From: a virus | Taxonomy: Duplodnaviria; Heunggongvirae; Uroviricota; Caudoviricetes | Length of the DNA: 7,208 nt | Virus record (IMG/VR): IMGVR_UViG_3300049596_000585 | Coordinates: 1 to 7,208 of that record | Strand: one strand, 5' to 3' | In this document: piece after piece, positions 1-7,208 of the stretch | How positions within the stretch are numbered: position 1 is the first letter of the stretch | Layout of the letters: each line of letters opens with the position of its first letter | Program-made: the position numbers and the translations under genes | The notes under the pieces: model-generated | The model's database searches: none | What the model was told of the DNA's origin: nothing | What the model saw: only the letters and a program-made list of their open reading frames with translations

Positions 1-782
1 CAGCCGGTGTCAGTGTCCAGTGAGTAGTTATTAAAGCGGATGACCTCCTGACCGAGCCAGCCGTTTATCTCACGGATCCTGTCCTGTAACGGGATAAGCT
101 CATTGCGGACAAAGACCTTTGCCACTTTCTCAATATCACCCAGCGACCCGACGTTCTCCGGCTTGCCGCCCATCAACTGAAAGGGGATGCGGTGCGCGTC
201 CAGCAGGTCTGCGGCACTGGCTTTTTTGATATTAAAAAAATCGTCCTTCGTCGCCACTTCACTGAGCGGGATAATTTTAATGCCGTCGGCTTTTCCCTGT
301 GGGGCATAGAGAAACAGGTTTTTAAAGTTGTTGCGGCCTTTCGACTTCACCATGTTTTCGCGAAGCATTTCGATATCGTTGCGATCCTGCACGGCATCAG
401 TGACGTACATGATGTATCCGGCATGTGCGCCGTTTTCGTAATACTTGCGGCGGAACAGCGTGGCCGACTCATTCAGCCAGGCAGAGTTAAGGGCGCTGAG
501 ATATTCCGGCAGGCCGTACAGCTCCTGATTAATATCGGGCTCCAGCAGGTGAAACACGGAACCGGGCGCGAAGGCTGTCGGTTCGTTGAAGGACGGCACC
601 CACCAGTAAACATCCTCCTCCACGCCACGGCGGGTATATTTTGCCGGTGAGGTTTCCAGTCTGATGACCTTACCGGTGGTGCTGTAACGCTTTTCCAGAA
701 ACGCATTACCGAACACCAGAAAATCCAGCACAAAGCGGCTGAAATCCTGCTGGGAAAGTCGCCGAAAATCGCCAGTGTGCAT
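1..782 (-). CDS. Partial CDS whose 3' end lies beyond the left window edge; phage head/packaging-module protein, tentatively portal (P2 gpQ / PBSX-family-like). The 5' end is uncertain and possibly truncated.
   Basis: Manual translation of the minus strand gives a stop-free frame from at least 782 to position 1 (...LSQQDFSRFVLDFLVFGNAFLEKRYSTTGKVIRLETSPAKYTRRGVEEDVYWWVPSFNEPTAFAPGSVFHLLEPDINQELYGLPEYLSALNSAWLNESATLFRRKYYENGAHAGYIMYVTDAVQDRNDIEMLRENMVKSKGRNNFKNLFLYAPQGKADGIKIIPLSEVATKDDFFNIKKASAADLLDAHRIPFQLMGGKPENVGSLGDIEKVAKVFVRNELIPLQDRIREINGWLGQEVIRFNNYSLDTDTG...). Codon usage is E. coli-like between 1 and about 700. The overlapping + ORF 192..650 in the track translates to low-complexity C/H/R/G-rich sequence typical of an antisense shadow. 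The gene is absent from the ORF track only because it has no stop in the window. There is no Walker A motif, which argues against a terminase ATPase domain. The portal assignment rests on recollection of P2-family portal sequence character, not on a search. The frame stays open upstream to TTG 974, but 783-974 is rich in rare codons (AGG, CGG, CGA, ATA, CTA) and none of the candidate starts (ATG 782, ATG 950, TTG 974) has a Shine-Dalgarno. Confidence 0.45.
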   Translation of the reverse strand, partial: MHTGDFRRLSQQDFSRFVLDFLVFGNAFLEKRYSTTGKVIRLETSPAKYTRRGVEEDVYWWVPSFNEPTAFAPGSVFHLLEPDINQELYGLPEYLSALNSAWLNESATLFRRKYYENGAHAGYIMYVTDAVQDRNDIEMLRENMVKSKGRNNFKNLFLYAPQGKADGIKIIPLSEVATKDDFFNIKKASAADLLDAHRIPFQLMGGKPENVGSLGDIEKVAKVFVRNELIPLQDRIREINGWLGQEVIRFNNYSLDTDTG

Positions 783-914
783 CAGTTCGGTCTGTCGGAA
801 GAAACCCGGAAAGACGGTAAGAAAATTGATTATCCGGCGCGTCCTCTGCTCGGCTTTACCGGTGAGGATGTGCAGATGATTGAAGAGATTATCCTGGCTC
901 ACCTTGAGCGTTAG
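651..914 (+). other. Open + frame ending at TAG 912-914; possible 3' remnant of a rightward gene (candidate tail-completion gpS-like C-terminus) convergent with the AT-rich gene
   Basis: The + frame is stop-free from 651 to 914 (...GKSPKIASVHQFGLSEETRKDGKKIDYPARPLLGFTGEDVQMIEEIILAHLER*). Codon usage between about 777 and 914 is clearly better on + than on - (minus has AGG, CGG, CGA, ATA, CTA). The only in-frame starts are GTG 777 (45 aa), GTG 870 and ATG 876 (12 aa); ATG 876 has a strong SD, GAGGA at 864-868 with a 7-nt spacer. No full-length gene is possible, so this is either a 3' gene remnant or a small ORF. Confidence 0.2.
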
Positions 915-943
915 TTTTATCCAGGCAGAGGCTGATGCGCAAT

Positions 944-980
944 TAAACATTGAGCGGCCATGCTGGTCGCTCAATGTTTA
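944..980. terminator. Perfect 13-bp inverted repeat (944-956 TAAACATTGAGCG / 968-980 CGCTCAATGTTTA) with an 11-nt loop; candidate bidirectional stem-loop between convergent transcription units
   Basis: Read directly from the sequence. It lies 6 nt downstream of the stop of the minus-strand gene 986..1771 and 30 nt downstream of the + frame stop at 914. U-tracts are weak or displaced on both strands (AAUU on minus; UUUUUAUUU about 15 nt downstream on plus), so it is not a canonical intrinsic terminator. Confidence 0.4.
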
Positions 981-985
981 GAGGC

Positions 986-1771
986 TTATGAGTGATTTTT
1001 ATTTGATGCTTTGTATTCTACAACCTTCTTATTGGCGTAAAGGAATTTTGTATATGACAGGAATATAACCAGACCTGAAATGAAATAGATGAGGGATATT
1101 ATTAATAATGCTTTTTTTTGGCTGTTATTATCTTTAATTTCCTGACTTAACCATTCCGAGTCCTCCTCGTTTAGCTGTAAGAGCTTATTGCAGGCGATCT
1201 CAGGAAGTGTGTCTTTTATAAATATGTTTCGTAGCCTCTTGCAATCGGCAAGGCTATAAGTTGTATTGAATTCAACTGTTTTATTGTTGAAGGATAAAAG
1301 AACTTTGTCACTATAAACATAGTACATCATATTTTTATATGGTATGCCTATGGCATCTCTTACTATAGCGGATTGTTTGTTGTGTATATAACATGCGAAG
1401 AGAATATAAATAATGCTGGACAGAATTACAATTATTGTTTTAATTATGTGTGGTGGTTTTGTTATGTCACCCCAGAAGCGAGTAAGAAAAAAATACGATG
1501 TTTTTAGTTTTCCATCAATCAGCCCCTGCTGTATCATTCTCACATCTTCGATGCCTGATACATTGATTCCGTTAATTATTTTAAATAGTTGAATGTCGCG
1601 CCATTTTTTGTCGAGCATTTTTAACTTTCTGTCTGAATACTCAAAATTGAAATGATGTGCAATAAACCTCATAAGATTACTTTTACCAAAGGTAATAAAT
1701 GTTAATGCTATTAATAAAAATAGATACAAAGAGATAAACCACCACGCATTAGTCACATTATCACTGAACAT
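986..1771 (-). CDS. AT-rich 261-aa predicted inner-membrane protein with three TM segments, function unknown; cargo gene in the slot where P2 carries orf30, between the head/tail-completion side and gene V
   Basis: ORF track 986..1771 (-). ATG at 1771-1769 is preceded by SD AGGAG (complement of 1778-1782) with a 6-nt spacer. GC content is roughly 25-35% against about 50-55% in the flanks. Hydrophobic segments: aa 9-28 (AWWFISLYLFLLIALTFITF; DNA 1688-1747), aa 109-129 (IIKTIIVILSSIIYILFACYI; about 1385-1447), aa 221-240 (ALLIISLIYFISGLVIFLSY; 1052-1111). Loop 1 and the C-tail are Lys/Arg-rich, so the positive-inside rule suggests N-out/C-in. The second loop (about 90 aa) carries two Cys. No recognisable catalytic motif. 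Confidence 0.8.
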   Translation of the reverse strand: MFSDNVTNAWWFISLYLFLLIALTFITFGKSNLMRFIAHHFNFEYSDRKLKMLDKKWRDIQLFKIINGINVSGIEDVRMIQQGLIDGKLKTSYFFLTRFWGDITKPPHIIKTIIVILSSIIYILFACYIHNKQSAIVRDAIGIPYKNMMYYVYSDKVLLSFNNKTVEFNTTYSLADCKRLRNIFIKDTLPEIACNKLLQLNEEDSEWLSQEIKDNNSQKKALLIISLIYFISGLVIFLSYTKFLYANKKVVEYKASNKNHS

Positions 1772-1854
1772 TACGCTCTCCTCGAATGTTGTATGGTCGT
1801 TCTACAAATGAATCCAGATAGCATAACTTTTATATATTGTGCAATCTCACACGC
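1772..1854. promoter_or_regulatory. Divergent intergenic control region between the AT-rich gene and the tail operon; candidate late-promoter activator dyad and -10 element
   Basis: Imperfect dyad TTGT-N11-ACAA at 1789-1807. The reported Ogr/Delta-type site of P2/P4 late promoters is TGT-N12-ACA centred near -55, so the spacing here is one short. TATATA at 1831-1836 lies about 36 bp downstream of the dyad centre. There is no SD in front of the V ATG at 1855. On the opposite strand, a TATATA-containing stretch could serve the divergent membrane-protein gene. Confidence 0.3.
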
Positions 1855-2490
1855 ATGAACACTCTCGCAAATATTCAGGAACTCGCGCGCGCACTGCGCA
1901 ACATGATTCGTACCGGCCTTGTCGTCGAAACCAACCTTAAAGCCGGTCGCTGCCGTGTGCAGACCGGTGGCATGTGCACTGACTGGCTTCAGTGGCTGAC
2001 CCATCGTGCCGGACGTTCGCGCACATGGTGGGCACCTTCCGTGGGGGAACAGGTGCTGATTCTGGCTGTGGGCGGTGAACTCGACACGGCGTTCGTTCTG
2101 CCGGGGATTTATTCCGGCGATAACCCCGCGCCGTCTGCGTCGGCGGATGCCCTGCATATCCGTTTCCCTGACGGGGCGGTGATTGAGTATGAACCCGAAA
2201 CCAGTGCACTCACGGTAAGCGGAATTAAAACGGCCAGCGTGACGGCTTCTGATTCTGTTACTGCCACGGTGCCGGTGGTCATGGTGAAAGCATCAACCCG
2301 CGTCACCCTGGACACACCGGAGGTGGTTTGCACCAACAGGCTGATTACCGGCACGCTGGAAGTGCAGAAGGGCGGGACGATGCGCGGCAACATTGAACAC
2401 ACCGGCGGTGAACTCTCATCAAACGGTAAGGTACTGCATACCCATAAACACCCCGGCGACAGCGGCGGCACAACCGGGAGCCCTCTATGA
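1855..2490 (+). CDS. V: Baseplate spike/assembly protein gpV (P2 V-like, Phage_base_V family)
   Basis: The ORF track frame 1837..2490 starts at TTG, but the internal ATG at 1855 gives a 211-aa product (MNTLANIQELARALRNMIRTG...HKHPGDSGGTTGSPL) matching the length and sequence character of P2 gpV. It is first in the V-W-J-I-H order, and its stop overlaps the W start (ATGA at 2487-2490). Confidence 0.9.
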   Translation: MNTLANIQELARALRNMIRTGLVVETNLKAGRCRVQTGGMCTDWLQWLTHRAGRSRTWWAPSVGEQVLILAVGGELDTAFVLPGIYSGDNPAPSASADALHIRFPDGAVIEYEPETSALTVSGIKTASVTASDSVTATVPVVMVKASTRVTLDTPEVVCTNRLITGTLEVQKGGTMRGNIEHTGGELSSNGKVLHTHKHPGDSGGTTGSPL

Positions 2491-2834
2491 CAGCGCGTTA
2501 TCTCGGAATGAATTGCAGTGATGGCCTGACTGTCACTGACCTTGAGCATATCAGCCAGAGTATCGGCGATATCCTGCGCACACCGGTCGGCTCGCGGGTG
2601 ATGCGTCGTGATTACGGCTCGTTGCTGGCGTCAATGATTGACCAGCCGCAGACCCCGGCGCTTGAGTTGCAGATTAAGGTCGCCTGTTACATGGCGGTGC
2701 TGAAATGGGAACCCCGCGTCACCCTGTCATCCGTCACCACTGAGCGCAGTTTTGACGGGCGAATGACGGTCACCTTAACCGGCCAGCACAACGACACCGG
2801 CCAGCCACTTTCGTTAACCATCCCTGTGAGTTGA
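2487..2834 (+). CDS. W: Baseplate wedge protein gpW (GPW/gp25-like)
   Basis: ORF track 2487..2834, 115 aa, the same length as P2 gpW. SD GGGAG at 2476-2480 with a 6-nt spacer. Start overlaps the V stop, consistent with translational coupling. Confidence 0.9.
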   Translation: MTARYLGMNCSDGLTVTDLEHISQSIGDILRTPVGSRVMRRDYGSLLASMIDQPQTPALELQIKVACYMAVLKWEPRVTLSSVTTERSFDGRMTVTLTGQHNDTGQPLSLTIPVS

Positions 2835-2838
2835 AACC

Positions 2839-3747
2839 ATGCCGATTATCGACCTGAACCAGCTACCCGCACCGGATGTGGTCGAGGAGCTGGACTTTGA
2901 AACCATTCTCGCCGAACGCAAGGCGACACTGATTTCCCTTTACCCGGAAGCCCAGCAGGAGGCGGTCGCCCGTACCCTGACGCTGGAATCCGAGCCTCTC
3001 GTCAAATTGCTGGAGGAAAATGCTTATCGTGAGCTTATCTGGCGTCAGCGTGTGAATGAGGCCGCACGGGCGGTGATGCTGGCCTGTGCCGCGGGTAATG
3101 ACCTTGATGTGATTGGTGCCAATTACAACACCACGCGTCTGACTATCACCCCGGCAGATAATTCGACTATCCCGCCGACACCGGCAGTGATGGAATCTGA
3201 TACCGATTATCGTCTGCGTATTCAGCAGGCGTTTGAAGGTTTAAGCGTCGCCGGGTCGGTGGGTGCCTATCAGTATCATGGTCGCAGTGCTGACGGGCGT
3301 GTCGCGGATATCTCTGTCACCAGTCCGTCTCCGGCCTGCGTCACCATCTCTGTGCTGTCACGTGAGAATAACGGTGTCGCATCCGAAGACCTGCTGGCGG
3401 TGGTGCGTAACGCCCTGAATGGCGAGGACGTCAGACCGGTGGCCGACCGCGTGACCGTGCAGTCTGCCGCCATTGTTGAATACCAGATAAACGCCACGCT
3501 TTACCTTTACCCTGGTCCCGAAAGCGAACCCATCCGCGCTGCTGCCGTGAAAAAACTGGAAGCGTACATCACGGCACAGCACCGGCTGGGGCGCGACATC
3601 CGTCTGTCTGCCATTTATGCCGCTTTGCATGTGGAAGGCGTGCAGCGTGTCGAACTGGCTGCACCGCTGGCCGATATCGTGCTTAACAGCACGCAGGCGT
3701 CTTTCTGTACTGAATACCGCGTCGTGACCGGAGGCTCGGATGAGTGA
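2839..3747 (+). CDS. J: Baseplate assembly protein gpJ (Baseplate_J family)
   Basis: ORF track 2839..3747, 302 aa, the same length as P2 gpJ. Sits at the canonical position after W, 4 nt after the W stop. Confidence 0.9.
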   Translation: MPIIDLNQLPAPDVVEELDFETILAERKATLISLYPEAQQEAVARTLTLESEPLVKLLEENAYRELIWRQRVNEAARAVMLACAAGNDLDVIGANYNTTRLTITPADNSTIPPTPAVMESDTDYRLRIQQAFEGLSVAGSVGAYQYHGRSADGRVADISVTSPSPACVTISVLSRENNGVASEDLLAVVRNALNGEDVRPVADRVTVQSAAIVEYQINATLYLYPGPESEPIRAAAVKKLEAYITAQHRLGRDIRLSAIYAALHVEGVQRVELAAPLADIVLNSTQASFCTEYRVVTGGSDE

Positions 3748-4270
3748 TTCGCGACTGCTGCCGACCGGCTCATCACCGCTTGAGGTCGCCGCCGCAAAAG
3801 CCTGTGCGGAAATTGAAAAAACACCGGTCAGTATTCGTGAGCTGTGGAACCCGGACACCTGCCCGGCAAATCTGCTGCCGTGGCTGGCGTGGGCGTTTTC
3901 GGTCGACAGATGGGATGAAAAGTGGCCGGAAGCGACAAAACGCGCCGTTATCCGCGATGCGTATTTCATCCACTGTCATAAAGGCACTATAGGTGCAATC
4001 CGGCGTGTGGTGGAGCCGCTAGGCTATCTAATTAACGTAAAGGAATGGTGGGAGACAAACGACCCGCCCGGAACCTTCCGCCTTGATATCGGCGTACTGG
4101 AAAGCGGCATCACGGAGGAGATGTATCTGGAAATGGAACGGCTGATTGCCGATGCCAAACCCGCAAGTCGCCACCTTATCGGTCTGAACATTATCCAGGA
4201 CATTCCCGGCTATCTGTATACAGGCGGTGTGGTCTGTGATGGTGATGTTATTACTGTTTATCCCGGATAA
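3740..4270 (+). CDS. I: Baseplate/tail-fibre attachment protein gpI (P2 I-like)
   Basis: ORF track 3740..4270, 176 aa, the same length as P2 gpI. SD GGAGG at 3730-3734 with a 5-nt spacer. The ATG overlaps the J stop by 8 nt (ATGAGTGA). Confidence 0.9.
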   Translation: MSDSRLLPTGSSPLEVAAAKACAEIEKTPVSIRELWNPDTCPANLLPWLAWAFSVDRWDEKWPEATKRAVIRDAYFIHCHKGTIGAIRRVVEPLGYLINVKEWWETNDPPGTFRLDIGVLESGITEEMYLEMERLIADAKPASRHLIGLNIIQDIPGYLYTGGVVCDGDVITVYPG

Positions 4271-4280
4271 GTGAGAAACA

Positions 4281-7049
4281 ATGAGCACGAAATTTAAAAC
4301 CGTTATCACTACTGCCGGAGCCGCAAAGCTGGCAGCCGCCACTGTCCCCGGCGGGAAAAAAGTAACCCTGTCTGCAATGGCCGTGGGTGACGGTAATGGC
4401 AAATTGCCGGTGCCGGATGCTGGTCAGACGAAACTGGTGCATGAGGTCTGGCGTCACGCCCTGAATAAAGTCAGCGTGGATAACAAGAATAAAAACTATA
4501 TCGTGGCTGAACTGGTTGTACCGCCAGAAGTGGGCGGCTTCTGGATGCGTGAACTTGGTCTGTATGACGATGCCGGAACACTGATTGCGGTCGCTAACAT
4601 GGTAGAAAGCTATAAGCCTGAACTGGCTGAAGGCTCCGGGCGTGCGCAGACCTGCCGCATGGTTATTATTGTCAGTAACGTGGCGTCTGTTGAGCTGAGT
4701 ATTGATGCCAGCACGGTGATGGCGACGCAGGATTACGTCGATAAAGCCATATCCAGTTTTCATCGTACTGTCATTGATGATGTGGTTCTTCAGCATAAAG
4801 TTGTCCACGATATTGACTACGCCGGGATTTTTGACGGTGCGGATAATATGAGTCAGGGGTTCTGTATCTGTGATACGCCGCAGGGAACCAGAATGTTTCT
4901 GCATCAGCCTGTATCGGGTGGCGTAAGGATTGTTGAAACGACATTTAACCCTGACGGAGAAAACGAAAACCCGACGGTCATTTCGTTTTCTCCCGTTTTC
5001 GCTGATATTGGTCACCAGAGTATCGGGGCTGTATGTGAAGACGGTCGCGTGATGCTGTATACCCCGACCGCTGACGGCAAGGGTGTGAATATCATCAACT
5101 GGAATGGGGCTGACACCAGTCTGTTGATTGTTCAGTCAAGTAATGAAGCCGTCCATCTTCATTACAACAGGGATGACCGCCGCACAGTTTATGTTTTCGA
5201 TCGCGCTTCTCTGACGTTTAAACACCGGATTTATCTGTCCACCCAGTCAATGGTGTCGCAGGCATTTCAGGGGATGGCCAGCGATGGTCATTATCTGTTT
5301 GCTTATTACGGTTATACAGGCGTATTTCTGACTCACCGCATTGTTGTATATAACCTGTCAACGGGCGAAGTTGTCAGACAGTTCAATGTGGATGGCGTTC
5401 GTGCCAGGTATGGCCGCCAGAAAATGCTGGGGAATGCAGAGCTGGGGTATCCCGTTTTGCAGGAAGCCGAAGGGCTGGCTCTTCATAACGGAAAACTGTA
5501 TCTGCTCGATATGGATTTCTGGTGTCAGACAGCAGATGTGGTTTCTTTTGAGGGGGCATACTTTGCAGCACGTGCAACAAATTTTTCTGGCCGTTCCCCG
5601 GTGAATCCATCTTACTGGACGCCTACAGCATATGGAACGGCGGCTGCAACGAAATATGATGCCACGAAGTCTTATACGTGTGGCGTGGCGACAAAACGCA
5701 GCAAAGCTGTGGTTTCCGTGGAGGCTTACGACGGCACAGGCTATCTGGTGGACTCCGGCGTGGCGTTTCCTGACAGCCATGCTAGCCTTTTTCTGAGTCC
5801 CAATGCTGTAAATATTGCCCTGTCACCCAATGAAGACTTCCAGGTGGCAGCCTATGAGCAGAATCTGCGCTCGCATCGCCCGTTATTTGAGGTCAGAAAG
5901 GAGGCTCCGGATACAGACACTTCTGCTGCTGTTTTTCGTTTGTACGGGGATGCGTTCCGAACCGGAGAATACACAGGCCGCTTCGTTCAGTGGAAACACC
6001 GACTGAACACCGTGCACGATTGTCTGGAAATACGCGCTGACGTGGATTTGTTGAGCGGTGGCGGGATTAACCTTTACTCAATGAACGATACTCAGTCGGC
6101 GGGGCGCACAAGGCTTTATTGTACCGATGGCAGTGAGACCTGGTCTGTATTATTGAGTCCGGTCTCGCCGGCATTTCATCCCGACCAGGACAAGGCAATG
6201 AATCTGGGGTCATCGCCAAATCGCTGGAATGTGGCATACCTGCAGGGCGTGAATATTAAATCGGATGACGAAACCCAGAAGCGCATGGCCATCAGCACCA
6301 CGCTGAAGGCGGGAGCTTTCCAGGTATCAACAGCCGGGAATCTGGGTATTTATGACGATTCTGCTGACGCTTATGTAATTGCAGCCCGTAGTGACGGCAC
6401 TGCATTCATGCAGATGGATACAGATATTAACGGTGCATTCCGGCCATCGGTTAACAATACCAGCGACCTGGGTGCGCCCAACAAAGCGTTCCGGAGCGTG
6501 TATCTCTGCAACTCGCCGACCGTTGTGTCGGATGCGACGTTAAAGGATACACCGCGCGATGCGACGGCAGCCGAAAACGCGGCATTTGCAGAAATAGCAC
6601 GGCTTCCGGGCGTGTGGCGCTGGTTACAGAGAATTGAGGAGGAGGGCGAGGACGCGCGTCTGCACGCCGGGCCGACAGTCCAGGCCGCGATAGCGGTGAT
6701 GGAGAAACACGGTCTGGACTGGCGGAAATACAGCGCATTTTGTCTGGATTCGTGGGAAGCGGAGGAGGCACAGTACGAAGATATACCGGAAGAGTATGAA
6801 GATATTCCGGTTCAGCCAGCGATTTATTCGGATGAAGGGGAGCTGTTGAGCGGGACAACTCGTGTGCTTACCCGACAGGCGGAAAGGGTTCTTGTTCGCC
6901 CTGCAACCGAAGCAGGAAGCCGTTATCGCTTCCGGAAAGAGGAGCTTCTCTGGTGGTGTCTACGTGCTGTTGTCAGCCAGGTGGATTTGTTAATGGAACG
7001 CTTTGTTGACTTAAATCGTCGTTTGATGAAGTTGGAGACTTCAGAATAA
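4281..7049 (+). CDS. H: Tail fibre protein gpH-like, mosaic: P2-type N-terminal anchor (about aa 1-160), divergent distal receptor-binding region (about aa 161-749), C-terminal S74-type intramolecular chaperone domain (aa 750-922)
   Basis: ORF track 4281..7049, 922 aa, against about 669 aa for P2 gpH. The N-terminus (MSTKFKTVITTAGAAKLAAA...WRHALNKVSVDNKNKNYIVAELVVPPEVGGFWMRELGLYDDAGTLIAVANMVESYKPELAEGSGR...TQDYVDKAI) has the conserved P2 H anchor character. The remainder does not resemble what I recall of P2 H. The C-terminus carries an SDATLK motif followed by ...RLHAGPTVQAA... and a terminal heptad-like segment (LLWWCLRAVVSQVDLLMERFVDLNRRLMKLE), the pattern of Peptidase_S74 intramolecular chaperone domains. 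Confidence 0.9.
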   Translation: MSTKFKTVITTAGAAKLAAATVPGGKKVTLSAMAVGDGNGKLPVPDAGQTKLVHEVWRHALNKVSVDNKNKNYIVAELVVPPEVGGFWMRELGLYDDAGTLIAVANMVESYKPELAEGSGRAQTCRMVIIVSNVASVELSIDASTVMATQDYVDKAISSFHRTVIDDVVLQHKVVHDIDYAGIFDGADNMSQGFCICDTPQGTRMFLHQPVSGGVRIVETTFNPDGENENPTVISFSPVFADIGHQSIGAVCEDGRVMLYTPTADGKGVNIINWNGADTSLLIVQSSNEAVHLHYNRDDRRTVYVFDRASLTFKHRIYLSTQSMVSQAFQGMASDGHYLFAYYGYTGVFLTHRIVVYNLSTGEVVRQFNVDGVRARYGRQKMLGNAELGYPVLQEAEGLALHNGKLYLLDMDFWCQTADVVSFEGAYFAARATNFSGRSPVNPSYWTPTAYGTAAATKYDATKSYTCGVATKRSKAVVSVEAYDGTGYLVDSGVAFPDSHASLFLSPNAVNIALSPNEDFQVAAYEQNLRSHRPLFEVRKEAPDTDTSAAVFRLYGDAFRTGEYTGRFVQWKHRLNTVHDCLEIRADVDLLSGGGINLYSMNDTQSAGRTRLYCTDGSETWSVLLSPVSPAFHPDQDKAMNLGSSPNRWNVAYLQGVNIKSDDETQKRMAISTTLKAGAFQVSTAGNLGIYDDSADAYVIAARSDGTAFMQMDTDINGAFRPSVNNTSDLGAPNKAFRSVYLCNSPTVVSDATLKDTPRDATAAENAAFAEIARLPGVWRWLQRIEEEGEDARLHAGPTVQAAIAVMEKHGLDWRKYSAFCLDSWEAEEAQYEDIPEEYEDIPVQPAIYSDEGELLSGTTRVLTRQAERVLVRPATEAGSRYRFRKEELLWWCLRAVVSQVDLLMERFVDLNRRLMKLETSE
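6528..7046 (+). other. C-terminal intramolecular chaperone / autoproteolysis domain of the tail fibre (Peptidase_S74-like); predicted cleavage just before Ser750 with a Ser750/Lys755 dyad
   Basis: TCG (Ser750) at 6528-6530 begins SDATLK, with Ser and Lys spaced 5 residues apart as in the endosialidase-type S-D-x-x-x-K dyad. Downstream are an R-x-H-x-G...Q block (ARLHAGPTVQAA) and a C-terminal amphipathic helix. Domain length is about 173 aa. Assignment is by motif recognition only. Confidence 0.6.
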
Positions 7050-7208
7050 ACAAGCCTTAATGAGTATCTGCTTAAAATAGTGTTATCTACAGATCAAACT
7101 TTAGTTGATACGAGTCACTGTCCTCCCCGTAACAACTGGAGTTAAAAGATGTGATGGCATATAAATATAACATCAAATAATTATTTTTTTTGCCCCTCAC
7201 CCTTAATT

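Follow-up and report, generated by a model that had tools for sequence, protein, structure and literature searches.

A probable 8,266-bp deletion scar joins fragments of the portal gene Q and the tail-completion gene S in the defective P2-like prophage of Escherichia coli B

Introduction

Phage P2 (AF063097) is one described system with which the locus considered here can be compared directly. On each side of a joint in this locus the gene order of P2 is kept, with nucleotide identities of 97.6% in the portal gene Q and 94% across S-orf30-V, and both the terminator hairpin between S and orf30 and the start of V are the same. The gene H is a point of difference, as that of the locus is much longer than P2 H and has a Peptidase_S74 chaperone domain at its end. 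A closer counterpart is an apparently intact sister prophage in the genome KOr021 (NZ_CP091703.1), which lies directly upstream of yegQ, as does the prophage P2*B of E. coli B, and which follows the canonical P2 order, Q-P-O-N-M-L-X-Y-K-lysA-lysB-lysC-R-S-orf30-V. For Orf30, V, W, I and FI its protein accessions are those of the prophage of the B strain REL606, and in both prophages a GT2 gene lies downstream of H. Unlike the B element, however, the KOr021 prophage has complete head, lysis and tail modules, and its cargo is a DUF7380 gene where B has an ABC-three-component system in the same place.

A further comparison is offered by the R-type pyocins and other tailocins, which, like P2*B, derive from a P2-type contractile tail module that is without its head genes. 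Tailocin loci have kept a complete set of tail genes and a lysis cassette, with regulation of their own, whereas in P2*B the tube, tape-measure, tail-completion and lysis genes have been deleted or truncated. The mobile-element table of PMC3032704 puts P2*B at the cyaR site and gives K-12 no more than a remnant, ogr-D', at that position.

Here we describe a joint in P2*B at which a fragment of Q directly adjoins a fragment of S. With a probability of roughly 0.97, this region was left by a single deletion of 8,266 bp, or by a nested series of deletions, in a P2-like prophage integrated at yegR/cyaR-yegQ in E. coli B.

The window and its host element

The window is the whole stretch of DNA that was analysed, 7,208 nucleotides from a viral sequence record. 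It corresponds to REL606 (NC_012967.1) 2105092-2112389 at 99.9-100% identity, with an identical Q'-'S joint, and the whole window with its joint is also present in 10 other B-lineage complete genomes. No complete genome that was searched is identical to it. It differs from REL606 by 3 substitutions (7, 30 and 1263) and lacks, in frame, 90 bp of H after 5123; the 11 complete B-lineage genomes show none of these changes. What lies beyond the window was inferred from REL606-like genomes. Judged by its nucleotide sequence, the window is part of the defective P2-like prophage P2*B of E. coli B, that is, of REL606 and its relatives. Its assignment to the P2-like phages (Peduovirus) reflects nucleotide identities of 92-99.8% to P2 and other Peduovirus genomes and P2 gene order on each side of the joint, together with amino acid identities of 84-99.6% to P2 Q, S, Orf30 and V.

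The REL606 element lies between yegR and yegQ and includes int, an HTH repressor, cox, the replication gene A and ogr. When integration was examined in REL606, a 27-bp core common to both ends of the prophage was found; BL21(DE3), which is without the whole prophage, has an empty site. What the REL606 prophage keeps is int, C, cox, B, A, a defence-type cargo, orf30, V-W-J-I-H, FI and ogr, and RefSeq flags four pseudogenes in it. Upstream of the Q fragment stand the replication gene A and the ABC-three-component cargo, and there is no head module. P2*B, about 22 kb long, is defective and unable to form either heads or tails. The adjoining Q and S fragments are themselves already known, as both are in the RefSeq annotation and the element has long been known.

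An adjacency of this kind could in principle come from an assembly or sequencing artefact that joined distant parts of an intact prophage. Nothing in the data speaks for this, and it is the least probable of all the readings considered, with a likelihood close to nil: the identical 121-bp junction is found in 11 separate complete-genome records, and REL606 matches the window at a single place, where the joint is present once, and neither Q nor S is duplicated.

Truncated portal and tail-completion genes

Both genes that meet at the joint are incomplete. The portal gene Q is represented by a pseudogene remnant at 1-758 on the minus strand, in which codons 93-344 are kept and the first 92 codons are deleted; position 1 of the window falls inside the Q stop codon. 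The minus strand of 1-1000 is one long open frame, and from about 758 down to 1 it reads as phage portal protein. In a BLASTX search of 1-985 against P2 proteins, Q residues 93-342 aligned with the window from 758 down to 9 at 99.6% identity. At the nucleotide level the fragment is 97.6% identical to P2 188-945 and 99.6% identical to the KOr021 portal gene. Its match to the Pfam family Phage_portal covers only profile positions 56-286 of 321, and the RefSeq label in REL606 reads 'phage portal protein, incomplete, missing N-terminus'.

The second partner is a pseudogene remnant of S, the tail-completion or virion morphogenesis gene, at 759-914 on the plus strand, where codons 100-150 and the stop codon (TAG, 912-914) are kept. 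Codon 99 (AAG) is ambiguous in that it lies inside the microhomology described below, so that the S-derived span is 756/759-914, or the last 51-52 codons. The same BLASTX search aligned S residues 100-150 with 759-911 at 98% identity and returned only noise for R (E = 2.8), against a set of P2 proteins that excluded P. The Pfam family Phage_tail_S is matched at profile positions 98-148 of 148 only, and RefSeq labels the fragment in REL606 'phage virion morphogenesis protein, incomplete, missing N-terminus'. The whole of 1-985 is accounted for: Q covers 1-758, S covers 756-914, and the remainder, 915-985, is the spacer between S and orf30, which holds the terminator hairpin.

An earlier sequence-only reading of the window had anticipated much of this arrangement. 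It had placed a leftward head gene close to the gene in the orf30 slot, and the Q fragment indeed stops about 230 bp from that gene (986-1771, minus strand); it had seen no room for R and S, and both R and an intact S are absent. It had also described the plus strand as coding-like over 651-914 and ending at 914 in the manner of gpS. The end is correct, since the S stop codon lies at 912-914, but only 756/759-914 on the plus strand derives from S, and the open frame at 651-758 is merely the antisense of Q, which is coded on the minus strand. The boundary that it had set at about 780 has to be moved some 25 bp to the left, to the joint at 752-758.

The joint at base resolution and the missing stretch

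A three-way alignment of the window and REL606 with both the KOr021 and the P2 parental sites places the deletion joint at GGGAAAG, 752-758. On the Q side the parental sequence at the joint is ...CTGGGAAAG|CCACGG, and on the S side it is ...GGCGGGAAG|TCGCCG. Q and S share exactly the 3 nt AAG (756-758), and the imperfect match is 6/7. In the parental-site alignments there is no IS element, foreign DNA or extra base between the two fragments. Megablast against phage genomes splits the window in the same place, into segments that overlap at 752-758: the first, 1-758, matches portal genes (97.6%), and the second, 752-2000, matches S-orf30-V at 92.7% in P2 and 99.8% in Peduovirus P24A7b. In P2 coordinates, window 1-758 is 188-945, and 752-2547 is 9206-11000 (94.1%, collinear).

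The KOr021 prophage, which is 99.6% identical to the window in the Q fragment and 99.9% identical from S through H, has the two breakpoints at positions 4740 and 13007 of its locus (L003), so that 8,266 bp (L003 4741-13006) are missing from the window. The equivalent in P2 is 946-9211, likewise 8,266 bp, with 13 complete genes and parts of Q and S. As the flanks match, at 99.6-99.9%, loci that lie 8.27 kb apart in intact relatives, the adjacency of Q and S is not a matter of chance. Among the genes for heads and packaging, the stretch takes the first 92 codons of Q, the terminase genes P and M, the scaffold gene O, the capsid gene N and the head-completion gene L. It further takes the tail genes X and R (tail completion) and two thirds of S, the lysis genes for the holin Y and the endolysin K with lysA, lysB and lysC, and the divergent pP/pO late-promoter region of the P2 annotation.

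A competing account of the gene order is that of an intact phage lineage with a module order other than that of P2, in which a portal gene naturally stands beside a short S-like gene. Apart from the unusual adjacency itself nothing favours this account, whereas Q and S are both truncated relative to homologues that are 99.6-99.9% identical in DNA and that keep the P2 order in KOr021, as they do in P2. Moreover, of 5,426 complete E. coli genomes just 11, every one from the B lineage, contain the 121-bp junction sequence, against about 1,640 in which its two halves are present at separate places. The canonical order in KOr021 and P2 and the strain distribution of the joint refute such a lineage, and its probability is vanishingly small.

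A deletion within a P2-like prophage is the reading that stands, and its core had been foreseen from sequence, as a fusion between the inside of a head gene read leftward and the 3' end of gpS, with loss of the terminase, capsid and lysis genes. The fusion partners proved to be Q from residue 93 and S residues 100-150; the terminase, capsid and lysis genes all lie inside the 8,266-bp stretch defined by KOr021, in keeping with the proposed defective prophage. The other order that had been offered as an alternative is refuted by relatives 99.9% identical, in which the P2 order is canonical and the genes are complete. The BLASTX comparison suggested in the same reading recovered Q and S only, with R at the level of noise. 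Three observations had been named there as speaking against a deletion, namely a full-length portal gene, a plus-strand segment without a homologue and a complete head module upstream; instead, Q begins at residue 93, the plus-strand segment is homologous to S, and in REL606 no head module lies upstream.

Retained genes and the loss of tail functions

Between S and orf30, a 17-nt inverted repeat at 944-980 is the putative terminator of the P2 O operon (P2 9397-9433), an assignment made by transfer of coordinates from the AF063097 annotation. Its arms, at 944-960 and 964-980, are 94% complementary. Beyond it lies an intact homologue of orf30 (986-1771, minus strand), which codes for 261 amino acids with hydrophobic segments, has a GC content of about 32-34% and is 84% identical to P2 Orf30 over its full length. 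The protein is the same in REL606 and KOr021 (WP_000490543.1), and the window differs from REL606 at 1263 within the gene. Pfam gave no match above the cutoff for Orf30, with only DUF6535 below threshold, and PADLOC returned nothing for the orf30 homologue or the portal fragment. orf30 is a nonessential P2 gene and the usual occupant of this slot, not foreign cargo.

Downstream of orf30 a putative binding site for the late-promoter activator Ogr at pV (1786-1813, plus strand) was located by transfer of coordinates from P2 10239-10266; from its retention we infer only that the V operon may keep its own promoter. Baseplate and tail-fibre genes follow on the plus strand over 1855-7049, each an open frame in the list of open reading frames: V (1855-2490), W (2487-2834), J (2839-3747), I (3740-4270) and H (4281-7049). 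In H, Pfam recognizes the N-terminal domain of a tail-collar fibre and a Peptidase_S74 domain.

Such a run of tail genes might suggest a tailocin-like remnant, in which only head and lysis genes were lost and the contractile tail remained usable as a headless killing particle; the sequence-only reading had indeed proposed an intact tail module. In favour of this, the window has intact frames for all of V, W, J, I and H, accessions are identical between REL606 and the intact KOr021 prophage for V, W, I and the sheath protein FI, ogr is kept in REL606, and the pV promoter region is retained. Against this, the deletion between Q and S itself takes X and R, each an 'essential tail gene' in the P2 annotation, and two thirds of S. 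In addition, REL606 has a second deletion, of 4.3 kb, which truncates the tube gene FII to its 5' part and D to its 3' part, fuses the two and removes E, E', the tape-measure gene T and U. No lysis cassette is left by which particles could be released. A complete set of tail genes and a lysis cassette of its own are both absent, and for REL606-like genomes the losses of X, R, S, FII, E, E', T, U and D already refute a tailocin, which is accordingly to be regarded as extremely improbable. P2*B is, rather, a defective prophage, from which 8,266 bp and a further 4.3 kb (FII'-'D) are absent in comparison with the prophage of KOr021.

Expression of the fragments

Neither the Q nor the S fragment has a start codon, a Shine-Dalgarno sequence or a promoter of its own. 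A scan of 500-2000 for promoters and terminators found no promoter-like site near the joint, and the terminator-like matches at 743-724 (minus strand) and 897-909 (plus strand) were no more than are found in shuffled sequences. The minus-strand frame is open across the joint, from 977 to 1, with ATG codons at 950 and 782, and a chimeric gene running from 977 down to 1 was considered and rejected: the ATG at 950 lies in the terminator hairpin (944-980), and that at 782 has no Shine-Dalgarno-like sequence upstream. Both fragments are regarded as presumably inert pseudogenes.

Origin of the deletion and decay in a sister strain

Flanks that are collinear with an intact reference, the lack of any insertion and the few bases shared at the joint are the marks of a microhomology deletion. 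The deletion may have arisen by illegitimate recombination at a very short microhomology (GGGAAAG / GGGAAG, 3 nt exact), which would have brought codon 93 of Q, a leftward gene, up against codon 99/100 of S, a rightward one. The outcome is an immobilised prophage unable to lyse the host cell, to build heads or to package DNA and, with the second deletion between FII and D, unable to make tails as well.

A sister strain, H1827/12, provides a parallel case. It is 99.9-100% identical to REL606 over the yegS-yegR flank, the early region of the prophage and the ABC-three-component cargo; its prophage has the same integration site as in B and has also lost head and lysis genes by microhomology deletion. 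All four of its breakpoints differ from those of B, and hence the deletions were independent events. Such near identity combined with other breakpoints implies that the losses are secondary, the prophage of the common ancestor having been more complete and having decayed separately in the two lineages. How closely the surviving genes match their counterparts in intact prophages indicates that the losses are recent. Besides the Q'-'S joint, with AAG exact and 6/7 imperfect, the joints examined were FII'-'D of REL606 (an imperfect 15-nt overlap, about 4 nt exact) and, in H1827/12, Q'-'lysB (6-nt microhomology TCACCA) and J'-'D (4-nt microhomology TTAC). All four joints have short microhomology, of 4-15 nt in the three other than Q'-'S, and no inserted DNA, a signature that suggests illegitimate, RecA-independent recombination or replication slippage.

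The left deletion of H1827/12 (L003 4934-11855) falls wholly within that of B (L003 4741-13006), and stepwise decay of prophages is common. One may therefore ask whether the B joint was reached in stages, through at least two nested deletions, as when a smaller one of the Q'-'lysB type is later enlarged. H1827/12 cannot be such an ancestor, as its right deletion (J'-'D) exceeds the one in B and ends at another breakpoint on the D side. No intermediate with a B-type right side was found, and the joint bears no trace of an older scar. A nested series is on the whole unlikely, although it too would make the region a scar of deletion in a P2-like prophage.

Similar patterns of loss are seen more widely. 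B and H1827/12 have each independently lost head and lysis genes and some tail genes and have kept int/cox, cargo, orf30 and ogr. At least 3 other P2-like prophages have further independent deletions of the P'-'S type.

Implications

The joint explains why the P2-like prophage of E. coli B, a background in wide laboratory use, can yield no phage, heads, tails or lysis. What adjoins there is a pair of pseudogenes, from Q and S, rather than a novel order of genes, and it has little import beyond correct annotation. The sequence of the joint could also serve as a marker of prophage-bearing E. coli B derivatives, with only 11 B-lineage records having it among the complete genomes searched.

Historically, the hybrid phage P2 Hy dis presumably had the defective prophage of E. 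coli B as its donor. The literature found on P2 Hy dis consists of papers that use the phage, none of which states an origin from the B prophage. Megablast of the int-C-cox region of REL606 against the phage collection returned no P2 Hy dis record, the best match being vB_EcoM-720R8 (99.4%).

Whether the loss of the head-lysis block was selected rather than neutral, as a domestication of a P2 prophage that carries defence genes, is a tentative and on balance doubtful proposition. If the prophage were domesticated, its surviving genes from V to H could be a reservoir for recombination with incoming P2-like phages. Still more speculative is the idea that the portal fragment might be expressed by read-through from orf30 and poison the assembly of superinfecting P2-like phages; neither a Shine-Dalgarno sequence nor a promoter lends it support.

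Taken together with the joints of the sister strain, the Q'-'S joint provides a clean, small example of the stepwise, microhomology-mediated decay of a prophage, in which the functions of integration and excision, the cargo and some tail genes outlast the genes for heads and lysis.

Deletions in the E. coli B prophage and its relatives

The loss of the head, packaging and lysis genes is not the only deletion carried by the defective prophage of E. coli B. In REL606 a second joint lies outside the window (L001, the REL606 locus, 31163-31227). There the tube gene FII breaks off after its 5' part and continues, across an imperfect 15-nt overlap, as the 3' part of D; 4.3 kb comprising E, E', T and U has gone relative to the intact sister prophage of KOr021. 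A sister copy of the E. coli B prophage in H1827/12, which shares its flanks, early region and ABC-three-component (ABC-3C) cargo with REL606, likewise bears two deletions, a Q'-'lysB joint (L004, the H1827/12 locus, 6921-6976; 6.9 kb) and a J'-'D joint (L004 10253-10306; 12.7 kb). Their breakpoints differ from those of the E. coli B prophage and the events are independent; the two prophages are a case of parallel decay. In three more P2-like prophages, those of FAHZZU6014 (L005), MFDS1001074 (L006) and TB06052 (L007), independent deletions have fused P, the terminase gene, by its 3' end to either lysC/R/S or S. Among P2-like prophages, losing the head-lysis block looks recurrent, these last three being a biased sample because the query demanded that Q and S lie close together.

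Cargo and tail-region genes

Just upstream of window position 1, the REL606 prophage carries an ABC-3C system (L001 15993-19684) that is flanked by the replication gene A on one side and the portal gene on the other and is made up of an ABC-3C protein, a middle component 4 and an AAA/SMC-type ATPase. This slot is presumably the P2 site for cargo genes such as old/tin. The KOr021 prophage differs in having a DUF7380 gene at this position, and the ABC-3C cargo recurs at 97% identity in many P2-like prophages of O157:H7.

Within the window, the homologue of orf30 (986-1771) is AT-rich, with a GC content of about 32-34% against 55-60% in the neighbouring genes. Its product contains several hydrophobic segments, and neither Pfam, above cutoff, nor PADLOC gave a match for it; at 84%, its identity to P2 Orf30 is the lowest among the four P2 proteins compared.

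The tail-fibre gene H (4281-7049, plus strand) encodes 922 residues in the window versus 952 in REL606, as 90 bp of the REL606 gene (30 codons, in frame) are missing at 5118-5124. Short repeats flank this gap (..CCAGTCTG/ACAG ... AGCCTG/TTGATTG..). All top matches, those from all 11 B-lineage genomes and from the intact relatives among them, align over H in two pieces, a pattern consistent with the same 90-bp gap as that found against REL606. The H protein combines an N-terminal P2 tail-collar domain with Peptidase_S74, an endosialidase-type intramolecular chaperone domain, at residues 750-812. In both REL606 and the intact KOr021 prophage, no gpG-type assembly gene is annotated 3' of H, which is followed by a family 2 glycosyltransferase gene in reverse orientation and a small ORF (L001 27351-28656 in REL606).

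Point differences and the B lineage

Three single-base differences separate the plus strand of the window from REL606: T>G at position 7, T>A at 30 and T>G at 1263. The first two change the portal fragment at its final residues, while the third falls within the orf30 homologue. Since REL606 and the ten other B-lineage genomes have equal megablast scores, these ten probably carry the REL606 alleles at all three positions. The window therefore derives from a B-type genome outside the set of complete genomes searched. Two of the three substitutions are A:T>C:G changes, and one could speculate that they bear a mutT-like signature.

The B-specific joint and the prophage are also present, at 99.9-100% identity, in NZ_CP029371.1, a genome with the label 'Escherichia coli strain C, cow's milk'. 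At 4.61 Mb it matches the B strains in size, and it seems to belong to the B lineage, not to classical E. coli C.

Loss of the prophage from BL21(DE3)

In BL21(DE3) yegQ directly adjoins yegR (L008, NC_012971.2, 15900-16650). The sequence there is identical to the left flank of the REL606 prophage joined to its right flank with a 27-bp overlap, the two copies of which lie at L001 9937-9963 and 32083-32109 in REL606, and therefore the whole defective prophage of about 22 kb has been lost at its att core. Precise excision is the presumed route, which suggests that, in the defective prophage, int/cox and the att sites stayed usable.

What the first reader, a model, noticed from the sequence alone, without database searches (positions are those of the whole stretch)
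986..1771. AT-rich cargo gene encoding a three-TM membrane protein, divergent from the tail operon: candidate exclusion/defence or conversion gene
GC content drops sharply here (about 25-35% against about 50-55% in the flanks), which marks horizontally acquired cargo. The gene occupies the non-essential orf30 slot of P2-like phages, between the tail-completion side and V. It has its own strong SD and is transcribed opposite to the late operon, so it could be expressed from the prophage independently of late activation. The product has three predicted TM helices, Lys/Arg-rich cytoplasmic segments, a predicted periplasmic loop of about 90 aa with two Cys, and no recognisable enzymatic motif. Small prophage-encoded membrane proteins of this kind are typical superinfection-exclusion or abortive-infection effectors, but I could not assign a function from the sequence.
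Basis: partly seen in the sequence, partly recalled or inferred. Interest (0 to 1): 0.7.

Follow-up and report, generated by a model that had tools for sequence, protein, structure and literature searches.

The report
P2 orf30: orphan membrane moron gene
The AT-rich gene is real and is the E. coli B copy of phage P2's long-known but never-explained gene orf30, a three-pass inner-membrane protein that travels alone between prophage cargo slots and outlives its prophages, so it probably helps the host cell, but its actual job is still untested.

Summary
Window 986-1771 (-) is an intact 261-aa ORF with 32% GC between 53-58% GC flanks. It has an AGGAG Shine-Dalgarno, a terminator hairpin, three hydrophobic helices and an 89-aa loop with two Cys.

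It is not merely "in the orf30 slot". It is the orf30 ortholog itself: 84% aa identity to P2 Orf30 and a full-length match to phrog_2407. It sits in the defective P2-like prophage of E. coli B.

New here:
- The family is small (44 clusters at 50% identity) and has no fold or sequence relative in PDB, BFVD or PADLOC, nor to P22 SieA.
- It always travels as a single AT-rich gene. It occurs in three different P2/186-type cargo positions and as chromosomal islets.
- It stays intact after the surrounding prophage decays (E. coli B, WCHEC020031, Pantoea ARC270).
- It is clearly coding. 83 of 84 complete copies are intact, and dN/dS is 0.41 against 0.06-0.14 for neighbouring genes. The loops are constrained (0.25-0.34) and TM1/TM3 are nearly neutral.

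The best reading is a lysogen-expressed, stand-alone envelope protein, most likely a narrow superinfection-exclusion factor. This is inference only. E. coli B, which carries it, is permissive for T phages and most BASEL phages.

Already known as an object, function open. Interest is moderate.

The parts
986..1771 (-). orf30 coding sequence, 261 aa. Ortholog of phage P2 Orf30 and member of phrog_2407.
   Evidence: ORF. 83.9% aa identity to P2 Orf30 and 99.2% to Peduovirus P24A7b. phrog_2407 matched over 1-261/261, E 6e-143. dN/dS 0.41-0.46, and 83/84 complete copies intact.
1776..1783 (-). Shine-Dalgarno GAGGAGAG, with the AGGAG core 6 nt upstream of the ATG.
   Evidence: Sequence read. The AGGAGAG core is identical in all 8 related phages and prophages aligned; the first base of the octamer (1783) is G in the window and L010 and A in the other six.
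1688..1747 (-). TM1 (residues 9-28), an N-out signal-anchor. The 8-residue N-tail has no K/R.
   Evidence: Hydropathy peak at 11-29 and 0 K/R in the N-tail of 27/27 homologs. AF2 helix 4-40. dN/dS 1.2.
1454..1687 (-). Loop 1 (residues 29-106), predicted cytoplasmic helical domain. It carries the family's best-conserved motif, D-x-Q-L-F-K/R-x-x-N-G-I-N-V...D-A...G-x-L.
   Evidence: Alignment A2: G68 and G87 invariant; G29, Q61 and D76 at least 90% conserved. Net positive charge (15.4% K/R vs 10% D/E) and mostly no Cys. dN/dS 0.34. AF2 helices 48-67, 74-86 and 91-94.
1379..1453 (-). TM2 (residues 107-131).
   Evidence: Hydropathy peak at 109-127. AF2 helix 109-134. dN/dS 0.49.
1112..1378 (-). 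Loop 2 (residues 132-220), predicted periplasmic alpha/beta domain: four short strands (141-173) followed by helices. C177 and C194 probably form a disulfide.
   Evidence: Exactly 2 Cys in this loop in 27/27 homologs. C194 and I212 are invariant. AF2 strands 141-173 and helices 174-179 and 189-198. dN/dS 0.25, and about 0.1 for residues 191-220.
1043..1111 (-). TM3 (residues 221-243). It is part of one long helix (202-260) that runs from the periplasm to the cytoplasm.
   Evidence: Hydropathy peak at 221-239. AF2 helix 202-260. dN/dS 0.93-1.16.
989..1042 (-). Lys-rich C-terminal tail (residues 244-261), predicted cytoplasmic. N247 and K254 are conserved.
   Evidence: 20% K/R across the family. 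K254 is at least 90% conserved.
944..978 (.). Perfect inverted repeat AAACATTGAGCG...CGCTCAATGTTT between the convergent stops of S and orf30. It is a shared, bidirectional terminator hairpin.
   Evidence: RNAfold dG is -29.5 kcal/mol on the + strand and -23.2 on the - strand. The homologous P2 position is annotated as the 'putative rho-independent terminator for O operon'.
1784..1854 (.). Divergent control region: the 71 nt between the Shine-Dalgarno (1776-1783) and the V start codon at 1855. It contains the late promoter pV and its Ogr/activator binding site, at about 1786-1813 by homology to the P2 annotation. Any orf30 promoter must overlap it or the 5' end of V.
   Evidence: P2 annotation transferred by alignment. 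The region is nearly invariant in 8 loci. No consensus sigma-70 site lies on the - strand upstream of orf30.
747..914 (+). Left boundary of the slot: the 3' fragment of tail-completion gene S. In this defective prophage it is fused to a portal (Q) fragment.
   Evidence: Pfam Phage_tail_S. REL606 and strain C annotations mark it as a pseudogene fragment.
1855..2490 (+). Right boundary of the slot: baseplate spike gene V.
   Evidence: Pfam Phage_base_V, Phage_spike and Apex. Matches the P2 gpV annotation.

Best explanation
Identity (shown). This is the E. coli B-lineage allele of bacteriophage P2 orf30. It is a self-contained, AT-rich, horizontally mobile single-gene cassette (a 'moron') lying between tail gene S and baseplate gene V, antisense to the late operons. 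Here it sits inside a defective P2-like prophage.

Product (predicted). A three-pass inner-membrane protein with N-out/C-in topology. It has a conserved ~78-aa cytoplasmic helical domain and a ~89-aa periplasmic alpha/beta domain, probably stapled by a C177-C194 disulfide. TM1 and TM3 behave as interchangeable hydrophobic anchors.

Function (inferred, not shown). The protein is made in the lysogen independently of Ogr-driven late transcription. It acts alone and non-enzymatically at the inner membrane to the benefit of the host cell. The most likely mode is narrow-spectrum superinfection exclusion in the manner of P22 SieA: the periplasmic and membrane parts obstruct the trans-envelope DNA-delivery step of particular incoming phages, and the conserved cytoplasmic domain holds or engages a conserved inner-membrane host partner. 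The confidence given refers to this functional reading. The identity and architecture are near-certain.
For: Identity:
- 83.9% aa identity to P2 Orf30, with the same position and strand.
- Full-length match to phrog_2407.
- The locus is 99.9% identical to E. coli B REL606.

The gene is real and constrained:
- 83/84 complete copies are intact, with 57 unique sequences and no indels.
- dN/dS is 0.41, with loops at 0.25-0.34 and TM1/TM3 at about 1.

It is autonomous cargo:
- Every homolog examined has 32-36% GC, whatever the host GC.
- It is always a single gene with no conserved partner.
- It occurs in the S-V slot of E. coli and Enterobacter-type P2-likes.
- It occurs directly after int, overlapping int by 8 nt and next to att, in a Pantoea 186-like prophage.
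- It occurs directly downstream of a P2-type portal, which is the Q side of the gpA-gpQ defence hotspot (hotspot defined in PMC9122126).
- It occurs as chromosomal single-gene islets in Enterobacter.

It benefits the host rather than the virion:
- It is intact in the E. coli B remnant, which has lost the head and lysis genes.
- It is intact in WCHEC020031, where Q and V are truncated.
- It is intact in Pantoea ARC270, where only an int stump and the att repeat remain.

Topology and architecture.

Analogy to SieA: P22 sieA is likewise a three-TM inner-membrane protein gene. It sits antisense behind a late virion gene with its own promoter, and its best-conserved motif is cytoplasmic (PMC10883804).
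Against: - There is no experimental phenotype and no expression evidence in the searchable literature.
- No consensus sigma-70 promoter lies upstream.
- There is no sequence or profile relation to SieA (hhalign probability 0.3%), to any superinfection-exclusion PHROG or to PADLOC models.
- E. coli B REL606 carries the gene, yet it is lysed by most BASEL phages and is the original T1-T7 host (PMC8594841).
- From my own knowledge: the exclusion phenotypes of P2 lysogens map to old, tin and fun, and P2 vir mutants plate on P2 lysogens. Orf30 therefore does not block P2 itself or the classical coliphages.
- The S-V slot is nearly binary, either orf30 or empty, with about 3% other cargo. The hyper-diverse defence hotspots look different.
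- No significantly positively selected sites were found in the periplasmic loop, and the most conserved part is cytoplasmic.
Confidence: 0.4

Rival explanations
1. It is a non-phage lysogenic-conversion or immunity factor. On this reading, the membrane protein protects or adapts the envelope against something other than phage. Examples are an orphan immunity protein against a membrane-targeting bacteriocin, tailocin, T6SS or CDI toxin, or a modulator of an inner-membrane host complex that changes stress tolerance or colonisation fitness.
For: - It is retained after prophage decay and occurs as stand-alone chromosomal islets. That pattern fits any host-beneficial trait, not only phage defence.
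- The conserved cytoplasmic domain suggests a conserved host partner.
- The host strain is broadly phage-permissive.
- The slot shows low diversity and the gene shows no arms-race signature.
Against: - There is no toxin or effector partner gene next to any copy.
- There is no similarity to known immunity families. One Colicin-K-immunity hit at E 0.11 in 1 of 27 sequences is noise.
- Most occurrences are in P2/186-type phage cargo slots, where the characterised cargo is mainly anti-phage (PMC9122126; PMC13586616).
Confidence: 0.22
2. It is an abortive-infection type membrane effector. On this reading, Orf30 sits silently in the inner membrane, senses an infection cue through one of its soluble domains, then oligomerises and depolarises or permeabilises the membrane. 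The infected cell dies before phage release.
For: - It is a small multi-TM prophage protein with no enzymatic domain, and it acts as a single gene.
- It is located in phage cargo slots, including the gpA-gpQ hotspot side.
- REL606 shows 'lysis without plaques' for Nonagvirus and a T7-like phage. The authors attribute this to unidentified cryptic-prophage systems (PMC8594841).
Against: - TM1 and TM3 evolve almost neutrally (dN/dS about 1). This is unexpected if the helices form a specific pore.
- There are no PADLOC hits.
- There is no sensor-type domain and no partner gene.
- The REL606 phenotype could equally come from its ABC-three-component system or from other prophages.
Confidence: 0.15
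3. It is a phage lytic-cycle accessory. On this reading, Orf30 serves the phage itself, for example by fine-tuning lysis timing (an antiholin- or holin-regulator-like role), by preventing re-adsorption or re-injection of progeny into lysing cells, or by helping tail/baseplate assembly at the membrane.
For: - It lies between the lysis/tail-completion block and the baseplate operon.
- Its 5' region overlaps the Ogr-dependent pV promoter.
- Three TM helices with N-out/C-in is the class I holin topology.
- It is carried by viable phages: P2, P24A7b, vB_EcoM-12474II-V and the Yersinia vB_YpM phages.
Against: - It is antisense to both late operons.
- It is absent from most close relatives that are viable phages.
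- It is 261 aa with two large loops, against about 100 aa for holins, and it lies outside the lysis cassette. In related intact prophages the S-upstream block is annotated with its own holin, endolysin and LysB/C.
- It persists where the phage can no longer lyse or assemble.
- It also exists outside prophages.
Confidence: 0.08
4. It has no cellular function. On this reading, it is an AT-rich hitch-hiking ORF that persists through linkage and recombination with neighbouring phage DNA and is silenced by H-NS.
For: - It is very AT-rich, with an excess of spurious promoter-like sites (8 found against 3.7 expected).
- No function has been assigned in about 30 years.
- dN/dS is 3-7 times higher than in neighbouring genes.
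Against: - dN/dS is well below 1 in both soluble domains (0.25-0.34, and about 0.1 for residues 191-220).
- There are no indels or stops in 83/84 copies at up to 14% divergence.
- Architecture, Cys pair and motifs are conserved down to about 20% identity across 27 clusters.
- It is retained while flanking phage genes decay.
Confidence: 0.05

Closest known systems
Bacteriophage P2 Orf30 (AAD03281.1; PHROG family phrog_2407, 'unknown function')
   Same: It is the same gene. Identity is 83.9% at the protein level and about 91% at the nucleotide level. Length is identical (261 aa, no indels). It has the same S-V position, the same antisense orientation, the same terminator hairpin and the same pV/Ogr region. 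The phrog_2407 match is full-length at E 6e-143.
   Different: This is an allelic variant that sits in the defective P2-like prophage of E. coli B rather than in a viable phage. Most of the aa differences lie in TM1, TM2 and TM3.
P22 SieA (inner-membrane superinfection-exclusion protein; PMC10883804)
   Same: It works like Orf30 only by analogy. Both are prophage-encoded, single-gene, non-enzymatic, three-TM inner-membrane proteins. Both genes are embedded antisense next to late virion genes. In both, the best-conserved motif is predicted to be cytoplasmic.
   Different: There is no detectable homology (hhalign probability 0.3%). SieA is 162-164 aa without large soluble loops, whereas Orf30 is 261 aa with 78-aa and 89-aa domains. 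SieA has a mapped promoter and a demonstrated DNA-injection block; Orf30 has neither.
Pfam DUF6216 (PF19723), uncharacterised proteobacterial membrane proteins
   Same: 10 of 27 Orf30-family representatives give weak hits (best E 8.7e-7). Length (about 250-290 aa) and N-terminal region are similar.
   Different: The window protein itself gives no DUF6216 hit even at E <= 10 (max_evalue 0.01; E <= 1). The one member whose bit score was examined, P0038, is below the gathering score (24.3 vs 27.3 bits); scores for the other nine were not retrieved. The link is at most superfamily-level and carries no functional information.
P2 lysogenic-conversion/defence genes old, tin and fun(Z), and the cargo of the gpA-gpQ and Z/fun hotspots (PMC9122126, PMC13586616)
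   Same: All are non-essential, AT-rich, horizontally acquired cargo sitting between conserved P2 genes. The orf30 region is the third classical variable region of P2-like phages (PMC3091744). One family member lies next to gpQ.
   Different: old, tin and fun have demonstrated anti-phage phenotypes and soluble products; Orf30 has no phenotype. The S-V slot is almost binary (orf30 in about 28%, empty in about 62-69%, other cargo in about 3%) rather than hyper-diverse. Orf30 matches no DefenseFinder- or PADLOC-type model.
Class I holins (three TM, N-out/C-in; e.g. lambda S, P2 Y)
   Same: The predicted number of TM helices and the overall orientation are the same.
   Different: Orf30 is 2.5 times longer, with two folded soluble domains. 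It is antisense and outside the lysis cassette. It is retained where lysis genes are deleted. There is no Pfam holin hit.

Membership tests
P2 Orf30 / phrog_2407 | Full-length sequence match to the family profile | tested here: met
   phrog_2407 matched over 1-261 of 261, E 6.1e-143. All 27 representatives of the wider family also hit phrog_2407.
P2 Orf30 / phrog_2407 | Position between S and V, antisense to the late operons | tested here: met
   The arrangement is the same in 12 related loci and in 32-39%-identical homologs of Enterobacter-type P2-likes.
Moron (autonomous cargo cassette in a phage genome) | Base composition distinct from the surrounding phage genes | tested here: met
   GC 0.322 against 0.53-0.58 in the flanks. 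Homologs have 32-36% GC in hosts of 45-60% GC.
Moron (autonomous cargo cassette in a phage genome) | Own terminator | tested here: met
   Hairpin at 944-978, 8 nt past the stop codon, dG -23.2 kcal/mol on the - strand. It lacks a clear U-run, so function as an intrinsic terminator is inferred.
Moron (autonomous cargo cassette in a phage genome) | Own promoter active in the lysogen | tested here: inconclusive
   No consensus sigma-70 site lies on the - strand upstream. Only weak hexamers overlap the pV -10 region. No transcript data were found.
Superinfection-exclusion inner-membrane proteins (P22 SieA type) | Sequence or profile homology to SieA | tested here: not met
   hhalign of the family profile against P22 SieA gives probability 0.3%. 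No superinfection-exclusion PHROG was hit.
Superinfection-exclusion inner-membrane proteins (P22 SieA type) | Multi-pass inner-membrane protein encoded by a prophage | tested here: met
   Three predicted TM helices and a prophage location. Membrane localisation is predicted, not shown.
Superinfection-exclusion inner-membrane proteins (P22 SieA type) | Blocks DNA entry of specific superinfecting phages | not testable with these tools
   This needs EOP and K+ efflux/DNA-injection assays. Indirect negative evidence: REL606 is permissive for most coliphages.
Known anti-phage defence systems (PADLOC-DB 2.0.0) | Match to any defence-system protein model | tested here: not met
   The window protein gives 0 hits at E <= 10. 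Among 27 relatives there are only three unrelated single hits at E of 0.007 or worse.
Pfam DUF6216 (PF19723) | Score at or above the Pfam gathering threshold (27.3 bits) | tested here: not met
   The window protein does not hit DUF6216. P0038 scores 24.3 bits. 10 of 27 relatives hit weakly.
Class I holin | Small (about 70-110 aa) protein encoded in the lysis cassette and co-transcribed with the endolysin | tested here: not met
   It is 261 aa, antisense and outside the lysis genes. It is retained where the lysis genes are deleted.
Solved or predicted structural families (PDB, BFVD) | Significant fold match | tested here: not met

The most novel reading that the evidence does not exclude
Orf30 may found a previously unrecognised family of single-gene, membrane-embedded anti-phage or envelope-immunity proteins with a new fold: a three-TM bundle, a disulfide-stapled periplasmic alpha/beta domain and a conserved cytoplasmic helical domain. 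On this reading the family hops between at least three cargo slots of P2/186-type phages and is domesticated by Enterobacterales after prophage decay. That would give phage P2 a fourth lysogenic-conversion function after old, tin and fun.
Probability: 0.35. Interest if true: 0.6.

Novelty: already known. Interest (0 to 1): 0.4.

Why it matters
P2 is a founding model temperate phage, and orf30 is one of its last genes with no assigned role. It is present in about 8.5% of complete E. coli genomes (464 of 5426) and in about 28% of those that carry the P2-type R-S/V-W tail region.

The gene also sits in E. coli B, the ancestor of BL21 and of the LTEE strain REL606. Any membrane activity could therefore matter for a workhorse strain.

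The pattern found here makes a host-beneficial function likely and cheaply testable. The gene is a stand-alone cassette, it occupies several cargo slots, it survives prophage decay, and only its two soluble domains are under purifying selection.

If the function is exclusion, it would add a structurally new, single-protein membrane mechanism to the defence catalogue. It would also flag the S-V and int-att slots of P2/186-like phages as places to look for more. If it has no phage-related role, it is a warning against equating 'AT-rich prophage membrane protein' with defence.

Tried and rejected
- **Family scans.** Pfam, NCBIfam and PADLOC scans of the protein and of 27 relatives gave nothing above threshold. 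The DUF6535, MnhG, Colicin-K-immunity, HamA, PD-T4-10_B and Csm2 hits are weak, single-member matches (the first two lie on hydrophobic stretches, residues 3-38 and 108-134).
- **Homology to P22 SieA.** Rejected.
- **Homology to the alternative S-V cargo.** The R18C-type 246-aa ORF is unrelated.
- **Diversifying selection as an arms-race signature.** dN/dS is elevated, but the excess is localised to TM1 and TM3. No site was significant in a SLAC-like count on 57 unique alleles. The method is crude: an NJ tree with parsimony, and recombination is ignored.
- **Promoter search.** No consensus site lies upstream.
- **Rfam.** No RNA family anywhere in the window.
- **Literature.** No functional study of orf30, phrog_2407 or DUF6216 was found. 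The Christie & Calendar P2 review is not held.
- **Genome-collection scans.** The search for related loci with the 27-sequence alignment failed for lack of a conserved stretch. The 6-sequence alignment found only 3 Enterobacter genomes, because the collection holds one genome per species.
Full report
**1. The observation**

The window has an ATG-initiated ORF of 261 aa at 986..1771 on the minus strand.
- Its GC content is 0.322. The flanks are 0.528 to the left and 0.576 for V-I to the right.
- On the minus strand, GAGGAGAG lies at 1776-1783, with AGGAG 6 nt before the ATG.
- A perfect 35-nt hairpin (944-978; dG -29.5 / -23.2 kcal/mol on the two strands) lies between the convergent stops of S and of this ORF.
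- Pfam identifies the neighbours as the 3' end of tail-completion gene S (747-914), then V, W, J, I and the tail fibre H, all on the plus strand.
- Kyte-Doolittle analysis gives three hydrophobic peaks at residues 11-29, 109-127 and 221-239.
- The loop between TM2 and TM3 is 89 aa and holds two Cys (C177, C194).

**2. What it is**

The gene is not different cargo in the orf30 slot. It is orf30.
- tblastn against phage genomes gives 83.9% identity over all 261 residues to P2 Orf30, which is annotated 'nonessential'. It gives 99.2% to Peduovirus P24A7b and 75-93% to other Peduovirus phages of E. coli and Yersinia. All hits are at the same position and strand.
- The protein matches PHROG phrog_2407 ('unknown function') end to end (E 6e-143).
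- Every database name for it is 'hypothetical protein'.
- The window is 99.94% identical to the defective P2-like prophage of E. coli B REL606, apart from a 90-nt in-frame difference in H.
- That prophage keeps int, C, cox, A, an ABC-three-component defence system, a portal fragment fused to an S fragment, orf30, V-W-J-I-H, a glycosyltransferase, FI, fragments of FII and D, and ogrK.
- The head genes, the lysis genes and part of the tail genes are gone, yet orf30 is intact.

**3. It is a real, constrained gene**

In 13 diverse copies the gene is always 786 nt with no indel or stop. Nucleotide identity falls to 86%, while the flanking R, S, V, W and J genes stay at 94-99%.
- Nei-Gojobori dN/dS is 0.46, against 0.04-0.13 for the six neighbouring genes.
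- With 80 further IMG/VR loci, 83 of 84 complete copies are intact and 57 are unique alleles.
- A tree-based count gives dN/dS 0.41, against V 0.14, W 0.085 and J 0.057.
- The excess is localised. The values are TM1 1.23, TM3 0.93, TM2 0.49, loop 1 0.34 and loop 2 0.25. A pairwise analysis gives about 0.1 for residues 191-220.
- No site reached significance for positive selection.

So the two soluble domains are the constrained, functional parts. TM1 and TM3 behave as generic hydrophobic anchors. There is no clear arms-race signature, though the test used is weak.

**4. The family**

A word-indexed search found only E. coli-type alleles and one Enterobacter protein at 42% identity.
- An exhaustive HMM scan of 1.84 billion cluster representatives found 44 clusters. 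About 25 are full-length (240-290 aa) with the same architecture.
- In the 27-sequence alignment, G68, G87, C194 and I212 are invariant, and G29, Q61, D76 and K254 are at least 90% conserved.
- Loop 1 carries the motif D-x-Q-L-F-K/R-x-x-N-G-I-N-V...D-A. Loop 2 carries A-C-x-Y-L and E-L-x-x-A-I.
- All 27 sequences have no K/R before TM1, exactly two Cys in loop 2 and a K/R-rich C tail. Loop 1 is net positive and loop 2 is neutral.
- This supports N-out/C-in, with loop 1 cytoplasmic and loop 2 periplasmic and probably disulfide-bonded.
- AlphaFold2 with this alignment gives pLDDT 85.3 and pTM 0.73. The model has helix 4-40 (TM1 and its extension), cytoplasmic helices 48-67, 74-86 and 91-94, and TM2 at 109-134. 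A four-stranded sheet at 141-173 is followed by helices 174-179 and 189-198, and one 59-residue helix (202-260) contains TM3.
- Neither model finds a meaningful structural neighbour, and the family profile finds nothing in PDB sequences.
- Ten of the 27 members touch Pfam DUF6216 weakly; the window protein does not, and the one member whose score was checked is below threshold.
- PADLOC is negative for all members.

**5. Genomic behaviour**

In complete E. coli genomes the gene is present in 464 of 5426, and 461 of those copies are full-length. That is about 28% of the 1664 genomes with a P2-type R-S/V-W region.
- An evenly spaced sample of those junctions shows about 13/60 with orf30, about 37/60 empty and 2/60 with an unrelated 246-aa plus-strand ORF, the one noted in phage R18C (PMC6823313).
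- In E. coli the slot is therefore nearly binary and not a high-turnover hotspot.
- Homologs at only 32-39% identity occupy the same slot in the same antisense orientation in Enterobacter-type P2-like phages, whose V is 72-86% identical. Some of these carry a second AT-rich cargo gene beside it.

Elsewhere the family appears in other contexts:
- (i) It lies directly after the integrase of a 186-like Pantoea prophage. It is on the cI-int strand, overlaps int by 8 nt and sits just inside the att repeat.
- (ii) It lies at the same Pantoea chromosomal site in another strain where the prophage is gone. Only the att repeat, an 79-aa integrase stump and the intact homolog remain.
- (iii) It lies 238 nt downstream of a P2-type portal gene (69% identical to the window's Q fragment). 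This is the Q side of the gpA-gpQ defence hotspot (PMC9122126).
- (iv) It forms single-gene 36%-GC islets in 59%-GC Enterobacter chromosomes with no phage genes nearby, and it lies next to LysE/LysR genes in another contig.

No partner gene is conserved. Every copy measured has 32-36% GC.

A second decayed E. coli prophage (WCHEC020031, with Q and V truncated) also keeps orf30 intact.

**6. Control region**

The 83 nt between the orf30 ATG and the V start (1772-1854) are nearly invariant. By homology to the P2 annotation they contain the Ogr/activator site and the late promoter pV.
- A consensus scan finds no sigma-70 promoter for orf30 there, and finds an excess of spurious sites inside the AT-rich ORF.
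- Weak hexamers overlap the pV -10 region.
- Whether the gene is transcribed in lysogens therefore remains unshown.
- The Pantoea arrangement within the lysogenic cI-int block is the best indirect argument that family members are expressed from the prophage state.

**7. How it most likely works**

*Shown:* it is an autonomous, mobile, single-gene cassette. It is coding and under purifying selection on its two soluble domains. It is retained when the surrounding phage is dead or absent.

*Predicted:* it is a three-pass inner-membrane protein with a small cytoplasmic helical domain and a small disulfide-stapled periplasmic domain, and it has no catalytic motif.

*Inferred:* it acts stoichiometrically at the inner membrane for the benefit of the cell.

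The closest mechanistic analogue is P22 SieA. [quoted passage not shown] Its most conserved motif is cytoplasmic (PMC10883804). Its gene also sits antisense behind a late gene with its own promoter.

I therefore rank a narrow superinfection-exclusion role first (about 0.4).

The case is circumstantial and there is real counter-evidence.
- There is no homology to SieA.
- There are no defence-model hits.
- The slot is close to binary.
- There is no diversifying selection in the exposed loop.
- E. coli B, which carries the gene, is lysed by most BASEL phages and is the historical host of T1-T7 (PMC8594841).
- From general knowledge, the exclusion phenotypes of P2 lysogens map to old, tin and fun, and P2 vir plates on P2 lysogens.

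Any exclusion must therefore be narrow, or directed at phages not yet tested.

The rivals are:
- a non-phage envelope or immunity function (0.22);
- an Abi-type membrane effector (0.15), disfavoured by the near-neutral TM helices;
- a lytic-cycle accessory (0.08), disfavoured by the orientation and by retention without lysis or assembly genes;
- no function (0.05), disfavoured by the selection data.

**8. Comparison and novelty**

As an object this is already known. orf30 has been annotated in P2 since the 1990s. Its region is one of the three classical variable regions of P2-like phages, together with the TO region and Z/fun (PMC3091744).
- Recent hotspot studies concentrate on gpA-gpQ and Z/fun and do not test orf30 (PMC9122126; PMC13586616; bioRxiv 10.1101/2024.10.15.618418).
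- This analysis adds the delimitation of the family, its topology and model, the selection profile, the multi-slot and post-decay distribution, and the negative results against every known family.
- The function is still open.

**9. Verdict**

Interest is moderate (0.4). A specialist would not be surprised by an AT-rich moron in P2. However, the gene is common, sits in model strains, has a fold with no known relative and is cheap to test.

Noticed in passing
window 1-914: The C-terminal 252 codons of a P2-type portal gene (Q, - strand, 3-758) abut the last ~55 codons of S (747-914, +). The whole head and lysis block from P to R is deleted. This is the defective P2-like prophage of E. coli B.
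   Followed up: yes
window 4281-7049, near 5120: The tail-fibre gene H (922 aa) carries a C-terminal Peptidase_S74 intramolecular-chaperone domain. It differs from REL606 H (952 aa) by a 90-nt in-frame gap. No G-type assembly gene follows it in the window.
   Followed up: partly
window 7050-7208; L027 16351-17656: The window ends in a second AT-rich stretch (33% GC). In REL606 this leads to a family-2 glycosyltransferase and a small ORF on the minus strand, in the Z/fun cargo slot. This is a possible surface-modifying conversion gene.
   Followed up: partly
L027 4993-8684 (REL606, upstream of the window): An ABC-three-component system (three annotated proteins plus a small ORF) occupies the gpA-gpQ defence hotspot of the same defective prophage.
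   Followed up: no
L030 1131-1871 (+); L029 1131-1860: The alternative cargo of the S-V slot is a 246-aa plus-strand ORF, the one reported in phage R18C. It is unrelated to Orf30 and has only sub-threshold HNH and Endonuclease_1 hits. In one genome it is split into two ORFs.
   Followed up: partly
L104 7946-8767 (-): In Enterobacter-type P2-like phages, a second AT-rich cargo gene lies between the orf30 homolog and S. It encodes 273 aa with two N-terminal hydrophobic segments and then a helical soluble part. It is co-directional with the late genes and matches no family.
   Followed up: partly
window 1075-1537: There is an excess of sigma-70-like promoter matches inside the AT-rich ORF on both strands (8 found, 3.7 expected). 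This is typical of AT-rich acquired DNA and may produce spurious or antisense transcripts.
   Followed up: no
L088 3620-4401: This is the only one of 84 complete orf30 copies with a 1-nt gap. It may be a frameshifted pseudogene or a sequencing error.
   Followed up: no
L019 2461-7397: The chromosomal Enterobacter copy sits beside an ECF sigma factor and a DsbD/DsbA/DsbC-like (Scs-type) thiol-disulfide cluster. This is probably coincidental, but it is worth noting given the conserved periplasmic Cys pair.
   Followed up: no
L017 878-1561: Another Enterobacter copy, at a contig end, lies next to an OMP_b-brl (Ail/Lom-like) outer-membrane protein gene, which is a typical prophage moron.
   Followed up: no

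Follow-up and report, generated by a model that had tools for sequence, protein, structure and literature searches.

The open reading frame that extends exactly from 4281 to 7049 on the + strand of the 7,208-nucleotide stretch analyzed here (the window) starts with ATG and encodes a protein of 922 amino acids, which we consider, with a probability of roughly four in five, to be the receptor-binding tail protein at the gpH position of a defective P2-like prophage of E. coli B. This estimate applies to the explanation as a whole, namely that the protein is a four-part chimera assembled from an attachment domain, a propeller, a stalk and a chaperone, that its distal parts belong to a mobile cassette and that the copy in the window is damaged. 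The protein is spike-like and contains a propeller domain, and is not a fibre, a point which was absent from the preliminary description of this DNA. The gene is already known, being present in RefSeq and in PHROGs under generic names. The features are collected in Table 1.

Table 1. Features of the chimeric gene and its surroundings, in window coordinates
Feature	Position	Strand	Basis
Whole gene at the gpH position, probable chimeric receptor-binding tail protein	4281..7049	+	PHROG 19921 'tail spike protein', 2093 bits
P2-type N-terminal baseplate-attachment domain, aa 1-160	4281..4760	+	PF12571 and identity to P2 H
Recombination junction	4742..4775	+	DNA similarity to peduovirus H stops at 4742
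Predicted five-bladed beta-propeller receptor-binding domain, about aa 169-434	4785..5580	+	Homologous to phi11 Gp45 'platform'
In-frame 90-nt (30-aa) deletion site	5123..5124	+	Comparison with REL606 and all other copies
Beta-rich distal 'stalk', about aa 435-749	5583..6527	+	Strand pattern, pLDDT 65-93
Sub-segment aa ~492-692, 96-99% nt-identical to Pollock gp75	5754..6356	+	Nucleotide comparison
C-terminal intramolecular chaperone / Peptidase_S74, aa 750-922	6528..7049	+	PF13884, PDB matches
Upstream baseplate genes V, W, J, I	1855..4270	+	Pfam, REL606 annotation

A P2-type anchor and a sharp junction

Mosaic H genes in P2-like phages are textbook knowledge, as are S74 chaperone domains. 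The preliminary description had claimed that only about 160 residues correspond to the P2 gpH anchor, the remainder being a different module, and both statements are borne out. Pfam family PF12571 (Phage_tail_fib N-terminal) matches residues 1-151 with an E-value of 5e-57 (192.5 bits against a cut-off of 23), and BLASTP against the canonical P2 H protein (NC_001895, 669 aa) returned 79% identity over residues 1-163. Past residue 163, BLASTP gave no significant similarity to P2 H, the remaining segments having E > 0.1, so that full-length colinearity with P2 H is absent by this method; likewise, the distal module matched no fibre of known receptor. The difference in length of about 250 residues noted earlier is 253 (922 - 669) for the window copy and 283 for intact copies.

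At the DNA level, similarity to the H genes of peduoviruses, among them P2 and L-413C, is limited to the first 462 nucleotides of the gene, over which identity amounts to 95-98%. Protein similarity to gp75 of phage Pollock and to the other carriers starts at residue 161 (window position 4761), at the motif IDDVVLQHKVVHDIDY. Gene order supports the assignment of the N-terminal part, as the PF12571 protein sits at the gpH position after V-W-J-I, and the P2 record annotates a V-W-J-I-H-G operon in which V, W, J and I belong to the late operon of H. Baseplate attachment is presumably the same as for P2 gpH; based on homology, residues 1-160 would plug the trimer into a P2 baseplate.

This natural junction is reminiscent of an engineered one. 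Fusions in which a heterologous tail spike follows residues 1-164 of the R2 fibre, itself P2-like (AvR2-V10 and AvR2-O104), yield working retargeted pyocins and are joined at the same position (aa ~160-165), but they are artificial and carry P22-like beta-helix spikes with demonstrated O-antigen specificity, unlike the chimera described here (PMC3303846). The gene would thus be a natural counterpart of the pyocin-retargeting design, in which a P2-type anchor of ~160 residues carries a foreign, self-folding spike.

A predicted propeller domain probably related to phi11 Gp45

The central region was modeled using AF2 on a homologue, P0004, as a monomer, and the model thus represents neither the window protein nor a trimer. 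The alignment provided to AF2 contained 46 sequences including distant representatives and replaced a 10-sequence alignment for which the mean pLDDT was 40.7. The model contains four-stranded blade repeats in the central region, which adopt a five-bladed beta-propeller most similar to the receptor-binding proteins of phages phi11, P68 and NF5, those of phi11 and NF5 being far closer in structure than any other match. Ten residues are conserved family-wide (Q192, R216, H245, K267, T279, Q330, Y377, E395, E397 and W414), Q192 being present in 98% and Q330 in 100% of the 46 family members. Three motifs can be paired with phi11 Gp45 (VMQSF with MSQGF, GGHGTH with IGHQS and PMQGITYD with AFQGMASD, a correspondence which derives only partly from a scored alignment); the phi11 pocket residues used for comparison were Gln165, Thr211 and Gln330.

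Profile comparisons are statistically weak, and homology to phi11 Gp45 therefore rests mainly on fold and motifs. The hhalign match to Gp45 (E 0.018, probability 2.6%) was kept as motif-level support and not as proof, while a profile search of the PDB retrieved P68 gp17 with an E-value of 0.005. Pfam family PF21311 has no match in the window protein; of ten distant relatives scanned, three gave weak matches, of which one (24.5 bits) exceeded the curated cut-off of 23.7 and the other two fell short. Sequence identity between the chimera and Gp45 (PDB 5efv) or its relatives from 80alpha, P68 (gp17) and NF5 (gp17) is about 11-14%. In addition, Gp45 has two 'tower' domains as well as a coiled-coil stem, and is devoid of the S74 chaperone found in the chimera. 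The whole propeller-stalk-chaperone architecture is shared with the neck appendage gp12 of Bacillus phage GA-1 (BFVD Foldseek E 2e-42, TMt 0.54), although this phi29-like podophage infects a Gram-positive host, its protein has a different N-terminus and the sequences are very distant (tblastn, 23% identity over 68% of the module).

According to the model, the propeller (aa ~169-434) most likely binds a surface saccharide through a putative pocket of conserved Gln, His and Thr residues. Because the fold of the distal module is unrelated to that of P2 H, the receptor is predicted to differ from that of P2. Two enzymatic folds were considered and rejected. The catalytic domain of sialidases is a six-bladed propeller; the propeller of the chimera is five-bladed and of the phi11 type, and endosialidase (GH58) matches, in PDB and Pfam, are confined to the chaperone and the adjacent stalk. 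Similarly, no right-handed beta-helix depolymerase (P22 gp9-like, pectate-lyase fold) was found among the top fold matches of the central domain, and PF12708 is restricted to two distant relatives, where it lies N-terminally (aa 26-109) and not in the part homologous to the module.

Could the central module nevertheless be an active depolymerase, i.e., a glycosidase, lyase or esterase cutting O-antigen or capsule, rather than a non-catalytic lectin-like binder? We regard this as possible but doubtful. The family has been named 'tail spike' by both PHROG and GenBank annotators; the order of adaptor, propeller, stalk and cleavable chaperone parallels that of endosialidases; and the invariant E395 and E397 might constitute an active site together with the conserved residues H245 and K267. 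However, the QEAEGL motif containing both glutamates is also found in phi11 Gp45 and is thus not enzyme-specific. GH43-type enzymes use a blade-1 aspartate as general base, but no position conserved at 80% or more across the 46-sequence alignment corresponds to such a residue. The glycosyltransferase gene adjoining the spike gene is a further argument for an enzyme, as modification genes lie beside O-antigen-specific spikes in converting phages (compare PMC3303846). Against this, the O-antigen clusters of the carriers (O7 and O86) are unrelated to one another, which makes a single O-polysaccharide substrate less likely, and the closest structural relatives are the phi11 and NF5 receptor-binding proteins, the first of which was reported to show no catalysis (PMC4901313).

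In phi11, whose host is Gram-positive, the ligand is the GlcNAc of wall teichoic acid and the binding cavity is GlcNAc-sized (PMC4901313). It is tempting, although rather improbable in our estimate, to extend this to the chimera: the propeller of an E. coli P2-family myophage would be lectin-like and non-enzymatic, would have ancestry and pocket in common with the staphylococcal teichoic-acid GlcNAc platform and would bind a conserved envelope sugar instead of a serotype-specific O-antigen. A GlcNAc-containing core, ECA or PNAG epitope would be examples of such a sugar. If true, this would explain why lysogens are of both O7 and O86 types and why the module is found on at least five unrelated virion adaptors.

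Predicted self-chaperoning and a mobile cassette

As the preliminary description had proposed, the protein terminates in a self-chaperoning domain. PF13884 (Peptidase_S74) matches residues 750-812 (38.1 bits, cut-off 22), and the sequence matches solved chaperone structures of T5 pb1 (4uw8, E 8e-15) and K1F endosialidase (3gw6). Profile searches of the PDB further retrieved 7y5s, 4uw8, 9vvr, 3gud, 6eu4 and 3gw6 at E-values from 1e-29 to 7e-18. The Ser/Lys dyad common to K1F endosialidase and T5 pb1 is intact (Ser750, codon 6528-6530; Lys755, codon 6543-6545) and lies in the sequence VSDATLK, which aligns with SDARLK (7y5s), SDARKK (6eu4) and ADARLK (4uw8) as an S-D-A-x-x-K motif, the Ala of 4uw8 being presumably a cleavage-blocking Ser-to-Ala mutation. 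The last ~70 residues of the stalk also align with the region of T5 pb1 that precedes its chaperone (4uw8 aligned from residue 680 of the query). The order of parts, with adaptor, propeller or tip, stalk and cleavable chaperone, is that of K1F endosialidase and T5 pb1, whereas the chimera resembles neither the sialidase catalytic domain of the former nor the shaft of the latter.

By analogy with these two proteins, residues 750-922 would drive trimer folding, and autoproteolysis by Ser750/Lys755 just before Ser750 would release the chaperone (173 residues, about 19 kDa) to leave a mature protein of 749 residues. P2 gpH has a separate chaperone, gpG, encoded in the order H, G, fun(Z); the chimera instead ends in its own, predicted to be self-cleaving. 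No gpG open reading frame was found in the 159 nt following the stop codon, the 3' flank as far as the window extends has no terminator-like site, and in REL606 and FDAARGOS_1276 the next gene after the spike is a GT2 gene on the opposite strand. With folding self-contained, gpG, which is absent from the locus, would be dispensable.

Beyond the attachment domain, residues 161-919 are 75% identical to the tail spike gp75 of the N4-like podophage Pollock (Schitoviridae; CPT_Pollock75, AIX12434.1; PMC4319500), with which propeller, stalk and chaperone are shared. The adaptor of gp75 belongs to the gp66/TSP1 type, which is also that of close relatives bearing PF18668, in contrast to the P2-type adaptor of the chimera. 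Among relatives, the N-termini upstream of one sharp junction are of gp66/TSP1 type (PF18668), T7-fibre type (PF03906), P2 type (PF12571) and at least two others. The distal 760 residues thus recur behind at least five N-terminal adaptors, which is direct evidence of the module exchange at H that had been suggested. Over ~600 nt, the chimera gene and Pollock gp75 are 96-99% identical. Pollock is a virulent podovirus whose gp75 gene has a G+C content of 39%, with 0.52 (E. coli-like) in the shared stretch vs 0.29-0.40 in the rest of the gene. The 96-99% identity over this stretch shows that a gene of a temperate prophage and one of a virulent N4-like phage exchanged DNA very recently, and the three distal parts would form a mobile cassette common to virulent N4-like and other podophages. 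A literature search returned no receptor or biochemical data for Pollock gp75.

The prophage locus and a probably damaged copy

The locus corresponds to the defective P2-like prophage of E. coli B. In REL606, its copy of the gene (ECB_RS10545) encodes 952 residues, and the prophage annotation lists remnants of the portal, tube and D genes. In strain FDAARGOS_1276 (NZ_CP070157), a prophage that appears complete, at about 1,256,000-1,283,000 or beyond, also contains the gene, with the GT2 gene downstream and no gpG gene. The module is present in 87 of 5,426 complete E. coli genomes; among the matches listed, these 87 overlap with the 97 genomes carrying the O7 wzy only in the B lineage, and two non-B carriers are of the O86 family and probably represent one clone. 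Lysogen serotype therefore pointed to no single O-serogroup as receptor, the carriers differing in their O-antigen clusters (O7, O86). A literature search found no paper on the E. coli B spike gene, and PADLOC and NCBIfam had no matches for the spike or the Orf30-like protein.

It was also considered that the remnant tail genes, spike included, have been domesticated as a tailocin, a headless killing particle for which the spike would be the targeting device. In favor of this, the prophage has lost its genes for head, packaging and lysis but retains V-W-J-I (baseplate) and H as intact open reading frames, and the retargeted R2 pyocins described above work with a fusion at this very junction. 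Nevertheless, assembly of a contractile tail is precluded in REL606, where only truncated pseudogenes represent the tail tube gene and D and the intervening E, T and U are lacking; furthermore, the window copy has a deletion in its propeller. We consequently reject this proposal as extremely improbable.

This deletion, absent from the preliminary description, removes 90 nt (30 residues) in frame between 5123 and 5124. Every other copy found encodes 952 residues, the number of positions in the PHROG 19921 profile, and the junction occurs in none of the 5,426 complete E. coli genomes and nowhere in IMG/VR. In REL606, the deleted segment is flanked by AGTCTG and AGCCTG. The missing residues correspond to P0004 residues 282-311, which in the model contain two strands (285-289 and 300-307), the last of blade 2 and the first of blade 3, and the propeller of the window copy is thus not intact. 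With two propeller strands lost, the window copy is probably inactive and unable to fold or bind, even though its reading frame stays open.

An assembly, sequencing or editing artefact, the real gene being the intact 952-residue version, appears unlikely, although the absence of the junction from all these genomes and from IMG/VR fits it, the window differs by three further single bases from all 11 B-lineage genomes and the flanking microhomology is short. Conversely, the gap preserves the reading frame exactly and lies between the copies of an imperfect direct repeat, as replication slippage predicts, the gene of a defective prophage is free to decay and the sequence itself bears no mark of an artefact.

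Overall, the chimera is an ordinary example of host-range module swapping and leaves current understanding unchanged. In its intact 952-residue form, the cassette of ~790 residues appears portable, functioning on the chassis of both myoviruses and podoviruses with no need of a helper chaperone; this may be useful for host-range engineering. From a biological standpoint, the fold and motifs would relate this small spike family of E. coli phages to the propeller receptor-binding proteins of phages infecting Gram-positive bacteria.

Architecture of the spike at the H locus

Mosaicism of H in P2-like phages is well established, as are Peptidase_S74 chaperone domains, and RefSeq and PHROG 19921 already include the protein encoded at the gpH position, with generic names; a literature search found no paper on its propeller fold or its receptor. 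The four-part architecture of this spike, its junction, an intact chaperone dyad, the absence of gpG and a cassette shared with other phages have been established here by sequence or prediction. Upstream of the gene come clear homologues of four P2 baseplate genes, V, W, J and I (Pfam PF04717/PF18715, PF04965, PF04865 and PF09684), in the order of the late operon V-W-J-I-H-G as annotated for P2. A preliminary description proposed that only the first 160 aa or so resemble P2 H, and this was borne out: PF12571, the P2-type fibre N-terminal domain, spans aa 1-151 (E 5e-57), while BLASTP against canonical P2 H (669 aa) gave 79% identity over aa 1-163 and no significant similarity past that point. 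In DNA comparisons the spike gene matches H from P2, L-413C and numerous peduoviruses with 95-98% identity over its nt 1-462 and no further. The expected excess of about 250 aa over P2 H was measured as 253 aa. The N-terminal 160 aa would dock the spike trimer on a P2 baseplate; engineers have retargeted pyocins at the same junction by joining aa 1-164 of the R2 fibre to a tail spike (PMC3303846).

The self-chaperoning end anticipated for the distal module was recovered as PF13884 (Peptidase_S74, "chaperone of endosialidase") at aa 750-812 (38.1 bits against a cut-off of 22). With the family profile, aa 750-922 matched solved intramolecular chaperones with E 1e-29 to 7e-18, Foldseek gave a fold match as well, and the E-values for the N- and C-terminal domain assignments are far beyond chance. 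The motif VS750DATLK755 lines up with SDARLK and SDARKK of chaperone-bearing spikes, with its dyad intact. In K1F endosialidase and T5 pb1, the C-terminal domain acts as a template for trimer assembly, after which it is removed by cleavage. By analogy, aa 750-922 would template trimers and then self-cleave at Ser750, which would leave a mature subunit of 749 aa. No gpG homologue was found 3' of the spike gene in REL606 (E. coli B) or FDAARGOS_1276, and it is proposed that the locus dispenses with gpG because the spike folds itself through its intramolecular chaperone.

Prophage locus and state of the window copy

The window aligned over its whole length with REL606 (NC_012967) at 99.9% identity and is, by its sequence, the P2-like prophage of E. 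coli B. The REL606 spike gene, ECB_RS10545 (WP_000104717.1), is annotated solely as "phage tail protein". REL606 has lost every head, packaging, lysis and tail-completion gene between its portal and S remnants; a single deletion took them out and renders this prophage defective. Farther downstream, gene D and the gene for the tail tube are both truncated. In FDAARGOS_1276, the yegQ/ogrK site is likewise occupied by a P2-like prophage, apparently a complete one, with the same spike gene, so the chimera probably serves a complete P2-like phage.

Features of the spike locus (window coordinates unless a locus is named)
Feature	Coordinates	Strand	Remarks
Portal-gene remnant	about 1-758	-	abuts S-type remnant
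S-type virion morphogenesis gene remnant	747-914		adjoins portal remnant (fused pair, about 1-914)
Orf30-like ORF	986-1771	-	261 aa; AT-rich, 32% G+C vs 58% in adjacent genes
Spike ORF	4281-7049	+	ATG start, 922 codons, single long ORF
90-nt gap relative to REL606	5123|5124		in frame
Patch shared with Pollock	about 5754-6356		REL606 aa 522-722; Pollock locus about 6440-7040
GT2 glycosyltransferase (370 aa, PF00535) and 71-aa ORF	REL606 locus 15071-16376; FDAARGOS_1276 locus 18062-19383	opposite spike	between spike and sheath genes
Cargo between gene A and portal	REL606 locus 3713-7404; FDAARGOS_1276 locus 275-2107

The defective and the apparently complete prophages have in common the GT2 gene and 71-aa ORF, located in REL606 just past the 3' end of the window, in the slot which G and fun(Z) occupy in P2. 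The two are a candidate for a lysogenic conversion cassette that modifies the surface and is paired with the spike. The Orf30-like protein is 84% identical to P2 Orf30, a nonessential protein of unknown function, and is encoded, like Orf30, between S and V; among PHROGs its match is 2407, of unknown function, PADLOC and NCBIfam gave none, and its ORF is frameshifted in FDAARGOS_1276. Between gene A (replication) and the portal gene, a position that in P2-like phages is a hotspot of anti-phage defence, the cargo differs: REL606 carries an "ABC-three component system" with an AAA ATPase and FDAARGOS_1276 a DUF7380 protein. REL606, B, ATCC 11303 and AS19 are present among the spike-module carriers listed (60 of 87); BL21 and its derivatives, which have the O7 wzy, are absent from these 60, and the BL21 branch seems to be without the prophage region.

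The REL606 spike gene comprises 2859 nt (952 aa), 90 of which are missing from the window (residues TDVTRTEIFTSDFFTGDEIITVALSVDGSL; gap flanks in REL606 AGTCTG...AGCCTG). These nucleotides are present in each copy among the matches listed; a 44-nt probe of the deletion junction had no match in 5,426 complete E. coli genomes, nor did an exact 35-nt pattern in IMG/VR. Single-base differences at positions 7, 30 and 1263, which alter the portal remnant (K243N, N251T) and the Orf30-like protein (K170T), distinguish the window from 11 of 11 B-lineage complete genomes, and it is thus identical to no sequenced B strain. The gap and the base differences may reflect either an unsequenced B derivative or an altered sequence.

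Exchange of the distal module

Clustered at 90%, only 52 proteins are related to aa 159-715, and nearly all of them are E. coli P2-type fusions. Scanning 1.84 billion representatives exhaustively with HMMER yielded 131 clusters, at ~30% identity over ~500 aa; among relatives scanned with Pfam, many carry PF13884 at the C-terminal end and a few match PF21311 ("phage 5-bladed beta-propeller receptor binding platform") weakly. A sharp junction at window aa 161-166 (IDDVVLQHKVVHDIDY) separates the common module from unrelated N-termini: P2-type (PF12571) in the window protein and the homologue P0053, gp66/TSP1-type (PF18668) in P0023 and P0029, T7-fibre type (PF03906) in P0054, and two more types, each different, in P0004 and P0036. 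The N-terminus of gp75 from Pollock, a virulent N4-like podophage, aligns with that of P0023 and P0029, its adaptor type being taken from this alignment.

Pollock gp75 is 75% identical to the spike over aa 161-919. In a sliding nucleotide comparison with the REL606 gene, propeller and chaperone showed 55-75% identity, the Pollock copy having a genome-like G+C content of 0.29-0.40, while a patch of about 600 nt reached 96-99% identity, with 0.47-0.54 G+C (about 0.52) in the Pollock copy, within a 36% G+C phage. This pattern points to an old shared cassette plus a patch that was transferred very recently, probably from a copy of E. coli-like G+C into the virulent N4-like phage, and supplies direct evidence for the module exchange at H suggested by the preliminary description.

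Propeller fold and putative saccharide pocket

An AF2 model based on a 10-sequence alignment (pLDDT 40.7) was discarded. The model used, from a 46-sequence alignment, has as its target not the window protein but the undeleted homologue P0004 (951 aa), with a mean pLDDT of 75.8, ~90 at residues 165-535 and 85-95 in the chaperone. Its best Foldseek matches in the PDB were phi11 Gp45 (5efv, E 2e-13), NF5 RBP, 80alpha RBP and P68 gp17, followed by the chaperone structures 4uw8 and 3gw6; among BFVD viral models, they were the E. coli phage R4596 fibre (E 9e-67) and the Bacillus phage GA-1 neck appendage (E 2e-42), followed by other tail proteins with S74. Alignment of the family profile with Gp45 by hhalign was statistically weak (E 0.018, probability 2.6%), though the aligned motifs are specific: VMQSF, GGHGTH and PMQGITYD of Gp45, which contain the Gln165, Thr211 and Gln330 reported to line its GlcNAc-sized cavity (PMC4901313), appear to correspond to MSQGF, IGHQS and AFQGMASD, and QEAEGL occurs in both proteins. 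Q330, E395, E397 and T279 occur in all 46 family members, Q192 and H245 in 98%. It was concluded from the model that the central domain adopts a phi11-type five-bladed propeller, sialidase and beta-helix identities being rejected in its favor. The propeller probably harbors a saccharide-binding site, through which it would bind a surface sugar.

The segment missing from the window copy corresponds to P0004 residues 282-311, which in the model span the final strand of blade 2 and the first of blade 3. Loss of both strands is unlikely to be compatible with a closed propeller, and this copy was considered probably non-functional, consistent with its residence in a dead prophage.

That the propeller also cleaves its ligand, as an enzymatic depolymerase, is possible but doubtful: phi11 Gp45, for which catalysis is unreported, shares its invariant glutamates, and the blade-1 aspartate, the general base of GH43-type enzymes, is not conserved across the spike family. 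Moreover, the O-antigen clusters of the lysogens are unrelated, being of the O7 family in B and of the O86 family in two non-B carriers, which are probably one clone. The precursor of the GA-1 neck appendage (gene 12; X96987.2 / NC_002649.1; BFVD Q9FZW3), from a phi29-like phage of Bacillus, shares the whole propeller-stalk-chaperone architecture, and the cassette thus occurs in phages of both Gram-positive and Gram-negative hosts. With a probability of roughly one in five, the module may be a serotype-independent, lectin-like receptor-binding module common to both.

Follow-up and report, generated by a model that had tools for sequence, protein, structure and literature searches.

Gene Organization at the Locus

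The window analyzed here, a stretch of 7,208 nucleotides, contains a single long open reading frame on the plus strand (4281..7049 in the list of open reading frames), which encodes 922 amino acids plus a stop codon and lies at the position of the tail fibre or tail spike gene H of phage P2. The gene at this position was assigned to PHROG 19921, "tail spike protein", and all the features of the protein described below are on the same strand. Homologues of V, W, J and I are found upstream, giving the order V-W-J-I-H that also characterizes P2 and L-413C. The window corresponds to a P2-like prophage carried by E. coli B (REL606, NC_012967, ~2.105–2.112 Mb, reverse strand). This prophage lacks the genes for head and lysis, has only truncated forms of the tube and D genes, and carries a truncated portal gene fused to a truncated S (morphogenesis) gene. 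With respect to REL606, the copy in the window carries four single-base differences and an in-frame deletion of 90 nt (30 aa), located after residue ~281, bounded by CTG microhomology and leaving a junction at 5118..5125. Among the matches listed, which came from 87 complete genomes with a match, the junction was split in every record and contiguous in none, and the exact 922-aa product had no entry in a large protein-position index. At least 80% of the gene was nonetheless present in 83 of the 5426 complete E. coli genomes.

Downstream of H, the gene arrangement differs from that of P2 and L-413C. In the latter two the separate assembly chaperone gene, G, directly follows H, while in REL606, CFSAN061763 and strain 4069 the next gene after H encodes, on the opposite strand, a family-2 glycosyltransferase (GT2), and the sheath gene FI comes after it. 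Strain 4069 harbors an apparently intact prophage (NZ_CP103673, around 3.09–3.12 Mb), which extends from the portal gene to D and ogr. No gpG-like open reading frame of at least 50 aa was present on the plus strand between H and FI, and a tblastn search with L-413C gpG, whose positive control gave 1e-107, returned no match in the stretches fetched around H in three prophage loci, one of them spanning an apparently intact prophage. A chaperone built into the spike presumably takes the place of gpG, an arrangement that fits this gene order.

Mosaic Origin of the Spike

The first 163 residues (4281..4769) constitute an N-terminal baseplate-attachment domain of the P2 gpH type (PF12571, aa 1–151, E 5e-57), and they are 93–95% identical in amino acids and 96–98% identical in nucleotides to Peduovirus H genes, those of P2 and L-413C being equally close at the protein level (93–95%). 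Similarity ends at residue 163, beyond which the protein is unrelated to P2 and L-413C gpH. From there on the relatives are podophage spikes: a tail spike body of podophage derivation (aa 161–719, 4761..6437), recognized by its identity to such spikes and by structural modeling, precedes the C-terminal region, and over aa 161–919 the protein is 75% identical in amino acids to gp75, the spike of the N4-like Escherichia phage Pollock (KM236242), and 49% identical to the spikes of T7-like coliphages with genomes of 44–45 kb. Pollock gp75 carries the same cassette of body and chaperone; the adaptor, however, is of the P2-baseplate type in the protein studied here and suited to a podophage in Pollock, and a prophage gene is being compared with that of a lytic virus. 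The gpH adaptor and the podophage cassette were found together in no deposited phage record. Homologues of the body sit behind three different N-terminal adaptors, namely PF12571 (P2), PF18668 and PF03906 (T7 fibre), which indicates that body and chaperone travel as a cassette. Since chaperone and receptor-binding cassette form part of one polypeptide, this could explain how a podophage spike came to be grafted onto a P2 gpH adaptor without gpG.

The nature of the body itself can be described only tentatively. No sequence relatives of the central region (aa 155–749) were found in the PDB, and the whole protein had no match in NCBIfam. The AlphaFold2 monomer model of aa 155–760 reached a mean pLDDT of 62, with values of 70–90 at aa ~174–494, and Foldseek searches with this model retrieved the propeller receptor-binding proteins of the staphylococcal phages 80alpha, phi11 and P68, the endosialidase of phage phi92 and neuraminidases, all with low TM-scores. 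The model suggests a probable beta-propeller at aa ~174–494, an assignment that is tentative because it relies on Foldseek E-values accompanied by low TM-scores; the beta-rich region that comes next lies beyond the resolution of the monomer model. The endosialidase catalytic domain (PF12219) scored 15 bits (E 0.024) against a cutoff of 25, and this sub-threshold match was given no weight.

A Peptidase S74 Domain at the C-Terminus

The preliminary description of this DNA had proposed a self-cleaving chaperone at the end of the protein, and had named beforehand a search with the Peptidase_S74 profile as a test able to refute the proposal. The search yielded a match to PF13884 ("chaperone of endosialidase") over the full profile, positions 1–58 of 58, at aa 750–812 (6528..6716), with an E-value of 1.9e-9 and a score of 38.1 bits, the curated gathering cutoff of Pfam being 22 bits. 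This core, in which AlphaFold2 places three helices (aa 763–809, pLDDT >90), opens with the motif S750-D-A-T-L-K755 (6528..6545), found where it had been reported and read from the codons tcg gat gcg acg tta aag. The profile, the PDB alignments and the conservation of the motif lead to the prediction that Ser750 is the nucleophile and Lys755 the general base, and the predicted scissile bond is accordingly V749|S750; nt 6528–7046 run from the Ser750 codon through the last sense codon.

Searches of PDB sequences with phmmer retrieved T5 pb1 (4uw8, 2e-15), the endoNF chaperone (3gw6, 5e-6) and phi29 gp12 (3gud, 1e-5), together with the tail fibres or spikes 7y5s, 6eu4 and 9vvr. In every PDB alignment spanning the motif, Ser750 and Lys755 occupied the dyad columns, where the equivalents of SDATLK are ADARLK in T5 pb1 (S1264A mutant), ANGERK in endoNF (S911A mutant), and SDARLK, SDARKK or SDARDK in the others. 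The dyad spacing attributed to the endosialidase and T5 pb1 domains is thus reproduced in register, with S750/K755 aligned to S1264/K1269 of T5 pb1 and S911/K916 of endoNF, whose catalytic roles have been described (PMC4690869, PMC8326128).

Conservation extends well beyond the dyad. When 25 homologues were aligned, N744, D751, K755, R759, R793, H795, G797, T799, V800 and Q801 were invariant, and Ser750 was kept in 24 of them and replaced by Cys in the remaining one. The block expected to follow the motif was recovered as R793-L-H795-A-G797-P-T-V-Q801 (6657..6683), an R-x-H-x-G-x-T-V-Q arrangement invariant at its conserved positions in the same alignment, with REHCGLTVQ and RIHFGVIAQ as its counterparts in T5 pb1 and endoNF, respectively. 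The chaperone (IMC) shares 74% identity with its Pollock counterpart, with dN ~0.2 and dS saturated, the saturation precluding a numerical dN/dS. Pollock, a viable lytic phage, shares unchanged the SDATLK motif, the R-H-G-Q block and also RYRFRKEELLWW, a motif that lies in the C-terminal helix and is conserved across the 25 homologues. A dN of this size with saturated dS, together with unchanged motifs, indicates purifying selection and a domain maintained both in a viable virus and in the prophage lineage.

The predicted structure follows the same pattern. The AlphaFold2 monomer model of aa 700–922 had a mean pLDDT of 82, exceeding 90 over most of aa 760–922 and falling below 60 around the predicted cleavage site, and it shows, in the order typical of the family, three short helices, long beta hairpins and a terminal helix of 36 residues. 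The hairpins (aa 820–884, 6738..6932; strands E121–185 of the modeled fragment, pLDDT 82–97) include an acidic YEDIPEEYEDIP loop and correspond to the "tentacles" described for T5 pb1 and endoNF (PMC4690869, PMC8326128). The C-terminal helical segment noted at the outset appears in the model as a long helix at aa 886–921 (6936..7043; helix H187–222 of the fragment, pLDDT ~90–96), which is predicted to form a trimeric coiled coil, and the domain runs up to the stop codon, at the extreme C-terminus of the spike. When the model was compared with the PDB by Foldseek, the ten best matches were all chaperone structures (3gw6, 4uw8 and 3gud; E 2e-7 to 2e-3), the next match having an E-value of 0.45. 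TM-scores to the solved chaperones were low (0.3–0.4). Values of this order are to be expected when a single chain is modeled and the chains of the domain intertwine in the trimer, but they mean that the fold match rests on the E-values.

The last 173 residues are, then, a clear member of the family of self-cleaving intramolecular chaperones. We are fairly confident that aa 750–922 belong to the intramolecular chaperone auto-processing domains (Peptidase S74/ICA family), with predicted cleavage between V749 and S750 and with the built-in chaperone presumably acting in place of gpG. This is an ordinary domain annotation: the family is known, the protein is of the kind expected, and its cluster already bears the PF13884 label in public resources.

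Proposed Processing of the Spike and the Stalk Position

By analogy with endoNF and T5 pb1, maturation of the spike would begin with the joining of three chains through the C-terminal coiled coil (aa 886–921), after which the tentacles would embrace the upstream stalk and act as a template for it. With the stalk folded, Lys755 would activate Ser750 and the V749–S750 bond would be cut, releasing the C-terminal fragment and leaving a mature spike of aa 1–749. By calculation the full protein has a mass of 101.4 kDa, of which the mature spike would account for 81.5 kDa and aa 750–922 for 19.9 kDa, in line with the fragment of approximately 19 kDa anticipated in the earlier reading. For the 952-aa allele of REL606 (ECB_RS10545) and strain 4069, the full-length protein would be about 105 kDa and the mature spike about 85 kDa.

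The stalk segment just upstream of the predicted cleavage site (...PSVNNTSDLGAPNKAFRSVYLCNSPTVV, aa 720–749, 6438..6527) aligned by phmmer with the ends of the triple-beta-helix stalks of T5 pb1 (4uw8), endoNF (3gw6), AS12 gp42 (6eu4) and 9vvr, while in the monomer model the fold of the stalk was without resolution (pLDDT <50, aa ~585–760). An Arg contributed by the stalk of the neighboring subunit, at position S-14, is crucial in endoNF (R897) and has been proposed to play the same part in T5 (R1250) (PMC4690869, PMC8326128). In the protein studied here this column is occupied by Ala736, and of the residues nearby only K735 (S-15) or R738 (S-12) could stand in for the stalk Arg. The closest relatives, Pollock included, also carry Ala at S-14, and most of them have Lys at S-15, while R738 is common to this protein and AS12 gp42. 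Arg is moreover not universal in the family, as the column holds N, L, A or V in several homologues, and MyRF is cleaved with no stalk residue at its reaction center (PMC8326128). One could speculate, from these sequence comparisons, that the spike lineage formed by this prophage, Pollock and the T7-like coliphages licenses Ser-Lys auto-cleavage by Lys at S-15 instead of stalk Arg at S-14, and that the built-in chaperone allowed a podophage propeller spike to move to the contractile baseplate of P2 while gpG was lost; we regard this combined scenario as rather unlikely, yet if it were true the spike would be a natural template for retargeting P2-type phages or tailocins without a separate chaperone.

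Alternative Interpretations

A Ser-x4-Lys motif is in itself a poor guide to function, and a coincidental occurrence in an unrelated C-terminal region had to be considered, because the composition and size of the protein would lead one to expect about 2.3 such motifs. Only one occurs in the 922 residues, and SDATLK by itself is without significance, the weight resting on the profile match. Chance was ruled out by the full-profile match, the PDB homologues in register and the predicted fold match, and its probability can be taken as negligible. A different possibility, which accepts the homology, is that the C-terminal domain assists trimerization and stays attached, with no auto-proteolysis for want of the canonical stalk Arg that completes the active site. 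The occurrence of Ala736 in the column of endoNF R897 and T5 R1250, and the similar lack of Arg in the closest relatives, speak for it. Both residues of the dyad are, however, strictly kept under purifying selection; the Arg column varies among homologues, and MyRF is cleaved with no stalk residue at the reaction center; and a basic residue is available one or two positions away, as K735 in most close relatives or as R738 in the manner of AS12 gp42. On this balance we consider a permanently attached chaperone improbable, and processing of the spike after V749 remains the reading that we prefer.

More serious is the chance that the domain, although truly homologous to S74, is a relic in this particular copy, whose product may never be assembled or may misfold. 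The prophage is defective on account of its truncated portal, S, tube and D genes and its missing head and lysis genes, and the spike may thus be built into no particle. The 90-nt deletion, unseen in the alleles listed from 87 complete genomes that matched, takes away a portion of the predicted propeller, where the confidence of the AlphaFold2 model collapses (aa 280–298). Cleavage in endoNF requires a correctly folded stalk (PMC8326128), and since processing of this type depends on correct folding, a misfolded copy may stay uncleaved. The reading frame is nevertheless open over all 922 codons, the chaperone is the same as in alleles of apparently intact prophages, and cleavage might persist, given that the chaperone acts on the adjoining stalk, far from the deletion. 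We judge that a relic state has a substantial chance of being correct, though a smaller one than its opposite; it would concern this allele alone and not the nature of the domain, for which assignment to the self-cleaving chaperones stands.

Comparison With Known Systems and Biological Significance

The C-terminal chaperone domain of endoNF, the endosialidase of phage K1F (3GW6), is the founding member of Peptidase S74. The spike studied here shares with it PF13884 and the dyad, S911/K916 corresponding to S750/K755; 3gw6 was also the top Foldseek match, and the upstream body may be propeller-like as in the endosialidases, that of phi92 being among the fold matches. The two differ in that identity is only ~20%, the R897 position is not conserved and the endosialidase catalytic domain PF12219 remains below its cutoff in the spike. 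The best sequence match in the PDB was the L-shaped tail fibre pb1 of T5 (4UW8; PMC4690869), which has, like the spike, S-x4-K in register and the R-x-H-x-G-x-T-V-Q block; the helices, the tentacles and a coiled-coil helix at the C-terminus are likewise common to both, and each of the two trimeric receptor-binding proteins carries the domain at its very end. In contrast, T5 pb1 has Arg1250 (S-14) and Asp1239 (S-25) in the columns held here by Ala736 and Asn725, its chaperone is 133 aa long as compared to 173 aa with an acidic insert, and its upstream domain is a "bullet" rather than a probable propeller. Pollock gp75 is much closer, with an identical SDATLK, Ala at S-14 and Lys at S-15.

Searches of the literature turned up no paper devoted to this gene of the E. 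coli B P2-like prophage, and none that deals with S74 domains in H genes of the P2-like type. What is known of the S74 family is left unchanged by these results; the mosaic origin of the spike and the loss of gpG illustrate the modular exchange of receptor-binding proteins, which comes as no surprise. A receptor-binding module equipped with its own single-use chaperone would explain the absence of the usual tail fibre assembly gene in a P2-type prophage, and the locus shows cleanly how, in nature, a receptor-binding cassette can pass between podophages of the N4-like and T7-like kinds and a temperate phage with a contractile tail. Such a module may be useful for engineering the host range of P2-type phages and tailocins with no need to transfer a chaperone gene along with it.

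Variation in the tail spike

With respect to the REL606 prophage, 90 nt are missing in frame from the tail spike gene H (window 4281-7049, + strand), corresponding to 30 aa, TDVTRTEIFTSDFFTGDEIITVALSVDGSL, with the junction at window 5118-5125 (aa ~281/282) and a CTG microhomology bordering the deletion. Part of the propeller predicted for H, tentatively placed at aa ~174-494 by structure modeling, is lost through this deletion. The junction was contiguous in none of the records among the matches listed, where 87 complete E. coli genomes had a match, and an exact-protein look-up found no record of the 922-aa form of H. Apart from the deletion, the window and REL606 differ by four single-base changes, at positions 7, 30, 1263, and 5120.

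In the C-terminal chaperone (aa 750-922), the nucleophile Ser of the predicted Ser750/Lys755 dyad is replaced by Cys in two homologues, P0003 and P0079 (VVCDARLK, IVCDARLK), which suggests a Cys-Lys version of the putative dyad. Within the acidic loop of the H chaperone is a short, imperfect tandem motif, YEDIPEEYEDIP (window 6777-6812, aa 833-844), which is kept as YEEIPAEYEEVP in the spike of the N4-like Escherichia phage Pollock. Neither T5 pb1 nor the majority of the aligned chaperone homologues has this motif.

Deletion scar and accessory genes of the prophage

At the 5′ end of the window, a truncated portal gene (1-758, - strand) adjoins a truncated virion-morphogenesis gene, S (747-914, + strand). 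The portal/S junction is the scar of a deletion by which the P2-like prophage of E. coli B lost its terminase, capsid, lysis, and R genes, whereas all of them are present in the sister prophage of strain 4069. Upstream of the window in REL606 (locus L001, 1-3404), a set of 'ABC-three component system' genes, one of them for an AAA ATPase, borders the prophage at its truncated portal end and is probably defence cargo.

The interval separating S from V holds an AT-rich ORF of 261 aa in the opposite orientation (window 986-1771, - strand; GC 0.32-0.38 vs. ~0.55 in the flanks), also found in the apparently intact sister prophage. Its product had no significant family match, a DUF6535 match falling below the cutoff; the ORF probably represents a moron that occupies the position of orf30 in P2. 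A family-2 glycosyltransferase is encoded on the - strand between H and FI, just past the 3′ end of the window (11071-12376 in L001; 19072-20613 in L002, the strain 4069 locus), at the site of the P2 Z/fun moron. In strain 4069 the protein has 513 aa with a long (ASQP)n repeat, while the REL606 annotation divides the region into a 370-aa gene and a 71-aa ORF, and the repeat region therefore varies. The glycosyltransferase gene may form a pair with the spike, acting as a conversion gene that modifies the receptor.

Follow-up and report, generated by a model that had tools for sequence, protein, structure and literature searches.

What is the distal part of the tail fibre encoded at this locus, and is it a sialidase-type depolymerase, as recurring Asp-Gly turns and a partial Asp-box had led a preliminary description to suggest? 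The 7,208-nucleotide stretch analysed here (the window) is a defective prophage of the P2-like kind, from the E. coli B lineage, and it differs from the P2-like prophage of E. coli B REL606 by four mismatches and a 90-bp deletion. Its fibre gene comes after the neighbouring genes gpV, gpW, gpJ and gpI, in the position of the P2 tail fibre gene gpH, and encodes 922 aa, versus 952 aa for the intact REL606 allele, WP_000104717.

Mosaic structure of the fibre gene

The N-terminal 154 aa of the fibre are 96-98% identical to P2 gpH at the nucleotide level and contain the tail-collar domain PF12571, but the similarity of gpH from P2-like phages is confined to the first 462 nt: beyond aa ~158 the window fibre is wholly replaced, with no gpH-type distal region. 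In REL606, the fibre gene is not followed by a separate gpG-type assembly chaperone gene, and directly past it lies a GT2 glycosyltransferase on the opposite strand. The gene and its parts are as follows:

4281-7049, plus strand: fibre gene, 922 aa
4281-4754, plus strand: N-terminal P2 gpH-type baseplate-attachment domain, aa 1-158 (PF12571, E 5e-57, aa 1-151)
4782-5726, plus strand: predicted five-bladed beta-propeller platform, aa ~168-482 (blade 1, aa ~192-236; blade 2, ~245-279; blade 3, ~280-319; blade 4, ~329-370; blade 5, ~395-482)
5838-6185, plus strand: predicted beta-sandwich of about 9 strands, aa ~520-635 (pLDDT 84-96), conserved with GA-1 gp12 aa 433-632
6198-6527, plus strand: trimeric stalk ahead of the chaperone, aa ~640-749 (profile matches: endosialidase stalks 4hiz and 3gw6, T5 pb1)
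6528-7049, plus strand: C-terminal intramolecular chaperone, Peptidase_S74 (PF13884, E 2e-9, 38.1 bits against a cut-off of 22)
6528-6530, plus strand: S750, before which autocleavage is predicted
6543-6545, plus strand: K755, dyad partner of S750

The stretch from aa 161 to 749 is a mobile cassette, also present on N4-like and T7-like phages, behind an N-terminus of the PF12571, PF18668 or PF03906 type. Tail spike gp75 of the N4-like Escherichia phage Pollock is 75% identical in protein sequence from aa 161 to the C-terminus (80% nucleotide identity over 1.7 kb), and the cassettes in fibres of T7-like coliphages such as vB_EcoP_R4596 are about 50% identical; unlike the window fibre, these proteins have other N-terminal adaptors (PF18668, PF03906) and retain the 30 aa that the window lacks. 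Both limits originally drawn for the region coincide with real boundaries: at aa 161, the mosaic junction, resemblance to P2-type fibres gives way to resemblance to Pollock gp75, and aa 749 is the last residue ahead of the predicted autocleavage serine. Among 5426 complete E. coli genomes, 87 carry the cassette; it is borne by three phage chassis that are unrelated to one another, and its family numbers 199 cluster representatives; a family pattern search across one genome per species (GTDB) returned 40 pattern matches and no confirmed relative. Literature searches on the Pollock spike, the REL606 prophage fibre and five-bladed propellers in O-antigen tailspikes produced nothing specific. The analysis assigns a structural class, described below, to a cassette labelled only 'phage tail protein' in databases.

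Fold and relatives of the central region

No Pfam, NCBIfam or PADLOC annotation of the central region rose above threshold, and a PDB sequence search with the single window protein matched the stalk and chaperone only. A first AlphaFold2 run (12 sequences, intact homologue) was confident only within the propeller, aa 170-520, and a 72-sequence alignment was needed for the remainder: the resulting monomer model of window aa 161-749 (pLDDT 85.3, pTM 0.76) shows a four-part layout, with the propeller at ~168-482, the beta-sandwich at ~520-635, the stalk at ~640-749 and the S74 chaperone from S750. As modelled, aa ~168-482 is a five-bladed beta-propeller receptor-binding domain and not a sialidase, the blade count being taken from the strand pattern (five blades of four antiparallel strands, as in the phi11/P68-type platform) and from the kind of structural neighbours. 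The initial guess of a propeller is thus borne out. Blade 5 holds an insert of ~40 aa and, by analogy with phi11, is probably closed by the N-terminal strand aa 170-179.

The propeller belongs to one superfamily with the platform domains of phi11 Gp45, 80alpha gp61 and P68 gp17 from Staphylococcus phages and that of Brochothrix phage NF5, a homology detectable by profile methods: a family HMM built from 143 members (E-values scaled to a search space, Z, of PDB size) matched GA-1 gp12 at 2e-135, P68 gp17 at 1.1e-5 and phi11 Gp45 at 1.2e-3. The window protein nonetheless falls below the threshold of Pfam family PF21311 (Phage_RBD_prop), to which phi11 (5efv), 80alpha gp61 (6v8i), P68 gp17 (6iab) and NF5 (9m7x) belong; it gave no match at E<=1, and against a cut-off of 23.7 bits the intact REL606 allele scored 11.6, Pollock gp75 13.6 and GA-1 gp12 nothing, versus 396 bits for phi11 and 329 for P68 as positive controls. 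Three of 40 distant family members match PF21311 (E<=1e-3). The fibre also departs from the order stem, platform, double tower: it lacks the coiled-coil stem (with hinge and iron site) and the double 'tower', and has modules of its own, namely the P2 gpH N-terminus (PF12571) followed by propeller, beta-sandwich, triple-beta-helix stalk and cleavable chaperone (PF13884). Searchable papers citing 5EFV or PF21311 deal with Gram-positive hosts only; the present homology ties the cassette to a receptor-binding platform studied in depth in Staphylococcus phages, and a coliphage sister clade widens that family.

A full-length relative exists in a Bacillus phage, GA-1 gp12 (neck appendage protein precursor, CAC21533; chaperone domain PDB 3gud), in which propeller, second beta domain, stalk and S74 chaperone are co-linear with those of the window fibre. 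The family HMM matches it in two stretches, aa 139-434 and 433-632; tblastn aligns it at 23% identity over 76% of the query, Foldseek (BFVD) at E 4e-25 over 563 columns, and the motifs QG...DG, GHQ and EAEGL are common to both. It differs in its N-terminal virion-attachment domain, that of a phi29-like podovirus with a Gram-positive host, in lacking the ~40-aa blade-5 insert, and in an overall identity of about 20%. The GA-1 gp12-like appendage/tailspike family is not annotated in Pfam.

Beyond the propeller, the beta-sandwich has no sequence relative in the PDB, and fold searches were dominated by the propeller. The last 35 residues of the stalk are low in monomer pLDDT, and PF12219 aligns to aa 630-656, in the stalk, at 15.1 bits, below its cut-off of 25, and over profile positions 129-155 only. 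The chaperone domain carries a Ser-Lys dyad at its predicted cleavage site, where the stretch VVSDATLKD aligns with T5 pb1 TADARLK in 4uw8; S750 corresponds to position 1264 of T5 pb1, where 4uw8 carries an Ala.

Endosialidase tailspikes (K1F endoNF, phi92, K1E) have the same succession of propeller, triple-beta-helix stalk and S74 chaperone (the preliminary description had already named propeller and chaperone class), with homology in both stalk and chaperone (3gw6, E 2e-5; 4hiz). Their propeller is six-bladed, whereas that of the window is five-bladed, without repeated Asp-boxes and without a sialidase catalytic-domain match. An endosialidase-like depolymerase with a six-bladed sialidase/BNR-type propeller could draw on the C-terminal chaperone, the endosialidase-like stalk, a weak BFVD Foldseek match to the K1E tailspike (E 1.3e-4) and the influenza neuraminidases far down the Foldseek list, but it is contradicted by the fold comparison and we give it next to no credence. 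The six strings on which that suggestion was built are all present exactly where they had been reported:

5034-5060, plus strand: CEDGRVMLY, aa 252-260, modelled hairpin joining strands A and B of blade 2 (DSSP strands aa 249-253 and 256-263)
5067-5096, plus strand: TADGKGVNII, aa 263-272
5277-5309, plus strand: ASDGHYLFAYY, aa 333-343, modelled hairpin joining strands A and B of blade 4
5724-5750, plus strand: AYDGTGYLV, aa 482-490
6120-6143, plus strand: CTDGSETW, aa 614-621, ordinary beta-hairpin inside the beta-sandwich
6387-6413, plus strand: RSDGTAFMQ, aa 703-711, inside the stalk

CTDGSETW, which had been read as a partial Asp-box, is a chance-level match outside the propeller: in a shuffle test, matches at three or more of the five fixed positions averaged 1.58 per shuffled protein (2 observed, P=0.48), there is no match at four or more, and Asp-box positions T7 and W8 are not kept in close homologues (CTDGTETY, CTDGSTIN, CTDGHELY, CAKPDGTLSY). 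On fold neighbours, shuffle test and lack of conservation we reject the sialidase/Asp-box reading; for the window itself, that lead was wrong.

The recurrence of Asp-Gly turns does exceed chance in 5000 composition-preserving shuffles of aa 161-749, both for the DG dipeptide (9 observed, 3.5 expected, P=0.006) and for DG-x3-hydrophobic (6 observed, 1.1 expected, P=0.0008). The motif as originally written, [S/T/A]-D-G-x3-hydrophobic, fits three sites only (aa 334, 615 and 704; 0.28 expected, P=0.004), since CEDG and AYDG miss its first position and TADGKGVN its hydrophobic one. Three more DG sites, at aa 185, 225 and 371, had not been listed. Equivalence of structural position holds for two of the six strings, CEDGRVMLY and ASDGHYLFAYY, both in A-B blade hairpins, and not for the other four, which lie in a B-to-C hairpin, a linker, the sandwich and the stalk. 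These four, together with the unlisted sites, would suit a recurrence without common meaning, the surplus of Asp-Gly type-I' turns that all-beta proteins ordinarily show. We find that very improbable: a common register, polar-G-h-x-h-x-x-D-G-x-x-h-h-h, runs through the A-to-B hairpins of blades 2 and 4 and of blade 3 (deleted here) and recurs in degenerate form in blade 1 (DTPQG) and blade 5 (HNG), and conservation of the blade-4 copy reaches to phi11, P68 and GA-1. This copy, ASDGHYLFAYY, is the best-conserved hallmark of the family, aligning to TYDAGILYWYTG in phi11, AVDGDDLYWLSG in P68 and ACDGNYVYIYTS in GA-1. In part, the DG motifs are the structural turn from inner strand A to strand B of each blade.

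Conserved residues predicted at the channel mouth

The residues likely to be functional lie 6-8 positions upstream of the DG turns:

4854-4856, plus strand: Q192 (SQGF, start of strand 1A), nearly invariant in 72 sequences; aligns to phi11 Q165
5013-5018, plus strand: H245-Q246 (GHQ, ahead of strand 2A), H in 83% of 143 members; phi11 H209, T211
5268-5270, plus strand: Q330 (FQG, start of strand 4A), in 90% of 143 members; aligns to phi11 Q330 and the P68 MQG motif
5463-5471, plus strand: E395-A-E397 (QEAEGL, start of strand 5A), in 97% and 95% of 143 members and invariant in 72 sequences

An hhalign comparison with phi11 (probability 6.5%, with a single-sequence template) places SQGF on M164/Q165, GH-Q on H209/T211, FQG on M329/Q330 and QEAEGL on the identical phi11 motif (KEPEG in P68), and among the aligned positions are the cavity residues named for phi11 (PMC4901313). 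By this alignment, Q192, Q246 and Q330 correspond to Q165, T211 and Q330 of the polar central cavity of phi11, and S191 and F329 stand where phi11 has methionines M164 and M329; Q192 should accordingly be a conserved polar residue lining the central cavity. Q192, H245, Q246, Q330, E395 and E397 would encircle the opening of the central channel, the site at which GlcNAc is proposed to sit in phi11; this ligand was only modelled in the phi11 cavity, and soaks failed (PMC4901313). In the intact REL606 allele, Q330, E395, E397 and S750 are numbered Q360, E425, E427 and S780.

We consider it likely that a propeller receptor domain, an S74-chaperoned stalk, glycan binding in the central cavity and an allele crippled by deletion jointly give the best explanation of this locus. 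Of this, fold, homology, order of domains, deletion and mosaic distribution are shown by the analysis; the class of ligand, its binding in the cavity and the functional loss are inferred. The chaperone would fold and trimerise the stalk and then cleave itself off at S750; each trimer would present three propellers, and six fibres 18 cavities, which could bind a repeated surface sugar (LPS, O-antigen or another envelope glycan) by avidity and so position the P2-type baseplate for sheath contraction. Because the host of the window is Gram-negative, the ligand cannot be wall teichoic acid. A search of close family members for a hypervariable 'top face', which would mark a specificity surface, revealed no clear difference between the faces, and variability was conspicuous only in the blade-3 loops aa 288-300 and 320-328. 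As a separate observation, invariance across phages with very different hosts more often marks a structural or catalytic core than a specificity site, a point against the conserved ring as such a site.

Alternatively, the propeller could be an enzyme (for example a glycosidase, lyase, deacetylase or phosphodiesterase) whose substrate would be O-antigen, capsule or teichoic acid, with E395/E397 and H245 catalytic at the channel mouth, and hence a depolymerising tailspike instead of a pure adhesin. H245, Q330, E395 and E397 are 83-97% conserved among 143 diverged members and common to Staphylococcus and Bacillus phage proteins with different receptors, a pattern usual for residues with a catalytic or structural role; outside phages, the structural neighbours are mostly five-bladed carbohydrate-active enzymes or glutaminyl cyclases, whose active site sits in the same location (see also PMC4901313), and lytic podoviruses have homologues annotated as tail spikes. 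On balance we judge an enzyme unlikely, and slightly less likely still that the invariant ring of Q, G-H, Q and E-x-E at the channel mouth is its catalytic site. That ring is common to phi11 and P68 of Staphylococcus, GA-1 of Bacillus and P2-, N4- and T7-like coliphages. Were it catalytic, the whole superfamily, including the 'non-enzymatic' phi11 Gp45 platform, would be five-bladed-propeller enzymes of a class not recognised before, modifying or cleaving a feature common to the surface glycopolymers of Gram-positive and Gram-negative hosts. Q192, H245, Q330, E395 and E397 are concrete residues for mutation, and a swap of the cassette suggests itself for host-range engineering.

The 90-bp deletion within the propeller

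One deletion lies within the propeller of the window allele:

5117/5118, plus strand: junction of a 90-bp in-frame deletion, with loss of 30 aa (SLTDVTRTEIFTSDFFTGDEIITVALSVDG in REL606)

The deletion takes out strands 2D and 3A, which the model of the intact homologue places at 285-289 and 301-307, and pLDDT drops below 50 at aa 276-281, at the junction. It would leave 18 strands where 20 are needed and remove the contribution of blade 3 to the cavity; because of this shortfall the 922-aa allele is probably misfolded or binding-defective, and a broken fibre fits the defective state of the prophage. The deletion, seen in a single 7.2-kb contig, could also be an assembly artefact. Its ends carry the imperfect repeat AGTCTG/AGCCTG, and the 90 bp are kept in all of the top-listed matches among the 87 complete E. 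coli genomes and in nine of nine full-length IMG/VR matches.

Fold and ancestry of the distal fibre

Beyond its P2-type N-terminus, the fibre carries a five-bladed propeller followed by a beta-sandwich, a stalk and an intramolecular chaperone. An AlphaFold2 model of window aa 161-749 built from 72 sequences (mean pLDDT 85.3, pTM 0.76) gives, by its strand pattern, a predicted propeller at aa ~168-482, and a 12-sequence model of the intact homologue P0002 is all-beta over the only part modelled with confidence (aa ~170-520). The sandwich is followed in the monomer model by short strands and a low-confidence tail (aa ~715-749), as would be expected when a trimeric stalk is modelled from one chain.

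Segments of the fibre protein (propeller and sandwich strands from the model; blade starts aligned by blade)
aa 1-151: P2 gpH-type N-terminal domain (PF12571, E 5e-57)
aa 170-179: N-terminal propeller strand
aa 194-199, 202-211, 214-221, 233-236: blade 1, start SQGFCICDTPQGTRMFL
aa 249-253, 256-263, 269-274: blade 2, fourth strand missing, start GHQSIGAVCEDGRVMLY
aa 282-287, 301-306, 313-319: blade 3, first strand missing, start EIITVALSVDGSLLIVQ (from REL606; first ten residues, EIITVALSVD, deleted in the window)
aa 329-334, 338-343, 352-358, 364-370: blade 4, start FQGMASDGHYLFAYY
from aa 396: blade 5, carrying an insert, start EAEGLALHNGKLYLL
aa 470-482: long exit strand, after the propeller
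aa ~520-635: nine-strand beta-sandwich (pLDDT 84-96)
aa 750-812: C-terminal intramolecular chaperone (Peptidase_S74, E 2e-9)

When the intact model was searched with Foldseek, the four best PDB matches were receptor-binding platforms of phages with Gram-positive hosts (phi11, 2e-12; P68 fibre, 3e-11; 80alpha, 5e-11; NF5, 4e-10), and the best non-trivial match in BFVD was Bacillus phage GA-1 gp12 (4e-25, 563 columns). The preliminary description had likened the region to endosialidase tailspikes, which combine a propeller with the same class of chaperone: both elements are present, but the K1E endosialidase reaches only 1.3e-4 in BFVD.

The domain is homologous to these platforms and to GA-1 gp12, beyond mere resemblance of fold. 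With E-values calculated for a database as large as the PDB sequence set, a family HMM from 143 members matched GA-1 gp12 at 2e-135 (spanning the propeller and second domain), P68 gp17 at 1.1e-5 and phi11 Gp45 at 1.2e-3. Alignment of the family to phi11 Gp45 with hhalign gave 223 co-linear columns (E 0.0057), pairing SQGF with phi11 V-M164-Q165-S-F, G-H245-Q246 with G-H209-G-T211, F-Q330-G with M329-Q330-G, and QEAEGL with an identical QEAEGL; P68 shares the MQG...DG and E-P-E-G motifs. PF21311, the curated phi11/P68 platform model, scores 396 and 329 bits on phi11 and P68 and is matched by 3 of 40 distant family members; it gave no match on the window protein, and the intact REL606 allele and Pollock gp75, at 11.6 and 13.6 bits, fall below its 23.7-bit cut-off. 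Because homology by HMM and hhalign coincides with sub-threshold PF21311 scores, we class the domain as a sister clade of PF21311 that lacks annotation. GA-1 gp12, the closest full-length relative to have been characterised, lacks the blade 5 insert found in the E. coli clade; this insert of ~40-50 aa (…SFEGAYFAARATNFSGRSPVNPSYWTPTAYGT…; window aa 418-468, DNA ~5532-5684) holds the widely conserved W446 and Y465. Fold, chaperone and modular logic were already known, and GA-1 gp12 already displays this architecture in its sequence; the new element is the placing of a widespread coliphage and prophage cassette in the phi11-type platform superfamily. Literature citing 5EFV or PF21311, as far as accessible, concerns Gram-positive hosts only.

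DG turns, the polar ring and the stalk

The region had initially been singled out for recurring [S/T/A]-D-G-x3-hydrophobic turns. All six quoted strings occur where they had been placed, and the proposed limits coincide with real boundaries: at aa 161 P2-type similarity ends (nt 462 of the gene) and similarity to Pollock gp75 begins, and aa 749 precedes the predicted cleavage serine. Against 5000 shuffles of aa 161-749, DG is enriched (9 observed, 3.5 expected, P=0.006), as is DG-x3-hydrophobic (6 observed, 1.1 expected, P=0.0008), but the literal form with S, T or A before DG occurs at three sites only. The suggestion that CTDGSETW is a partial Asp-box fails, in that it matches three of five fixed positions, as do 1.6 sites per shuffled protein (P=0.48); no site matches four of five. 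Close homologues read CTDGTETY, CTDGSTIN, CTDGHELY or CAKPDGTLSY, so that only C-T-D-G is kept.

The D/N-G at the blade starts forms the tight turn joining inner strand A to strand B, which makes CEDGRVMLY and ASDGHYLFAYY equivalent hairpins. Structural non-equivalence of the motifs, which would have counted against the original proposal, thus applies by half, the other four lying elsewhere.

Positions of the remaining quoted motifs (from the model)
TADGKGVNII: B-to-C hairpin of blade 2
AYDGTGYLV: end of the exit strand
CTDGSETW: sandwich-domain hairpin, strands 610-615 and 620-626
RSDGTAFMQ: turn within the stalk

The A-to-B turn at the blade starts has a conserved polar residue 6-8 positions upstream, at the beginning of strand A, the site at which the central cavity opens in phi11. 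That cavity is lined by Gln165, Thr211, Gln330, Met164 and Met329, and GlcNAc has been modelled there (Koc et al., PMC4901313), sugar binding being proposed, not proven (PMC4901313). The fibre propeller has a conserved ring of polar residues. H245 (83%), Q330 (90%), E395 (97%) and E397 (95%) are the most conserved polar positions among the 143 members, and Q192, R216, K267 and Y377 are near-invariant in the 72-sequence alignment. That the E-x-E/H/Q ring is catalytic and the propeller an enzyme is plausible, because most non-phage structural neighbours are enzymes whose active site lies at the ring position (also PMC4901313) and the ring residues are constant regardless of host; however, no relative has been shown to have activity (PMC4901313, PMC6795507, PMC7048315, PMC12917162), and we consider an enzyme unlikely. 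Under the preferred reading, sugar binding, the three propellers of a trimer would hold a repeated envelope sugar in their central cavities, the chaperone would fold the stalk and then be released, and the fibre would then position the P2 baseplate.

Residues 680-838 aligned to T5 pb1 (4uw8, E 8e-15), stretches beyond aligned to other chaperone-bearing fibres and endoNF (3gw6), and the family profile matches the phi92 endosialidase stalk (4hiz); a PF12219 match at aa 630-656 was sub-threshold and covered the last part of that model only. In VVS750DATLK755, S750 aligned to a position that is Ala in 4uw8, which we take to be the T5 pb1 cleavage-site mutant S1264A, and by analogy with endoNF and T5 pb1, V749 should be the end of the mature fibre.

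A mobile cassette and its deleted allele

The cassette has been transferred modularly between chassis. Tail spike gp75 of Pollock, a lytic, N4-like phage, is 75% identical to fibre aa 161-922, and the two genes share 80% nucleotide identity over 1.7 kb (window 5265-6961; Pollock locus L002, 4001-5695); between a temperate P2-like myovirus and a podovirus, such identity is direct evidence of a fairly recent cross-family exchange of a receptor-binding cassette. Fibres of T7-like coliphages and a Raoultella phage are ~50% identical to aa 161-749 behind a T7-type N-terminus (PF03906), and the cassette also occurs behind PF18668-type N-termini. Of 5426 complete E. coli genomes, 87 carry it, and an exhaustive profile search (E<=1e-3) returned 199 cluster representatives, most of them covering the propeller (profile positions ~20-360) and about 60% extending over 360-540 as well. 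In the Logan-assembly homologue P0052 (589 aa), departures from the E. coli protein are systematically of the A>V, T>I/M, P>L/F, H>Y and R>C kinds, as reads with C converted to T would produce (bisulfite treatment or deaminated DNA), and this sequence was left out of the alignments for modelling.

Aligned with REL606 (952 aa), Pollock gp75 and other full-length homologues, the window fibre shows a gap of 30 aa (SLTDVTRTEIFTSDFFTGDEIITVALSVDG) between T279 and S280, and imperfect repeats AGTCTG and AGCCTG flank the deletion. Blade 2 strand D (E285-289) and blade 3 strand A (E301-307) of the intact model come from the lost segment; pLDDT in the window model is 56-60 over aa 271-300 and <50 at aa 276-281. 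Because eighteen strands do not divide into whole blades of four and the inner strand that is missing is predicted to border the cavity, we infer that function is lost or severely impaired; the window allele is probably broken. The extra 90 bases are present in each of the top-listed matches from the 87 complete genomes, the nine full-length IMG/VR matches are all of intact length (1677 nt), and the exact 922-aa protein is on record only from a single contig of 7208 bases, the whole of which is the window. The deletion may reflect real decay of a gene in a defective prophage, or it may be an assembly artefact.

The surrounding prophage

The window, which differs from REL606 (NC_012967, 2.105-2.112 Mb) by four mismatches and one 90-bp gap, is part of a defective P2-like prophage of the E. 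coli B lineage, with gpV, gpW, gpJ and gpI homologues upstream of the fibre gene.

Features of the window
1-758, minus strand: portal gene fragment, REL606 pseudogene
747-914: virion-morphogenesis gene fragment, REL606 pseudogene
986-1771, minus strand: low-GC ORF, 261 aa, three hydrophobic segments
1837-2490, plus strand: gpV ORF, mechanical ORF start TTG at 1837
4281-7049, plus strand: fibre ORF, 922 aa
5117/5118 (aa 279/280): junction of the 90-bp in-frame deletion

Portal, tube and gpD fragments are annotated as pseudogenes in REL606, and the portal and virion-morphogenesis fragments at 1-914 mark the prophage as defective and the contig as beginning within a truncated gene. The ORF at 986-1771 (GC 31-33% against ~55-60% in its flanks) matches PHROG 2407 (unknown function), has no Pfam match above cut-off and no PADLOC match, and appears to be a moron that entered between remnants of P2 late genes and gpV. 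The gpV start codon is ambiguous, a minor point, the RefSeq start being equivalent to window 1855 rather than 1837.

In the REL606 prophage locus (L001), a GT2 glycosyltransferase is encoded just past the 3' end of the window (L001 11591-12703), downstream of the fibre gene and on the other strand. It takes the place of gpG and the Z/fun locus of P2 and could serve in receptor modification (serotype conversion). The truncated portal gene is adjoined by an ABC-three-component defence system (L001 233-3924).
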